In this document: positions 1 to 64,000 of the stretch, piece after piece
How positions within the stretch are numbered: position 1 is the stretch's first letter
How the letters are laid out: the number at the start of each line of letters is the position of its first letter
Assembly: GCA_012838555.1 (NCBI GenBank)
Contig: DUOZ01000115.1
Span: 2,226 to 66,225, forward strand
Direction of reading: 5' to 3'
DNA: 64,000 nt
Source: a bacterium
GTDB lineage: Bacteria; Bacillota_I; Bacilli_A; RFN20; DUOZ01
The notes under the pieces: generated by a model
Databases searched by the model: none
Told to the model about the DNA's origin: nothing
The model's input: only the letters and a program-made list of their open reading frames with translations
Made by a program: the position numbers and the translations under genes

Positions 1-1116
1 AAAGAAGCATATCCAATAATGCCAGGACAAGTTAGATTAAGTCTAGAAGATGAATATTATCAACTGAGTACATGGGAAGGATGTTCATCTGATAATTATG
101 CATCTTTAATTACTGGTATTAATGTATCAAATGTCAATATCGTAGGTGAAGGTATAATTGATGGAGGAGCACTTGAATCAACTTGGTGGGAAAATGTTAA
201 ACCTAGCAAATACGGAAATCGACCAAGAACCATATTCTTAAATAAATGTAATAATATAAATTTACAAGGTATTACGGTCCAAAATTCTCCATCTTGGACG
301 ATTCATCCTTACTTTAGTAAGAATATTAATGCTTTTGATTTAAAAATAAATAATCCTAAAGATTCACCAAATACTGATGGATTTAATCCAGAATCTTCAC
401 AAGGAGTAACCATATTAGGTGTTGTCTTCAGTGTTGGGGATGATTGTATTGCAATTAAATCAGGAAAATATGAAATGGGTAGACGTTATAAAACACCATC
501 AAGTCATATAACTATTCGAAACTGTTTAATGCAATTTGGTCATGGTGCTGTTGTTTTAGGTAGTGAATGTAGTGGTGGTGTCAAAGATTTAAATGTTGAA
601 AGATGCTATTTTAAAGGAACAGATCGTGGGTTAAGAATTAAAACAAGACGAGGAAGGGGTAAGGATGCTATTATAGATGGAATAACATTTAAAAATATTA
701 TTATGGATGGTGTTTTAACTCCTCTAGTAATAAATATGTTCTATTTTTGTGATGAAGATGGTAAAACTCAATATGTTTGGTCAAAAGATCTATTACCTGT
801 TGATGAAAGAACACCTTATCTGGGTAAATTTTGCTTTAAAGATATAAAATGTAGTAATGTTGAATATTCAGCAGGTTATTTTGCAGGTTTACCAGAGCAA
901 AAAATTGGTGAAATAGTTATTGAAAATGTAACTTTCTCATATAAAGATGATGCTGGAAGTGGTTATCCAGCGATGATGAGTTTTATTGAGAAACAATCAA
1001 AACAAGGATTGTATTTCTTAAATGTTCACAAGATTAAGTTAAAAAATGTGAATTTCGAAGGAGTGGCAAAAGACGAAGTTGAACTAAATTGTGTTGATGA
1101 ATATGACCGAAATTAG
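1..1116 (+). CDS. Glycoside hydrolase family 28 (polygalacturonase-like), N-terminally truncated by window edge
   Basis: The reading frame is open from base 1 with no upstream stop. GH28 signature motifs NSPSW, GDDCIAIKSG, GHG and RIK sit in a parallel beta-helix-type sequence. About 80 aa are probably missing at the 5' end. Confidence 0.75.
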   Translation, partial: KEAYPIMPGQVRLSLEDEYYQLSTWEGCSSDNYASLITGINVSNVNIVGEGIIDGGALESTWWENVKPSKYGNRPRTIFLNKCNNINLQGITVQNSPSWTIHPYFSKNINAFDLKINNPKDSPNTDGFNPESSQGVTILGVVFSVGDDCIAIKSGKYEMGRRYKTPSSHITIRNCLMQFGHGAVVLGSECSGGVKDLNVERCYFKGTDRGLRIKTRRGRGKDAIIDGITFKNIIMDGVLTPLVINMFYFCDEDGKTQYVWSKDLLPVDERTPYLGKFCFKDIKCSNVEYSAGYFAGLPEQKIGEIVIENVTFSYKDDAGSGYPAMMSFIEKQSKQGLYFLNVHKIKLKNVNFEGVAKDEVELNCVDEYDRN

Positions 1117-1130
1117 ATAGGTTTGATACT

Positions 1131-1700
1131 ATGGATTGGAATTATGTTTATTTTAGAAGTAGTGTGTATTTATCACCTGCTTTATTTAGAACATCAATAT
1201 CTAGAATTTTACAAGGACCATTTGAAATGGTTTATGATGGAATTGAAGGTCAATTATGGGTAGATAATGATGGTTTGACTTGTCTTTACAATAGTATTAT
1301 GATTTTACAGAATGACTGGTTATGTTCATTCACGATGTTAGTAGTTCCTCGATTTGATGATGTCATGGATCAAGTTTTTTCAAAATTTGATGAAGCAGGT
1401 TTATTTACATTAAATGCTGTTTTACCTAAACTACTAAATGAAAAGTTAATCTCAAAAAATATATTTAACGTTTACTTTGAAGATATTAGTAGTGAGGTAT
1501 TATTAACAGTAAAAAATTATATCGAACTAGGAATGTCGTTAAGTTTAGTAGCCAAAGCGATGTATGCGCATCGAAATACCATTAATTATCGAATTAATAA
1601 GTTTTGTGAAAAAAGTGGTATTAATGTTAGAAAAACAACCAATGCGTATTTTATTTATTTAGTTTTGACATGGGTGAGTAAAGAAGGGGTATTAGTATGA
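1131..1700 (+). CDS. Short CdaR/PucR-family HTH protein (C-terminal HTH_30-like helix-turn-helix only)
   Basis: The C-terminus LLTVKNYIELGMSLSLVAKAMYAHRNTINYRINKF matches the PucR/CdaR HTH signature (HRNT..YR). The N-terminal 120 aa is unrecognised. There is no obvious RBS, and the stop overlaps the eda start (ATGA). Confidence 0.45.
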   Translation: MDWNYVYFRSSVYLSPALFRTSISRILQGPFEMVYDGIEGQLWVDNDGLTCLYNSIMILQNDWLCSFTMLVVPRFDDVMDQVFSKFDEAGLFTLNAVLPKLLNEKLISKNIFNVYFEDISSEVLLTVKNYIELGMSLSLVAKAMYAHRNTINYRINKFCEKSGINVRKTTNAYFIYLVLTWVSKEGVLV

Positions 1701-2338
1701 AAAAGTATGAAACAATTAAAAAGTTAGTTAACTGTGGTGTGGTGGCTGTAATTAGAGCTGAAAATGAAGAAAAGGCTTCAAAACTAGCTCAATCCTGTAT
1801 TGATGGAGGAATTATAGGGATTGAAATTACATTTACCGTTCCTAAGGCTGAGCATGTTATTTCTTATTTATCAAGTAAATTTAAGAGTGAAGGTCTATTA
1901 GTTGGTGCTGGAACAGTATTAGATGTTCAAACAGCTAGAGTTGCCATCTTAAATGGTGCAGATTTTATTGTTGGACCTAATTTCGATCTTGAAATTGCTA
2001 AATTATGTAACATGTATCAAGTACCATATATGCCAGGTTGCTTTAGTATAAATGAAATGGTAGAGGCGTTAAAAGCTGGAGTTGATATAATAAAAGTATT
2101 CCCAGGAAGTGCTGTTGGTCCTTCTTATATCAAAGCAGTTAAAGGTCCTTTACCTCAGGCTAATTTAATGCCTACTGGTGGAGTTAACTTAGATAATGCC
2201 GAAGAATGGATTAAAGCAGGTGCGATAGCACTGGGTGTTGGAGGAGATTTAACAGCTCCTGCGAAAAATGATGATTATGATAAAGTAACTGAGCTGGCTA
2301 AACAGTTTGTTGAAAAAGTTAGAAATGCTAGAAAATAG
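1697..2338 (+). CDS. eda: KDPG / 4-hydroxy-2-oxoglutarate aldolase
   Basis: It is 213 aa with VIRAENEEKA and the GIEITFTVP class I aldolase motifs. An AAGAAGGGG RBS precedes the start. Confidence 0.85.
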   Translation: MKKYETIKKLVNCGVVAVIRAENEEKASKLAQSCIDGGIIGIEITFTVPKAEHVISYLSSKFKSEGLLVGAGTVLDVQTARVAILNGADFIVGPNFDLEIAKLCNMYQVPYMPGCFSINEMVEALKAGVDIIKVFPGSAVGPSYIKAVKGPLPQANLMPTGGVNLDNAEEWIKAGAIALGVGGDLTAPAKNDDYDKVTELAKQFVEKVRNARK

Positions 2339-2349
2339 GAGGGATAGTT

Positions 2350-3372
2350 ATGAAAAAAGTAGTCACTCTTGGTGAAATTATGTTAAGACTATCTACCCCG
2401 TTATATAATCGATTTGTTCAATCTGATTCATTTGATGTAAATTACGGTGGTGGAGAGGCTAATGTTGCGGTATCGTTGTCTAATTATGGACATCATGCTT
2501 TTTTTGTTACTAAATTACCAAAACATGAAATTGGTCAATCTGCTGTTAATGCTTTAAGAAGATATGGTGTAGACACTTCTTATATCGCTAGAGGTGGAGA
2601 TCGAATTGGTATCTATTTCTTAGAAACAGGTGCTTCAATGAGACCATCAAAAGTAATTTATGATCGTGCTCATAGTGCGATAGCTGAAGCTGATATTGAA
2701 GATTTCGATTTTGATGAAATCTTTAAAGATGCCGATTGGTTCCACTTTACTGGGATTACACCAGCTTTAGGTGATAAAGCAACTAGATTAATTAAACATG
2801 CGCTAATAAGTGCTAAAAAACATAATGTCACTATATCAGTTGACTTAAACTATCGTAAAAAATTATGGACTAGTGAAAAAGCTATAGAAGTAATGAGTGA
2901 ATTAATGCAATACGTTGATGTTTGTATTGGTAATGAAGAAGATGCAGAAAAATGTTTAGGATTTAAACCTGTAAATGTTGATGTAACTACTGCTGATTTA
3001 GAATTATCATCTTATAAGAATGTTTTTAAACAAATGAAAAATAAATTTGGTTTTAAATATATTGCTACTTCATTAAGAAAAAGTTATAGTGCTTCTGATA
3101 ATGGTTGGAGTGGTCTAATTTATGATGGAAAAGAATTCTATCACTCTAAAGAATATAACATCCGTATTGTTGACCGTGTTGGTGGTGGAGATTCATTTGC
3201 AAGTGGCATCATTCATGGATTATTAACTTACAATGATTTTAAAAAGGCTTTAGATTTTGCCGTCGCAGCTTCTGCTTTAAAACATACCATCCATGGAGAT
3301 TTCAACATGGTTTCTATTGATGAGGTAGAAAACTTGATGAAAGGAGACGCCTCTGGTCGGGTCCAAAGGTAA
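2350..3372 (+). CDS. kdgK: 2-dehydro-3-deoxygluconokinase (pfkB family sugar kinase)
   Basis: It carries GGGEANVAVSL and the C-terminal DRVGGGDSFASG pfkB signature. It lies adjacent to eda and has a GGAGGG RBS. Confidence 0.8.
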   Translation: MKKVVTLGEIMLRLSTPLYNRFVQSDSFDVNYGGGEANVAVSLSNYGHHAFFVTKLPKHEIGQSAVNALRRYGVDTSYIARGGDRIGIYFLETGASMRPSKVIYDRAHSAIAEADIEDFDFDEIFKDADWFHFTGITPALGDKATRLIKHALISAKKHNVTISVDLNYRKKLWTSEKAIEVMSELMQYVDVCIGNEEDAEKCLGFKPVNVDVTTADLELSSYKNVFKQMKNKFGFKYIATSLRKSYSASDNGWSGLIYDGKEFYHSKEYNIRIVDRVGGGDSFASGIIHGLLTYNDFKKALDFAVAASALKHTIHGDFNMVSIDEVENLMKGDASGRVQR

Positions 3373-3373
3373 A

Positions 3374-3405
3374 TTAGTTCATTTTTTCCTATAATTTGGT
3401 ATAAT
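3374..3405 (+). promoter_or_regulatory. Candidate sigma-A promoter for the GntR gene (extended -10, TGgTATAAT)
   Basis: TTTGGTATAAT lies at 3395-3405, with a second TATAAT at 3390-3395 and a weak -35. Confidence 0.3.
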
Positions 3406-3440
3406 ATTCTAGGAAAAACTAGGAATTAGGATGTGAAATA

Positions 3441-4109
3441 ATGACAAAATCAAATGATGCTATTTATGAAGAATTAAAAAATGAAATAGTAACACTGAAA
3501 ATTAAACCAGGTGCAGTTTTAAGTGAAATTGATATTGCTAAACGTTTTGGTGTCTCTAGAACACCAATTCGTGATGTGTTTAAAAAACTTGAAGCAGATG
3601 GATTACTTGAAATAGTGTCTCAAAAAGGAACGTATGTTAAAAAGATTAACATAGATGAAGTTAATGAAATGATGTATATCCGTGAAAAAGTTGAATTAGC
3701 TGTTTTAAAAGAGGTTATGGAAGTAGCTAATATCGGTCAAATTAACTTATTAAATCTTTTCCTAGTTGAACAAAAGGATATTATTGAAAATACACCTGAT
3801 GAATTAAGAGCAGAAAAGTTCTTAGAAAATGATAATAAATTTCATGAATATATATTTAGAATCGCTGGAAAAGAAGGCGTTTGGAGATTACTATATCAAT
3901 TCCGACCAGCCTTTAATCGCTTTAGAGTAGTTACCAATTTACGTAAAACTGATGATCTTATCGAACTTTATGAAAATCATGCTGCTATTCTTGAGTGTTT
4001 AAAAAATAAGGATTATGAAAGAATCAATGATGTTATATCTAACCATGCATATCATGGGTTAAATGGTATAGATGCTGTTTTTGATAAACATCGTGACTAT
4101 TTTGAGTAA
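3441..4109 (+). CDS. GntR-family transcriptional regulator (FadR/FCD subfamily)
   Basis: The N-terminal wHTH reads RTPIRDVFKKLEADGLLE. The C-terminal half is a helical FCD-like domain. Confidence 0.8.
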   Translation: MTKSNDAIYEELKNEIVTLKIKPGAVLSEIDIAKRFGVSRTPIRDVFKKLEADGLLEIVSQKGTYVKKINIDEVNEMMYIREKVELAVLKEVMEVANIGQINLLNLFLVEQKDIIENTPDELRAEKFLENDNKFHEYIFRIAGKEGVWRLLYQFRPAFNRFRVVTNLRKTDDLIELYENHAAILECLKNKDYERINDVISNHAYHGLNGIDAVFDKHRDYFE

Positions 4110-4112
4110 TTA

Positions 4113-4142
4113 GGTTTAACCATAAAGTGTTAAACCTTTTTT
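4113..4142 (+). terminator. Rho-independent terminator after the GntR gene
   Basis: The stem GGTTTAAC/GTTAAACC (4113-4120/4129-4136) has an 8-nt loop followed by TTTTTT. It overlaps the stop of the convergent methyltransferase gene. Confidence 0.55.
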
Positions 4143-4891
4143 ACTTTAATGATTAAAAAATGTGGGTTATTCATTAAATAATTGTAATCTTTTAATGAAT
4201 AATCTTTTAATTTTTCAATTGGTTGAGGTTCAACAATTTTATCTATAATAAACCTATATTTAATTAAGGTATTAATAATTTCACTTAATGATCGGCGATA
4301 AAATTGAACATTTATTTTATCATTAGATGTGCTCCATGAGTCATTTATTAACTTTAATTCAAAATAATTTGAACATTTAAATCGCGTAAAGTCCATAAAT
4401 GGATGATGAGTAGATATTAGTAGTTCACCATTAGTTTTTAAAATGCGATGAAATTCTTTTAATATGTTATTCCAATCGTATAAGTAATGAAGGGTTAATG
4501 ATGAAATTATTAAATCAAATTCTTCGTTGTTTAAAAAAGTTAAATTATCGTTTAAATCATGAATAAATAATCTAATTTTATTATTAGTAGTTTCTTTGGC
4601 TATGTTTATCATTTCTTCACTTATATCAATACCAGTAACTATAGCACCCTTATTAATCAAGTACTCTAAATAATAACCAGAACCACAAGCTGCATCTAAG
4701 ACGTGCTTATTTTTAACATCATCGATTAAGTTAATCATATTAGGTCTTTCATAAAAGTCATTATATGGTCTAATTTTAGAAGTATATTCTTTAGCTAGTT
4801 GAGTATAAGCCTTTTTATTTTCATCCATTTTTATCACCATAATGATTATACTATAAAAAAATGCCGAATTAACGGCATTAATAACTTTCAA
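4130..4891 (-). CDS. Class I SAM-dependent methyltransferase
   Basis: The DAACGSGYY glycine-rich SAM motif is present. Confidence 0.7.
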   Translation of the reverse strand: MKVINAVNSAFFYSIIIMVIKMDENKKAYTQLAKEYTSKIRPYNDFYERPNMINLIDDVKNKHVLDAACGSGYYLEYLINKGAIVTGIDISEEMINIAKETTNNKIRLFIHDLNDNLTFLNNEEFDLIISSLTLHYLYDWNNILKEFHRILKTNGELLISTHHPFMDFTRFKCSNYFELKLINDSWSTSNDKINVQFYRRSLSEIINTLIKYRFIIDKIVEPQPIEKLKDYSLKDYNYLMNNPHFLIIKVKKV

Positions 4892-5540
4892 ATAATTTTA
4901 TTGCTTGAGATGGATGAGTAATAATGTGCTTAGCACCATTAACAACTAGTTCTTCTCTAGTTCTAAATCCCCAAGTGACACCAACAGCAATAACATTAGC
5001 GTTATTAGCTGTTTGCATATCAGTATTGGTATCTCCAAAATATAAACATTCATCAGGTTTAACAGCAAATTCATCTAACATCATTAATAATGCTGATGGA
5101 TTTGGTTTTTTAGGATGTTCTTCACTAGGGCCAAGAACATACTCAAATTTAATACCTTTAAATACATTGTCTGCAATTTTTCTTGCTAAAGGTGTTGGTT
5201 TATTTGTAAGAACTGCTATTTTACAACCTTTATCTTGTAGATAATTAAGTAAATCTATGATTCCATCATAAGGTTTAGAATAAACATCATAATGTGCATG
5301 GTAATAATCAGCATAGTCTTTTTGAACCTTGTTTACTAAATCTTCATCTTTATTTAAAGGTTCACCAATCGATCTTTTAACAAATGTAAGTTGACCATCA
5401 CCTGTAAATTCTCTAAATTTATCAAGAGATTCATGAATTGGTAGATTGTTTTCTTTAAGAGCGTGATTCATTGCAGTTTTTATATCTTCTAGTGAATCTA
5501 GAATTGTTCCATCCATATCAAATACACATAACTTTATCAA
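4878..5540 (-). CDS. HAD-superfamily hydrolase (phosphoglycolate phosphatase-like)
   Basis: It carries the motif I sequence FDMDGTILDS and a C-terminal GDTNTD motif. Confidence 0.75.
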   Translation of the reverse strand: MIKLCVFDMDGTILDSLEDIKTAMNHALKENNLPIHESLDKFREFTGDGQLTFVKRSIGEPLNKDEDLVNKVQKDYADYYHAHYDVYSKPYDGIIDLLNYLQDKGCKIAVLTNKPTPLARKIADNVFKGIKFEYVLGPSEEHPKKPNPSALLMMLDEFAVKPDECLYFGDTNTDMQTANNANVIAVGVTWGFRTREELVVNGAKHIITHPSQAIKLFESY

Positions 5541-5561
5541 ATTGACATTCCTCTTTCTATC

Positions 5562-6071
5562 TTATAATTCATCAAAATGTTCTTCTATGTCACCATAATT
5601 AATTACTTTATAATTCCAACAATTTATTTTTGGAGTAACAAAGATTATTTCTGATTCATTTACATACTTAACGATTTTACCTGCGCCAGGATAAATTAAG
5701 AACACTTTAACTAATTCTTTGTTTGAAGTAACATCATAAGTTACTAAAGGCACGATTTCGCTTACAATACGAATATTCTTGCTTGCCTTGGTAGAGTCTC
5801 TCATAGCATTTAGATACCATCTTTGAGCATTAGCCATGACAATCTCATTTCTATTATTGGCCATTATTAACTTAACTAAATAGAGTTTTTTATCTGACTC
5901 AATAATATAATCATGTTGTTTGGTTTTACTTACACTAACTTTATAACCTTTTTTCGTTAATATATTAATTAAATAATTAGTAATTTTTTCTTTTTGTTTA
6001 TGTTGATAAATTAAAGCTACAATGATGCCAGCTACAACCGAGCCTATAAAGCCCAAAATTGGCCAAAACAT
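5562..6071 (-). CDS. Hypothetical membrane-anchored protein (N-terminal TM helix)
   Basis: It is 169 aa with a hydrophobic N-terminus and no recognisable domain. It is tightly linked to the aminopeptidase gene. Confidence 0.45.
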   Translation of the reverse strand: MFWPILGFIGSVVAGIIVALIYQHKQKEKITNYLINILTKKGYKVSVSKTKQHDYIIESDKKLYLVKLIMANNRNEIVMANAQRWYLNAMRDSTKASKNIRIVSEIVPLVTYDVTSNKELVKVFLIYPGAGKIVKYVNESEIIFVTPKINCWNYKVINYGDIEEHFDEL

Positions 6072-6073
6072 GT

Positions 6074-7306
6074 TTAAATAGCCCAGTTACCGTTTTTAAA
6101 GATTTGAATAGATTTACCTTCTTGGTCATAACCAACAATATCCAAATCTTTAGTACCAATCATAAAGTCAACGTGGGTTAATGAATGATTAGCACCTCTA
6201 GCTTTTAATTCATCTAAGCTTAAATTTGTACCGTCTTTAATATTCATTGGATAAGCTTTACCTAATGCTAAGTGGCAAGCAGCATTTTCATCAAATAAAG
6301 TGTTATAGAACAAGATACCACTTAAAGAAATTGGTGACTCATATGGAACTAGTGCAACTTCACCTAAGCGGCAACTACCTTCATCAAGTTCGATTAATGA
6401 ACGTAAAGTTTCTTTACCTTGTTCAGCATTAAAGTCAACTACTTTTCCATCTTTGAATATTAATTCAAAATTATTAATTAATTGACCATTATAATTTAAT
6501 GGTTTAGATGCAACAACTTTACCTTCTGCGAAATTAGCATCTGGCATTGTAAATACTTCTTCAGTAGGCATATTTGGATTGAACTCAACATTGCTTTGAT
6601 TATATTCAGAACCACCAGCCCAAATATGGTTTTTAACTAAGCCAACTTTAAAGTCAGTACCATTACTTGATGTAAAATGTAAATAGGATAAATTTAAGTC
6701 GTTTAATGTTTTAACTTTTTCAGCAAGAGTCTTATTGTGTTGTTTCCATTCTTCAATTGGATCGTTGTCATCTTTAATTCTTACTGCACTAAAGATAGCA
6801 TCCCATAATTTAGTGACAGCTTCTTCATCACTAACATCAGGGAAGACTTTTTTAGCCCAATTGATTGTTGGTATTGATAAGACACACCATTGAACTTTAT
6901 TAGCCATTAGTTGAGCTTGGACATTAACTAAAGCTTGAGATCTAGCTTTTCCAGACTCTTTAATTTTAACTGGATCAATATCTTTTAATAATTCAGGATT
7001 ACTAGCAGAAATAGAGATTCTAGCAGTATTTTCTTCCATTGCTGTTTCTGCTTTATCAATTGACCATTTTGGAACTTTTTTTAAATCTTCTAGATCCATG
7101 AACTCATAATGCATTTTACTAATGCTTTCATCATGCCAATCTACACTTACTTTTCTAGCACCAGCTTTATAAGCTTCTTCGACTAAAAAGCGAGTAAACT
7201 GTGCTGTTTCAATCGGTGAACTAATCGCTAAAGGTTGACCTTTTTGGATATTAACACCCATTTTAACAGCTAGTTCAGCATACTTACGTAATTTTTCTTT
7301 ATTCAT
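6074..7306 (-). CDS. M29-family aminopeptidase (AmpS/PepS-like)
   Basis: It is 410 aa. The N-terminal sequence KLRKYAELAVKMGVNIQKGQPL is typical of thermophilic metalloprotease M29. Confidence 0.8.
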   Translation of the reverse strand: MNKEKLRKYAELAVKMGVNIQKGQPLAISSPIETAQFTRFLVEEAYKAGARKVSVDWHDESISKMHYEFMDLEDLKKVPKWSIDKAETAMEENTARISISASNPELLKDIDPVKIKESGKARSQALVNVQAQLMANKVQWCVLSIPTINWAKKVFPDVSDEEAVTKLWDAIFSAVRIKDDNDPIEEWKQHNKTLAEKVKTLNDLNLSYLHFTSSNGTDFKVGLVKNHIWAGGSEYNQSNVEFNPNMPTEEVFTMPDANFAEGKVVASKPLNYNGQLINNFELIFKDGKVVDFNAEQGKETLRSLIELDEGSCRLGEVALVPYESPISLSGILFYNTLFDENAACHLALGKAYPMNIKDGTNLSLDELKARGANHSLTHVDFMIGTKDLDIVGYDQEGKSIQIFKNGNWAI

Positions 7307-7338
7307 AATTAAATCCTCCGTTTCTTAATTTTAATAGA

Positions 7339-7899
7339 TTAATCATCTTCATCTTTATCTTCGTCATTTTCAACAATTTCAATATTAATAATATCTTTTT
7401 TAATATATTCTTTGAATTTCTTTTTGGTATCAGAAGCACTGAAGTCTAAGATTGAATGGGGACCAAGTAAAATATTAATTATTGGAATTAATAAAATAAT
7501 AATCCATGCACGGTTCCACTCTCCAGATACAAAACCAATTACAAGATAGAGTACTATAATTGTTACAGTTGATAAAACACTTAAATCAATCTTTCTTCTA
7601 GCAAAAATGTCATATAAAAAGACTGATAAAAAGACAACCCAACCAGGATGCCATAAGTTAAATTGAATTCCTAAAATCAAAAACACTAATAAAGATAACA
7701 AAAAGATTACATGTTTTAAACGCCTTTTCCAATTTTTTGTTAATAAAGTTGAGTTAATAGGAATTAACAAAAAAGCACAACAACCTAATAACCAAGGACT
7801 TTTTAATCCCCATTCTCCTCCAAAATATCCAATTAGAAGAAAAATGAATATTGAGATTAGTGGAGTCGCAGCGATAATTCGATTTCTTAAATTTTTCAT
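7339..7899 (-). CDS. Hypothetical polytopic membrane protein with acidic C-terminal tail
   Basis: It has four predicted TM helices with an internal duplicated unit (GGEWGLKSPW / SGEWNRAW) and a C-terminus ending ENDEDKDEDD. Confidence 0.5.
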   Translation of the reverse strand: MKNLRNRIIAATPLISIFIFLLIGYFGGEWGLKSPWLLGCCAFLLIPINSTLLTKNWKRRLKHVIFLLSLLVFLILGIQFNLWHPGWVVFLSVFLYDIFARRKIDLSVLSTVTIIVLYLVIGFVSGEWNRAWIIILLIPIINILLGPHSILDFSASDTKKKFKEYIKKDIINIEIVENDEDKDEDD

Positions 7900-7995
7900 T
7901 TAACTCCCTACTTTCTAATTTATAAAATTATACTATAAATACAAGAATAAATGAATAAAATTAAATAGATTTCTCAATGTTTTTAAATAATCTTT

Positions 7996-8091
7996 AATTG
8001 CCAAATTAACTTCCACACACAAACAGTCGCTTTTTAATATTATATGGAAGTTACCTTGGCAAGCCTTACTATGGAATTTACTTTGGCAATT
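7996..8091. repeat. Three copies of a 19-bp motif, one inverted and two direct
   Basis: Copy 1 at 7996-8014 is AATTGCCAAATTAACTTCC, the reverse complement of GGAAGTTAATTTGGCAATT. Copy 2 at 8046-8063 is GGAAGTTACCTTGGCAAG. Copy 3 at 8073-8091 is GGAATTTACTTTGGCAATT. Copies 2 and 3 are 27 bp apart. Confidence 0.6.
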
Positions 8092-8180
8092 AACAGTTTT
8101 TAAATAATACAAAGATTTAAAGGTTAGTGGAATTTTATTGATTTGATAGATTACTAAAATAAACCAATAATAAATATTAG

Positions 8181-8208
8181 TTGACAATCGCTTTATTTGT
8201 GGTAATAT
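8181..8208 (+). promoter_or_regulatory. Sigma-A promoter for degV (TTGACA-16 nt-TGgTAATAT)
   Basis: A consensus -35 TTGACA sits at 8181-8186. A 16-nt spacer leads to an extended -10 TGGTAATAT at 8200-8208, which is 55 nt upstream of the GTG start. Confidence 0.6.
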
Positions 8209-8216
8209 TTTCTTTG

Positions 8217-8237
8217 AAATTCAAATAGTTTGAATAT
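8217..8237 (+). promoter_or_regulatory. Palindromic operator-like site between the -10 and RBS of degV
   Basis: ATTCAAA-tag-TTTGAAT forms perfect 7-bp arms at 8219-8225 and 8229-8235. Confidence 0.35.
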
Positions 8238-8263
8238 CAAAGTAATAGAAAGTAGGTACTACC

Positions 8264-9115
8264 GTGAAAACAAAAATTGCAATTTTAACAGATAGTTCAT
8301 CTTCAATCTATAACGTAAAAGACCGTGCTGAAAATATTTTTATGTTAAACTCACCTGCTTATATAGGTGAAGAAATGTTTACTGATTTTGAGAAAAATTT
8401 AGATGCTCCTTTTTATGAAGCATTAGAAAAGGCCACTGTTATTCCTAGAACAAGTCAACCTTCAGTTGGGGAAACTTTAGAAATGTTTAATCATATTAAA
8501 TCACTAGGTTACACTGATGTGATTTATTTACCCATATCTAAAGCATTAAGTGGAACTTATCAAAATGGACATATGGCTAAAGAAATGGTAGAAGGTATTA
8601 ATATCACAATTGTTGATACCATGACTACAGTTTCCATTTTAGCTGCGATGACCTTAGAAGCTTCAAGACTTGCTAATGCTGGATTAAGTGTTAGCGAAAT
8701 TGTTGAAAAAATTACGATTCTTAGAGCGAATTCTAAATTCTTTGCAGCAGTGAAAGATTTAACAGCTTTAATTAAAAATGGCCGTTTATCAAATGCTAAA
8801 GGTTTTGTAGCCAATTTATTTAATATTAGACCGGTATTACATATGACTGATGATGGTAGAATAGTTGGTTTAAAAAATGTTAGAACATTCAACAACGCAC
8901 TAAAAGCATGTATTGAATTAATTGAAGAAGGCTTAGATCAAGAAAATGGGGAAATTCACTTACTTTATACAAAGAATACTGATGATATGGAATATACAAA
9001 ATCATTATTAATTGAACGCTTCCCTAAGACTCCGATTAAAGTCTTTACCTTACCTTCTACAGTTGTTGCGCATATTGGTCTTGAATCAATTGCAATTGGA
9101 TTTATTAACTATTAA
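8264..9115 (+). CDS. DegV-family fatty-acid-binding protein (FakB-like)
   Basis: It has a GTG start and is 283 aa. The N-terminal IAILTDSSSSI is typical of DegV. Confidence 0.85.
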   Translation: MKTKIAILTDSSSSIYNVKDRAENIFMLNSPAYIGEEMFTDFEKNLDAPFYEALEKATVIPRTSQPSVGETLEMFNHIKSLGYTDVIYLPISKALSGTYQNGHMAKEMVEGINITIVDTMTTVSILAAMTLEASRLANAGLSVSEIVEKITILRANSKFFAAVKDLTALIKNGRLSNAKGFVANLFNIRPVLHMTDDGRIVGLKNVRTFNNALKACIELIEEGLDQENGEIHLLYTKNTDDMEYTKSLLIERFPKTPIKVFTLPSTVVAHIGLESIAIGFINY

Positions 9116-9118
9116 ATA

Positions 9119-9143
9119 AGTCGGATTTCCGACTTTTTATTTT
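9119..9143 (+). terminator. Rho-independent terminator after degV
   Basis: The hairpin AGTCGG-ATTT-CCGACT is followed by TTTTTATTTT. It overlaps the stop of the convergent VOC gene. Confidence 0.55.
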
Positions 9144-9544
9144 GATACTTTAACTTGCAAAGATTCATTATGTAACTGCATAAACTCAATTTTATTGCCA
9201 TCATAGTCTTGGCACCAGCATTGATAGTTTTTATCTTTACCTTGAATAGGTTCAACATCAAGTTTAATGCCGTTTTTCTTTAAATGATTCGCAATCACAT
9301 TGATATCATCTACTTCTAGACATAAATGTGAATAACTTAACTTATCTTTATTAAATTCTTTCTCATTTGAATAGAATAATTCAATAAATTGATAAGGTTT
9401 AACTTTTAGATAAACAATCCACGGATTACCATTATCATCATCAATTGTAAAAGCTTTTTCAAATCCTAAGATGTCTTGGTAAAAATGTAGAGCTTTCTCC
9501 ATATTAGTAACGTTAAATGCTAGATGAGAAATACCTTTAATCAT
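9137..9544 (-). CDS. VOC-family protein (glyoxalase/bleomycin-resistance fold)
   Basis: It is 135 aa with an N-terminal GISHLAFNVTNMEKALHFYQDILGF glyoxalase-type motif. Confidence 0.7.
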   Translation of the reverse strand: MIKGISHLAFNVTNMEKALHFYQDILGFEKAFTIDDDNGNPWIVYLKVKPYQFIELFYSNEKEFNKDKLSYSHLCLEVDDINVIANHLKKNGIKLDVEPIQGKDKNYQCWCQDYDGNKIEFMQLHNESLQVKVSK

Positions 9545-10175
9545 TATTTGTTTCTCCTTTCTTAGTTAATAAAAATAAACAAATACTTGGCATAAAGAAT
9601 TTTTCTTTGATTTTAATCACTTTTATTAAATTAAAGTGTTCTTTAGTTAATGATTCTATCTTTTTGATTGATGGATACTTACCAAAACCAGTATAAAATT
9701 TTACAGCAAACATAGAAATTTTATCATAAAAGTTATTGATTGAAGCTTGTGCTAGTAATAAATAGCCATTATCATTTAATAGATTATTAAACTTTTTAAT
9801 AGCTTTTTCTTGATCTTGGTAATAAGGAAAAGAATGTGAACACATGATAATATCAAATTTTTCAACAGTCTCAAAATCAAAGATACTACTATTGTAGAAA
9901 GTAATATCTTTGTTTTTAATTTTAGCAAGTTCGAGCATTTTTGAAGATATGTCAACACCAATAATGTTAAGGTCATAGCTTATAAATTCATTTTTTACCT
10001 CATAGATAAGTTGTCCAATACCACAGCTCATATCTAAAATATTTAAACTAGTGCCAGGTTTAATGATGTTATGAAGCTCATTTATAATCGTGTTTCTTGT
10101 TGGACCTAGTGAGTATTTTTGTATCCAGTGCTTCTCATATTTGGTAGCCCAATAATCCCATACCTTCTTGCTCAA
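9537..10175 (-). CDS. Class I SAM-dependent methyltransferase
   Basis: The ILDMSCGIGQL motif is present. It overlaps the VOC gene by 8 nt. Confidence 0.7.
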   Translation of the reverse strand: MSKKVWDYWATKYEKHWIQKYSLGPTRNTIINELHNIIKPGTSLNILDMSCGIGQLIYEVKNEFISYDLNIIGVDISSKMLELAKIKNKDITFYNSSIFDFETVEKFDIIMCSHSFPYYQDQEKAIKKFNNLLNDNGYLLLAQASINNFYDKISMFAVKFYTGFGKYPSIKKIESLTKEHFNLIKVIKIKEKFFMPSICLFLLTKKGETNND

Positions 10176-10187
10176 TTTGAACGCTCT

Positions 10188-10970
10188 CTATTTAAACTCA
10201 AAATATGCTTCAATTGGATAGTGATCGGATAAGAATTTACCTTTTACTTTTTCTTGGAAGATAGCAACTTTGTTTAATTTAATTAAATCATTTACAAAGA
10301 TATGATCAATTGGTAATCCTTCCTTAGTCCCAGTAAAATTATGGAAGGTTGTTCCAAAATTATCTTCACTAATTAATTCATTTGCATGAATTAAGGAAGC
10401 AAAGTGTCTTAAATAATATAGAGGATCATCATTTTTAGTAGCATTGAAATCACCTGTAATAATAAGAGGTAATACTTCTTTTTGATTATGTTCATTAATT
10501 AAGTCTCTTAACATTTTTGCTCCTTCAACACGTGCTAATTCACTTTCATGATCTAAATGAGTGTTGTAAAAACGGAAGCGCAAAAATGGATTTTTAATGA
10601 AATAAAATTCACCATAAGTAATAATTCGTGGTAATGAAGCTTTAAAATCCTTTGTATTTGGGATCATAGGAGTTTTGCTTATCCAAATAGTCTCACTTTT
10701 TCTTACCCTTAAAATGTCGCTATTGTAGAAGATAGCATTATACTCTGCATTAAATTTGTTATTACTTCGAGGTACACCAATATATTGATAATCATGTAAA
10801 TTTTCGCATAAATCATCAATCATACCCTCAACACCCTCTTGGGTGCCAAAAATTAATGGTTTCCTATCATTTAAATAAGTAATGATACTATCAAGGCGAT
10901 AAGGCCAAGCATTTTCTTTATCATGATTTGTAGAAATCCTTAGATTAAATGTAAGTAATAGATGTTCCAT
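10188..10970 (-). CDS. Endonuclease/exonuclease/phosphatase (EEP) family protein, cytoplasmic
   Basis: It is 260 aa with LTFNLR near the N-terminus, GDFN and a C-terminal SDHYP motif. There is no signal peptide. Confidence 0.7.
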   Translation of the reverse strand: MEHLLLTFNLRISTNHDKENAWPYRLDSIITYLNDRKPLIFGTQEGVEGMIDDLCENLHDYQYIGVPRSNNKFNAEYNAIFYNSDILRVRKSETIWISKTPMIPNTKDFKASLPRIITYGEFYFIKNPFLRFRFYNTHLDHESELARVEGAKMLRDLINEHNQKEVLPLIITGDFNATKNDDPLYYLRHFASLIHANELISEDNFGTTFHNFTGTKEGLPIDHIFVNDLIKLNKVAIFQEKVKGKFLSDHYPIEAYFEFK

Positions 10971-10981
10971 AGATTCACCCC

Positions 10982-12709
10982 TTATTCTTTTAATGAAGCA
11001 TAATATAGTTTACTATAATAACCATTTTGATTTAATAAATCTTCGTGTTTTCCTCTTTCAACAATTCCTTCTTTATCCATAACAAGAATTTCATCAGCAT
11101 CTTTAATTGTTGTTAAACGATGGGCGATGATGATAGTTGTACGATTCTTAGCAAGTTCATCTAGTGATTCTTGAATGATTTTTTCAGTTATGTTATCTAG
11201 TGAAGAAGTAGCCTCATCTAAAATTAAGATTGAAGGGTCTTTTAAGAATAATCTAGCTATGGCAATTCTTTGTTTTTGCCCTCCACTTAAGCGTACGCCT
11301 CTTTCACCAACAATAGTATCATAACCATCTTCAAGTGATTCAATAAAGTCATGGATATTAGCCTTTTTAGCAGCTTCAATCACTTCTTCATCACTTGCAT
11401 TTACATTACCATATAATATATTTTCTTTAATTGTACCAAAAAAGATGAAGACATCTTGTTGAACGTGTCCAATCGCATTTCTTAATGAGAACAAATCATA
11501 ATCTTTGATGTTTACACCATCAATTAAAATTTCACCATCATCTATATCATAGAATCTCGGTACTAATTTGGAGATTGTTGATTTACCGACTCCAGTTTCT
11601 CCAATTAAACCAATTTTACTTCCTTTTTTAATATTAATAGTAAAGTCTTTTAAGACTTGCTCATTACTAGCAGGATAAGTAAAGTTTACATTTTTAAATT
11701 CAATCTCACCTTTAGGGTCAGTTAGTTTAACTGCATTTGGTTTAGATTGTATTGATGGTTTAATTTTAATAATCTCATAGAACTTTTCAAAACCAGTCCA
11801 AGCTTGATTAATTTGTTCCATGGAAGCTACTAAACGATTAATTGGTTTAACTAAATAGTTAAAATAAAGGAAGAAGGCAAATAATTCAGTTGTAGAAATA
11901 AAATTCAAGTAAACTAAATATGTGCCTACTGCTAATAAAACCAAGTTAGTTAAAAGGATTAAGAACTCATTACCAGTGTGGAAAATTGCCATTTGTTTAT
12001 ATGAATATTTCCATGATTGTTGATATTCGTTATTAATCTGTTTAAATTTCTTTTTTTCGTGTTCTTCATTAGTAAAGGCCTTAGTTAATCTAATTCCACT
12101 AATACTACTTTCTAGTTGAGAGTTTAATTCTCCATGGAAGTATCTAACGTTTCTAAATCCTTGTTGCATCTTTTTCCTTCGATTAAAGGAAAAGATGAAG
12201 ATAATGATAATCATAAAGGACATAATTAATGTTAAATAGACAGAACTAAACATTAAAATAATAAAACTTCCTATTAACATAATAAATGAAATAAACAAAT
12301 CTTCAGGTGCGTGATGTGACATTTCTGAAATATCACGCAAATTGTTAGTGATATTAGCCATTAATTGACCTGTTTTGTTTTGATCGAAAAATTCATAATC
12401 TAAGACTTCGTATTTATTAAATAGGTCTTGACGCATATCTTTTTCAATTCTAGTACCCATAATGTGCCCATAATAACTTACTACATATGAGAAGACTAAG
12501 CGTAGAATATAGGCAACTAATAAGCAAATAAGAACAATAAATATCATTCTAAAATTGTTATTAGGTAGTAAGTCTTCTAAGATAAGTTTAGATAAAAAGG
12601 GAAAAAGTAGATCTGTAAGTGCTAGCATTAAAGCACAGAATAAATCAATGATTAGTAATCTTAAATGTGGTTTATAATAACTTGCAAATTTTTTAAACAA
12701 ATAAATCAA
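10982..12709 (-). CDS. ABC exporter, fused TMD-NBD (MsbA/type I exporter-like)
   Basis: It is 575 aa with a six-TM N-terminal domain. The C-terminal NBD carries Walker A GETGVGKST, the signature LSGGQKQR and Walker B ILILDEATS. Confidence 0.85.
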   Translation of the reverse strand: MIYLFKKFASYYKPHLRLLIIDLFCALMLALTDLLFPFLSKLILEDLLPNNNFRMIFIVLICLLVAYILRLVFSYVVSYYGHIMGTRIEKDMRQDLFNKYEVLDYEFFDQNKTGQLMANITNNLRDISEMSHHAPEDLFISFIMLIGSFIILMFSSVYLTLIMSFMIIIIFIFSFNRRKKMQQGFRNVRYFHGELNSQLESSISGIRLTKAFTNEEHEKKKFKQINNEYQQSWKYSYKQMAIFHTGNEFLILLTNLVLLAVGTYLVYLNFISTTELFAFFLYFNYLVKPINRLVASMEQINQAWTGFEKFYEIIKIKPSIQSKPNAVKLTDPKGEIEFKNVNFTYPASNEQVLKDFTINIKKGSKIGLIGETGVGKSTISKLVPRFYDIDDGEILIDGVNIKDYDLFSLRNAIGHVQQDVFIFFGTIKENILYGNVNASDEEVIEAAKKANIHDFIESLEDGYDTIVGERGVRLSGGQKQRIAIARLFLKDPSILILDEATSSLDNITEKIIQESLDELAKNRTTIIIAHRLTTIKDADEILVMDKEGIVERGKHEDLLNQNGYYSKLYYASLKE

Positions 12710-12717
12710 CTCCTAAA

Positions 12718-14586
12718 CTAACGACCACCGCTTCCTCCTCCGCCACGGCCACCGCCTCCACCAGAGGAGAAGCCTCCTCTTCCACCACCACTACTACCAC
12801 TAACATAGCGTTGTGGAGAGAATGTTACTTTTCCAATATTGGAAATAGTTTGATATGGACTAACACCATAACTTCTCATCATCATAAAACTATATAGATA
12901 ACTAGTTCTAATGGTAGGATCATGTATAACCGTATCAAACTTCTTCTCTAACTGTTTGATTACTTTATCTGCAATGCCTAAAGCTACTGCATAGACTAAG
13001 TAATTTTCCCACATTACTAAGTCTTGAACTAGTTTTTCATTAATTAAGGTATAATCTTGTAAATAGTTGGCAAAAGCCTTAATTTCTTCATATTTATCTT
13101 CGCCTTGTTGTGTTAATCTTGTGAATTTAGGTCCTGTAATAATTAATATTGTTATTGCACATATCCCGACATTAATAGCACCAATGATTAAGAAGAATAT
13201 CCAATTTGTGAGTTTTGGTTCAATCATTACAAAAATAAATCCAGTAATTATTAAGATAATATTTAATAGAATTGGGGAAAAGCGTAAAACATTATATTTG
13301 TTAAGTTCAGTATCTACCCAATTTTGCTTATTAAATAAGACATTGAATTCACTTTTTACCCCAGCCATATCAGCTGAAAAACTAGTTGTATTCTTCTTTG
13401 CATATTTTTCAATATCTTTATCAGTTAAATTTACACCATCTGGACTTAACTTGGTAAATAATAAATGGACTATATCTCTTTCATAATTTGTTAAATCTTG
13501 TGGGTCATTATCAATTAATGTATAAGACATAGTAGGCTTTTTCTTGTTACCACTTACATCAATTGATATAACCTTTTTCTTAGCGAGACTTAATAAGGCA
13601 GACACAAACAAGTCATTACTAACATCAATACTGTAATAACGATATAATTTACCGGCTAAAATCGGATCCATATCAGGAATGCGATTAATTGAGCCTCGGT
13701 TAATACCTTTAAAGCGAGGGTATTTGGATTTTATATAAATGTTATAACTAATGATAATTAAACTTACGATAAATGCAAGGATGAAGCAAATATAAATAAG
13801 CATAGCATCTTTTTTGACTAATTCCATTGCAATTTCATTTTCTTTTATAACATCATCTAAAATAACGCCGTCTAATTTAGGGGCTTTAGTAAAGACACCA
13901 CTTGGGACTAATACTCTAATCTCAAAGCGTTCATTTGCATCTAGATTAGAAGCTTCAAAACTTAATTTATCTTCACCAATTTTGCCATCAACTGGTCCAT
14001 AACCATAACTGTATATATCATCTTTAGCAACATCACTTGGTAATTCAATATTTACTTTCATATTATAGATTGGGAAATCGTAGTTTCGAGCAATCATATA
14101 ATATAAATCAGCATAATCTTCATGAACCTTTACAAAGTCTTTAAATTTAAGATCCATGACAATTTTTTGGTCGAAATTTTCATTTCTTGGGAAATAATAT
14201 TCAATTATGTATTCCCCATTACTATAACCAAAGTAATATTGTCCATAATATTCACTTGGATTCATATCGCTTAAAGGCGCTCTATCTTCTGATTTAGTGT
14301 ATTTTTGATCATTTATATAAAGAGATAAGACTTCCATCTCATAGTCTTGGTAAGGGTCATTAAATGTAAAATACCTCACCGAATATGAATCATTAACATG
14401 TGTATCAATAGTGTAGGTGGCTAAAGCATCACCATTATCATCTAACTTTATATCAACATTAAATTCTTTAGCATAAACTCCATAATCATCTATTGAAGGC
14501 GGTAAAGATGACAAATAAATAATGAGTAAAGTTGCACCTAAAAGTGCACTAAACGCAAATAAAATACCAAATAAATTTCTTTTCAT
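12718..14586 (-). CDS. DUF2207-family membrane protein with Gly/Arg-rich C-terminal tail
   Basis: It is 622 aa with a signal/TM start and a large extracytoplasmic domain. Central TM helices are followed by the C-terminus SGSSGGGRGGFSSGGGGGRGGGGSGGR. It lies next to lemA. Confidence 0.65.
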   Translation of the reverse strand: MKRNLFGILFAFSALLGATLLIIYLSSLPPSIDDYGVYAKEFNVDIKLDDNGDALATYTIDTHVNDSYSVRYFTFNDPYQDYEMEVLSLYINDQKYTKSEDRAPLSDMNPSEYYGQYYFGYSNGEYIIEYYFPRNENFDQKIVMDLKFKDFVKVHEDYADLYYMIARNYDFPIYNMKVNIELPSDVAKDDIYSYGYGPVDGKIGEDKLSFEASNLDANERFEIRVLVPSGVFTKAPKLDGVILDDVIKENEIAMELVKKDAMLIYICFILAFIVSLIIISYNIYIKSKYPRFKGINRGSINRIPDMDPILAGKLYRYYSIDVSNDLFVSALLSLAKKKVISIDVSGNKKKPTMSYTLIDNDPQDLTNYERDIVHLLFTKLSPDGVNLTDKDIEKYAKKNTTSFSADMAGVKSEFNVLFNKQNWVDTELNKYNVLRFSPILLNIILIITGFIFVMIEPKLTNWIFFLIIGAINVGICAITILIITGPKFTRLTQQGEDKYEEIKAFANYLQDYTLINEKLVQDLVMWENYLVYAVALGIADKVIKQLEKKFDTVIHDPTIRTSYLYSFMMMRSYGVSPYQTISNIGKVTFSPQRYVSGSSGGGRGGFSSGGGGGRGGGGSGGR

Positions 14587-14597
14587 AGTGATTCTCC

Positions 14598-15131
14598 TTA
14601 ATCAGATACTTTGTATGTAGGATACTCAATTGTTGAAAATTTGAATATTTTTGCAACAATATTATTAGGGAATTTTTCAATAAAGCGGTTATAAGACATT
14701 ACCATTTCATTGTAGAAAAGTCTTTGGTAGGCGATTTGTTTTTCGGCATCATTAATTTCATCCATTAATTTAATATAACTATTATGAGATTGTAATGATG
14801 GGTAACCTTCTTTTATTAAATTAATAAGCACATTAAAATCTTCATTAGCTTCAATCTTTTCATTAATTGAAGCATTTAACATCTTACTTCTTAATTTAGT
14901 TAACTTTTCCAACTCTTCACTTTCAAATTTCATTTGACTTTTTAGTAAAGATGTTAGATTAGGTAATACTTCTGCCTTTCTTTTTAATTCAATATCAATT
15001 AATGACCAATTATAAGTAACTTTCTTCTTGTAATTAATGATTTTGTTATAAACATTAACAACATAGAAAGTTAGTAAAAGTAAAACTAAAATTATGACAA
15101 TAGCAATGTAAATATATAAATTCTCTTTCAT
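14598..15131 (-). CDS. lemA: LemA-family protein
   Basis: It is 177 aa with an N-terminal TM helix and a conserved LemA core (YN..I....ID.EL.RK.E..PNL). Confidence 0.8.
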   Translation of the reverse strand: MKENLYIYIAIVIILVLLLLTFYVVNVYNKIINYKKKVTYNWSLIDIELKRKAEVLPNLTSLLKSQMKFESEELEKLTKLRSKMLNASINEKIEANEDFNVLINLIKEGYPSLQSHNSYIKLMDEINDAEKQIAYQRLFYNEMVMSYNRFIEKFPNNIVAKIFKFSTIEYPTYKVSD

Positions 15132-15140
15132 ATAATCACC

Positions 15141-17957
15141 TTATTTCTTTTTAAGTGCCTGAATTGGATCAACGTTTGAAATCTTCATAGCAGGTAAAAT
15201 ACTAGCAATAACCGATAAGATTATAGCAGTTGTAAAGACAACTAGCAAAGCTTGTAAATCAAATGAAATGATATTGAAATTAGTTCTTATTATACCTAGT
15301 GTCATCAACGTAAGTGTTATTTGGAAAATATAATTTATGATAAATCCAATTACCATCGAGAATAAATAGGCGATTATCGAACTAATCACACCAATAATGA
15401 CTGTTTCATTAATAAATAATAGACCAATATCAAACTTTCTAGCACCCATGGTTCGCATGACACCAACTTCTTGTCGTCTTTCAATAATTGAAATAAAGCT
15501 AACCATGGAAATAAGCATTACCGCTACTAAAATAGAAATACTAGATAAAACAATCAAGACGGTCCTTACTCCTTCTACGGCACTATTAATTGAATTATTG
15601 ATTTCAACAATTTGATTAGAAAAAGTATAATCAGGATATAAATCTTTTAATTTACTCATCAAATTTGCGATATTAACATTTTTCTTTACAAATAAGAAAA
15701 TTGAATAATTATCAATAGGGACTAATTCCACTTGAGAATACACATCTATTGAATCATCGCTTTCTAATAAAAATATTTTATTAAAGAAATTATTAGGCCA
15801 ATTACTATAAGATAAAATAGAAAGTGTATCTTCGTTTAAAGCTACTCCTGTAATTGTTAATTCAAAATCAATACTATTAAAACTTTGTGTTAAATTACCG
15901 TATAGTTTTGTATTAACTAAACTATCATAGTTTTTAGGTTTTCCACTTAAAAGAGCATCAGCAAGTTTTTTAGAAATGACAACTTGATTTAAATCATTTT
16001 TAGAAGGAACACTACCTTTAATATTATAATACTTAATTGAAGTTTGACCATCTTCATTTAAAGGTCTAAAGGTAAAGATGTTTCCTTTCTTCGTATTAAA
16101 TAAGTTAGTTGGTAATTCATCAATAGGAATTTGATAATAATCAGGTCTTGAAGCATATAAATCACTTAACGATTCATCATTACTTAAAAAGACATTTGGT
16201 GAAAATTTAAGGATGTTTTCTTCAATTTCAAAGTATTTAGAGTTAACATAACTAATTAATTCATTAGAATTTTCTTTAATTATCTTATTAATCTCTGTAC
16301 TATTTAAAGGAATTCGATAAGCTCTTTGAATTTTGATATTCCTAGTTTCTTCTTCAGTTGTAAAGAAGTAGTATTCAGATAAATTAGGATTATTATTTAA
16401 TTCGTGTAATACTACTTTTGTATTTACATTATTTGTATAAGTAAGATTGTTTTCTAGTACTAATGCATTTTTATTAGTATTTGGGAATCTTACTATTTGA
16501 TAAGGACTATCTTTTAAGAAGTTCGTAGCAAAATCAGTGTTAGTATGGTAGATTTTGCTTTGTTCATAATAGTCACTGAGTCCTTCTGTTTCAACAAAAC
16601 CAACGATTCTAAATGTTTTATTATTTAAGAAACTAGAGTTATCTTCAAAAATCAACATCATCGGTTCATCATTAAGTAACTCTGATGCTTTTTGAATCGA
16701 ACAAGTTATTCTAGAAGATTCATAATAATCGCAAACATTAAGATATTGTCGACTGTTAACTAAGATTTCATTATCTTCAAGTGGTTTTGTTAAACTAGGA
16801 GTAATCCTTTCATCTTCATAAGAAACATAATTATAATTAAGTAAGTCTACTAATGTAGTAATAGTATAATTTTTATCTGTTTTTAAGGAAATACCGAAAT
16901 TAATCTGATAATAAGAAGGTGAATATGTTTGATATTTAATTAAATCAACATCTCCACTATTACTTATTACATAATCATAATCAGCATCAGAGATTTGTTT
17001 ATTAATATTTTTATTTGTTTTACCTACTTCAATATAATTTTCGCTTTTTAAGCCACCAAGAGCATCGACAATAAATCTTTGGAAACCATTGGTTAATGTT
17101 ATTGCAAGTGCGATACCAGTTAAACCAATTGCTAAACCAATTGATGATAATATATTTCTTGCTTTATGTAAACCCAGTGATCTAAAGGCAATTTTTAAGT
17201 TAGTTAAAAATGGTAGTTTACCTTTCCTATTTCCTTTTCTTTTTTTAGTTAAGTTAATGTTTAAGTTAGATTCTTTAACATTTTCTTCATTATTTATTAT
17301 ATTTATGATTTGTCCATCTTTCATTTGGAATATCTTTGAAGCATATTCATAAGCAAATTTTTCTTCATGAGTAACCATGATGATTAAACGTTCTGATGAT
17401 AGTTTTTGAAGAATATCTAAAATAATTCTAGAGTTCTTAGAGTCTAGTTCACCTGTAGGTTCATCTGCTAGAATGATTTTTGGATCATTCATTAAGGCTC
17501 GAGCGATGACAACTCTTTGCTTTTGACCACCTGAAAGAGTATTAACTTTTCTTCTTCTTAAGTCATAGATATTTAACAACTTTAAGATTTCAGTCGCTCT
17601 TTTTTCTTGAATCTGACTAGGTTGAGAGTCAATTTGAAGTGGGAAAATTATATTTTCATAAACGGTTAATGAATTTAATAAAACGGCATGTTGAAAGATA
17701 AAACCAATTGTATCTTTACGATAATCATTTATTTTATTCTTACTTTTAGCATCAATAACACGATTATCAATCATGATACTTCCTTCAAAGTCACTATCCA
17801 TACCACCGATAATATTTAGTAAGGTTGTTTTACCACATCCTGAAGGACCTAAAATAGCAAATAACCCTTTTTCAGGTAATTCAAAGGAAATATTATGTAA
17901 AGCTTTAAATTCAATTTTACCTTTATAGGTTTTATTAATATTTCTAACTTTTAACAT
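15141..17957 (-). CDS. ABC transporter with fused N-terminal NBD and C-terminal FtsX-like permease (MacB architecture), 938 aa
   Basis: It carries Walker A GPSGCGKTT, the signature LSGGQKQR and Walker B ILADEPTGELD. A roughly 550-aa extracytoplasmic domain precedes a C-terminal FtsX four-TM bundle. Confidence 0.75.
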   Translation of the reverse strand: MLKVRNINKTYKGKIEFKALHNISFELPEKGLFAILGPSGCGKTTLLNIIGGMDSDFEGSIMIDNRVIDAKSKNKINDYRKDTIGFIFQHAVLLNSLTVYENIIFPLQIDSQPSQIQEKRATEILKLLNIYDLRRRKVNTLSGGQKQRVVIARALMNDPKIILADEPTGELDSKNSRIILDILQKLSSERLIIMVTHEEKFAYEYASKIFQMKDGQIINIINNEENVKESNLNINLTKKRKGNRKGKLPFLTNLKIAFRSLGLHKARNILSSIGLAIGLTGIALAITLTNGFQRFIVDALGGLKSENYIEVGKTNKNINKQISDADYDYVISNSGDVDLIKYQTYSPSYYQINFGISLKTDKNYTITTLVDLLNYNYVSYEDERITPSLTKPLEDNEILVNSRQYLNVCDYYESSRITCSIQKASELLNDEPMMLIFEDNSSFLNNKTFRIVGFVETEGLSDYYEQSKIYHTNTDFATNFLKDSPYQIVRFPNTNKNALVLENNLTYTNNVNTKVVLHELNNNPNLSEYYFFTTEEETRNIKIQRAYRIPLNSTEINKIIKENSNELISYVNSKYFEIEENILKFSPNVFLSNDESLSDLYASRPDYYQIPIDELPTNLFNTKKGNIFTFRPLNEDGQTSIKYYNIKGSVPSKNDLNQVVISKKLADALLSGKPKNYDSLVNTKLYGNLTQSFNSIDFELTITGVALNEDTLSILSYSNWPNNFFNKIFLLESDDSIDVYSQVELVPIDNYSIFLFVKKNVNIANLMSKLKDLYPDYTFSNQIVEINNSINSAVEGVRTVLIVLSSISILVAVMLISMVSFISIIERRQEVGVMRTMGARKFDIGLLFINETVIIGVISSIIAYLFSMVIGFIINYIFQITLTLMTLGIIRTNFNIISFDLQALLVVFTTAIILSVIASILPAMKISNVDPIQALKKK

Positions 17958-17971
17958 GTTTTTTCACCTTC

Positions 17972-20131
17972 TTACTCTTCTCTTAAAACATCAACGATTG
18001 GTAACTTAGCAGCTTTTCTAGCAGGGAAGATTCCTGAAAGATAGGCTACTAATGATGAAATTAGAACTAATAAAATTGGAACGGAAAACGGAAGGTATTT
18101 AAAGAGGATGTTTCCACTATAAGTTATACCTCTAATAATCGGAATATTAATAATCATAAAGTTATAATCGATTCCCAAGATACTTGGAGATAAGAAATAC
18201 ACGATGATTTGAATAACGAGTGCAATAGCAAGTCCTGTTAAAGCAGCTAGAACACCTACAATAAAGGCTTCTGATAACACATATCTTTTTATATCTTTAT
18301 TGGTGCTTCCTAAAGCCCTTAAAATACCTAGTTCTAGCCGTTTTTCAATCACCGATGTATATAGTAGGATTGCTAACATAAACATTGAAACTACCATCGC
18401 TGTTACAATAAACATAGATAAAATAAACTGAGCAACCCCAATCGCAGTTGAAATAATACTCTTAAATTCAATACTTAAATCGGAGATGCTTAAGAAACTA
18501 TTTTTTGATGCATCTAATAAATCAGAGTTTTTAATACTTGAAATTATATTTAGGATATTCTGTGTATCTAAAATAACTAATTCTTTGTTTAATAAACAAA
18601 TAGAATAAGTGGTACTACAAGTTTGGGAGGTTAATTTATCAATTAAATTAGGAGCTAAACTCTCGATTTTATTATAAAAAGTATTATAGTAAAGATAAAT
18701 TTTAGGTGATGAGAATAATTCTAATTCATTTAAAATACCGACAATTGTCAATGTTTCATTAAAGTTAACAACATTTTGGTCGTGTCCATAAACATCATAG
18801 ACAGTAAAATTAAATTCTAAATGAATCTTCTTACCTATATAATCTTCATAATTACTTTCTATTCCCGCTCTATTATTTATATCGTTGATAAAGGAAGTGT
18901 TTACTATAACTTCATTAATATTATTAGATGAAGCAAAACGGCTACCTTTTACAAAATATTTTTCATAATGCTTTAAATAATTACTATCTGAAACTAATGA
19001 GATATTTGTATGTGAATAATAAACATTATAAGATTCATCAGGTTCATTAATATAATATAAATCAAAATTTCTAGTTTTTCCTAAAATATCGTCTAAACTG
19101 TATCTGTAATCTAATCGATTTGATCCTACATCATTAACTAGTTCATTTAAAATCGTATTAGAAGGTGTTTCATAAGTATAACCCCCACCAACAGTTTTTC
19201 TAACATAACTAATAGGAATAATATTAGCATCCAAGTATTTATTGATTTGTTCATCGGCAAAACGATTAGCACCTTCACCTAAACCAATAATTAAGGCAAT
19301 ACCACTAATACCAATGGAACAAGCAACAACTGTCGCAATTAAACGACCTAAATGGTTTTTGATTGATTTAAGGATCATTCTAATGCCATCTTTATATTTT
19401 AAACCTTTACTTGAGAAACGAAGTCTAGAATTACTAGTATCAGTTACAGGGTTTATAACTTCATCATAAGTAATTAAGCCGTCTTCCATTTTAATTATTC
19501 TTGTTGCGTATTCATAAGCAAAATCATGATTATGTGTAACCATGATTAATAATTTATCTTTTGCAATTTCTTTTAATAAAGTCATGATTTCCACAGCAGT
19601 CTTTGAATCAAGTGAACCTGTTGGTTCATCTGCCAAAATAATATCCGGATTGTTAATTAAAGCTCTAGCGATTGCAACTCTTTGTTTTTCTCCACCTGAA
19701 AGTTCAAGCGGGGTATTATGATGTTTTTGACTAAGCCCGACTTTATCAAGCATTTCTTTAGCCCTTTGTGTTCTTTCATTTAGACTAACACCTGCAACAG
19801 CTAAAGGAAGGGCAACATTTTCTATTGCTGTTAATGAATTGATTAAATTAAAATGTTGAAAGATAAATCCAACATTATGTCTACGATAAATATCCCAACT
19901 ATGTTTATTAAAACTTCTAGTTGATTGACCTTGTATGATAATTTCACCACTTGATGGTACTTCTAAGCCACTGATAACATTAAGTAATGTTGATTTACCG
20001 CAACCAGAAGGACCTAAAACGGCAATAAATTCATTGCGATTAAATTCAAGATTTATACCACCTAAAGCTCTAATGCCTTCATAACCGCTTTTATAAATTT
20101 TAATTAAATTTTTAACTTTCATTAAAGCCAT
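17972..20131 (-). CDS. ABC transporter with fused NBD and FtsX-like permease (MacB architecture), 719 aa, paralogue of the downstream gene
   Basis: It carries Walker A GPSGCGKST, the signature LSGGEKQR and Walker B ILADEPTGSLD. Its C-terminus is FtsX-like. A GGGGTGA RBS precedes the start. Confidence 0.75.
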   Translation of the reverse strand: MALMKVKNLIKIYKSGYEGIRALGGINLEFNRNEFIAVLGPSGCGKSTLLNVISGLEVPSSGEIIIQGQSTRSFNKHSWDIYRRHNVGFIFQHFNLINSLTAIENVALPLAVAGVSLNERTQRAKEMLDKVGLSQKHHNTPLELSGGEKQRVAIARALINNPDIILADEPTGSLDSKTAVEIMTLLKEIAKDKLLIMVTHNHDFAYEYATRIIKMEDGLITYDEVINPVTDTSNSRLRFSSKGLKYKDGIRMILKSIKNHLGRLIATVVACSIGISGIALIIGLGEGANRFADEQINKYLDANIIPISYVRKTVGGGYTYETPSNTILNELVNDVGSNRLDYRYSLDDILGKTRNFDLYYINEPDESYNVYYSHTNISLVSDSNYLKHYEKYFVKGSRFASSNNINEVIVNTSFINDINNRAGIESNYEDYIGKKIHLEFNFTVYDVYGHDQNVVNFNETLTIVGILNELELFSSPKIYLYYNTFYNKIESLAPNLIDKLTSQTCSTTYSICLLNKELVILDTQNILNIISSIKNSDLLDASKNSFLSISDLSIEFKSIISTAIGVAQFILSMFIVTAMVVSMFMLAILLYTSVIEKRLELGILRALGSTNKDIKRYVLSEAFIVGVLAALTGLAIALVIQIIVYFLSPSILGIDYNFMIINIPIIRGITYSGNILFKYLPFSVPILLVLISSLVAYLSGIFPARKAAKLPIVDVLREE

Positions 20132-20154
20132 TATTTCACCCCGTTTATCTTAAT

Positions 20155-20192
20155 TTAATTATACCATTAACGTACTTTCATTTGTTTTAAAA
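20155..20192 (-). promoter_or_regulatory. Candidate promoter for the nine-gene minus-strand operon
   Basis: On the minus strand an extended -10 TGGTATAAT maps to 20158-20166. An A/T-rich -35 region lies near 20183-20190. This is about 30 nt upstream of the ATG at 20131. Confidence 0.4.
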
Positions 20193-20224
20193 ATTTGATT
20201 TTAGATAAAGAAATTCAATAATTA

Positions 20225-20253
20225 AAAAGATTGGTTTATTACTCCAATCTTTT
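20225..20253 (-). terminator. Rho-independent terminator ending the C1-folate operon
   Basis: A perfect 10-bp stem AAAAGATTGG/CCAATCTTTT has a 9-nt loop. On the minus strand it is followed by the U-rich TTAATTATT. It overlaps the DUF951 stop codon. Confidence 0.55.
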
Positions 20254-20473
20254 AGTCGGTTTTATCATCTTGAGCTTTACTAACTATTCTTTTTAACCTT
20301 TTATTAAAATTGTATCGTGTTAGCATAATAACATTTTTACAACCCTGACATTCAATTTTAATATCAGCACCCATTCTAACAATCTTAAAGATTTTACTTC
20401 TAGTATTACAAGGGTGTTCTTTTTTCATTTCAACAATATCATATAATCCATAATCAAGTTGGGTTGATGTCAT
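20252..20473 (-). CDS. DUF951-like small protein with CxxC...CxxC-like cysteines
   Basis: It is about 73 aa from the likely start MTSTQ (AGGA RBS). The motif DIVEMKKEHPC...RMGADIKIECQGCKNVIM matches my recollection of the DUF951 family. Confidence 0.5.
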   Translation of the reverse strand: MTSTQLDYGLYDIVEMKKEHPCNTRSKIFKIVRMGADIKIECQGCKNVIMLTRYNFNKRLKRIVSKAQDDKTD

Positions 20474-21353
20474 TTTTATCATCCTCACTAAGTTCCTTTT
20501 TAATAGGTATAGCTCTTTTAAAGTTATGTTCTTGACATAGTTTTAATAGTTCTAAGTTGAAGTCTCTTCTAAAAGCATATTGAGATAATGCTCTTACTTT
20601 AGTATGAATTTCAATTGTGTAACCAATTGTTTCAAATCCGGTTAATCCTTTAATTGCGGGATTTTCAATAATTTCAGGAAACTTTTCTTTAAAGTAATCC
20701 ATTTTAGAATTAAATATATTAACAAAACGATTAATATCATCATCAAAACTTAAAGATAAATTATTAACTACAATCGAATAATTAGCTAAAGTATAATTAA
20801 TAATTTTAGAGACATCACGGTTATTGATAATAATAACTTCACCTGTATAAGCGGTAAAAGTTGTCGTTTTAATACCAATGTTAGTAATTGTACCCATTGT
20901 TTCATCAATATTTACTAAATCACCAACATTATAACTTTTTTCAACAATGATAAAGAAACCTGCGACTATATCTTTTAATAAATCTTGGAAAGCAAAACCA
21001 ATGACGATTCCTATAACACCTGCGCCAGCAAATATAGTTGCTGGATCTAAGCCGATATATTGTAAAGAAAAGATAATTCCGATAACTAAGAAGATATATC
21101 GCATAAATGAACGAATTAAATTGTTTATTGTTCTAGCTCTTTTTTTATTGAAATCACCTTTAATGAATGAAACATATTTAGTCATTATAAAGACAACGAT
21201 TCTATAAACTACAAAACAAATTAAAACGACAATTAAAACACGACCTATGGATTTTAGTAGCTCCCAAGCCCATGTGAATTTAAGAAAGTCTTCAATAAAT
21301 TGGTTAAATCTATTCCTTAGTTCCTCCAATAGTATCACCTCGATAGCTGTCAA
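20454..21353 (-). CDS. Mechanosensitive ion channel (MscS family)
   Basis: An N-terminal TM helix is followed by the conserved MscS beta-domain GDLVNIDETMGTITNIGIKTTTFTAYTGEVIIINN. The start is ambiguous, with TTG/GTG options at 21353, 21338 and 21329. It overlaps folD by 20-44 nt. Confidence 0.75.
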   Translation of the reverse strand: MTAIEVILLEELRNRFNQFIEDFLKFTWAWELLKSIGRVLIVVLICFVVYRIVVFIMTKYVSFIKGDFNKKRARTINNLIRSFMRYIFLVIGIIFSLQYIGLDPATIFAGAGVIGIVIGFAFQDLLKDIVAGFFIIVEKSYNVGDLVNIDETMGTITNIGIKTTTFTAYTGEVIIINNRDVSKIINYTLANYSIVVNNLSLSFDDDINRFVNIFNSKMDYFKEKFPEIIENPAIKGLTGFETIGYTIEIHTKVRALSQYAFRRDFNLELLKLCQEHNFKRAIPIKKELSEDDKNDINPT

Positions 21354-22161
21354 TTAAGTTTTGCATTAAGGCAATGTTAGTTAAAGGTCCAACACCACCA
21401 GGTACTGGAGAGATTGCTCTTACAAATTCTTTGACACTTCTTTTAACGTCTCCGACCATTTTTCCATTTTCGTCATAGTGAATTCCTACATCAATTACGA
21501 TGCTATTAGGATTAAAGTATTTTTCATCGATAAATTCTTTTTGACCGATTGCTACTATTACTATATCTTTATTTTTACAGATATCTGGTAAGTTCTTTGT
21601 TTTTGAATGACATAATGTCACAGTAGCATCTTCATTATTTAAAAGTAGGAATAAAGGTTTTCCGACATTTCTACTTCGACCAATAACAGCAATATTTTCA
21701 CCATCTAGAGGAATCTTATAATATTTTAATAATTCAACAATAGCCCTAGCGGTAGCACCAACATGGCATTTATAGCCTTGGTATAATAAACCTAAATTAT
21801 GAAGAGTACATCCATCAATATCCTTTTTATAATCTAAATAAGAAAAGACGACATCTTCATCAATAGTATTACCTAAAGGTCGATCAATCATAATACCATC
21901 AACATTATTATCATTTGATAGTCTAACTACTAAATCAATCATTTGGTCTTGATTATATGATTCACAATCAAAAACCTCAACGCCAACACCGATTTCATTG
22001 GCTAGTCTTTGTCTTCCTTTTAAATAAGAAAGTGATCCACTATCTTTAGTAGAAATTAAAATCGCTAATTTTGGGTTTCTTCCTTTATAATATTTTTTTA
22101 TATCCTCAATTAAGGTAGCTTTTAATTCATTAGCAGCTTTTTTACCATCTAGAAGCATCAT
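21310..22161 (-). CDS. folD: Bifunctional methylene-THF dehydrogenase / methenyl-THF cyclohydrolase
   Basis: It is 283 aa with the C-terminal PVPGGVGPLT motif and the typical FolD layout. Confidence 0.85.
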   Translation of the reverse strand: MMLLDGKKAANELKATLIEDIKKYYKGRNPKLAILISTKDSGSLSYLKGRQRLANEIGVGVEVFDCESYNQDQMIDLVVRLSNDNNVDGIMIDRPLGNTIDEDVVFSYLDYKKDIDGCTLHNLGLLYQGYKCHVGATARAIVELLKYYKIPLDGENIAVIGRSRNVGKPLFLLLNNEDATVTLCHSKTKNLPDICKNKDIVIVAIGQKEFIDEKYFNPNSIVIDVGIHYDENGKMVGDVKRSVKEFVRAISPVPGGVGPLTNIALMQNLIDSYRGDTIGGTKE

Positions 22162-23823
22162 CTAAAATACCCCCTTGATCGTACCATCTTCTAAAATATC
22201 CATATTATTAGCAGCCGGAACCTTTGGCAAACCAGGCATCGTTAGAATTTTTCCAGTTAACGGAACAATAAATCCTGCACCATTAGATAATCTAATCCCT
22301 TTAATTGTAATATTAAATCCTCTAGGTCTTCCGATTAAAGCATCATTATCAGAAATGGAGTTTTGTGTTTTGGCCATACAGACTAATAAGTTATCTCTTC
22401 CATGGTTTTTTAATCTTTCAAGTTCATTTAAGGCCTCATTTGTATAAGTGACACCATCAGCACCATAAATACTCTTACAAATCTTTTCAATCTTTACTTC
22501 TAATGGTTCATTTACTTCATAAAGAGGTTTAAAGTTATTTTTAATAGGGATTGAATTAATAAACTTAGCTAATTCTACAGCTCCTTCTCCTCCATGAGCA
22601 TGAACATTACATAAGAATAAAGGATGATTATTTTCTTTACACCAATTAGTTAGGGCTTCTATTTCGCTTTCATCATCGCTAGCAAATTGGTTAATAGCGA
22701 CGATATAAGGCAAATTGTATGAAGCAATATTTTCAATATGTTTTTCTAAGTTAGGGATACCCTTCATTAAAGCGTCTGGATCAGGAGTAATTAAATCGCT
22801 TCGATCTTTACCTCCGTGCATTTTTAAAGCTCTAATAGTTGCTACAATTACCACTGCTGAAGGTCTTAAATTACCTTGTCTACATTTAATGTCTAAAAAT
22901 TTTTCAGCACCTAAATCAGCACCAAAACCTGCTTCTGTTACTACAACATCACTCATCTTTAAAGCCATTTTTGTTGCAATAATAGAGTTACAGCCATGAG
23001 CAATATTAGCAAAAGGACCTCCATGAATAAAGGCAGGACCACCTTCAAGTGTTTGAACTAGATTAGGTTTAATCGCATCTTTCATCACTACACCTAAGGC
23101 ACCTACAATGTTTAAGTCTTTTACGTATACTGGTTCATCATCATAAGTGTAAGCCACAACCATATTACCGATTTTCTTTTTAAAATCGTTTAAATCATTA
23201 GATAAACATAAAATAGCCATAACTTCACTTGCTACAGTAATATTAAAACCGTCTTCTCTTTCAACGCCATTACCTTTGCCTTTACCAATTGTGATATTTC
23301 TTAAGGTACGATCATTCATATCCATACAACGTTTAATAACGACTCTTGTTGGGTCAATATTTAATTGATTCCCTTGATGGATATGATTATCTAAACAAGC
23401 ACAGATTAAGTTATTAGCTGTTGTTATTGCATGCATATCACCAGTAAAATGCAAGTTAATATCATCCATTGGAACAACTTGAGCATAACCTCCGCCTGCT
23501 GCCCCACCTTTTAAACCAAATACTGGACCTAGGGAAGGTTCTCTTAAGCAAATCATTGTTTTAGTTCCAATTTTTCTTAAAGCTTGGCCAAGACCAATAG
23601 TCATTGTTGTTTTACCTTCACCAGCTTTTGTTGGAGTAATCGCTGTTACTAAGATTAATTTTCCATCTTCATTATTTTTAATCTTTTCATAATAGTCTAA
23701 ATTAATTTTAGCTTTATAATGACCATATGGTTCAACAAAATCTAGAGGTATTTCACACTCTTTAGCCACATCTATGATTTTTCTTAACTTACAACTTTGA
23801 GCAATCTCAATATCACTTTTCAC
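22162..23823 (-). CDS. fhs: Formate--tetrahydrofolate ligase
   Basis: It is 553 aa with the [11 protein letters not shown]-loop and [11 protein letters not shown] motif. It abuts folD with no gap. Confidence 0.9.
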
Positions 23824-24468
23824 TTATTTTCCTCCTTCCAATCTATTCATTAATTTATTTAAGAGTGAAGATAATTTATTCACTCTAAGTTCTGTTGCCA
23901 TTTTAATTATATCGTTAACCTTATTAATAATATCTTCATCTTTGATATAAGGTAGGTTTATTTTTAAATTAACAATATTGGATTGGATACTACTATCAAG
24001 TAAAATAACCCCAATAATTAAATCACTTATAATTGATTTAACAACATATGGTTCGATTATTTCATATTGCTCATAAGCTTCTAAGCATGTTTCTAAAATA
24101 CGATAAGGAATCATTATATTTTTATTTGATGCTTCATTTAATCTTTTTTCTTTAATATTTTGTTCATTTTGAGTTGTAACTTTTAATTTATAAATATCCA
24201 TAAAATGATTAAAAGCATCTACGTCATTTTGAATTTCATCTAAAAGTGTTGTACCCAAAAGAGTTAACTTATCAGATGCTTCGTTAATTTGATGTTGAAT
24301 CTTTTCATCCAAAGATAAAAAACTCTTGCGTTTTTTAGAAATTAAGATAGCCATATTGGATAAGCCAATGCCTAAACTTAAAACATAACTAATAACGGCT
24401 CCTCCTCCAGGAGTAGGAGCATCACTATTAAGTAAATAATAAAACTGTTCAAGAGTTTTTCGTTTCAT
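23824..24468 (-). CDS. Cyclodeaminase/cyclohydrolase-family protein (FTCD C-terminal domain / FchA-like methenyl-THF cyclohydrolase)
   Basis: It is 214 aa. The N-terminal PTPGGGAVISYVLSLGIGLSNM is characteristic of the formiminotransferase-cyclodeaminase helical domain. Confidence 0.65.
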   Translation of the reverse strand: MKRKTLEQFYYLLNSDAPTPGGGAVISYVLSLGIGLSNMAILISKKRKSFLSLDEKIQHQINEASDKLTLLGTTLLDEIQNDVDAFNHFMDIYKLKVTTQNEQNIKEKRLNEASNKNIMIPYRILETCLEAYEQYEIIEPYVVKSIISDLIIGVILLDSSIQSNIVNLKINLPYIKDEDIINKVNDIIKMATELRVNKLSSLLNKLMNRLEGGK

Positions 24469-24470
24469 TT

Positions 24471-25892
24471 TTATTTTCCTTCTTTCTCAACAATGTGACG
24501 AGCTACCCAAACACCATTAGCACCTGCTTGAGCTAATCCTCTTGTTAATCCTGCTCCATCACCCGCGACAAAAAGATTATTAATTTGGGTTTCAAAATAC
24601 TTATTAACAATAGGTCTAGCTGAGTAGAATTTAGCTTCTACACCATATAGTAAGGTGTGTTCTGAAGCAATACCAGGTGTAACATGGTCTAAAGCTTCAA
24701 TCATTTCAATAATAGACTTCATTGTATTATATGGTAAAACTAATCCTAAATCACCAGGAGTTGCCTCAACAAGTGTAGGCTTAACAAAACCTTCGGCTAA
24801 ACGCTTCGCAGTTGTTCTTCTTCCTAGTAAGATATCACCATATTTTTGAACTAAAACACCACCATTTGTCAATTTATTGGCTAATTTAGCAATATCATGT
24901 GCAAATTGATTTGGTTGGGTAAAAGGTTCATTAAATGAATGAGAGACTAATAATGCAAAGTTAGTATTTTTACTTCCTAAAGATGGATCTTTAAAAGCGT
25001 GTCCATTAACTAACATCGTTCCGGATTGATTTTCAATGACGACGTGACCTGATGGATTTGAACAGAAAGTTCTTACTTTAGTACCAACACTTGCATTATA
25101 AATAAACTTTCCTTCATATAAATGTTCATTGATTTCATCCATAATAACATCATTGGTTTCAACTCTAACACCTATATCAACTTGGTTGTTTAACATTTCT
25201 AATCCATGATTTTCTAAAACTTCTTCTAGCCAAGTTGAACCATCTCTTCCTGGAGCTAGAATAATATATTTGGCTTCAATTATTTCGCCTTTTTCCAATT
25301 TAACACCAGTAACTTTGCCATTTTCAACAATAACATCACTTACTAAGGTTCTAAATCTAAAGTCAACTTTTTCTTTTAAATATTCATATATACTTTTTTG
25401 TATTTTTAAGTTTTGTTCTGTACCTAAATGTCTTACTCTTGCACGCAGAAGTTTTAAACCAGCTGCATAGCCTCTTCTTTCAATCTCTTTTACTTTTAAA
25501 GTAGTTGGATCGGTTAATTCAGAATTAGCTCCATGTTTTAAATTAATTTCATCGACATAATTAATTAATTCTGCGACTGTATCATTATCTAAATAATCAG
25601 CCATCCAACCTCCGAACTCTTCAGTTATATTAAATTTACCATCAGAAAAGGCTCCTGCTCCACCAAATCCGCATGTAATTGAACATGCAGGATAACAACC
25701 AGTTGGCCGATTTTTTGCTCCTGTAGGACATTGTTTAACTCTTTTATCTAAAATTGGACAGTGACGTGAATAAATATCATGCCCCTTATCAATTAGTAGA
25801 ACTTTTAAATTTGGATTCTTTAATGTTAATTCGTAACAAGCTGCTGTTCCAGCAGGACCAGCACCAACAACAATTACATCATACTTTGACAT
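24471..25892 (-). CDS. FAD-dependent oxidoreductase (COG2509-like uncharacterised flavoprotein) with Cys-rich segment
   Basis: It has an N-terminal Rossmann motif DVIVVGAGPAGTAACYEL and a C-terminal GDGAG. A Cys cluster reads CPIL..C....C..C.ITCG. An AAGAGG RBS precedes the start. Confidence 0.6.
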   Translation of the reverse strand: MSKYDVIVVGAGPAGTAACYELTLKNPNLKVLLIDKGHDIYSRHCPILDKRVKQCPTGAKNRPTGCYPACSITCGFGGAGAFSDGKFNITEEFGGWMADYLDNDTVAELINYVDEINLKHGANSELTDPTTLKVKEIERRGYAAGLKLLRARVRHLGTEQNLKIQKSIYEYLKEKVDFRFRTLVSDVIVENGKVTGVKLEKGEIIEAKYIILAPGRDGSTWLEEVLENHGLEMLNNQVDIGVRVETNDVIMDEINEHLYEGKFIYNASVGTKVRTFCSNPSGHVVIENQSGTMLVNGHAFKDPSLGSKNTNFALLVSHSFNEPFTQPNQFAHDIAKLANKLTNGGVLVQKYGDILLGRRTTAKRLAEGFVKPTLVEATPGDLGLVLPYNTMKSIIEMIEALDHVTPGIASEHTLLYGVEAKFYSARPIVNKYFETQINNLFVAGDGAGLTRGLAQAGANGVWVARHIVEKEGK

Positions 25893-25944
25893 ACCATTAC
25901 CTCTTTTACTAATTAATTTGGAGCATCAATTAAAAATACCCCTT

Positions 25945-25985
25945 TTAATTATACATTAACAACAATTTTTATTCACTACCAAATA
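25945..25985 (-). promoter_or_regulatory. Candidate promoter of the C1-folate operon
   Basis: On the minus strand an extended -10 TGTATAAT maps to 25948-25955, about 55 nt upstream of the ATG at 25892. Confidence 0.35.
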
Positions 25986-26017
25986 TAAAACTGCCTTATT
26001 ATAAGATTTAACATTTT

Positions 26018-26040
26018 ATTATACTACGTCATTATACTAC
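26018..26040. repeat. Direct repeat ATTATACTAC x2 (13-bp periodicity) in divergent promoter region
   Basis: The copies lie at 26018-26027 and 26031-40, separated by GTC. Confidence 0.4.
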
Positions 26041-26186
26041 AGATTTTTAAATGAAAAGTTGAGATTATATCAAGGTTTTTACTCATTTTAATGATCACCT
26101 TATTGCATAATTTATATAATCATTTAATCTATTCTACATTATATATTATTGTGATAAAATTAACATGATAAAGAAGAGGTTTAATT

Positions 26187-27125
26187 ATGAAAACCAAGAA
26201 ATTATTTAGATTTTTAACATCATTACTACTGTTGGGGTTACTAGGTTGTACAGTTGTTGTAGAAAATAAATCTTACAGTGATGAAGAAGTTTTTGATATA
26301 GCAGTTTCATATATAGAAATAGAAAAACAATATGAAATTGTTCAATTTTACTATCCTCTAAATTTTTTAGAAGAAGATGATTTAATCAAGCATTATACAA
26401 TGGCATCTTATGCTAGACCTAACTTTGCTTTAATTAAAAGTAAAGATAATAAATATTATTTAATCGAATATATTGGCAGTAATAATAAAAATATTAGATT
26501 AAAAGATATGTATAATGTCATGGAGATATCACTTCCTGTTTCTCCTGATTATTATGAAGTTTTGTATAAAGATTTAACACAAGAAAATAAAGAATTTGTG
26601 AATTCTTATCTAGGTAAAGAATTATATATTGATTTAAGAAATTCAAATGAATCAACAATTAGACTTGCTAAAAATAATCGTATCTATATTGATATGAATG
26701 AATATGGATTTTATTTGTATGAAGATGATATTTTACTATTTATATCTAATTTTAATGATGCAAAACGTGTATTTATAACTCAAGAAAATGTCTATGATTA
26801 TTTTGATATTGAAGTTAGTTTTGGTAAAGCTTATGGCCGTAATGAGTATTATGAATACATAAACTTTGAATTTAAAGCCAAAGATAGAGTGATGGTATTA
26901 TTCTCTCGTATAACATTTAATTTTAATATAATCGTTAAAACTGATTCTGTTTCTAGTGTCTTTATTGATAATTTAGAACATAAATCTGGAGTTTATGGTA
27001 CTGGATTTACTAGTCACACTGTAACTTATTCGCTTAATGAAAATGATTATTTCTATAGTGATTTTGTAACGATCGAAGTTAAAGACATTACTAATATTAA
27101 TACTTTAGTTTATTTTATAGGTTAA
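26187..27125 (+). CDS. Hypothetical lipoprotein
   Basis: A signal peptide with lipobox LLGC is followed by 312 aa with no recognisable domain. Confidence 0.55.
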   Translation: MKTKKLFRFLTSLLLLGLLGCTVVVENKSYSDEEVFDIAVSYIEIEKQYEIVQFYYPLNFLEEDDLIKHYTMASYARPNFALIKSKDNKYYLIEYIGSNNKNIRLKDMYNVMEISLPVSPDYYEVLYKDLTQENKEFVNSYLGKELYIDLRNSNESTIRLAKNNRIYIDMNEYGFYLYEDDILLFISNFNDAKRVFITQENVYDYFDIEVSFGKAYGRNEYYEYINFEFKAKDRVMVLFSRITFNFNIIVKTDSVSSVFIDNLEHKSGVYGTGFTSHTVTYSLNENDYFYSDFVTIEVKDITNINTLVYFIG

Positions 27126-27132
27126 AAAGATA

Positions 27133-27167
27133 AAACTCTTCTTAAGGTTATTTCCCTAGAAGAGTTT
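27133..27167. terminator. Bidirectional rho-independent terminator between convergent genes
   Basis: A 12-bp stem AAACTCTTCTTA/TAAGAAGAGTTT has an 11-nt loop and T-rich flanks on both strands. Confidence 0.5.
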
Positions 27168-27515
27168 TTAATTTGATGATTCTTCACTTTCAACAATTGA
27201 ATCTTCTTCACAAATTGAACTTTCGGACTGAATATTAGATGGAGATGCAGATCCGGTTTTAAATAAGAAATCATTCACTAAATGATAGAAACCTGCTCCT
27301 GTTACATTAAATACAATGAATAAGGAACAAACCAAGGCTATTTTACGATTCCAATGGTTTTTACTTCTTATTTTAGAAAAAGGAAGGTTATGTTTTACTT
27401 TATATAAATTTAACATCATATTAAGTTTTCTTTGTTTTATTTTTAGAGAAAGGATTATAATAAAAGTTAAAACAAATATTACATTAATGATTATAATTAA
27501 ATACCAATACCACAT
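27168..27515 (-). CDS. Small membrane protein (two TM helices) downstream of the LytTR gene
   Basis: It is 115 aa with hydrophobic segments at residues 1-25 and 60-85 and an acidic Ser-rich tail. Confidence 0.4.
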   Translation of the reverse strand: MWYWYLIIIINVIFVLTFIIILSLKIKQRKLNMMLNLYKVKHNLPFSKIRSKNHWNRKIALVCSLFIVFNVTGAGFYHLVNDFLFKTGSASPSNIQSESSICEEDSIVESEESSN

Positions 27516-27531
27516 CTAATTATCCCTCCTT

Positions 27532-28083
27532 TTATAATTTCAAGAAGTTTTTAAAACTTTTAACATAAGAACGCATTACTTCTAATTGCTGTTTATTATC
27601 TAACACTAATAGTAATTTGGCATTAAAAGCTGTTCTTATTTCACTTATTTTAGCGACATTAACAATTGTAGCTTTACCAATTCGTACAAAGTTATCATTT
27701 TTTAAGAGGTTTTCTAGTTGATAAAGTGTGCTTTTAATTAGATAATTATTTCCTCTTGTGTATAAGAATAAATCTGTTCCATAGGTTTGGAAATAATAGA
27801 TATCTTGAATAAAAATTCTAAGTAGCCCTTTATCAGTGTTAAAGACAATAATTCTTGAATCATCTTTTTTTAGAGCGTTGACTAGTTTTTTAATTTCAGG
27901 AATGTTTTCTTTATTAATTAAGATGTTAACCTTGTCTTTTTCAAATAAAGATATATCGTCGCATATAACATACGATGCATTTTCTTCACTTTGAATATCA
28001 AAATCAATCTTTTCTTTTGTATCAAGTTTAGAAATTTTGAGTTTGATCATTGTCTCCCTCCTTAGTATTTTATAATTTTTCAT
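27532..28083 (-). CDS. LytTR-domain DNA-binding protein without receiver domain
   Basis: The C-terminal 95 aa (FVRIGKATIVNVAKISEI..) match the LytTR fold signature. The N-terminal 90 aa is unassigned. Confidence 0.65.
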   Translation of the reverse strand: MKNYKILRRETMIKLKISKLDTKEKIDFDIQSEENASYVICDDISLFEKDKVNILINKENIPEIKKLVNALKKDDSRIIVFNTDKGLLRIFIQDIYYFQTYGTDLFLYTRGNNYLIKSTLYQLENLLKNDNFVRIGKATIVNVAKISEIRTAFNAKLLLVLDNKQQLEVMRSYVKSFKNFLKL

Positions 28084-28178
28084 ATAAAAAGTGGCAATAT
28101 TTCAAGTAACTTACATTGATAAAATTATATCATACATGAATGTGTAATAAAGTTTTAATTTATCCCAATAGTTTAGAA

Positions 28179-28388
28179 TTATATTATAAGGATGAAGAAA
28201 TTAGGATATATAAATCCTTGATAGCGAAATTTTGCTTTATAAGGACAATTATTTCTATGTTTACAAAATATAGATTTACCTGTTGCAGTTCTTCTTTTAG
28301 CATGTCCTCTGTTTCTTTTCATTTCTCTATAAATAGTTTGTCTAGATACATTTATAACAGAAGCAATCTCTTGAGCGGCCTTATTCAT
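28179..28388 (-). pseudogene. IS30-family transposase remnant (N-terminal HTH only)
   Basis: It encodes 69 codons. AQEIASVINVSRQTIYREMKRN matches the conserved IS30 N-terminal HTH (..STI(Y/S)REIKRG..). No DDE domain follows. Confidence 0.5.
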
Positions 28389-28576
28389 TTCAATACGGAT
28401 TGAATTTTTACTCTATCACTTAATGTGGGTTGTTTTGCATTTTGTCTTTTTTCGAAATAAAATTTACAACCATATTTAACAGGGTTTACATAAAATAGTT
28501 GAAATATTTGATATTAGTATAATAATTTTTATATAATAGTAATAAGTTTATCTATCAAATTTTGAGGTGAAAGAGT

Positions 28577-29305
28577 ATGGAATATAAAATTGGTGCATTC
28601 TTCGTTCATGGATTTATGGGGTATCCGACAGATTTTGGGAACTTATCTGTTGCATTAGAAAAATTAAATATTGATACGAAGTTAATAATATTACCAGGCC
28701 ATGATAAAGGTGAAAATCCTTCTTTATACAGTTGGAAAAATTGGTTAAGCTATGCAGAAGAAAGATATTTAGAGTATAAAGAAAAATTAGATATTGTATA
28801 TCTAATAGGTTTTTCTATGGGAGGTACAATTGCAACTTATCTAGCTAATAAGCATGGTTGTGATAAATTGGTCTTAATTGCTCCTGCATTTGAATATTTT
28901 AATCCAATTCAAAATATAAAAGATATTAAATTAGCATTTAAGCGTCGTTATTTTAGTATTAATAAGATTAAAGCAATGATGAAACAAGAACTTGGATATC
29001 AAAATGAAAATAAAATCAAATTTAAGACTTATCGCGATTTTATAATGTTAACAAAGTATTGCATTAAAAATATTGGTTATTTAGATATACCTATTAGAAT
29101 ATATCATGGTGAAAATGATGAACTTATACCTTTAAGTTCATCAATGAATGCACTTAAAAGATTTACTAATCAAGATAAAAAACTAGATATTATTCCTTAT
29201 GGAAGACATATGTTATTAACTGGGGCGAGTGCTAAGGTAGTTGAATCATCGATTGCAGAGTTCTTAAGTGTAACGTTAGTTAAAGAAGAGGCAACTATTA
29301 GCTAG
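28577..29305 (+). CDS. Alpha/beta-fold hydrolase (esterase/lipase-like)
   Basis: It has the GFSMGG nucleophile elbow and is 242 aa, with a GGTG RBS. Confidence 0.7.
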   Translation: MEYKIGAFFVHGFMGYPTDFGNLSVALEKLNIDTKLIILPGHDKGENPSLYSWKNWLSYAEERYLEYKEKLDIVYLIGFSMGGTIATYLANKHGCDKLVLIAPAFEYFNPIQNIKDIKLAFKRRYFSINKIKAMMKQELGYQNENKIKFKTYRDFIMLTKYCIKNIGYLDIPIRIYHGENDELIPLSSSMNALKRFTNQDKKLDIIPYGRHMLLTGASAKVVESSIAEFLSVTLVKEEATIS

Positions 29306-29319
29306 AAAGGTGGACATCA

Positions 29320-30660
29320 ATGGGATATATTGATCGTGTTATTAAATACATTGAAGATAACTATAAAAATGAAAAAGAATTTGTTCAATCAGCAAAAGAG
29401 ATTTTAAAATCACTTAATAAAGTCGTTGAAATTAATCCTATTTATGAAAAAGAAAGAATTTTAGAAAGAATTATTATACCTGATAGAGTTGTTATGTTTA
29501 AAGTTATGTATGAAGATGATAATGGTGTTAATCAAGTTCATAACGGTTATCGTGTTCAATTTAATAATGCTCTAGGCCCTTATAAGGGTGGAATTAGATT
29601 TCATCCAAGTGTTAATTTGAGTATTTTGAAGTTTTTAGGATTTGAACAGATTTTTAAGAATGCATTAACAGGATTACCTCTAGGTGGAGGTAAAGGTGGA
29701 AGTGACTTTGATCCTAAAGGAAAAAGTGAAATTGAAATTAAGAGATTTTGTATTAGTTTTATGAATGAACTTTATCACTATATAGGAAGTGACAAAGATG
29801 TCCCAGCAGGTGATATTGGAGTCGGTCAAAAGGAAATTGGTTATTTATACGGTCAATACAAAAAACTTACTAATCAATCCTTAAGTGGCGTAATTACGGG
29901 TAAAGGTGTTGGTTATGGTGGATCTTTACTTAGGAAAGAGGCTACAGGTTATGGGTTAATTTATTTTGTTGAAAGAATGTTAAGTCAAAATAATGATACT
30001 TTAAAAAATAAACGAGTTATGATTTCTGGATCAGGAAATGTAGCACTTCATGCCGCAAAAAAGGCAGTAGAACTAGGTGCTAAGGTCATTACTATAAGCG
30101 ATAGTAAAGGTTATATTTATGATAAAAAAGGTGTTGATTTATCCTTAGTTAGTGAAATAAAAGAAAAAAGGAAAGGTAGAATTAAAGAATATTTAGATTA
30201 TAAGAAGGATGCAGTTTATGGTGAAGGCAGTGTCTATGATGCTAATATCAATGTAGATATTGTGTTACCGTGTGCAACTCAAAATGAAATTGATTTAGAT
30301 AGAGTGAAAAATATTATTAATAATGGCTGTATTTTATTAGCAGAAGGTGCGAATATGCCTTTAAATAACGAGGCAATTAATTATTTATTAGAATTAGATG
30401 GTTTCTTATATGCTCCAGGGAAAGCTGCGAATGCTGGAGGGGTAAGTGTCTCGGGTTTAGAAATGGTTCAAAATTCTCAACGTTACTACTTTAGTAGTGA
30501 ACAAGTTGATAAAATGTTAAAAGAGATTATGTATCAAATTCATGATGAATGTATTAATACTTGCTTAATGTATGGTGAAAAGCCAACTAATTATGTCTTT
30601 GGTGCGAATGCTCGAGGATTTGTTAGAGTAGCAGATGCTATGATTGCACAAAATCTATAA
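29320..30660 (+). CDS. gdhA: NAD(P)-specific glutamate dehydrogenase
   Basis: It is 446 aa with the GGGKGGSDFDPKGKS lysine motif, a GFEQIFKN motif and the C-terminal dinucleotide fold GSGNVA. Confidence 0.9.
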   Translation: MGYIDRVIKYIEDNYKNEKEFVQSAKEILKSLNKVVEINPIYEKERILERIIIPDRVVMFKVMYEDDNGVNQVHNGYRVQFNNALGPYKGGIRFHPSVNLSILKFLGFEQIFKNALTGLPLGGGKGGSDFDPKGKSEIEIKRFCISFMNELYHYIGSDKDVPAGDIGVGQKEIGYLYGQYKKLTNQSLSGVITGKGVGYGGSLLRKEATGYGLIYFVERMLSQNNDTLKNKRVMISGSGNVALHAAKKAVELGAKVITISDSKGYIYDKKGVDLSLVSEIKEKRKGRIKEYLDYKKDAVYGEGSVYDANINVDIVLPCATQNEIDLDRVKNIINNGCILLAEGANMPLNNEAINYLLELDGFLYAPGKAANAGGVSVSGLEMVQNSQRYYFSSEQVDKMLKEIMYQIHDECINTCLMYGEKPTNYVFGANARGFVRVADAMIAQNL

Positions 30661-30663
30661 AAA

Positions 30664-30696
30664 AAGAATCAAAGTTTTTCTATGACTTTGATTCTT
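30664..30696. terminator. Bidirectional terminator between gdhA and the convergent membrane-protein operon
   Basis: A perfect 12-bp stem AAGAATCAAAGT/ACTTTGATTCTT has a 9-nt loop. An A-run upstream gives a U-run on the minus strand, and T-rich sequence lies downstream. Confidence 0.6.
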
Positions 30697-31123
30697 CAAT
30701 TCTTTTATTTACTGCTTTAATAATTTCATAAGGTTCAATTAAATGCATAATCCTTATTTTAGTGTCTGTTTCAATGATTAAGACATCTTTTTCAACGCTA
30801 ATCGTTTTAATATCACTATATTTAATTTTACTATTTCTTAAATACGACTTACTAACATCATTTATTTCTAAACAATCATCATAGACTCTTACATAAGTAT
30901 TTTTAAATATATGGTTAGTCGCTGCAACAGAGATAATAATAACTAATAAAAGTGAAATTGATGTATTAATAATGATTCGATTTAAATCTTCACCATATTG
31001 AAAGGTTAGAAAAACTTCCATTAAACCTCCTAGAATCAAAAGTAAGATTGCAAGAGGGATGGTTGTTTTTTTAATTATGCTTTTTAGTGATGTCCTTTTT
31101 TCAATTAAAAATTGATTTCCCAT
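30680..31123 (-). CDS. Hypothetical membrane protein (two TM helices plus possible bacterial PH-like domain)
   Basis: It is 147 aa. Its topology resembles DUF304/bPH_2 proteins. This is a weak call. Confidence 0.35.
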   Translation of the reverse strand: MGNQFLIEKRTSLKSIIKKTTIPLAILLLILGGLMEVFLTFQYGEDLNRIIINTSISLLLVIIISVAATNHIFKNTYVRVYDDCLEINDVSKSYLRNSKIKYSDIKTISVEKDVLIIETDTKIRIMHLIEPYEIIKAVNKRIEESKS

Positions 31124-31128
31124 TTTTA

Positions 31129-31749
31129 TTACACCTGCCTTGGTTGATTAAGATTCTCTAAGTTTGGTGCTAGAGCTTTATGAGCAACATATTTAGCACG
31201 CTTAATTCTAGCGTTGTGGATAAAAAGCCGATCTAAAATTAAGACAAAAGAGATAAAGACTAAGAGAATATAAGTGTAAGTAACATAGCCATCAAGATTT
31301 AAGACTGGATTAGGTGTCTTCTTAACGATTGGCCAGTCACTAATTAATGTTAGACCAAAAAATCTTTCTGTAGGCCAATATAATTCAAACGTTAATGAAT
31401 CTAAAGCGTTATACATTCCCGTAAAATCAAAATTCCTAAAATTGTAGAAATATAGGAAAAATAAAATCGTTAAAATAATAATGGTTCTAAATTTCCATCT
31501 AGTGTCAAAGTAAAGTGATCTTTCTTCTCTTTGTTTTACATAACTCTTAAATTTATCAACATTGGTAATGAGGTTAAACCTAATCATTCCGTACATGTAG
31601 CCGTCAATATATTCCCCTTCGCGTTCGCTTCTTTTCTTGATTAGTTCGCCTATTATGCCAATTAAGACAATAACTGTAGCTAAAATAATGGCAATAATGG
31701 CGATTTTCTTTTTATCACTTTCAGAAAGTTGGATTAAAAAGATGCTCAT
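31129..31749 (-). CDS. Hypothetical membrane protein
   Basis: It is 206 aa with three hydrophobic segments and no recognisable domain. Confidence 0.4.
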   Translation of the reverse strand: MSIFLIQLSESDKKKIAIIAIILATVIVLIGIIGELIKKRSEREGEYIDGYMYGMIRFNLITNVDKFKSYVKQREERSLYFDTRWKFRTIIILTILFFLYFYNFRNFDFTGMYNALDSLTFELYWPTERFFGLTLISDWPIVKKTPNPVLNLDGYVTYTYILLVFISFVLILDRLFIHNARIKRAKYVAHKALAPNLENLNQPRQV

Positions 31750-32180
31750 AGTTTATCCTCTTGTTTTGGAATCTCATTAGTCTGTTGGTTATAGTTAGGA
31801 TATTGAGGCTGTTGAGGTGGATATTGAGTAGGATTTGGCTGTTGATAATACGGATGATTAAATTGATTAGGAGGATAACTCATTTGTTGATTAATCTGAC
31901 CGTTAGTAAAATTTTGTTGAGGAATAGTTTGCATTTGAATTGTTTGTTTTTGTAATGCTTCTTGACGCAAGCAGGTTTCTAATTTGAGCGATAGTTCGTC
32001 GATATTACGAAATTTCTTCCCGTTTAAAAAATTGAATAATGTGATGATCTCCCCACCGATAAATACGATAATAGTTTTTAATAGATGTAAAGCATACTTA
32101 GCTAAATAGTAAGGGCTTAACACTATATAAATTAGTCCATTCACAAAATAAGTGAGCAATTTAAGCATGAGATTCACCAC
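31746..32180 (-). CDS. Hypothetical membrane protein with Q/P/N/Y-rich C-terminal tail
   Basis: Two N-terminal TM helices are followed by the tail QTIQMQTIPQQNFTNGQINQQMSYPPNQFNHPYYQQPNPTQYPPQQPQYPNYNQQ. It overlaps the downstream gene by 4 nt. Confidence 0.45.
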   Translation of the reverse strand: MVNLMLKLLTYFVNGLIYIVLSPYYLAKYALHLLKTIIVFIGGEIITLFNFLNGKKFRNIDELSLKLETCLRQEALQKQTIQMQTIPQQNFTNGQINQQMSYPPNQFNHPYYQQPNPTQYPPQQPQYPNYNQQTNEIPKQEDKL

Positions 32181-32186
32181 CTAAAA

Positions 32187-33074
32187 TTATTTTACAACAT
32201 TTTTCGACATATTTGTTAACAATATGACAAAAGTTTTTAGATAGTAGGGAAGAAAAAAGAAAGTAATTAACATTAAGATACTATCACTAGGAAACTTTTT
32301 CATTAAAGGTAACGTAACAAATAAAATAAATAAAGAACCTATAACTAGAAATATAAAATGTTTATTTGTTTTACTAAAGGCATAAATGATAATGGGAATA
32401 AAGGTTATTAAATAAATGAACATGAAATAAATAGCAACATTAAGATAAGTTGTATTAAATAATATTAAACTAATAATAAGGGCAACTAAACTAAAACAGA
32501 CGAAGAAAAAACTAGGATCATAATTATTATTGACTTTTATATTCATTCTATTTAATTCTTCTTTGATAATTATATGAGTAAGGATACTTTGACAAAATCC
32601 AATAAGTAAAATTAATGAGGGTCCGTAATTATTAAATGTTGTTTCAGAGATATTAAAAAATGATTTAGCTAAATCTATAAAGTCGATATGATAAACTAAA
32701 TCAATTATAAAAATTGAAAATAAAAATAAAAGTGATGAGATAAAGGTTAAAGTGTATATTAATGATAAACTATTAAATTTTAGTTTTATTAGATAACCAT
32801 AAGCAATACCACTTACTAATGATGGGATGATATATAATAAAGTTTTAATTAAATCAATAGGAAAACAAATTAATGATGTTGCAACAAAAAATAAAAGTGT
32901 ATGTAAAGGCTTGTTTTTTAAACTATAAAGAGCAGAGGCAAAAGGTAAGCCAACAATTAAAATAAAATCAACACCAATAATTGCATTTGATACGATTAAT
33001 AAAACTACATGTAAAGCTGCAAATAAACCAGCCTGAGTAAGAGGTTTTATTTTGTTCATTTTTAAGCCTCCCAT
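32187..33074 (-). CDS. Hypothetical polytopic membrane protein (about 8 TM helices)
   Basis: It is 295 aa and very hydrophobic, with a GGGAGG RBS. It is the first gene of a four-gene membrane-protein operon. Confidence 0.45.
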   Translation of the reverse strand: MGGLKMNKIKPLTQAGLFAALHVVLLIVSNAIIGVDFILIVGLPFASALYSLKNKPLHTLLFFVATSLICFPIDLIKTLLYIIPSLVSGIAYGYLIKLKFNSLSLIYTLTFISSLLFLFSIFIIDLVYHIDFIDLAKSFFNISETTFNNYGPSLILLIGFCQSILTHIIIKEELNRMNIKVNNNYDPSFFFVCFSLVALIISLILFNTTYLNVAIYFMFIYLITFIPIIIYAFSKTNKHFIFLVIGSLFILFVTLPLMKKFPSDSILMLITFFFLPYYLKTFVILLTNMSKNVVK

Positions 33075-33191
33075 AATATTATCTTATCACATTATCTAAT
33101 TTATAATTAAATGGATTTTTTAATTTATGTTTTTGGTTAATGTTACGTAAAGTTATTGTTTTATTTAATTAAATTCTATATAGTTAACTAG

Positions 33192-36068
<2,877 letters not shown>

Positions 36069-36301
36069 ATTTTAAGAAAGCAGGATAAGAAAATAAAGAA
36101 GTAAATACAAATAAGCAAAGTGCTGTTAATGTATTAAACGAAGCTTATGTAAGTGCCTAGTAAATAGATAAAAGAAAACTCCTAGTATGATTAAACAAGT
36201 TATCATGTTTTAGAATAACCTAGTTTGAACGTGGACTATTATTTATGGTTATGATAAAATTTATTTCGTGAAACGGGCTGTTTTCACTAGGAGGGTGCTT
36301 A

Positions 36302-40755
<4,454 letters not shown>

Positions 40756-42225
40756 ATGAGTTATTTAGATTTATCAGTTAAAGAATTAGCTTTAAAAATA
40801 AAAAATAAAGAAGTTTTACCTTCTACTTTAGCTAAAGAATCTTTAGAAAGAGCGAAAAATTATCAAGGATTATATAATTCTTTTGTTACTATTACTGAAA
40901 AAGAAGCGTTGACTCAAGCCCAAGAATTAGATAATTTAGAATCTGATAATCCTTTATTTGGTATTCCTTATGCTTTAAAAGACAATTTTTCAACTAAAGA
41001 TATTTTAACTACTGCTTCTAGTAATATCTTAAAAAATTATGTACCTGTTTTTGATGCGGAAGTAGTAAGAAAATTAAAACAAAATAAGGCTGTTTTAATC
41101 GGTAAAACGGTTATGGATGAACTTGCTATGGGTGGAACGTCAGTAAGCGGACATACTGGTAAAGTGATAAATCCTTATTCAGAAACACTTTCCCATATGG
41201 CAGGTGGCTCTAGTGGAGGAAGTGCTGCTAGTGTAGCTAGCGGAATTGTTCCTTTTGCCATCGGTTCTGATACAGGTGATTCAGTAAGAAAACCGGCTTC
41301 TTATTGCGGTATCGTAGGATTTAAACCAAGTTATGGTTTAATTTCTCGATTTGGATTATTTCCATTTGCGACTTCTTTAGACCATGCTGCCTTTTTTACA
41401 AGAACAGTTGAAGATAGTGCTTATGTATTAAATGCACTTGCAGGCAATGATGAAAAAGATATGACAAGTGCAGTTAAAGAAAAAGAAGATTATGCTAAGA
41501 ACTTATCTAGTGATGTTAAAGGAAGAAAAGTCGCTGTTGTAAACGGAATTATTAATTCGATAAAAGATAAAAAAGTTAGAAAATTATTTGATGAAACTAT
41601 TGAAAAGATAAAAGAAACAGGTGTTCAAGTTGATTATATAGATGTTGATTTAAACTTATTAAGAGCGATTTTACCTGTTTATATGGTTATTTCTTGTGCT
41701 GAAGCGACTTCAAATAATGCTAGTTTAGATGGTATTAAGTTTGGTTATCAAGTCAAGGGTGATAGCGTTGAAGAAACAGTTATTAAAACTAGAACTCAAG
41801 GATTTGGTGAATTAATTAAGCGTAGATTTGTATTAGGAAGTTATGTTCTTAAAAAAGAAAATCAAGAAAAAATCTATATTAGAGCTCAAAAGGTACGAAG
41901 AATCCTTGTTGATAAAGTAAATGATATCTTTAAAGAATATGATGCTTTATTCTTGCCTGCTGCAGGAAGTAGTGCACCAGAATTTGAATCAAGTAACCTT
42001 GATAAACTTTCCGATGAATATTTAATTGCTGAAAATCATATGGCAATTGGTAACTTTGGAGGTTTCCCAAGCATTACTATTCCTTGTGGTTTAATAGATG
42101 GGTTCCCATTTGGTGTTAATATCACTGGAAGAGTATTTGAAGATCAAACAGTCTTAAATCTAGCTCTAGCATTAGAAGAAAAAACAGGGTTTAAAAATAA
42201 AGTTGTAGCAAAAGGAGGGAATTAA
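40756..42225 (+). CDS. gatA: Glu/Asp-tRNA amidotransferase subunit A (amidase signature family)
   Basis: It has the amidase signature GGSSGGSAASVASG and is 489 aa. Confidence 0.9.
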   Translation: MSYLDLSVKELALKIKNKEVLPSTLAKESLERAKNYQGLYNSFVTITEKEALTQAQELDNLESDNPLFGIPYALKDNFSTKDILTTASSNILKNYVPVFDAEVVRKLKQNKAVLIGKTVMDELAMGGTSVSGHTGKVINPYSETLSHMAGGSSGGSAASVASGIVPFAIGSDTGDSVRKPASYCGIVGFKPSYGLISRFGLFPFATSLDHAAFFTRTVEDSAYVLNALAGNDEKDMTSAVKEKEDYAKNLSSDVKGRKVAVVNGIINSIKDKKVRKLFDETIEKIKETGVQVDYIDVDLNLLRAILPVYMVISCAEATSNNASLDGIKFGYQVKGDSVEETVIKTRTQGFGELIKRRFVLGSYVLKKENQEKIYIRAQKVRRILVDKVNDIFKEYDALFLPAAGSSAPEFESSNLDKLSDEYLIAENHMAIGNFGGFPSITIPCGLIDGFPFGVNITGRVFEDQTVLNLALALEEKTGFKNKVVAKGGN

Positions 42226-42227
42226 AG

Positions 42228-43658
42228 ATGAAATTTGAAACAGTTATTGGTGTTGAAATCCATCTTGAATTAAAAACTAAAACAAAAATGTTCTCTCCAT
42301 CGCCAAATACCTTTGGTTCACGTCCAAATACCAATGTATCAGCAATAGATATGGCTTTCCCTGGAACAATGCCTAGATTAAATAAGAAAGCCGTTGAGTA
42401 TGCAATTAAAGCTGCTACAATTTTAAATTGTGAGATCGATAATGAGTTATACTTTGACCGTAAGAACTATTTTTATCCTGATTTACCAAAAGGTTATCAA
42501 ATTACACAAGATAAACGTCCGATAGGTAAAAATGGATATGTTGATATTTTTGTAGATGGTATTAAAAAGAGAATTAAAATTGTTCGTGTCCATATGGAAG
42601 AAGATACTGCAAAGCAACTACACTTTGATGATTATACTTTAATTGATTATAATCGATGTGGAGTACCTTTAATTGAAATAGTTACTGATGCTTCTTTAAG
42701 AAATGGTAAAGAAGCTGCAGCATACTTAAATAAATTAAGGCAATTGGTTCTTTATGCAGGCATTAGTGATGCTAAAATGGAAGAAGGATCAATGCGTTGC
42801 GACGTAAATATTTCTTTAAGACCAGAAGGTCAAGAAGAATTTGGAGTTAAAACAGAAATTAAAAACTTAAACTCAATTTCTAATGTAGAAAGAGCGATTG
42901 AGTTTGAAAGAAATAGACAAGAGCAAATTCTTTTAAGTGGTGGAGAAGTTATTCAAGAAACTAGAAGATTTGATGAAGCAACCAAAGAAACAGTCTTAAT
43001 GAGAACTAAGTCTGATGCTGTTGATTATAAATATTTCTGTGAACCTAATATTTATCCTCTTAGACTTGATCCTGAATGGATTAAAAGGGTTCAAAGTGAA
43101 CTTCCAGTTATGCCAGATGTTAGAATCAATAAATACATGGATGAATATGGACTTAATGATTATGATGCTAGTGTTTTAACTCAAGTCATTGAAATTTCAG
43201 ATTATTATGATGAATGTGTTAAATATTCAAAAGAATATAAAATGCTTGCTAACTGGATTATGGGTGATGTAAGTGCCTATTTAAATAAAAATAGTCTTAC
43301 TATAAATGAATTTAAGATTAGACCTGTGGATTTAGCAGAACTAGTTGAAATGATTGCAAAAGGTGATATTTCATCTAAACAAGGTAAACAAGTCTTTGAA
43401 TTAATGCTAAATAGTGAAGAAACTAATCCTAGAAAGATTGCAAAAGAAAAAGGATTAATGCAAATAACAGATATTGAAGTTATTAGAAAACTAGCTATTG
43501 AAGTTTTAGATGCTAACCCTCAAGCTATAGAAACTTATAAACAAGGAAGAGATAATATTGTTGGTTTCTTAGTTGGTCAAACAATTAAAAAGTCAAAAGG
43601 ACAAGCCAATCCAGCTTTAGCTAATCAAGTTGTTAGAGAAGAATTAGCAAAAAGGTAG
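42228..43658 (+). CDS. gatB: Glu/Asp-tRNA amidotransferase subunit B
   Basis: Its N-terminus reads FETVIGVEIHLEL. It is 476 aa with the C-terminal GatB/YqeY domain. Confidence 0.9.
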   Translation: MKFETVIGVEIHLELKTKTKMFSPSPNTFGSRPNTNVSAIDMAFPGTMPRLNKKAVEYAIKAATILNCEIDNELYFDRKNYFYPDLPKGYQITQDKRPIGKNGYVDIFVDGIKKRIKIVRVHMEEDTAKQLHFDDYTLIDYNRCGVPLIEIVTDASLRNGKEAAAYLNKLRQLVLYAGISDAKMEEGSMRCDVNISLRPEGQEEFGVKTEIKNLNSISNVERAIEFERNRQEQILLSGGEVIQETRRFDEATKETVLMRTKSDAVDYKYFCEPNIYPLRLDPEWIKRVQSELPVMPDVRINKYMDEYGLNDYDASVLTQVIEISDYYDECVKYSKEYKMLANWIMGDVSAYLNKNSLTINEFKIRPVDLAELVEMIAKGDISSKQGKQVFELMLNSEETNPRKIAKEKGLMQITDIEVIRKLAIEVLDANPQAIETYKQGRDNIVGFLVGQTIKKSKGQANPALANQVVREELAKR

Positions 43659-43660
43659 TT

Positions 43661-44362
43661 ATGGGCGTTTTCATTAATGTAGTTGCCATTATTATCGGTG
43701 GTTTATTAGGAATACTATTTAAAAGATTTATTAATGAAGACATATCAAAAAGGATATTAAAATATCTAGGAGTTGTCGTAATTGTATTAGCTCTTAGCTG
43801 GGCGATTTCAAAAACGATTATTATTAAAGATGGTAATCTTACTACTAATGGTGAACTATTACTAATAGTTTCAATTGTTTTAGGAGCTATTATTGGTGAA
43901 ATCTTTAAAATTGATGATCGTTTAAATAATCTAAGTTCAAAGTTAGAAAATAAATATAAAATTAAGGGCTTTATGAGTGGATTTTTAGCTGCAACTTTAC
44001 TTTTTGGTGTTGGAGCTATGACTGTTGTAGGTCCAATTGAAGAAGCTTTATTAGGTAATAACAATATCTTATTAGTTAAAAGTGGATTAGACTTTATTAG
44101 TTCGATTATTTTAGGTTCGACTTTAGGCTATGGCGTCATCTTTTCTTCAATACCTATCTTCATTGTTGAAATAACATTTTATTTACTAGCACCATATTTA
44201 AGCATTTCAACTGAAATGTTAAATGATATCTTGTTAGTAGGATATGTAATTATTTTCACCATAGGCATTAATTTAAGTGGGTTAGGCAAAATAAAGACCG
44301 GTAACTTATTGCCTAGTATGTTGATACCTATTATTTATCACTTGATATTAAATTTATTATAG
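43661..44362 (+). CDS. DUF554-family membrane protein (YqgA-like)
   Basis: It is 233 aa with the N-terminus MGVFINVVAIIIGGLLG and six TM helices. Confidence 0.6.
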   Translation: MGVFINVVAIIIGGLLGILFKRFINEDISKRILKYLGVVVIVLALSWAISKTIIIKDGNLTTNGELLLIVSIVLGAIIGEIFKIDDRLNNLSSKLENKYKIKGFMSGFLAATLLFGVGAMTVVGPIEEALLGNNNILLVKSGLDFISSIILGSTLGYGVIFSSIPIFIVEITFYLLAPYLSISTEMLNDILLVGYVIIFTIGINLSGLGKIKTGNLLPSMLIPIIYHLILNLL

Positions 44363-44371
44363 AACGTAAAT

Positions 44372-44416
44372 AAAAGCTTAATTTTGATATTAATCGGAGT
44401 TAAGCTTTTTATTTTC
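44372..44416 (+). terminator. Rho-independent terminator after the gatCAB-DUF554 unit
   Basis: A 10-bp stem AAAAGCTTAA/TTAAGCTTTT has an 18-nt loop and is followed by TATTTTC. Confidence 0.4.
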
Positions 44417-44541
44417 ATACCTGATTAGAAATAAATTTTATTAGATCATTTTTGTCAATTTAAAATAATAAGGACGTTCCCAAACTTTCCTTTGTAATAA
44501 TGGAGACAATCAATAGGAATAATGTTTTATTATGTTAATAT

Positions 44542-45411
44542 TTAACGATGACTTCCAAAGAAGAATACTCCAATAACATTTGGTCCTGCATGTGATCCAA
44601 TTACCGGTCCTATAAAACTTAAGAAAATATTTTTTATATTAAACTTTTCTTTAATAAGTAAAGCAACAAAATTTGCATCATCTACACAGTCTCCGTGAGA
44701 AATAAAAACAGTTTTAGTAAATGATGTTATTCTTTCTTCCATCAATTTTATAATTTTTTTGAATGCACCTTTTCTTCCTCTTGCAGTTGTTATAGGTACT
44801 AGTCTTCCCATGTTATCCATATAAATAATTGGTTTTAACTGAAGCACAGTGCCTAAAAATGCTTTAGTTGCAGATAGCCTTCCACCTCTTTTCATATGAT
44901 AAAGGTCATCACCGGTGAAAAAATGACATAAATTTAATTTATTATCTTCAACGAACCTTGCTACTTCATCAATTGTTTTGCCGTCTTTTTTTAGATTTAT
45001 CGCTTGATGTATTAATAATCCTTGTCCAAAAGAAGAGCATAAAGAATCAATAGCTATAATTTTGGCATTTTGGTACTTTTCTTCTAACTCTTCTTTAGCA
45101 ATTAATAGAGAATTATAAGTTCCGCTTAACGCTGAAGAAAAGATAATACATAAGACATCTTTATTATCTTTTAAAATTGGTTCAATAGCATTTATAAATT
45201 CAATTGGTGTAACTTGTGAAGTTGTCGGATTTTTCTTGTTTCTTATTAAACTATAAAATTCTTTATTTGTCATATCCCTTTCATCACTGTAATTTTTATA
45301 ATTTTTACCGTCAATATTAAATCCTAAAGGTAAAACTTTAAGATGTTCGTCTTCTATTAAATAAGCAGGTAAATCACTGCATGAATCAGTGATAATAATA
45401 TAATCTTTCAT
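44542..45411 (-). CDS. DegV-family fatty-acid-binding protein (tandem paralogue 2)
   Basis: It is 289 aa with MKDYIIITDSCSDLP and an AAGGAGA RBS. It is about 70% identical to the upstream paralogue. Confidence 0.85.
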   Translation of the reverse strand: MKDYIIITDSCSDLPAYLIEDEHLKVLPLGFNIDGKNYKNYSDERDMTNKEFYSLIRNKKNPTTSQVTPIEFINAIEPILKDNKDVLCIIFSSALSGTYNSLLIAKEELEEKYQNAKIIAIDSLCSSFGQGLLIHQAINLKKDGKTIDEVARFVEDNKLNLCHFFTGDDLYHMKRGGRLSATKAFLGTVLQLKPIIYMDNMGRLVPITTARGRKGAFKKIIKLMEERITSFTKTVFISHGDCVDDANFVALLIKEKFNIKNIFLSFIGPVIGSHAGPNVIGVFFFGSHR

Positions 45412-45484
45412 TTACTCATCTCCTTTTTCTGTTCAATAATATTATTTATTATCTATTAGTATTTAATGTCTAAATCTAATCATT

Positions 45485-45518
45485 TTAGAAAAAAGAGGCG
45501 AACTTGTAAAATCGCCTC
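45485..45518 (-). terminator. Rho-independent terminator between the tandem degV genes
   Basis: The stem AGAGGCGA/TCGCCTCT has a 10-nt loop. On the minus strand it is followed by TTTTTCT. Confidence 0.55.
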
Positions 45519-45549
45519 TATTTTAAATGTTAAATTTGAATTTAAATAA

Positions 45550-46419
45550 TTAACGATAATTACCAAAGAAGAATACTGCAATTGTATTAGGCCCTGCATG
45601 AGCTCCAATAACTGGACCAATCGGACTAATAACGATGTCTTTAACATCAAATTTTTCTTTGATTAACTCTGCCATAAATTCTGCATCTTCCTTACAGTCT
45701 CCATGTGAGATAAAGACTGTTTGACTATCATTACTAATGCGTTCTTCAATCTTTTTAACAATATCTTTGAAGGCTCCTTTTCTACCTCTAACAGTGTTTA
45801 AAGGTACTAAACGACCCATATCATCAACGTAAAGGACTGGTTTAAGTTGTAAGACAGTACCTAGGAATGCCTTAGTTGATGATAATCTACCACCTCTTTT
45901 AAGATGACCTAGATCATCAACAGTGAATAAATGACATAGTTTTAATTTGTTTTCTTCAACATAAGTAGCAACTTCATCGATTGATTTACCTTGTTTTTTT
46001 AGATTAAGGGCACTATAGACTAATAACCCTTGACCTAAAGAAGCACTTAAAGAATCAATGGCAATGATTTTGTTATCTTTATATTTATCTTCAAGTTCAT
46101 TTTTAGCGACGACTAGAGAATTGTAGGTTCCACTTAATGCTGATGAAAAAATAATGCATAATACATCTTTTCCTTCTTTTAATATTGGTTCAATTGCTTC
46201 AATAAATTCATTAGGTGAAAGCTGTGAAGTAGTCGCGCTTTTATGATTTCTTAATGAATCATAAAAATCTTTATGTGACATTTCTCTTTCATCACTATAA
46301 TTTTTATAATTCTTGCCATCAATGTTAAAGCCAAGCGGTAATACTTGCAAGTGTTCCTTTTCAATTAAATAAGTAGGTAAGTCACTGCACGAATCGGTTA
46401 AAATAATATAATCTTTCAT
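45550..46419 (-). CDS. DegV-family fatty-acid-binding protein (tandem paralogue 1)
   Basis: The start is at the internal ATG 46419, with a strong GGAGGAG RBS. The protein is 289 aa, MKDYIILTDSCSDLP. The longer ORF from 46479 lacks an RBS. Confidence 0.85.
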   Translation of the reverse strand: MKDYIILTDSCSDLPTYLIEKEHLQVLPLGFNIDGKNYKNYSDEREMSHKDFYDSLRNHKSATTSQLSPNEFIEAIEPILKEGKDVLCIIFSSALSGTYNSLVVAKNELEDKYKDNKIIAIDSLSASLGQGLLVYSALNLKKQGKSIDEVATYVEENKLKLCHLFTVDDLGHLKRGGRLSSTKAFLGTVLQLKPVLYVDDMGRLVPLNTVRGRKGAFKDIVKKIEERISNDSQTVFISHGDCKEDAEFMAELIKEKFDVKDIVISPIGPVIGAHAGPNTIAVFFFGNYR

Positions 46420-46594
46420 TTGTATCTCCTCCTTAAATGAATATATAAAGTCGGTTAATGTCGTTTTATGTAGTTTCAAAAACCCATCATCTAGTTTTCA
46501 AAACTATTTTATAATGGTATAATACTACTTGTCAATAAATATGTGCTTGAACTATTAAATAGAATATTCTAAAATATGAACGGAGTTGATTTTT

Positions 46595-47215
46595 ATGAAG
46601 GAAATAATTACTGAATTAAAAGTATGGTTAGAACAACTAGAAAATTTTACACTCCCAAATTGGGACTCATTACCTGATTTAGATTTATATATGGATCAAG
46701 TAATAACATATTTAGAAAAGCAATTATCACCCCTTACTGTTGAAGAACATGAAAAACTTATTACACCATTTATGATTAACAATTATGTCAAAGGTAATCT
46801 AATTCCTAGTCCAATTAAGAAGAAATATTCTAGAGAACATATGGGATTTATACTAGGAATTTGCTCGGTTAAACAAGTTTTATCAATTTCTGATATCTCT
46901 AAATTAAGATCACGAATTAAAAGTGATAATATCGAAGATTTATATCAGATTTTTATCAAAAATTGGCAAGATAATCTTCATCATATTGCATTTACTTCAA
47001 AACAAGAAATTAATTCATATGTTAATGAATTATTAAATGAAGAAAGTGATGAAATAGATGAAGATACTAAAGAGTTATTGATTAATAGATTAAATTACTT
47101 AGCACTTAAATTAGCAATTGAAGCCGAAGCTCAAAAAATAATTGCTACTAAAATTATATATTTACTGAATAAATCTTATGATGAAGATCTTGAAAAGAAG
47201 AAAAAGAAAAAATAG
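46595..47215 (+). CDS. DUF1836-like protein
   Basis: It is about 206 aa. The motif LPDLDLYMDQVITYLE resembles the DUF1836 family of Firmicutes. It has a GGAG RBS 9 nt upstream and a lysine-rich C-terminus. Confidence 0.45.
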   Translation: MKEIITELKVWLEQLENFTLPNWDSLPDLDLYMDQVITYLEKQLSPLTVEEHEKLITPFMINNYVKGNLIPSPIKKKYSREHMGFILGICSVKQVLSISDISKLRSRIKSDNIEDLYQIFIKNWQDNLHHIAFTSKQEINSYVNELLNEESDEIDEDTKELLINRLNYLALKLAIEAEAQKIIATKIIYLLNKSYDEDLEKKKKKK

Positions 47216-47229
47216 ATAGAGGTAGTAAA

Positions 47230-48342
47230 ATGAAGGAATTGCCTATGATTTTTAAAACATTTCCAGTTGTTTTTGCTTTAAATAACAATTATCACATTAT
47301 GGTTTTGGTTAACGAACCTTGTTTAATGTGGGTTAAAGTAGGAAGTAATGAGTATTATGATGAATCAAATGGAATATTAAGGTCTTCTAACAAGATTCAT
47401 AGAATGATAGTACCAATAGATGAACTAGATAAAGAACTAAACTATCAAGTTGTCTATCGTAAGATTATTGAACGTAAACCTTATTTTCCTTTAATAGAAG
47501 AACCTGTATTTATTAATTTTAAGTTTAAGCCAGTTAAAGAAACACCGATTAATATTTACCATATTTCTGATGCACATAATAAAGTAGAAACGCCTGTTAA
47601 AGCAGGTAGTTACTTTAAAGATAAATTAGATTTATTAATCTTAAACGGTGATATCCCTAATCATAGTGGGGAAATAAAATACTTTGATACAATTTATGAA
47701 ATCGCAGGTAGTATTACAAAAGGTAATATTCCTGTTATATTTTCTAGGGGTAATCATGATATGAGAGGATTTTATGCTGAAAATCTAATTGATTATACTC
47801 CGCATGACAACGGTAATTCATATTTTACTTTTAGATTAGGTCCGCTTTGGGGTGTTGTTTTAGACTGTGGTGAAGATAAAGATGATGATCATAGTGAATA
47901 TGGTGGAACGATTTGTTGTCATGCTTTTAGATTAAGGCAAACTAAGTTTCTTGAAAATATTGTTAAAAATGCTAGTAATGAATATGGTGCTGAAGGGATT
48001 AAACATAAAGTTGTAATCTCTCATATTCCGTTTACAGATACTTTTGAACCGCCTTTTAACATTGAAAAGGATGTTTATGCAAAGTGGGTAGGTATTTTAG
48101 ATGAGCATATAAAACCAGATATAATGATATGCGGACATATGCATGATACAAGAGTAGATTTTAGTGATAAGATTCATGATGAAAAGGGGAATCAAATACC
48201 GATTGTTATTGGTTCAAATCCATTTTTAAATAAAGAAGACGATATCTTTATAGGTGCTGCAATAACACTTGAAGATAATCGTATAAATGTGAAATTTACT
48301 GACCATACTGGTAAGATTTTTAACGAAGCGAAGATAAGATAG
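47230..48342 (+). CDS. Metallophosphoesterase (calcineurin-like)
   Basis: It has GDIPNH, the GNHD motif SRGNHDM and a GH(x)H motif ICGHMHD. It is 370 aa. Confidence 0.7.
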   Translation: MKELPMIFKTFPVVFALNNNYHIMVLVNEPCLMWVKVGSNEYYDESNGILRSSNKIHRMIVPIDELDKELNYQVVYRKIIERKPYFPLIEEPVFINFKFKPVKETPINIYHISDAHNKVETPVKAGSYFKDKLDLLILNGDIPNHSGEIKYFDTIYEIAGSITKGNIPVIFSRGNHDMRGFYAENLIDYTPHDNGNSYFTFRLGPLWGVVLDCGEDKDDDHSEYGGTICCHAFRLRQTKFLENIVKNASNEYGAEGIKHKVVISHIPFTDTFEPPFNIEKDVYAKWVGILDEHIKPDIMICGHMHDTRVDFSDKIHDEKGNQIPIVIGSNPFLNKEDDIFIGAAITLEDNRINVKFTDHTGKIFNEAKIR

Positions 48343-48352
48343 TACTAAAATT

Positions 48353-48377
48353 GATGAGCTGAATGGCTCATCTTTTT
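48353..48377 (+). terminator. Rho-independent terminator after the metallophosphoesterase gene
   Basis: The stem GATGAGC/GCTCATC has a 6-nt loop and is followed by TTTTT. Confidence 0.6.
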
Positions 48378-48497
48378 ACATAATTTATAAAATCTTTAAA
48401 AATTTGTAAGTTAAATGAGGTTAAAAAAGTATTAATAATTTAAGGATTATTTTATTGTTGTTATTTTTTAACAATTTGGTGGGTAAAATGAAAATCA

Positions 48498-48537
48498 ATG
48501 AAAGCGCTTGACAGTTTTTTAAAATGTGTTGTATTAT
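48498..48537 (+). promoter_or_regulatory. Promoter of the fructan-locus operon with overlapping cre-like element
   Basis: The -35 TTGACA is at 48508-48513. An 18-nt spacer leads to the -10 TATTAT at 48532-48537. The upstream cre-like sequence ATGAAAGCGCTTGACA lies at 48498-48513, with a perfect left half TGAAAGCG. Confidence 0.4.
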
Positions 48538-48550
48538 TAAATCATAAAAA

Positions 48551-48568
48551 TGTGGTATCGATACCACA
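48551..48568 (+). promoter_or_regulatory. Perfect 18-bp palindrome (LacI-family-type operator) between promoter and RBS
   Basis: TGTGGTATCGATACCACA is centred on CG. It lies 13 nt after the -10 and 4 nt before the AAGGAGG RBS. Confidence 0.6.
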
Positions 48569-48585
48569 CCGAAGGAGGAACTAAA

Positions 48586-49920
48586 GTGAAAAGAGTTAAA
48601 AAGTTTGTTACACTTGCTTTAGCTGCCATGATGCTAGTTGGTTGTGGTGGCAATACTGGTGAAGAAGAATCACCTGATGTAAAAATTGTTAAAATTTGGG
48701 TTCACAAATCCGAAGCAGAAGATGAAGGTAAGGTGTACTCAGCTGTTGCAGATTTATTTAATGAACAAGAAATTAAGACTGCTGATGGCACCAAAACAAT
48801 TAAGATGAAATTAGAATTTAAGAACAGTGCTGAAACACTTTCTAATGCTATTAGTTCAGAAATTCTAACTGGTGGTCTTCCAGATATCGTTGCTGTTGAC
48901 GCTCCTAATATTGCAGCGTATGCAGATGCAGGAATCTTAACAAGTATAGATGATTATTTAACGACAGAAACCATTGATAGCTACGTAAGTAGTGTTATCG
49001 AACAAAGTACTATTGATGGAAAAATTTATGCTTTATCTGCTATGGATGCTCCAACAGGACTTTATTACAACAAAGACTTACTAAAACAAGTAGGTTATAC
49101 AGATGAAGATTTTGGAAGTATTGAAAATCCTTGGTCATGGGTTGATGTTAAAGAAGCTATGGCTAAGTTAAAAGAAAAAGGTTTATCTTATCAAATTAAA
49201 CTAAACCTTGGCTTTGGTGGAGACGAAGGATTAATGTATCTATATTCTGCTCTTGTTTACTCAGCTGGTGGAGACTTCATTACTAGCGAAGGTAAAACTG
49301 AAGGTGCTTTAAATAGTGAAGAAACATTAGCAGGTATTAGAGTCCTTGAAGATATCTTAAGAGTAGATACTAATGGCGATTCATGGTATTACAATGGTGC
49401 CAACACAGATGCTTTAGCAGCTGGTGAAGTTGCGTTTGAAGTCTTTGGCCCTTGGAGTATTGCATCTATTAAGAAAAATTATCCTGAATTTGTAAATAGT
49501 TATGATATTATGCCATTCCCAGTTTATGAAGATGAAAATGGTAATAAGGGAAGTTTAGCTGCTGGTAGTGGATCTTGGGGATTTGGTGTTACACCAAACG
49601 CTAAAGACAAAGACGCTGCAGCTAAAGTACTTGCTTACTTAACTGGACCAGAAGCAAGTAGATTATTATATGAATCAATTGGTACATTCCCAACACATAA
49701 ATCACTATTTGATGAAATTAGTGATTTCCATACAGGTCCATTAAATTCATTAGCAGTTATTTTAGAAAGAGCTGCGACACCACGTCCAAAAATGGTTAAC
49801 TATCCAAAACTAAGCAGTGGATACAGTAAAATCATTTCTTATATTGAAACAATGCATGAATCTGAAGAATATGACCTAGTTGGGTTTATCAATACACAAA
49901 TCGCTCAAATTGATAGATAG
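48586..49920 (+). CDS. ABC transporter substrate-binding lipoprotein (CUT1 / SBP_bac_1 family)
   Basis: It has a GTG start after GGAGG and a signal peptide with lipobox LVGC. The protein is about 444 aa with extracellular solute-binding protein family 1 topology. Confidence 0.8.
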   Translation: MKRVKKFVTLALAAMMLVGCGGNTGEEESPDVKIVKIWVHKSEAEDEGKVYSAVADLFNEQEIKTADGTKTIKMKLEFKNSAETLSNAISSEILTGGLPDIVAVDAPNIAAYADAGILTSIDDYLTTETIDSYVSSVIEQSTIDGKIYALSAMDAPTGLYYNKDLLKQVGYTDEDFGSIENPWSWVDVKEAMAKLKEKGLSYQIKLNLGFGGDEGLMYLYSALVYSAGGDFITSEGKTEGALNSEETLAGIRVLEDILRVDTNGDSWYYNGANTDALAAGEVAFEVFGPWSIASIKKNYPEFVNSYDIMPFPVYEDENGNKGSLAAGSGSWGFGVTPNAKDKDAAAKVLAYLTGPEASRLLYESIGTFPTHKSLFDEISDFHTGPLNSLAVILERAATPRPKMVNYPKLSSGYSKIISYIETMHESEEYDLVGFINTQIAQIDR

Positions 49921-49928
49921 GTCTTATT

Positions 49929-50861
49929 ATGAGTGTTAGTTCAGTAAAAAAACCTAAAAAAATGTATTTTAGGTTTATGGGAAAGAGTTACCGTATATCC
50001 GATACTATAATCGGATATACGTTCCTCTTACCAGCCTTAATACTGGGCATAATCTTCATTATTATGCCGATAGTCATATCTTTAGCTTATGCATTTACTG
50101 ATGCGAACTTATTAAAGTTGAATCAGGTTAATTTCGTCGGACTTAAAAACTTTGAATTCTTGATAAGTGATGAAACTTTATGGCAAGCATTCAAAAATAC
50201 GATGGAATTTGTTATTAAGGTAGTACCACTTCAGTTACTAACTGCACTAGGTCTAGCCTTACTTGTTAATAAGAAAATGAAAGGTAATACTTTCTTTAGG
50301 TGGGCATTCTTTGCTCCAGTTATGTTATCATTAGCAGTTACTTCGATGTTATGGATTAACTTGCTTAACGAACAAGATGGCTTAATTAATGCAATATTAA
50401 CGATGATGGGTTTACCAAAAGAAAAATTCTTAGGTGACCCTAAGATGGCGATGGATTTAATTGTTTTAATCTCAGCATGGCAAGGTGCAGGTTACCAAAT
50501 GTTAATCTTCTTGTCAGGCTTAAAAAATATTCCTAAAGAAATGTATGAAGCAGCAAGTATTGATGGTGCTAATAAAAGACAACAATTCTTTAGAATTACT
50601 TTACCAAGTATTAGACCAACCTTTTCATTCGTATTAATTACCATGCTCATTGGAGCCTTTAGATTAATTACTCAGCCGATGATCATGACACAAGGTGGTC
50701 CAATTAATAAGACTTTAACGATGTCTTATTATATTTATCAACAAGGTATCACTTACCGTGATGTAGGTTATTCAAGTGCGATTGCTCTAGTTTATACCAT
50801 CTTTATGGCAACAATTGCACTAACACTTCGAAAAATCACGGAAAAGGACAACACTGTTTAA
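49929..50861 (+). CDS. ABC sugar permease (MalF/UgpA-like)
   Basis: It has six TM helices and the EAA loop EAASIDGANKRQQFFRITLP. Confidence 0.8.
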   Translation: MSVSSVKKPKKMYFRFMGKSYRISDTIIGYTFLLPALILGIIFIIMPIVISLAYAFTDANLLKLNQVNFVGLKNFEFLISDETLWQAFKNTMEFVIKVVPLQLLTALGLALLVNKKMKGNTFFRWAFFAPVMLSLAVTSMLWINLLNEQDGLINAILTMMGLPKEKFLGDPKMAMDLIVLISAWQGAGYQMLIFLSGLKNIPKEMYEAASIDGANKRQQFFRITLPSIRPTFSFVLITMLIGAFRLITQPMIMTQGGPINKTLTMSYYIYQQGITYRDVGYSSAIALVYTIFMATIALTLRKITEKDNTV

Positions 50862-50869
50862 GGAGGGGT

Positions 50870-51787
50870 ATGATGGAACTTAAATTAAAAAGTGAATCAC
50901 TAAATTATATCCCGCCAAAAAAGAAAAGTTTAACACCAAAGAGAGTAATTAAATCAACATTATTTTACGCATTTATGCTACTACTAGCTGCTATATTCAC
51001 TTTCCCAGTTTTGTGGATGGTAGTAAACAGCTTTAAATCACAAAAAGAAGTATATGAAACCATTAATTCTCTTAGAACATTCCTACCATATACATGGGAT
51101 GTAACGAAATGGTTTGAATCATATAAGAATTTATTCTCAACATTTGACTATTTTGGTCAATCAATCATTAACAGTATCGTTTATGCCTCAATTACGATAA
51201 CAGGCGTCCTTATTATTAATTCAATCGCAGGTTATGCTTTATCTAGATTCGTATTCCCAGGTCATAAACTAATTGTTAATATTATTATCTTAATTCTAAT
51301 TGTCCCTGTGGAAACATCAATCGTTCCATTATACGTTATCTTAAAGAACTTGGGACTTTTAGACCCTAATCTAAGAATTATTGGTTATTTAATTCCTGGA
51401 TTAGTTAGTCCATTTTATATCTTTATGTTTAGAAATTACTTCTTAGGAATACCTAAAGAGTTAGAAGAGGCTGCTTATATTGATGGAGCAGGTAGATTAA
51501 AGACATTTTTTGGAATCATAATTCCGGTATCGTTACCAGTCTTTGCGACAGTTGCCATATTTACCTTTATGGGTTCATGGAATGAATATGTCTTTGCTCA
51601 ATTAATGTTCTCTTCTCCAGCTCAACAGCCATTACAAGTATTCCTACAGTTAATCAATAACTTTAATCCAAAAGATATATCCTTAGTAATGGCATCATTA
51701 ACATTCTCAACGATACCAATTGCGATTGTATATATCTTCTGTCAACGTTACATTGTCGAAGGTGTAGCATTCACAGGATTAAAATAA
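50870..51787 (+). CDS. ABC sugar permease (MalG/UgpE-like)
   Basis: It has six TM helices and the EAA loop EEAAYIDGAGRLKTFFGIIIP. Confidence 0.8.
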   Translation: MMELKLKSESLNYIPPKKKSLTPKRVIKSTLFYAFMLLLAAIFTFPVLWMVVNSFKSQKEVYETINSLRTFLPYTWDVTKWFESYKNLFSTFDYFGQSIINSIVYASITITGVLIINSIAGYALSRFVFPGHKLIVNIIILILIVPVETSIVPLYVILKNLGLLDPNLRIIGYLIPGLVSPFYIFMFRNYFLGIPKELEEAAYIDGAGRLKTFFGIIIPVSLPVFATVAIFTFMGSWNEYVFAQLMFSSPAQQPLQVFLQLINNFNPKDISLVMASLTFSTIPIAIVYIFCQRYIVEGVAFTGLK

Positions 51788-51808
51788 AAAAAGAAGGGAG
51801 AGGAAAAA

Positions 51809-54178
51809 ATGAAAAAGACATTATCACTTATATTTATGATGTCAATCATTGTTTCCTTTCTAGGTTGTGCTCAAACTAATATGAACAGTGATTCTCAATT
51901 TATCAATGATTATAAAGATCCTAATCAAGATTCATTACTCTTATCTTTATCTTTTGATGAAGAAAGTGGTAATCAAGTAGAGGATAAAATTACTTCATCT
52001 TTAGCAACTATTAATTATGTGTTTAATGATGCTAAATATAAAAGTAATGAAGATCCTCAAAGGACAAAAAGGTCTGCTGTGAGCGGAAGTGCTCTAGCAT
52101 TTGATGGATATTCTAATTATATTGAGTATCCTTCATCAACTATTCAAGTTCATGGACCTTACTTAACAATTGATGTCTTTGTAAGTCCAAGGATGTTTGA
52201 ATGGGATGACCCATATGCCTTATATAACGGTAATGAAAACTTACAAGTAATACTAGGTCAATATAACAAGGATAGTAAAGCTGGATTTGTATTAGGGATG
52301 CATAAATATGGTAACTTTTCATTCCAAGTTGGACTTGGAGATAGATGGGTTAAGTTATGGAATGAATGGAATAAGTTAGACCGTTATAAATGGAATCATT
52401 TAACTGCCGTCTATAATGGTGAAACTGGCTTCATGGCTTTATATAAAAATGGTGAGATTGTTAACTATGAAGAAAAAGTATTTGGAAGTATAGCACCTGC
52501 TAATGTTCCTCTTTACATTGGTAAAAGTCATCAACCTCAACGTGTCGGAGTCTTTGAACTAAATATGTTTAATGGCTTAATGGATGAACTAAGAATTTAT
52601 AATAAAGCCTTAAATGAAGAAGATATCTATAACTATCATCAAAGTTATCTAATAGATGGAAGTATAAAAGAAGTTAAGTTTGAAGATGCTTGGTTAAATG
52701 CAGATATTTTAGATGATGATATCTATCATCCTAAATATCATGCAACACCCCCACAGCATTGGATGAATGAACCACACGCCTTATTTTATTACAAAGGTTA
52801 TTATCATATGTTCTATCAATTTAATCTTACCGGTCCTTATTGGCGACAAATCACTTGGGGTCATTGGGTAAGTAAAGATTTAGTTAGATGGGAACATGTT
52901 AAAGAAGCTATTGTCATGGATGAAAGAAGTGTTGTTAAAGACGGCGCTTGGAGTGGCAATATGGCTTATAAACAAGATGGAACTCCGGTCTTATTTATTA
53001 CAGCAGGTGATGATGGAAAGTCTTATGGACAATATAGTAATCAAAATATTGCTATCGCTGTCCCTAAAGACTTAAATGACCCTTATTTAACAGAGTGGGA
53101 AATCCATGATTCCTTAGTTGTAACTCATACTTCTAGTATGGGAAGAATGAATGAGTTTAGAGATCCTAATGTTTACTATGAAGATGGAGTTTACTATATG
53201 GTTGTTAGTGCTTCAAAACATGATGGAAAAGGAACAGCCTTATTATTTACAACAAGTGATGATTCATTTACATCATGGAATTATGAAGGGAATTTATTTA
53301 CACCAAAGAATTTCTATCCATACATGGGAAGCACTTGGGAATTGGTGAATTTAGTTAAAGTTCATAACGAAAGTAAAACATTGTCTAAATATCTATTCGT
53401 CTTTTCACCTTCAGGAAGTGGTTCAGATAATGATGTTTATTATTATCTAGGAGATTTTGATAAAAAGACAAAGAGATTTATACCTGAACATGATGATCCA
53501 CTCTTAATGGATTATGGAAATAATGTCTTTACTGGACCGACGATTTACACAGAACCTCATAGTGGAAGAGTCTTAATAAGTTCAATCTTACAAGATCAAA
53601 GAACAGGTAGAGAACATTATGATGCAGGTTGGGCCTTTATGGCTGGAATACCTCGAGAATTATCTTTAGATTATGAAGGTAATTTAAAGGTCACACCGAT
53701 TAAAGAATTAGAGACTTTAAAAGGTGATTCATTAGCAAGTTTAAAAGATACATCAATAAATGTTGCTAATGAAGAGTTAGACAAAGTGGATAGCTCTCAA
53801 GTCTATGTGCATTTAAAAATTAGTACATCTGAGTCTACTAACTTTGGTTTAAAAATTAAAAAAGATGAATTAGGTCGAGAAACAATCATTGGTTATGATA
53901 AATCGACAAAGCAAATATATATTGATACCACTAATTCAGGAAATACAAATGTCAAAGGTATTTTTGGAGGGTATCTAGAATTAATTGATGGTCAAACACT
54001 TGATTTAGAAGTTTATGTCGATGGAGCGACAATTGAGTGTTACATCAATGGATATAAGACAATCTCTGCGATGGTTTATAACACTGCTACTAAGATGGAA
54101 TTCTATGCGGATGATAAAGTAATGATTGATTTACTAGAAATAAACTATATGCAGAGTATCAAGGAGGGGCTTAAATGA
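51809..54178 (+). CDS. GH32 lipoprotein A: N-terminal LamG/ConA-like domain plus GH32 beta-propeller and C-terminal beta-sandwich, with variant active-site motifs
   Basis: The lipobox is FLGC. The LamG-like domain reads LSLSFDEESGNQVEDK...AFDGYSNYIEY. GH32 block A is HWMNEPHALFYY, with Glu at 52769-52771. FSGS is present as WSGNMAY, RDP as FRDPNV, and the EC motif as TWELVN. Confidence 0.8.
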   Translation: MKKTLSLIFMMSIIVSFLGCAQTNMNSDSQFINDYKDPNQDSLLLSLSFDEESGNQVEDKITSSLATINYVFNDAKYKSNEDPQRTKRSAVSGSALAFDGYSNYIEYPSSTIQVHGPYLTIDVFVSPRMFEWDDPYALYNGNENLQVILGQYNKDSKAGFVLGMHKYGNFSFQVGLGDRWVKLWNEWNKLDRYKWNHLTAVYNGETGFMALYKNGEIVNYEEKVFGSIAPANVPLYIGKSHQPQRVGVFELNMFNGLMDELRIYNKALNEEDIYNYHQSYLIDGSIKEVKFEDAWLNADILDDDIYHPKYHATPPQHWMNEPHALFYYKGYYHMFYQFNLTGPYWRQITWGHWVSKDLVRWEHVKEAIVMDERSVVKDGAWSGNMAYKQDGTPVLFITAGDDGKSYGQYSNQNIAIAVPKDLNDPYLTEWEIHDSLVVTHTSSMGRMNEFRDPNVYYEDGVYYMVVSASKHDGKGTALLFTTSDDSFTSWNYEGNLFTPKNFYPYMGSTWELVNLVKVHNESKTLSKYLFVFSPSGSGSDNDVYYYLGDFDKKTKRFIPEHDDPLLMDYGNNVFTGPTIYTEPHSGRVLISSILQDQRTGREHYDAGWAFMAGIPRELSLDYEGNLKVTPIKELETLKGDSLASLKDTSINVANEELDKVDSSQVYVHLKISTSESTNFGLKIKKDELGRETIIGYDKSTKQIYIDTTNSGNTNVKGIFGGYLELIDGQTLDLEVYVDGATIECYINGYKTISAMVYNTATKMEFYADDKVMIDLLEINYMQSIKEGLK

Positions 54179-56532
54179 AAAAAACCTTAACTAAAATTTT
54201 AACATTTATCTTTATATTATTAGTAGCTTCTAGTTGTAATTCTTCTGGTAGTGATAAAGATTTAATGCTATATCTTTCATTTGATGAAGGAAGTGGCAAT
54301 AAGGTTGAAGATAAAGCTAAGAAATTAGATACAGCGACAGTTCAATATGTCTTTAATAATCCAAAGTTTCAACCCTCACCTCAAGATCCTCAGTGGCGAG
54401 AAAACGGTGTGATAAATGGAGCGTTACTGTTTGATGGGTATTCAAATTATATCCGTTATAACTATGAAGACATTAAGATAAGAGGTTCTTCTTTATCAAT
54501 AAGTGTGTTTGTAGCCCCTAGAGCTTTTGAATGGGATGACCCAAATGCTAAAGAAAAGGGTACTGATAAATTAACAGCGATTGCATCTCAATATAGTAAA
54601 GATACCAATAGTGGATTTATTCTAGGTTATCAACGTCACGGTGCATTTAGTTTCCAAGTTGGTCTTGGAGATCGTTGGTTAACTATTTGGGATGAGGGAA
54701 ATCCACTTAAGAAGTATGAATGGAACCATATAAGTGCGGTATTTGATGGTAAAAAAGGTAGAATGGCTCTTTATTTAAACGGAGAATTAATTAATGAAAA
54801 ATTATTTTTTGAAGGAGCTGAAATCGCACCAGCATATGATGAACCATTATTAATTGGTAGAAACAATTATCCTGGTTCAAATGCAACTGCTAGTTTAAAT
54901 ATGGTAAGTGGATTACTAGATGAATTAAAAATTTATAACCGAGTTTTAAGTACTAGTGAGATTGAAAAATATGTTAACGGTATTGACATACCAAAATTAG
55001 AATATGAAGATATTGCGTTAGTTAATATTCTGCAAGATGATTATTACAAAACTCAATATCATGGTGGTCCATATCAACATTGGATGAATGAACCACATGC
55101 GCCACTTTATTATAACGGTTATTATCACTTATTCTTCCAACATAATTTATTTGGTCCTTATTTTAGAAATATTGGTTGGGGACATTTAGTAAGTGAAGAT
55201 ATGGTCAATTGGCGTCCATTAAAGGAAATTATTATGCCAAGTGCAAATACAGTAGCACCTGATGGAGTTTGGTCAGGTGGAGCCACTTATGATAAAGATG
55301 GTGTACCAGTTTTATTCTTCACAGCAGGTAATGATTCATTTAGAAAAGATGGATTAATCAGCAATCAAAATATCGGTATTGCTCGACCTAAAGATAAAAA
55401 CGATCCATTACTTCAAGAATGGGTTGTAGGTGAAGAATTAGTAATTGCTCAACAGCCTGGTCAAGGTAAACCGGGTGAATTTAGAGATGCTCACCTGTTT
55501 ATTGAAGATGATACTTATTATTTCTTAATTGGTTCAGCAAGCACTAAACCAAATACAGGTGGAACAGCACTTCTATTTACTACTAAGGATGATTTAGAAA
55601 ACTGGACTTATAAAGGTCAATTATTTGAGATTCAAAATCAACCTGGTGATTTAGGTAGTGTGTGGGAGTTACCAGTCTTGTTACCGGTTTATAACGAAGC
55701 TAAAACAATTAAAAAGTATGTCTTTATTATCTCGCCAGCACCAGCCGATAGAGCAGATAACGACATTTATTACTGGATAGGTGATTTTGATAAAGTAAAT
55801 GGACGCTTTATCCCTGATGCAAGTTTTGGTAATAAACCTAGACTGCTTGATTATGGAAACAACGTCTTTACAGGTCCTTCAGGATTTATTGATCCAAAGA
55901 CAGGTAAGGCAATTATCTTCTCAATTATGCAAGATCAAAGATTACCTGGACATGTTGCTAGTTCTGGTTGGGCTAATAGTGTTGGATTAGCTAGAGAAAT
56001 CTACTTAAATGATGATGGTAGTGATCTAAAGATTAGACCAGTTGAAGCAATTAAAAACTTAGAAGACAAAACTCTAGCCGAGTTTAAAAATAAATCAGTT
56101 AATGACGCTAATGCGTTATTAAAAGATGTTAAAGGAGATATGCTTTATATCCATGTTGAATTTAAAAATGTGAGTGCAAGTAACTTTGGAATTAAAGTTA
56201 GAAAGAATGACAAAGTACTTGAAGAAACAGCTTTCTACTATGATGTAACTACATCTACAGTAGGAGTTAGAACAGGACTTAGTGGAGCTTATAGTAGTAA
56301 CCAAAATATTGCAGGTAAATTCTATGGACCATTAAGTTTAGATGAAAACACATTAAAAATGGATTTATATCTAGATAGATCATTAATTGAAGGATTCTTT
56401 AACTCTGATAAAGCAATCTCAGCTCGAGTGTATCCTGATATCACCTCATTAGGAATTGAATTATTTGAAGAAGGTGGCACGGTCGAGATTAAGAATATGG
56501 TAGTTAAGACCATGCGCTCAATTTATGAATAG
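54175..56532 (+). CDS. GH32 lipoprotein B: paralogue of A with LamG-like N-terminal domain and variant motifs
   Basis: The lipobox is ASSC. The LamG-like domain reads LYLSFDEGSGNKVEDK...LFDGYSNYIRY. GH32 block A is HWMNEPHAPLYY, with Glu at 55090-55092. RDP is replaced by FRDAHL and the EC motif by VWELPV. It overlaps the upstream gene by 4 nt. Confidence 0.8.
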   Translation: MKKTLTKILTFIFILLVASSCNSSGSDKDLMLYLSFDEGSGNKVEDKAKKLDTATVQYVFNNPKFQPSPQDPQWRENGVINGALLFDGYSNYIRYNYEDIKIRGSSLSISVFVAPRAFEWDDPNAKEKGTDKLTAIASQYSKDTNSGFILGYQRHGAFSFQVGLGDRWLTIWDEGNPLKKYEWNHISAVFDGKKGRMALYLNGELINEKLFFEGAEIAPAYDEPLLIGRNNYPGSNATASLNMVSGLLDELKIYNRVLSTSEIEKYVNGIDIPKLEYEDIALVNILQDDYYKTQYHGGPYQHWMNEPHAPLYYNGYYHLFFQHNLFGPYFRNIGWGHLVSEDMVNWRPLKEIIMPSANTVAPDGVWSGGATYDKDGVPVLFFTAGNDSFRKDGLISNQNIGIARPKDKNDPLLQEWVVGEELVIAQQPGQGKPGEFRDAHLFIEDDTYYFLIGSASTKPNTGGTALLFTTKDDLENWTYKGQLFEIQNQPGDLGSVWELPVLLPVYNEAKTIKKYVFIISPAPADRADNDIYYWIGDFDKVNGRFIPDASFGNKPRLLDYGNNVFTGPSGFIDPKTGKAIIFSIMQDQRLPGHVASSGWANSVGLAREIYLNDDGSDLKIRPVEAIKNLEDKTLAEFKNKSVNDANALLKDVKGDMLYIHVEFKNVSASNFGIKVRKNDKVLEETAFYYDVTTSTVGVRTGLSGAYSSNQNIAGKFYGPLSLDENTLKMDLYLDRSLIEGFFNSDKAISARVYPDITSLGIELFEEGGTVEIKNMVVKTMRSIYE

Positions 56533-56546
56533 AGGTGGGAAATGAA

Positions 56547-58583
56547 ATGAAAAGAATAACTAGTTTGGTAATGATTGGTATTATGCTCTTATTGTTTGGA
56601 TGTAATGATACCACAGTAAAAGAAATTACTAACCCAAGCTTTGAAACAGGAACATTAAGAGGTTGGGAAATAAAAGGAGAAGCCTTTAGTAATAGTGGAG
56701 TTATCTTTGATGATAAAGATAGTAAAGGAAATTATTACAATCAAGAGGGAGACTTCTTCTTCTATGGTGGAAAAGCCAAAAAAGGCTCTGTTGGTGAATT
56801 GTTATCAAATGAATTTATTTTAAGTGGAAATGGATTAATCGGTTTTAAAATTGGAGCCGGTAAGAATTATGAAAAATGTTATGTTGCCTTAATTGATAGT
56901 AAGGGTAATGTACTTGTTACTCGAGGCAATTATGAATTCGATGAAAATGACTCTGCAGATACATTACACCGCGTAATCTTAGATGCATCGAGTCACGTTG
57001 GAAAAAAAGTAAGAATTAAGGTTGTTGATAATGATAGTGGTGTAGATGGATATAACTACATCAATGTTGATGACTTTATAGTGAATTATCAAGGAGTTGT
57101 AGAACCAGTGGGAAAAGTAGCCAAAGCACATCAGTATGTCTTAGATAACATGCACAAAGTTAATCCTCGTTATCGTCAGACATATCATGCAATGCCCCCG
57201 CTTAATTGGGGGAACGATCCGAATGGATTAATTTATTATCAAGGAAAAGGTCATTTATTCTTCCAATTCAATCCTTATGATTCTGTTTGGGGTCCAATGC
57301 ATTGGGGGCATTACACTACCGAAGACTTTATTAAGTGGGAGTTGCAACCAGTTGCATTAGCACCAGACAAGGATTATGACAATCAATTTGGAGCCTTTAG
57401 CGGTACAGCGATTGAAAAGGACGGAAAGCTCTACTTAATGTATACAGGTGTAGCTAATGACTTACAACAACAAGCTCTAGCAGTCTCAAGTGATGGAATT
57501 ACGTTTGAGAAATTAAACCGTAATCCAGTTATAAGTGTCAATCAATTACCAAAAGGAGCTTCACCAAAAGACTTTAGAGATCCAAAAGTCTTTTATAAGG
57601 ACGGAAGTTACTATGCCATTATTGGTAGTAGGATGAACGGGTATGGAATGATTTTAATGTATAAATCTCATAATTTAACTTCATGGGAATATGTAGGAGA
57701 AGTTATGAATAGTTCCAATCCAAGTGAACCTAATTTCTATCAACTAAGTGGAGTTTATGAATGTCCTGATTTCTTTGAAATTGATGGTAAAGAAGTGATT
57801 ATTGCATCACCCCAATTCTTACCTCAAGATGGAAACAAATTCGAGAACATCCATTCAGTTGTCTATATGATTGGTAACTTTAACTATGAGACTGGAAGGT
57901 TTACTTATGATGAATTTATTGAATTTGACAGTGGATTTGATTTCTATGCGGCTCAAACATTAAAACATGAAGATGGTAGAACAATCTTAATCGCTTGGAA
58001 ACAAATGTGGGACCGTACTTTAGTTACTCAAGCAGATAACTGGGTAGGCTCATACACATTACCAAGAGAATTAACTTATAAAAATAACCGCATTTATCAA
58101 GCTCCAGTTAGAGAAATCGAAAATTATCGTAAGAACCATGTGAGCTATACTAATCAAGTTATTGATGAAAAATTAAAACTTGATAAGGTTGTTGGAACGA
58201 CTGTTGAATTAGAGTTTGAATTAGAAATGAATAATGCTTCTAAAGCAGGAGTTAAATTATTCAAAGGAGCTTATAACGAAACAGTCTTATCTTATGACAA
58301 AGCTACACAAACATTAACATTTGACCGCTCTAGAAGTGGTAAGTCAATTTCAGGAGCAGAATCAAATGACTTCTATCGTGCTGAAACGATTCCATTAATT
58401 GATGGAAAAATTAAATTAAGAATTTTCCTTGATGTATCAAGTGTGGAAGTCTTTATTAACGATGGATATATGACTATGACAAGTAATGTTTATCCAGATG
58501 AGTTTGATGTTGGCATTGAGTTCTTTTCTGAAAATGGTCAAGCAAGAATTACATCATTAGATAAATATGACATTATAGTTTAA
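56547..58583 (+). CDS. GH32 lipoprotein C: canonical beta-fructofuranosidase/fructanase with N-terminal CBM-like module
   Basis: The start MKRIT follows an AGAGGTGGG RBS, and the lipobox is LFGC. The N-terminal module runs from NPSFETGTLRGW to YINVDDFIV. Canonical motifs are present: NWGNDPNGLIYY (Asp at 57216-57218), FSGTA, FRDPKV and YECPDFF. Confidence 0.85.
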   Translation: MKRITSLVMIGIMLLLFGCNDTTVKEITNPSFETGTLRGWEIKGEAFSNSGVIFDDKDSKGNYYNQEGDFFFYGGKAKKGSVGELLSNEFILSGNGLIGFKIGAGKNYEKCYVALIDSKGNVLVTRGNYEFDENDSADTLHRVILDASSHVGKKVRIKVVDNDSGVDGYNYINVDDFIVNYQGVVEPVGKVAKAHQYVLDNMHKVNPRYRQTYHAMPPLNWGNDPNGLIYYQGKGHLFFQFNPYDSVWGPMHWGHYTTEDFIKWELQPVALAPDKDYDNQFGAFSGTAIEKDGKLYLMYTGVANDLQQQALAVSSDGITFEKLNRNPVISVNQLPKGASPKDFRDPKVFYKDGSYYAIIGSRMNGYGMILMYKSHNLTSWEYVGEVMNSSNPSEPNFYQLSGVYECPDFFEIDGKEVIIASPQFLPQDGNKFENIHSVVYMIGNFNYETGRFTYDEFIEFDSGFDFYAAQTLKHEDGRTILIAWKQMWDRTLVTQADNWVGSYTLPRELTYKNNRIYQAPVREIENYRKNHVSYTNQVIDEKLKLDKVVGTTVELEFELEMNNASKAGVKLFKGAYNETVLSYDKATQTLTFDRSRSGKSISGAESNDFYRAETIPLIDGKIKLRIFLDVSSVEVFINDGYMTMTSNVYPDEFDVGIEFFSENGQARITSLDKYDIIV

Positions 58584-58741
58584 AAATTTAATTTGATTAT
58601 TTAGGTCATAAAAAAGGAAAAAGGTTAGATTCATCCAAGTCATGTCGGGGTGATGATCAGGGAGAATCAAACCTTGTATATATAGCATACCACTTTTATG
58701 GCCTGAATATAAACAAAAAATGCAAAATGGAGGTAAAAAGT

Positions 58742-61492
58742 ATGAAAAACTTAGTAAAACGCATTTCAATCACCCTCCTTGCAGTGTTGACGCTATCAAT
58801 TGCATCAGCATGTAACAATCAAGGAGGTACTTCCATCCCTACAACTATCGAAAACGGTGGTTTTGAAGAAGGTACTCAAGAAACCTGGACAGGATGGACA
58901 AGAACAGGAACTGCCTTTTCATCTCGTGGTGTTGTTAATGATACACAGGTTAATGGCATAACTGTAGATAAAGAAGGCGAATATTGGTTTAGTGGACTAG
59001 ATGGTGGAACTCAAAAGATGACTGGTACACTTACATCAAATGTCTTTAAATTAACAGGAACAGGCCATATCGCTTTTAAAATGGGCGCAGCAAAATATGG
59101 AGACAAAATCTTTGTTGAATTCATTGAAGATGGTACTGATACTGTTTTAGCAAAAGTTACAAACAGTGATTACAATGAACCATGGATTACTGACCAAATG
59201 ATTCGTAAAATTGTTGACTTATCAGAACATTTAGATAAGAATATCTATATTAAAATTACTGATAATGATAACAATGATGATTATGGTTATGTTAACCTTG
59301 ATGACTTTGTTATTTGTCTAACTCAAGAAGATGTTAATAAATATACTACAGAAAGAAATAACCAATTAGAAGCTTATTCTGAACCAGAATTTGAAGAAGA
59401 TGAAACTTCAACAACAATTCAAAACCCTGGTTTTGAAACTGGAGATTTAACTGGTTGGAAAATCTTAAGTGGTACAGCCTTTGGTGGAAACGTAATTGTT
59501 CCTACTTCACAATACTACTGGACAGATAGATCAGTTTATGGTGAAGGTGAATACTACTTAGATGGCAATAACAATGGTGAAATTGCTGAATCTGCAGTAG
59601 GTGTAGTTCGTTCATCTAAATTCACTCTTGCAGGCGATGGCTTTATTTCATTCATGATTGGTGCTGCACCAACTAATTGTTATATTGCTATTAATGATGG
59701 TGTTACTGGTGAAGAATTAATTAAAGTTACAAATACTACCTTTAAAGACCCTGCTTTACCATTAACATTAAGAAGAGTTTATGTTGATGCCTCTGCTTAT
59801 TTAAATAAAGTATTATATATCACAATCGTGGATAACAATCCTTCAAGTGGTTTTGCCTTTATCACTGCGGATGATTTCCATGTAAGTATGACTGAAGAAG
59901 AAGTTGTTTCATTAATGAAATATCAATATGATAAGATTATGAATGAAACTTATACTGATTCATACAATTCATTATTACACTTACAAAACTATTATCAAAA
60001 CTATGAATATCCATTTGAACTTCCTGCATTAGTCTTTGAAAATAAAGCAAGTGGAGTTGTTAGTGGAATTAAAGAAGATGTTAACTTAAATGATTTCATT
60101 AAAGATGTCGTTATTAAATACGGTAGTGTAGATGTTCCAGCTGCAATTACTAAAGTTGTCTTTGAAGAAGAAACATTTACAGATGGTTTCGATTCATTTG
60201 ATTTAGCAAATGAAGGTACATATGTAGTTTACTATGGTGCTACATATGAAGGAGAAACTATTGAAGATTCATTCAATATCGTTGTGGCAGGTAACGTTAA
60301 CGTTGTTAACGGTGGCTTTGAAACTGGCGATATGACTGGTTGGACAGTTGTTGAAGGTGAAATTGATGACGGTGTTATCGATGCTGAAACATACTGGGGC
60401 GAAAAGATTGCTTATAACCGTCATGGTAACTATCACTTTGATGGTTGGACAGCAACTAGCGATGAACCAGCAGGATATGTCTTACGTTCAAATACATTTG
60501 TTCTATCAGGAACAGGTTGGGCTTCATTCATGATGGGTGGAAACGCTGCTAGAGTACGTGTTAGTTTAGCAGATGGTACACCAATTGGATACTTTACTAA
60601 CTATAAATTCCTTGATGAAGGATTCCCACTCTTAGCTACAGGTGGAAGATGGGCTACAATGACTAGATACTTTGTTGATTTATCAGCTTACCTAGGCGAA
60701 GAAGTCTATGTTGAATTAATCGATGACGCTAATGCTGCTGGTTGGGCAGTTGCCTTCTTTGATGAAATTAACTTCTACCATGAAACTACACCAGATGTAG
60801 AAAATGGATTTGATACAGTTCTAGAATCTAATGAAACTGGTGAAGAAGTTCAAATCCACTGGGAATATGCAGATAATGCTTATATCATTAATGGTGGCTT
60901 TGAAACTGGTGACATGACTGGATGGACTAGTGAAGAAGTTAAAGTTAATGCTGTTATTAGCGATTCATTCTACTGGAATGAAAAACTTCCATACAATCAA
61001 ACTGGTAATTACCACTTTGATGGATGGAGTTCAGGTGTAAATGAAAATGAAACTTATGCTTTAAGATCAACAGTATTTACACTACATGGAACAGGATATA
61101 TCTCTGTTAAAATGGGTGGAAATGCTGCAGCAGTTAAAGTTTACTTAGAAGATGGAACTCTTGTAGGTTTCTATAAACAAAACCGTTTCAGCGATACTAA
61201 CTTCCCTAACTTAGATCAAGGTGGTTCATGGGCTGATATGGGTAAATACTTCTTTGACTTAAGTGATTATGTAGGTCAAAAACTATATATCGAATTATTA
61301 GATATTGAAGTTGAAGGTTGGGCAGTTGCCTTCTTTGATGACGTAATTACTTACTATGAAGAATTACCTGATATTGATAATGGCTTTGACACTGTAACTT
61401 TATACTCTCTAGATGATGATGGTGAATTTACAGTTGAACGTAGTCATAACATTCCATGGCAATTAGCATCTAATCTAGTAGAAGCTGAATAA
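58742..61492 (+). CDS. Surface lipoprotein made of four tandem CBM-like beta-sandwich modules (homologous to the N-terminal module of GH32-C) and no catalytic domain
   Basis: It has a GGAGG RBS and a signal peptide with lipobox IASAC. The four repeats start at NGGFEEGT (about 58847), NPGFETGD (about 59417), NGGFETGDMTGW (about 60305) and NGGFETGDMTGW (about 60893). Each ends in a ..DDF.. motif. Confidence 0.6.
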   Translation: MKNLVKRISITLLAVLTLSIASACNNQGGTSIPTTIENGGFEEGTQETWTGWTRTGTAFSSRGVVNDTQVNGITVDKEGEYWFSGLDGGTQKMTGTLTSNVFKLTGTGHIAFKMGAAKYGDKIFVEFIEDGTDTVLAKVTNSDYNEPWITDQMIRKIVDLSEHLDKNIYIKITDNDNNDDYGYVNLDDFVICLTQEDVNKYTTERNNQLEAYSEPEFEEDETSTTIQNPGFETGDLTGWKILSGTAFGGNVIVPTSQYYWTDRSVYGEGEYYLDGNNNGEIAESAVGVVRSSKFTLAGDGFISFMIGAAPTNCYIAINDGVTGEELIKVTNTTFKDPALPLTLRRVYVDASAYLNKVLYITIVDNNPSSGFAFITADDFHVSMTEEEVVSLMKYQYDKIMNETYTDSYNSLLHLQNYYQNYEYPFELPALVFENKASGVVSGIKEDVNLNDFIKDVVIKYGSVDVPAAITKVVFEEETFTDGFDSFDLANEGTYVVYYGATYEGETIEDSFNIVVAGNVNVVNGGFETGDMTGWTVVEGEIDDGVIDAETYWGEKIAYNRHGNYHFDGWTATSDEPAGYVLRSNTFVLSGTGWASFMMGGNAARVRVSLADGTPIGYFTNYKFLDEGFPLLATGGRWATMTRYFVDLSAYLGEEVYVELIDDANAAGWAVAFFDEINFYHETTPDVENGFDTVLESNETGEEVQIHWEYADNAYIINGGFETGDMTGWTSEEVKVNAVISDSFYWNEKLPYNQTGNYHFDGWSSGVNENETYALRSTVFTLHGTGYISVKMGGNAAAVKVYLEDGTLVGFYKQNRFSDTNFPNLDQGGSWADMGKYFFDLSDYVGQKLYIELLDIEVEGWAVAFFDDVITYYEELPDIDNGFDTVTLYSLDDDGEFTVERSHNIPWQLASNLVEAE
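60305..61367 (+). repeat. Intragenic tandem duplication (modules 3 and 4) with near-identical DNA stretches
   Basis: A 26-nt identical run GGTTGGGCAGTTGCCTTCTTTGATGA occurs at 60741 and again at 61317. AACGGTGGCTTTGAAACTGG occurs at about 60308, with a 1-mismatch copy at about 60889. Confidence 0.6.
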
Positions 61493-61500
61493 TCCTTTAA

Positions 61501-61537
61501 TCAGAGGATGAAAAAGTCTCATCCTCTGATTTATTTT
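61501..61537 (+). terminator. Strong rho-independent terminator after the CBM-repeat lipoprotein gene
   Basis: An 11-bp stem TCAGAGGATGA/TCATCCTCTGA has a 7-nt loop and is followed by TTTATTTTAT. Confidence 0.7.
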
Positions 61538-61567
61538 ATGGTATATTATTAGTAAATAAATAAGTAG

Positions 61568-62548
61568 GTGGTCGATTTGGTTCAGATTAAAGATGTAGCA
61601 AAAAGAGCCGGATGCGGAACGAGCACTGTATCAAGAGTTCTAAATAATTCTGGCTATGTCTCAAAAGAAACACGAGAAAGAATTGAAAGAGCAATCAAAG
61701 AATTAAAATATGTGCCTAATCAGATGGGAAGAAATCTTAAGCGACTTAGTTCGCATTTAGTAGCATTATTTGTTCCAACAATCTCTCACCCATTCTTCTC
61801 TAAAATTGCATATTACATTGAAAATTATCTTTATAAATATGGGTTTAGAATGATTATAGTATCTTCTCAAGATAATAAGGAAAAAGAAGTTAAACTTCTT
61901 GATATGATAAAAAATAAACAAGTTGATGGGATTATCTTTATTACGACTCATATTCATGATGATGTTAATTTTGAAGGAATGTCTATTGTTACATTAGATA
62001 GAAAAATACCAGGAGTCCCTTGTATTGCCTCAAATAACTATGAGTCAACATATGAAGCGGTTGAATATTTAGTTAAACTAGGTTGTAAAAAAATTGGTTA
62101 TATCGGTGGTTTAACTAAAGTAGGTTCTGAAGTTGAAAAAAGATATGAAGCTTATTGTGATGTCATGAATAAGTATCAATTAGAGATTATTGATTGTCGT
62201 AAAGAAATATTACACGGAGAAGAGTACAATATCTCAAAAGAGTTTATTGATGAAAATCCTGATTTGGATGCGATTTTTGCTCAAAGTGATATATTTGCCC
62301 ATTGTTGTTATCTAATTGAATTGCAAAGAGGTAGAAAGATACCTGAAGATATTAAGATTGTTGGATATGATGGTGTTATGGATGAAATTTACCAACATCC
62401 TACTTTTACTGTTGTTAGGCAAAACTTAGATAAATTAAGTGAAAAAATTGTTCAACAATTAGTTAGACGAATGAAAAAGAAAAAGTGTGAGAAACTTTCA
62501 ATTGTACCTGCTGATTTTATTATTGGTGAAACTACTGAGGTGAAATAA
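61568..62548 (+). CDS. LacI-family transcriptional regulator
   Basis: It has a GTG or TTG start. The N-terminal HTH is IKDVAKRAGCGTSTVSRVLNN. The C-terminus is a periplasmic-binding-protein-like sugar-binding domain. Confidence 0.85.
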   Translation: MVDLVQIKDVAKRAGCGTSTVSRVLNNSGYVSKETRERIERAIKELKYVPNQMGRNLKRLSSHLVALFVPTISHPFFSKIAYYIENYLYKYGFRMIIVSSQDNKEKEVKLLDMIKNKQVDGIIFITTHIHDDVNFEGMSIVTLDRKIPGVPCIASNNYESTYEAVEYLVKLGCKKIGYIGGLTKVGSEVEKRYEAYCDVMNKYQLEIIDCRKEILHGEEYNISKEFIDENPDLDAIFAQSDIFAHCCYLIELQRGRKIPEDIKIVGYDGVMDEIYQHPTFTVVRQNLDKLSEKIVQQLVRRMKKKKCEKLSIVPADFIIGETTEVK

Positions 62549-62549
62549 G

Positions 62550-63479
62550 ATGATTTTATGTATTGGTGAAATACTTGTTGATTTAATTGGTAAAGAAGTA
62601 AATGGACGTACTAGTTATGATGTTTTTGCCGGAGGTGCTCCATTTAACGTAGCTTGTGGAATTAAAAATTTCGGAGGCAATGTTATATTTATCGGTAATG
62701 TTGGTGACGACATTATGGGTAGGTTTTTATTAGACTTCGCTAATAAAAGAAGTTTTGATAAATTATTAATTTCTCTAGATCAAGAACATAATACAACACT
62801 TGCTTTTGTTAAAAATGATGAAGATGGTGAAAGAAGTTTTTGCTTTCATCGTAAAAATACTGCTGATTATTTTTTTAATACAGATTACTTTGCTGAAATT
62901 GAAAATGCTGATATTGTTCATGTAGGTACTTTAATGTTATCAAATGAAGAAGGAAGAAAAATGGCAGACTTAATCATTGAAACAACAAAGAAAAGTGGTA
63001 AGTTATTAAGTCTTGATATTAACTTTAGAGATGATATTTATAAGAGCAAAGAAGAAGCAATTAAAGTATATCAACATTATGCTTCAAAGGCTGATATAAT
63101 TAAATATTCACTAGATGAACTTCAATTATTTTCATCTAAGCATGATATATATCAAGCTTTAAATGAAATAGCAAAGCCAAATCAATTAGTCTTTTTAACC
63201 TTAGGTAAAGAAGGTTCACTATGTTATTACAATCAAAATGTCGTTAAATCACATTCAATAAAAGTAATGTCTGTGGATACAACTGGAGCTGGTGATGCCT
63301 TTTATGGTGCGATTTTATCCCAACTTGACCGTATAGGATTTGAAAACTTTGTTAAGGATAAGAATGTAATTAAAGAGGTGTTAAGATTTGCTAATCTTAC
63401 TGGAGCTTTAACAACAACAAAAAAAGGCGCGATTGATGCCTTACCTACTTTAGAGGAGATTAATACATTTACTAAGTAA
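62550..63479 (+). CDS. Fructokinase (pfkB/ribokinase family)
   Basis: Its N-terminus reads ILCIGEILVDLIG and it carries the C-terminal TTGAGDAF motif. It is 309 aa and lies 1 nt after the LacI stop. Confidence 0.8.
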   Translation: MILCIGEILVDLIGKEVNGRTSYDVFAGGAPFNVACGIKNFGGNVIFIGNVGDDIMGRFLLDFANKRSFDKLLISLDQEHNTTLAFVKNDEDGERSFCFHRKNTADYFFNTDYFAEIENADIVHVGTLMLSNEEGRKMADLIIETTKKSGKLLSLDINFRDDIYKSKEEAIKVYQHYASKADIIKYSLDELQLFSSKHDIYQALNEIAKPNQLVFLTLGKEGSLCYYNQNVVKSHSIKVMSVDTTGAGDAFYGAILSQLDRIGFENFVKDKNVIKEVLRFANLTGALTTTKKGAIDALPTLEEINTFTK

Positions 63480-63480
63480 T

Positions 63481-64000
63481 ATGAAAAAAAGAAGTTTCAT
63501 GAATAAGCTCATAATGGGCTTTGATAACAAAAAGAACTTAAAACCTAAAAATCGCTTTGAAGTTTTTAAGTTGATGTTTTATGAATCACCACTTAAACTT
63601 GTTTTACTGTCCTTTTCTATTTTTATATCAACTCTACCTTTAGTTATTTTATTAGTAAGTAAAGATATTTATATAATGTATGGAGATGCAAGTATTAAAG
63701 ATAATCCTTATGGCTTATTTTTAATTAACTTTTTTACATACACTATATCAATACCTTTAATTATTATTGTTTTTGTTAACCTAGGTGGAGTTTTTTATGT
63801 TATTAAAAAAATGGCATGGGATGAAACTCTAGATTTTAAATTTGATTATAAAGATGGAATTAAAAAATCATTAAAAGAGAGTGTTTTATTAGGATTAATT
63901 CTTGGATTATCAATCGATGTAATGATGACTAATTTATATTTTTTACGATTAGATTTAGGTTTTGATCCAATTATTACTACAATTATGACTTATTTATCAA
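63481..64000 (+). CDS. Membrane protein, partial at window end (DUF624/YesL-like?)
   Basis: The reading frame is open from the ATG at 63481 to the window end, more than 173 codons. The N-terminus MGFDNKK is followed by hydrophobic helices. Its position after sugar-utilisation genes resembles YesL-like proteins. Confidence 0.35.
   Translation, partial: MKKRSFMNKLIMGFDNKKNLKPKNRFEVFKLMFYESPLKLVLLSFSIFISTLPLVILLVSKDIYIMYGDASIKDNPYGLFLINFFTYTISIPLIIIVFVNLGGVFYVIKKMAWDETLDFKFDYKDGIKKSLKESVLLGLILGLSIDVMMTNLYFLRLDLGFDPIITTIMTYLS

What the first reader, a model, noticed from the sequence alone, without database searches (positions are those of the whole stretch)
56547..61492. A CBM-like module found N-terminal to the canonical GH32 also forms a standalone four-repeat lipoprotein, a candidate Gram-positive surface fructan-binding protein
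Residues about 30-190 of GH32-C (NPSFETGTLRGWEIKGEAFS...YINVDDFIV) are homologous to four tandem modules in the downstream 921-aa lipoprotein. Each module begins N(G/P)GFE(E/T)G..TGW and ends ..(L/A)DDF.(V/I). The lipoprotein has no catalytic domain. The NGGFE..GW start resembles beta-sandwich CBMs of the CBM4/9/16/22 type. Modules 3 and 4 share 26-nt identical DNA stretches, which indicates a recent internal duplication. A multivalent non-catalytic binding protein in a hydrolase operon is the hallmark of Bacteroidetes SGBPs but is rarely described for fructans in low-GC bacteria.
Basis: partly seen in the sequence, partly recalled or inferred. Interest (0 to 1): 0.7.

Follow-up and report, generated by a model that had tools for sequence, protein, structure and literature searches.

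The report
Standalone multi-CBM38 fructan-binding surface lipoprotein
The repeated module is real and belongs to a known inulin-binding family (CBM38); here four copies form a non-catalytic surface lipoprotein that most likely captures fructan for the neighbouring endo-type GH32 enzymes, an arrangement common in uncultured gut Firmicutes for which I found no published description.

Summary
The N-terminal ~160 residues of GH32-C and four modules of the downstream lipoprotein (LP) are homologous (BLASTP E 5e-22 to 3e-8). LP has no catalytic domain and a confident all-β-sandwich AF2 model (pLDDT 91.8).

What looks new is the arrangement. A ~720-aa core (M1-M2-helices/Ig-like-M3) with extra M3-type copies forms a free-standing lipoprotein. 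At least 104 species-level genomes encode a relative, and all 80 listed are MAGs, mostly from animal guts.

In 74 of 80 loci it pairs on the same strand with a LamG-GH32 carrying the endo-type WMNE motif. That partner is 37-41% identical to the CFTase core, so the CFTase is in effect a fusion of the two.

Best reading: an in-trans CBM38 array, a monoderm analogue of Bacteroides SGBPs. Binding is inferred, not shown. The "recent duplication" claim is not supported.

The parts
48508..48537 (+). Best sigma-70-like promoter match (TTGACA-18-TATTAT, 11 of 12), just upstream of the SBP gene; the likely operon start
   Evidence: A terminator-like hairpin at 48353-48372 closes the preceding gene. This is a consensus match only.
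48550..49920 (+). ABC solute-binding lipoprotein (SBP_bac_1), lipobox LVGC
   Evidence: Pfam E 3.8e-36; sequence
49929..51787 (+). Two ABC permease genes (49929-50861 and 50870-51787)
   Evidence: ORFs. tblastn with them finds counterparts in 55-58 of the 80 related loci, and the counterpart genes in L001-L010 carry BPD_transp_1.
51809..54178 (+). GH32-A: lipoprotein with Laminin_G_3 plus a GH32 catalytic domain, endo-type WMNEP motif
   Evidence: Pfam. 37% identical to the CFTase LamG+GH32 core over ~770 aa, E 8e-163 (P0357) and 2e-170 (P0318). Motif significance from PMC6042768.
54175..56532 (+). GH32-B: paralog of GH32-A (44% identity) with the same architecture and WMNEP motif; lipoprotein
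   Evidence: 40-41% identical to the CFTase core, E ~1e-179
56535..58583 (+). GH32-C: lipoprotein with one N-terminal CBM38-type module plus an exo-type GH32 (WGNDPNG, FRDP, YECPD)
   Evidence: Pfam and NCBIfam; motifs
56619..57098 (+). CBM38-type module of GH32-C (residues 29-188)
58742..61492 (+). LP: non-catalytic four-module lipoprotein. The ORF opens at 58727 and the likely start is 58742. The lipobox Cys is residue 29 in 921-aa numbering (codon 58811-58813).
   Evidence: Full-length AF2 model pLDDT 91.8, pTM 0.73. No Pfam family above threshold.
58841..59329 (+). LP module M1 (residues 39-201)
59411..59899 (+). LP module M2 (residues 229-391)
59900..60295 (+). Inter-module region: two helices (residues 390-405 and 415-424) plus an Ig-like β domain (~435-520)
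   Evidence: Secondary structure of the AF2 model; conserved across the ~720-aa core family. 'Ig-like' is my reading of the strand pattern, not a fold-search result.
60296..60796 (+). LP module M3 (residues 524-690); CFTase-module-1 type
   Evidence: 48% identical to P. polymyxa CFTase residues ~78-244. LP 525-859 against CFTase 77-378: E 1.6e-41.
60878..61378 (+). LP module M4 (residues 718-884); an old paralog of M3, and the copy closest to the single M3 of three-module homologs
61499..61531 (+). Intrinsic-terminator-like hairpin (13-bp stem plus T-tract) 7 nt after the LP stop codon; the likely operon end
61568..62548 (+). LacI-family regulator gene
   Evidence: ORF and its helix-turn-helix-like N-terminus. 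LacI and Peripla_BP Pfam hits sit on the counterpart genes in L001-L009. Found by tblastn in 55 of 80 loci.
62550..63479 (+). PfkB-family sugar kinase (fructokinase-like)
   Evidence: ORF. PfkB Pfam hit on the counterpart genes. Found by tblastn in 55 of 80 loci.

Best explanation
LP is a cell-surface, lipid-anchored, non-catalytic protein built from four CBM38-family β-sandwich modules. It acts as a multivalent fructan (inulin and/or levan) capture protein for the operon.

Proposed sequence of events:
1. The operon (SBP through LP) is transcribed as one unit, presumably under the adjacent LacI regulator.
2. LP, the three GH32 enzymes and the ABC solute-binding protein are all tethered to the outer face of the membrane by lipoboxes.
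3. LP holds long fructan chains at the surface through several low-to-moderate-affinity sites (avidity).
4. The endo-type LamG-GH32 lipoproteins (GH32-A and GH32-B, WMNEP motif) cut the chains into oligosaccharides.
5. GH32-C (exo-type, with its own single CBM38) trims them.
6. The ABC system imports the products and the PfkB kinase phosphorylates fructose.

In effect LP supplies in trans the CBM38 array that Paenibacillus and Bacillus CFTases carry in cis on a homologous LamG-GH32 core.

Shown here: module homology to CFTase/CBM38, the predicted fold, absence of a catalytic domain, lipoboxes, operon structure, and conserved pairing with WMNE-type LamG-GH32.

Inferred: fructan binding, the linkage bound, cooperation with the enzymes, and regulation.
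For: 1. Module = CBM38.
- My module HMM hits the P. polymyxa CFTase (P0357, QDY82655.1, 1,333 aa) at 76-244 (1.7e-57), 261-397 (3.6e-16) and 1169-1328 (8e-34). It hits the B. circulans CFTase (P0318, BAA24360.1/O52973) at four places.
- LP-M3 is 48% identical to CFTase module 1.
- A published CAZy/dbCAN annotation, CBM38x3-GH32-CBM38 (PMC7355431), matches the layout my HMM finds on P0138.

3. No catalytic domain. Pfam finds nothing above threshold, and the model is β-sandwiches plus helices and an Ig-like domain.

4. Context.
- 78 of 80 species-level loci have a GH32 in the flanks.
- In 74 of 80 the LP gene pairs on the same strand with a LamG-GH32, 62 of them at 300 bp or less, and all 74 partners carry WMNE.
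- Three more distant multi-module proteins also sit next to LamG-GH32 genes.

5. Fusion evidence. GH32-A and GH32-B are 37-41% identical to the CFTase core over ~770 aa, so CFTase = CBM38 modules + a GH32-A/B-like core + CBM38.

6. Surface location. A lipobox is present in 112 of 119 family members and in all five secreted operon products.

7. Operon boundaries. Promoter-like site at 48508 and terminator at 61499.
Against: - No binding data exist for this protein or for any member of the standalone family.
- The experimental CBM38 evidence rests on one enzyme (P. macerans CFTase). I could compare only with its P. polymyxa and B. circulans orthologs, because the founding sequence AAG47946.1 was not retrievable.
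- Modules M1, M2 and GH32C_N are only 26-33% identical to the CFTase modules, so their specificity could differ.
- The residues conserved across all module types (N, F, E, W, G, D at the first and last strands) look structural.
- The operon has no cytoplasmic GH32 and no ABC ATPase, so the downstream steps of the model are incomplete.
Confidence: 0.7

Rival explanations
1. LP is mainly a scaffold. Its modules or its Ig-like/helical region bind the partner GH32 lipoproteins protein-to-protein, organising a surface enzyme complex, and glycan binding is secondary or absent.
For: There is strict same-strand pairing with LamG-GH32 in 74 of 80 loci, and the equivalent parts are fused in CFTases. A pTM of 0.73 for a 921-aa multidomain model suggests a fairly rigid architecture. 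The Bacteroides levan SGBP and endo-levanase are always associated in the utilisome.
Against: The homologous CFTase region is reported to bind inulin and levan itself. Copy number of M3-type modules varies from 1 to 3 or more, which fits avidity for a polymer better than a fixed protein interface. The two roles are not mutually exclusive.
Confidence: 0.12
2. The modules bind a ligand other than fructan, for example another plant or host glycan or a cell-envelope polymer. LP would then be an adhesin or anchoring protein that merely travels with the GH32 genes.
For: The nearest solved folds bind porphyran, galactan, xylan and glucans, or are MAM or gingipain adhesin domains. This β-jelly-roll fold is promiscuous in specificity. 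M1 and M2 are only distantly related to the tested CFTase region.
Against: Among the top 145 new representatives carrying the module, GH32 was the only catalytic domain I found fused to it (22 of 145). Eleven non-GH32 members scanned have no catalytic Pfam domain. The genomic context is GH32 in 78 of 80 close loci and in 3 of 3 distant loci.
Confidence: 0.1
3. LP, or LP together with GH32-A/B, has a catalytic or product-shaping role. For instance, it might direct transfructosylation or cyclisation as in CFTases, rather than simply capturing substrate.
Against: No catalytic motif or domain is detectable in LP. 37-41% identity to CFTases is equally compatible with ordinary endo-inulinase or endo-levanase activity. 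There are no data on products.
Confidence: 0.05

Closest known systems
CBM38, the inulin-binding module of Paenibacillus macerans / P. polymyxa / Bacillus (Niallia) circulans cycloinulo-oligosaccharide fructanotransferase (GH32)
   Same: It is the same module family. HMM E-values to the CFTase modules reach 1.7e-57, and LP-M3 is 48% identical to CFTase module 1. Both have a β-sandwich fold, occur in tandem copies, and are associated with a LamG + WMNE-type GH32 core.
   Different: In CFTases and other Paenibacillaceae GH32s the modules are fused in cis to the catalytic core, and none of the 22 GH32-fused relatives examined has a lipobox; many of the related Paenibacillus GH32s carry SLH domains instead. 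Here 3-5 modules plus an Ig-like spacer form a separate, non-catalytic lipoprotein encoded next to the enzyme gene.
Bacteroides thetaiotaomicron levan SGBP Bt1761 (levan utilisome)
   Same: Both are surface lipoproteins, non-catalytic, and encoded in a fructan utilisation locus beside an endo-acting GH32 lipoprotein. In Bt1761 the SGBP and the levanase cooperatively hold one long levan chain (bioRxiv 10.1101/2022.08.15.503959). This is the mechanism I propose by analogy.
   Different: There is no homology. Bt1761 has two Ig-like domains plus one α/β globular binding domain with a single site, and it docks on SusC in an outer membrane. LP has four β-jelly-roll CBM38 modules, sits on a cytoplasmic membrane, and works with an ABC importer, with no SusC/D.
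Non-catalytic multi-CBM surface proteins of Gram-positive gut bacteria, e.g. Ruminococcus bromii Sas6 and Sas20 (starch). This comparison is from my own knowledge and was not checked here.
   Same: The concept is the same: stand-alone CBM-bearing proteins at the surface of a Firmicute that tether a dietary polysaccharide near the degrading enzymes.
   Different: The substrate differs (starch versus fructan), as do the CBM families (CBM26/74 versus CBM38) and the anchoring (dockerin-cohesin amylosome versus lipid anchor).
CBM66 of Bacillus subtilis SacC (levan non-reducing-end binding)
   Same: It is a fructan-directed CBM attached to a GH32 (summarised in PMC10076258 and PMC13003330).
TmCBM61 (2xom) and the porphyran-binding CBM (8xmz), the nearest solved folds
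   Same: Same β-jelly-roll topology, and the shared N-terminal NGxFE..W motif.

Membership tests
CBM38 | Sequence homology to the inulin-binding region (N-terminal repeats) of the GH32 cycloinulo-oligosaccharide fructanotransferase | tested here: met
   Module HMM against P. polymyxa CFTase P0357: 76-244 (1.7e-57), 261-397 (3.6e-16), 1169-1328 (8e-34). B. circulans CFTase P0318 has four hits. BLASTP of LP 525-859 against P0357 77-378 gives E 1.6e-41. LP-M3 is 48% identical to module 1. The founder sequence AAG47946.1 was not available, so orthologs were used.
CBM38 | Recognition by the CAZy/dbCAN CBM38 model | not testable with these tools
   dbCAN is not available here. Indirect support: the published annotation CBM38(44-189)+CBM38(221-367)+CBM38(409-527)+GH32(808-1121)+CBM38(1313-1448) for a Defluviitalea enzyme (PMC7355431) matches the module positions my HMM finds on P0138.
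CBM38 | β-sandwich fold of ~130-170 residues | tested here: met
   [not shown]
CBM38 | Association with GH32 enzymes | tested here: met
   Fused in GH32-C and in 22 of 145 representatives. Encoded next to a GH32 in 78 of 80 loci, and paired with a LamG-GH32 in 74 of 80.
CBM38 | Binds inulin and/or levan | not testable with these tools
   This requires ITC, affinity electrophoresis or a pull-down with recombinant protein.
CBM_4_9 (Pfam PF02018) | Score above the Pfam gathering threshold | tested here: not met
   [not shown]
NTTRR-F1 (NCBIfam NF033675) | Score above the curated cut-off | tested here: not met
   44.5 bits against a cut-off of 70, covering only the first ~37 residues of the modules.
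CBM66 | LamG/ConA-like module related to the SacC C-terminal domain | tested here: not met
   [not shown]
Bacteroidota SGBP (SusE/F-like) | Lipoprotein, non-catalytic, encoded in the glycan utilisation locus | tested here: met
   Lipobox IASAC, no catalytic domain, and an operon with GH32 and ABC transporter genes.
Bacteroidota SGBP (SusE/F-like) | Encoded next to, and working with, a SusC/SusD outer-membrane transporter | tested here: not met
   No SusC/D genes are present. The transporter is an ABC system with a lipoprotein SBP. LP is therefore an analogue, not a member.

The most novel reading that the evidence does not exclude
LP and the WMNE-type LamG-GH32 lipoproteins form a physical surface complex. 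It would be a monoderm 'fructan utilisome', equivalent to a CFTase split into separate binding and catalytic polypeptides. In it the CBM38 array does more than tether inulin: it feeds or shapes the chain so that defined (possibly even cyclic) fructo-oligosaccharides are produced for selfish uptake by the ABC importer. If so, this unnamed family would mark the primary long-chain-inulin degraders among uncultured Oscillospiraceae, Lachnospiraceae and Christensenellaceae.
Probability: 0.15. Interest if true: 0.7.

Novelty: new variant of a known kind. Interest (0 to 1): 0.45.

Why it matters
Inulin-type fructans are the most widely used prebiotics, yet how Gram-positive gut bacteria capture long fructan chains at their surface is largely unknown. 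In the literature I could search, the only mechanistic model is the Bacteroides levan utilisome.

This analysis does three things:
- It gives a name (CBM38) and a testable function to a large protein family that currently carries no Pfam annotation and is labelled 'hypothetical'.
- It shows that the family is tightly coupled to endo-type GH32 enzymes across many uncultured herbivore and rodent gut Firmicutes.
- It supplies a natural fusion (the CFTases) as evidence for that coupling.

The work also flags that CBM38 has no solved structure. The confident AF2 models and the conserved (Y/W)W-x-E...YN-x-x-G-x-YH-x-(D/N)-GW signature give direct targets for mutagenesis. Practically, the gene pair could serve as a metagenomic marker for primary fructan degraders.

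Tried and rejected
- Pfam and NCBIfam on LP gave only sub-threshold CBM_4_9 and NTTRR-F1 hits, so LP is not a member of either.
- PDB sequence searches with LP, and with a profile of 18 modules, found nothing beyond weak first-strand matches to 8xmz and CBM61.
- Foldseek with the full-length model returned only generic multi-β-sandwich proteins such as reelin, Cry toxins and MAM domains. This was uninformative.
- A word-index homolog search with the GH32-C module alone returned two hits. That search was wasted.
- The AFDB50 fold library was unavailable.
- The two original CFTase papers (Kim & Choi 2001; Lee et al. 2004) are not held. The CBM38 definition is therefore taken second-hand from PMC10076258.
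- The founding sequence AAG47946.1 was not among the cluster members listed.
- CBM66 was considered as the module's identity and rejected.
- The 'recent duplication' claim was rejected on ortholog comparison.
- Rfam and tRNA scans of the window found nothing.
- Mapping a binding site was not possible, because model coordinates are not exposed to scripts.
Full report
**1. What is in the sequence**

The region lies at the end of a + strand gene run in a ~30% GC genome. In order, the genes are:
- an ABC solute-binding lipoprotein (48550-49920) and two permeases
- GH32-A (51809-54178) and GH32-B (54175-56532), each Laminin_G_3 plus GH32
- GH32-C (56535-58583)
- a 921-aa ORF, LP (58727-61492)
- a LacI regulator and a PfkB kinase (Pfam)

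The SBP, all three GH32s and LP have lipoprotein signal peptides.

The best promoter-like site (11 of 12) is at 48508-48537. A strong terminator hairpin (61499-61531) lies 7 nt after the LP stop codon. SBP through LP therefore looks like one transcription unit.

A GGAGG at 58729-58733 and the 916-aa identical database protein P0001 indicate that LP really starts at the ATG at 58742.

**2.

GH32-C residues ~25-220 match four separate places in LP, with E-values of 5e-22, 1e-20, 3e-8 and 1e-8. Smith-Waterman z-scores against shuffled sequences are 16-72.

Module boundaries in 921-aa numbering are M1 39-201, M2 229-391, M3 524-690 and M4 718-884. Between M2 and M3 lies a ~130-residue region of two helices plus an Ig-like β domain.

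The 26-nt identical DNA stretch is real. It falls in the conserved GWAVAFFD motif, and the repeat stretches found around it are only ~73-74% identical.

M3 and M4 are 53% identical as proteins. LP-M3 is 74% identical to M3 of the ortholog P0002, and LP-M4 is 77% identical to P0002-M4. The duplication therefore predates the divergence of these species and is not recent.

**3. Fold**

AlphaFold2 gives confident models: full-length LP has pLDDT 91.8 and pTM 0.73, and the GH32-C module has pLDDT 91.1 and pTM 0.88.

All are at 17% identity or less. Foldseek agrees, with a best E-value of 3e-5 and TM-scores of 0.4-0.65.

No solved structure is related at the sequence level.

**4. Identity of the module: CBM38**

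An exhaustive HMMER search with a profile of 18 modules found 2,412 cluster representatives at E ≤ 1e-3, of which 310 are at E ≤ 1e-30.

Of the top 145 new representatives, 22 are large GH32 enzymes with several modules flanking a LamG+GH32 core. Searching with one of them (P0138) recovered two named enzymes:
- the Bacillus (Niallia) circulans cycloinulo-oligosaccharide fructanotransferase, BAA24360.1/O52973
- the Paenibacillus polymyxa CFTase, in a cluster that includes QDY82655.1 and AAL82574.1/Q8RLU3

PMC10076258 states that CBM38 (formerly X39) is residues 32-389 of the P. macerans CFTase, that it comprises two β-sandwich domains, and that it binds levan and inulin at low micromolar affinity.

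My module HMM places modules at 76-244 and 261-397 of the 1,333-aa P. polymyxa CFTase, inside that region, and a third at 1169-1328. LP-M3 is 48% identical to the first of these. They share the signature (Y/W)W-x-E-(K/R)-x-x-YN-x-x-G-x-YH-x-(D/N)-GW.

Independently, a published CAZy/dbCAN annotation of a Defluviitalea GH32 reads CBM38(44-189)+CBM38(221-367)+CBM38(409-527)+GH32(808-1121)+CBM38(1313-1448) (PMC7355431). That is essentially the layout my HMM gives for P0138: modules at 39-207, 223-391 and 406-558, GH32 at 813-1309, and a module at 1331-1494.

I conclude that the module belongs to CBM38. Two caveats apply. I could not run the dbCAN model, and I could not retrieve the founding sequence itself.

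**5. The standalone family**

LP has 389 close homologs, and none of the 120 listed has a Pfam annotation. The core is ~720 aa: M1, M2, helices/Ig-like region, M3. M3-type modules occur in one to three or more copies. Among the 120 proteins, 87 have three modules, 28 have four and 5 have five.

At least 104 species-representative genomes encode a relative. All 80 listed are MAGs, mostly from rabbit, ruminant, mouse and chicken guts. They belong to Oscillospiraceae, Lachnospiraceae, Christensenellaceae and other Clostridia, with a few Bacilli that are the closest relatives of this window.

A lipobox is present in 112 of 119 members. More distant multi-module proteins reach 3,900 aa and ten modules. 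The eleven I scanned carry only Ig-like or FIVAR-type spacers and no catalytic domain.

**6. Context**

- 78 of 80 loci have a GH32 in the flanks. The two without are cut at the end of the LP gene.
- In 74 of 80, the LP gene pairs on the same strand with a LamG-GH32. In 62 of these the gap is 300 bp or less; in most of the others the gap corresponds to one intervening GH32 gene.
- All 74 partners carry WMNE. The LamG-less GH32s in the same loci carry W-x-N-D wherever a motif was found (25 of 27).
- The Glu in this motif is characteristic of endo-inulinases (PMC6042768). The CFTases read WMNEA.
- Three distant members (P0128, P0145, P0161) also sit beside LamG-GH32 genes.

**7. Fusion argument**

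GH32-A and GH32-B are 37-41% identical to the LamG+GH32 core of the CFTases over ~770 residues, with E-values of 1e-163 to 1e-180.

The CFTase is therefore in effect CBM38 modules, a GH32-A/B-like core, and a further CBM38 in one polypeptide. In the gut Firmicutes the same two parts are separate neighbouring genes. This is classic Rosetta-stone evidence that LP and the endo-type GH32 act together.

**8. Mechanism**

This is my best reading (confidence ~0.7). LP is a lipid-anchored, multivalent fructan-capture protein that supplies CBM38 modules in trans to the surface endo-GH32 lipoproteins. GH32-C, an exo-type enzyme with its own CBM38, trims the products. The ABC system imports them and PfkB phosphorylates fructose.

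The closest functional analogue is the Bacteroides levan SGBP Bt1761, which cooperates with the endo-levanase Bt1760 on one long levan chain. It is unrelated in sequence, fold and membrane context.

- Shown: homology, predicted fold, absence of a catalytic domain, lipoboxes, operon signals, and conserved pairing.
- Inferred: binding, linkage specificity, and cooperation.

The rivals are listed separately with tests: a scaffold role, a non-fructan ligand, and a product-shaping or catalytic role.

**9. Novelty and score**

The fold class is ordinary.

What appears undescribed, in the literature I could search, is the free-standing multi-CBM38 lipoprotein as a conserved partner of endo-type GH32s in monoderm gut bacteria.

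I rate it a new variant of a known kind, with moderate interest (0.45). It is a useful, testable annotation of a large 'hypothetical' family. It would also give a Gram-positive counterpart to SGBPs for fructans. It is not a surprise to a CAZyme specialist.

Noticed in passing
window 58727-58745: The LP ORF opens at the ATG at 58727, but a GGAGG sits at 58729-58733 and a second ATG at 58742. The 100%-identical database protein P0001 is 916 aa. The real start is therefore probably 58742.
   Followed up: yes
window 48550-61492: All three GH32 enzymes in this operon are lipoproteins. The 64-kb window contains no signal-less (cytoplasmic) GH32, and the operon has no ABC ATPase gene. The Clostridia-type loci (L001-L010), by contrast, include a ~500-aa GH32 that lacks the LamG domain and the module; I presume it is cytoplasmic but did not check its N-terminus. 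How imported oligosaccharides would be finished off in this organism is unclear.
   Followed up: partly
window 51809-56532 (GH32-A and GH32-B): The two LamG-GH32 paralogs carry WMNEP (Glu-type nucleophile motif) and are 37-41% identical to the CFTase core. Whether they are plain endo-inulinases or endo-levanases, or instead have transfructosylating or cyclising activity, cannot be told from sequence.
   Followed up: partly
L001, L003, L004, L005 (about 17.4-21.5 kb in locus coordinates): The fructan locus carrying homolog P0052 is followed about 5 kb downstream by a tyrosine integrase, with Mob_Pre in L001 and L005, TnpV in L001, and DUF6291 in L001, L004 and L005. The identical protein is listed in 239 blocks of the collection. 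The locus may therefore ride on a mobilisable element.
   Followed up: no
L013 (CAZYFI010000002.1): This contig is labelled 'uncultured Bacteroidales', but it encodes a 71%-identical LP with the same gene order as the Bacilli MAG L011 and this window. The contig is probably mis-binned.
   Followed up: no
P0125 (3,900 aa, 10 modules) and P0149 (3,220 aa); loci L091-L093: Some relatives are giant multi-module proteins with ~275-aa spacers of unknown fold. Some loci hold two or three paralogous multi-module genes beside a single LamG-GH32. This suggests lineage-specific expansion of the binding apparatus.
   Followed up: partly
[not shown]
   Followed up: yes
window 33210-36068: A GH2 β-galactosidase gene (952 aa) lies elsewhere in the window among housekeeping genes (PcrA/UvrD, LigA, GatA/GatB, formate-tetrahydrofolate ligase). 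It appears unrelated to the fructan operon.
   Followed up: no
window 49992-50021: A perfect 12-bp inverted repeat (CGTATATCCGAT...ATCGGATATACG) lies inside the first permease gene. The terminator scan flagged it, but it has no convincing T-tract. Its significance is unknown.
   Followed up: no
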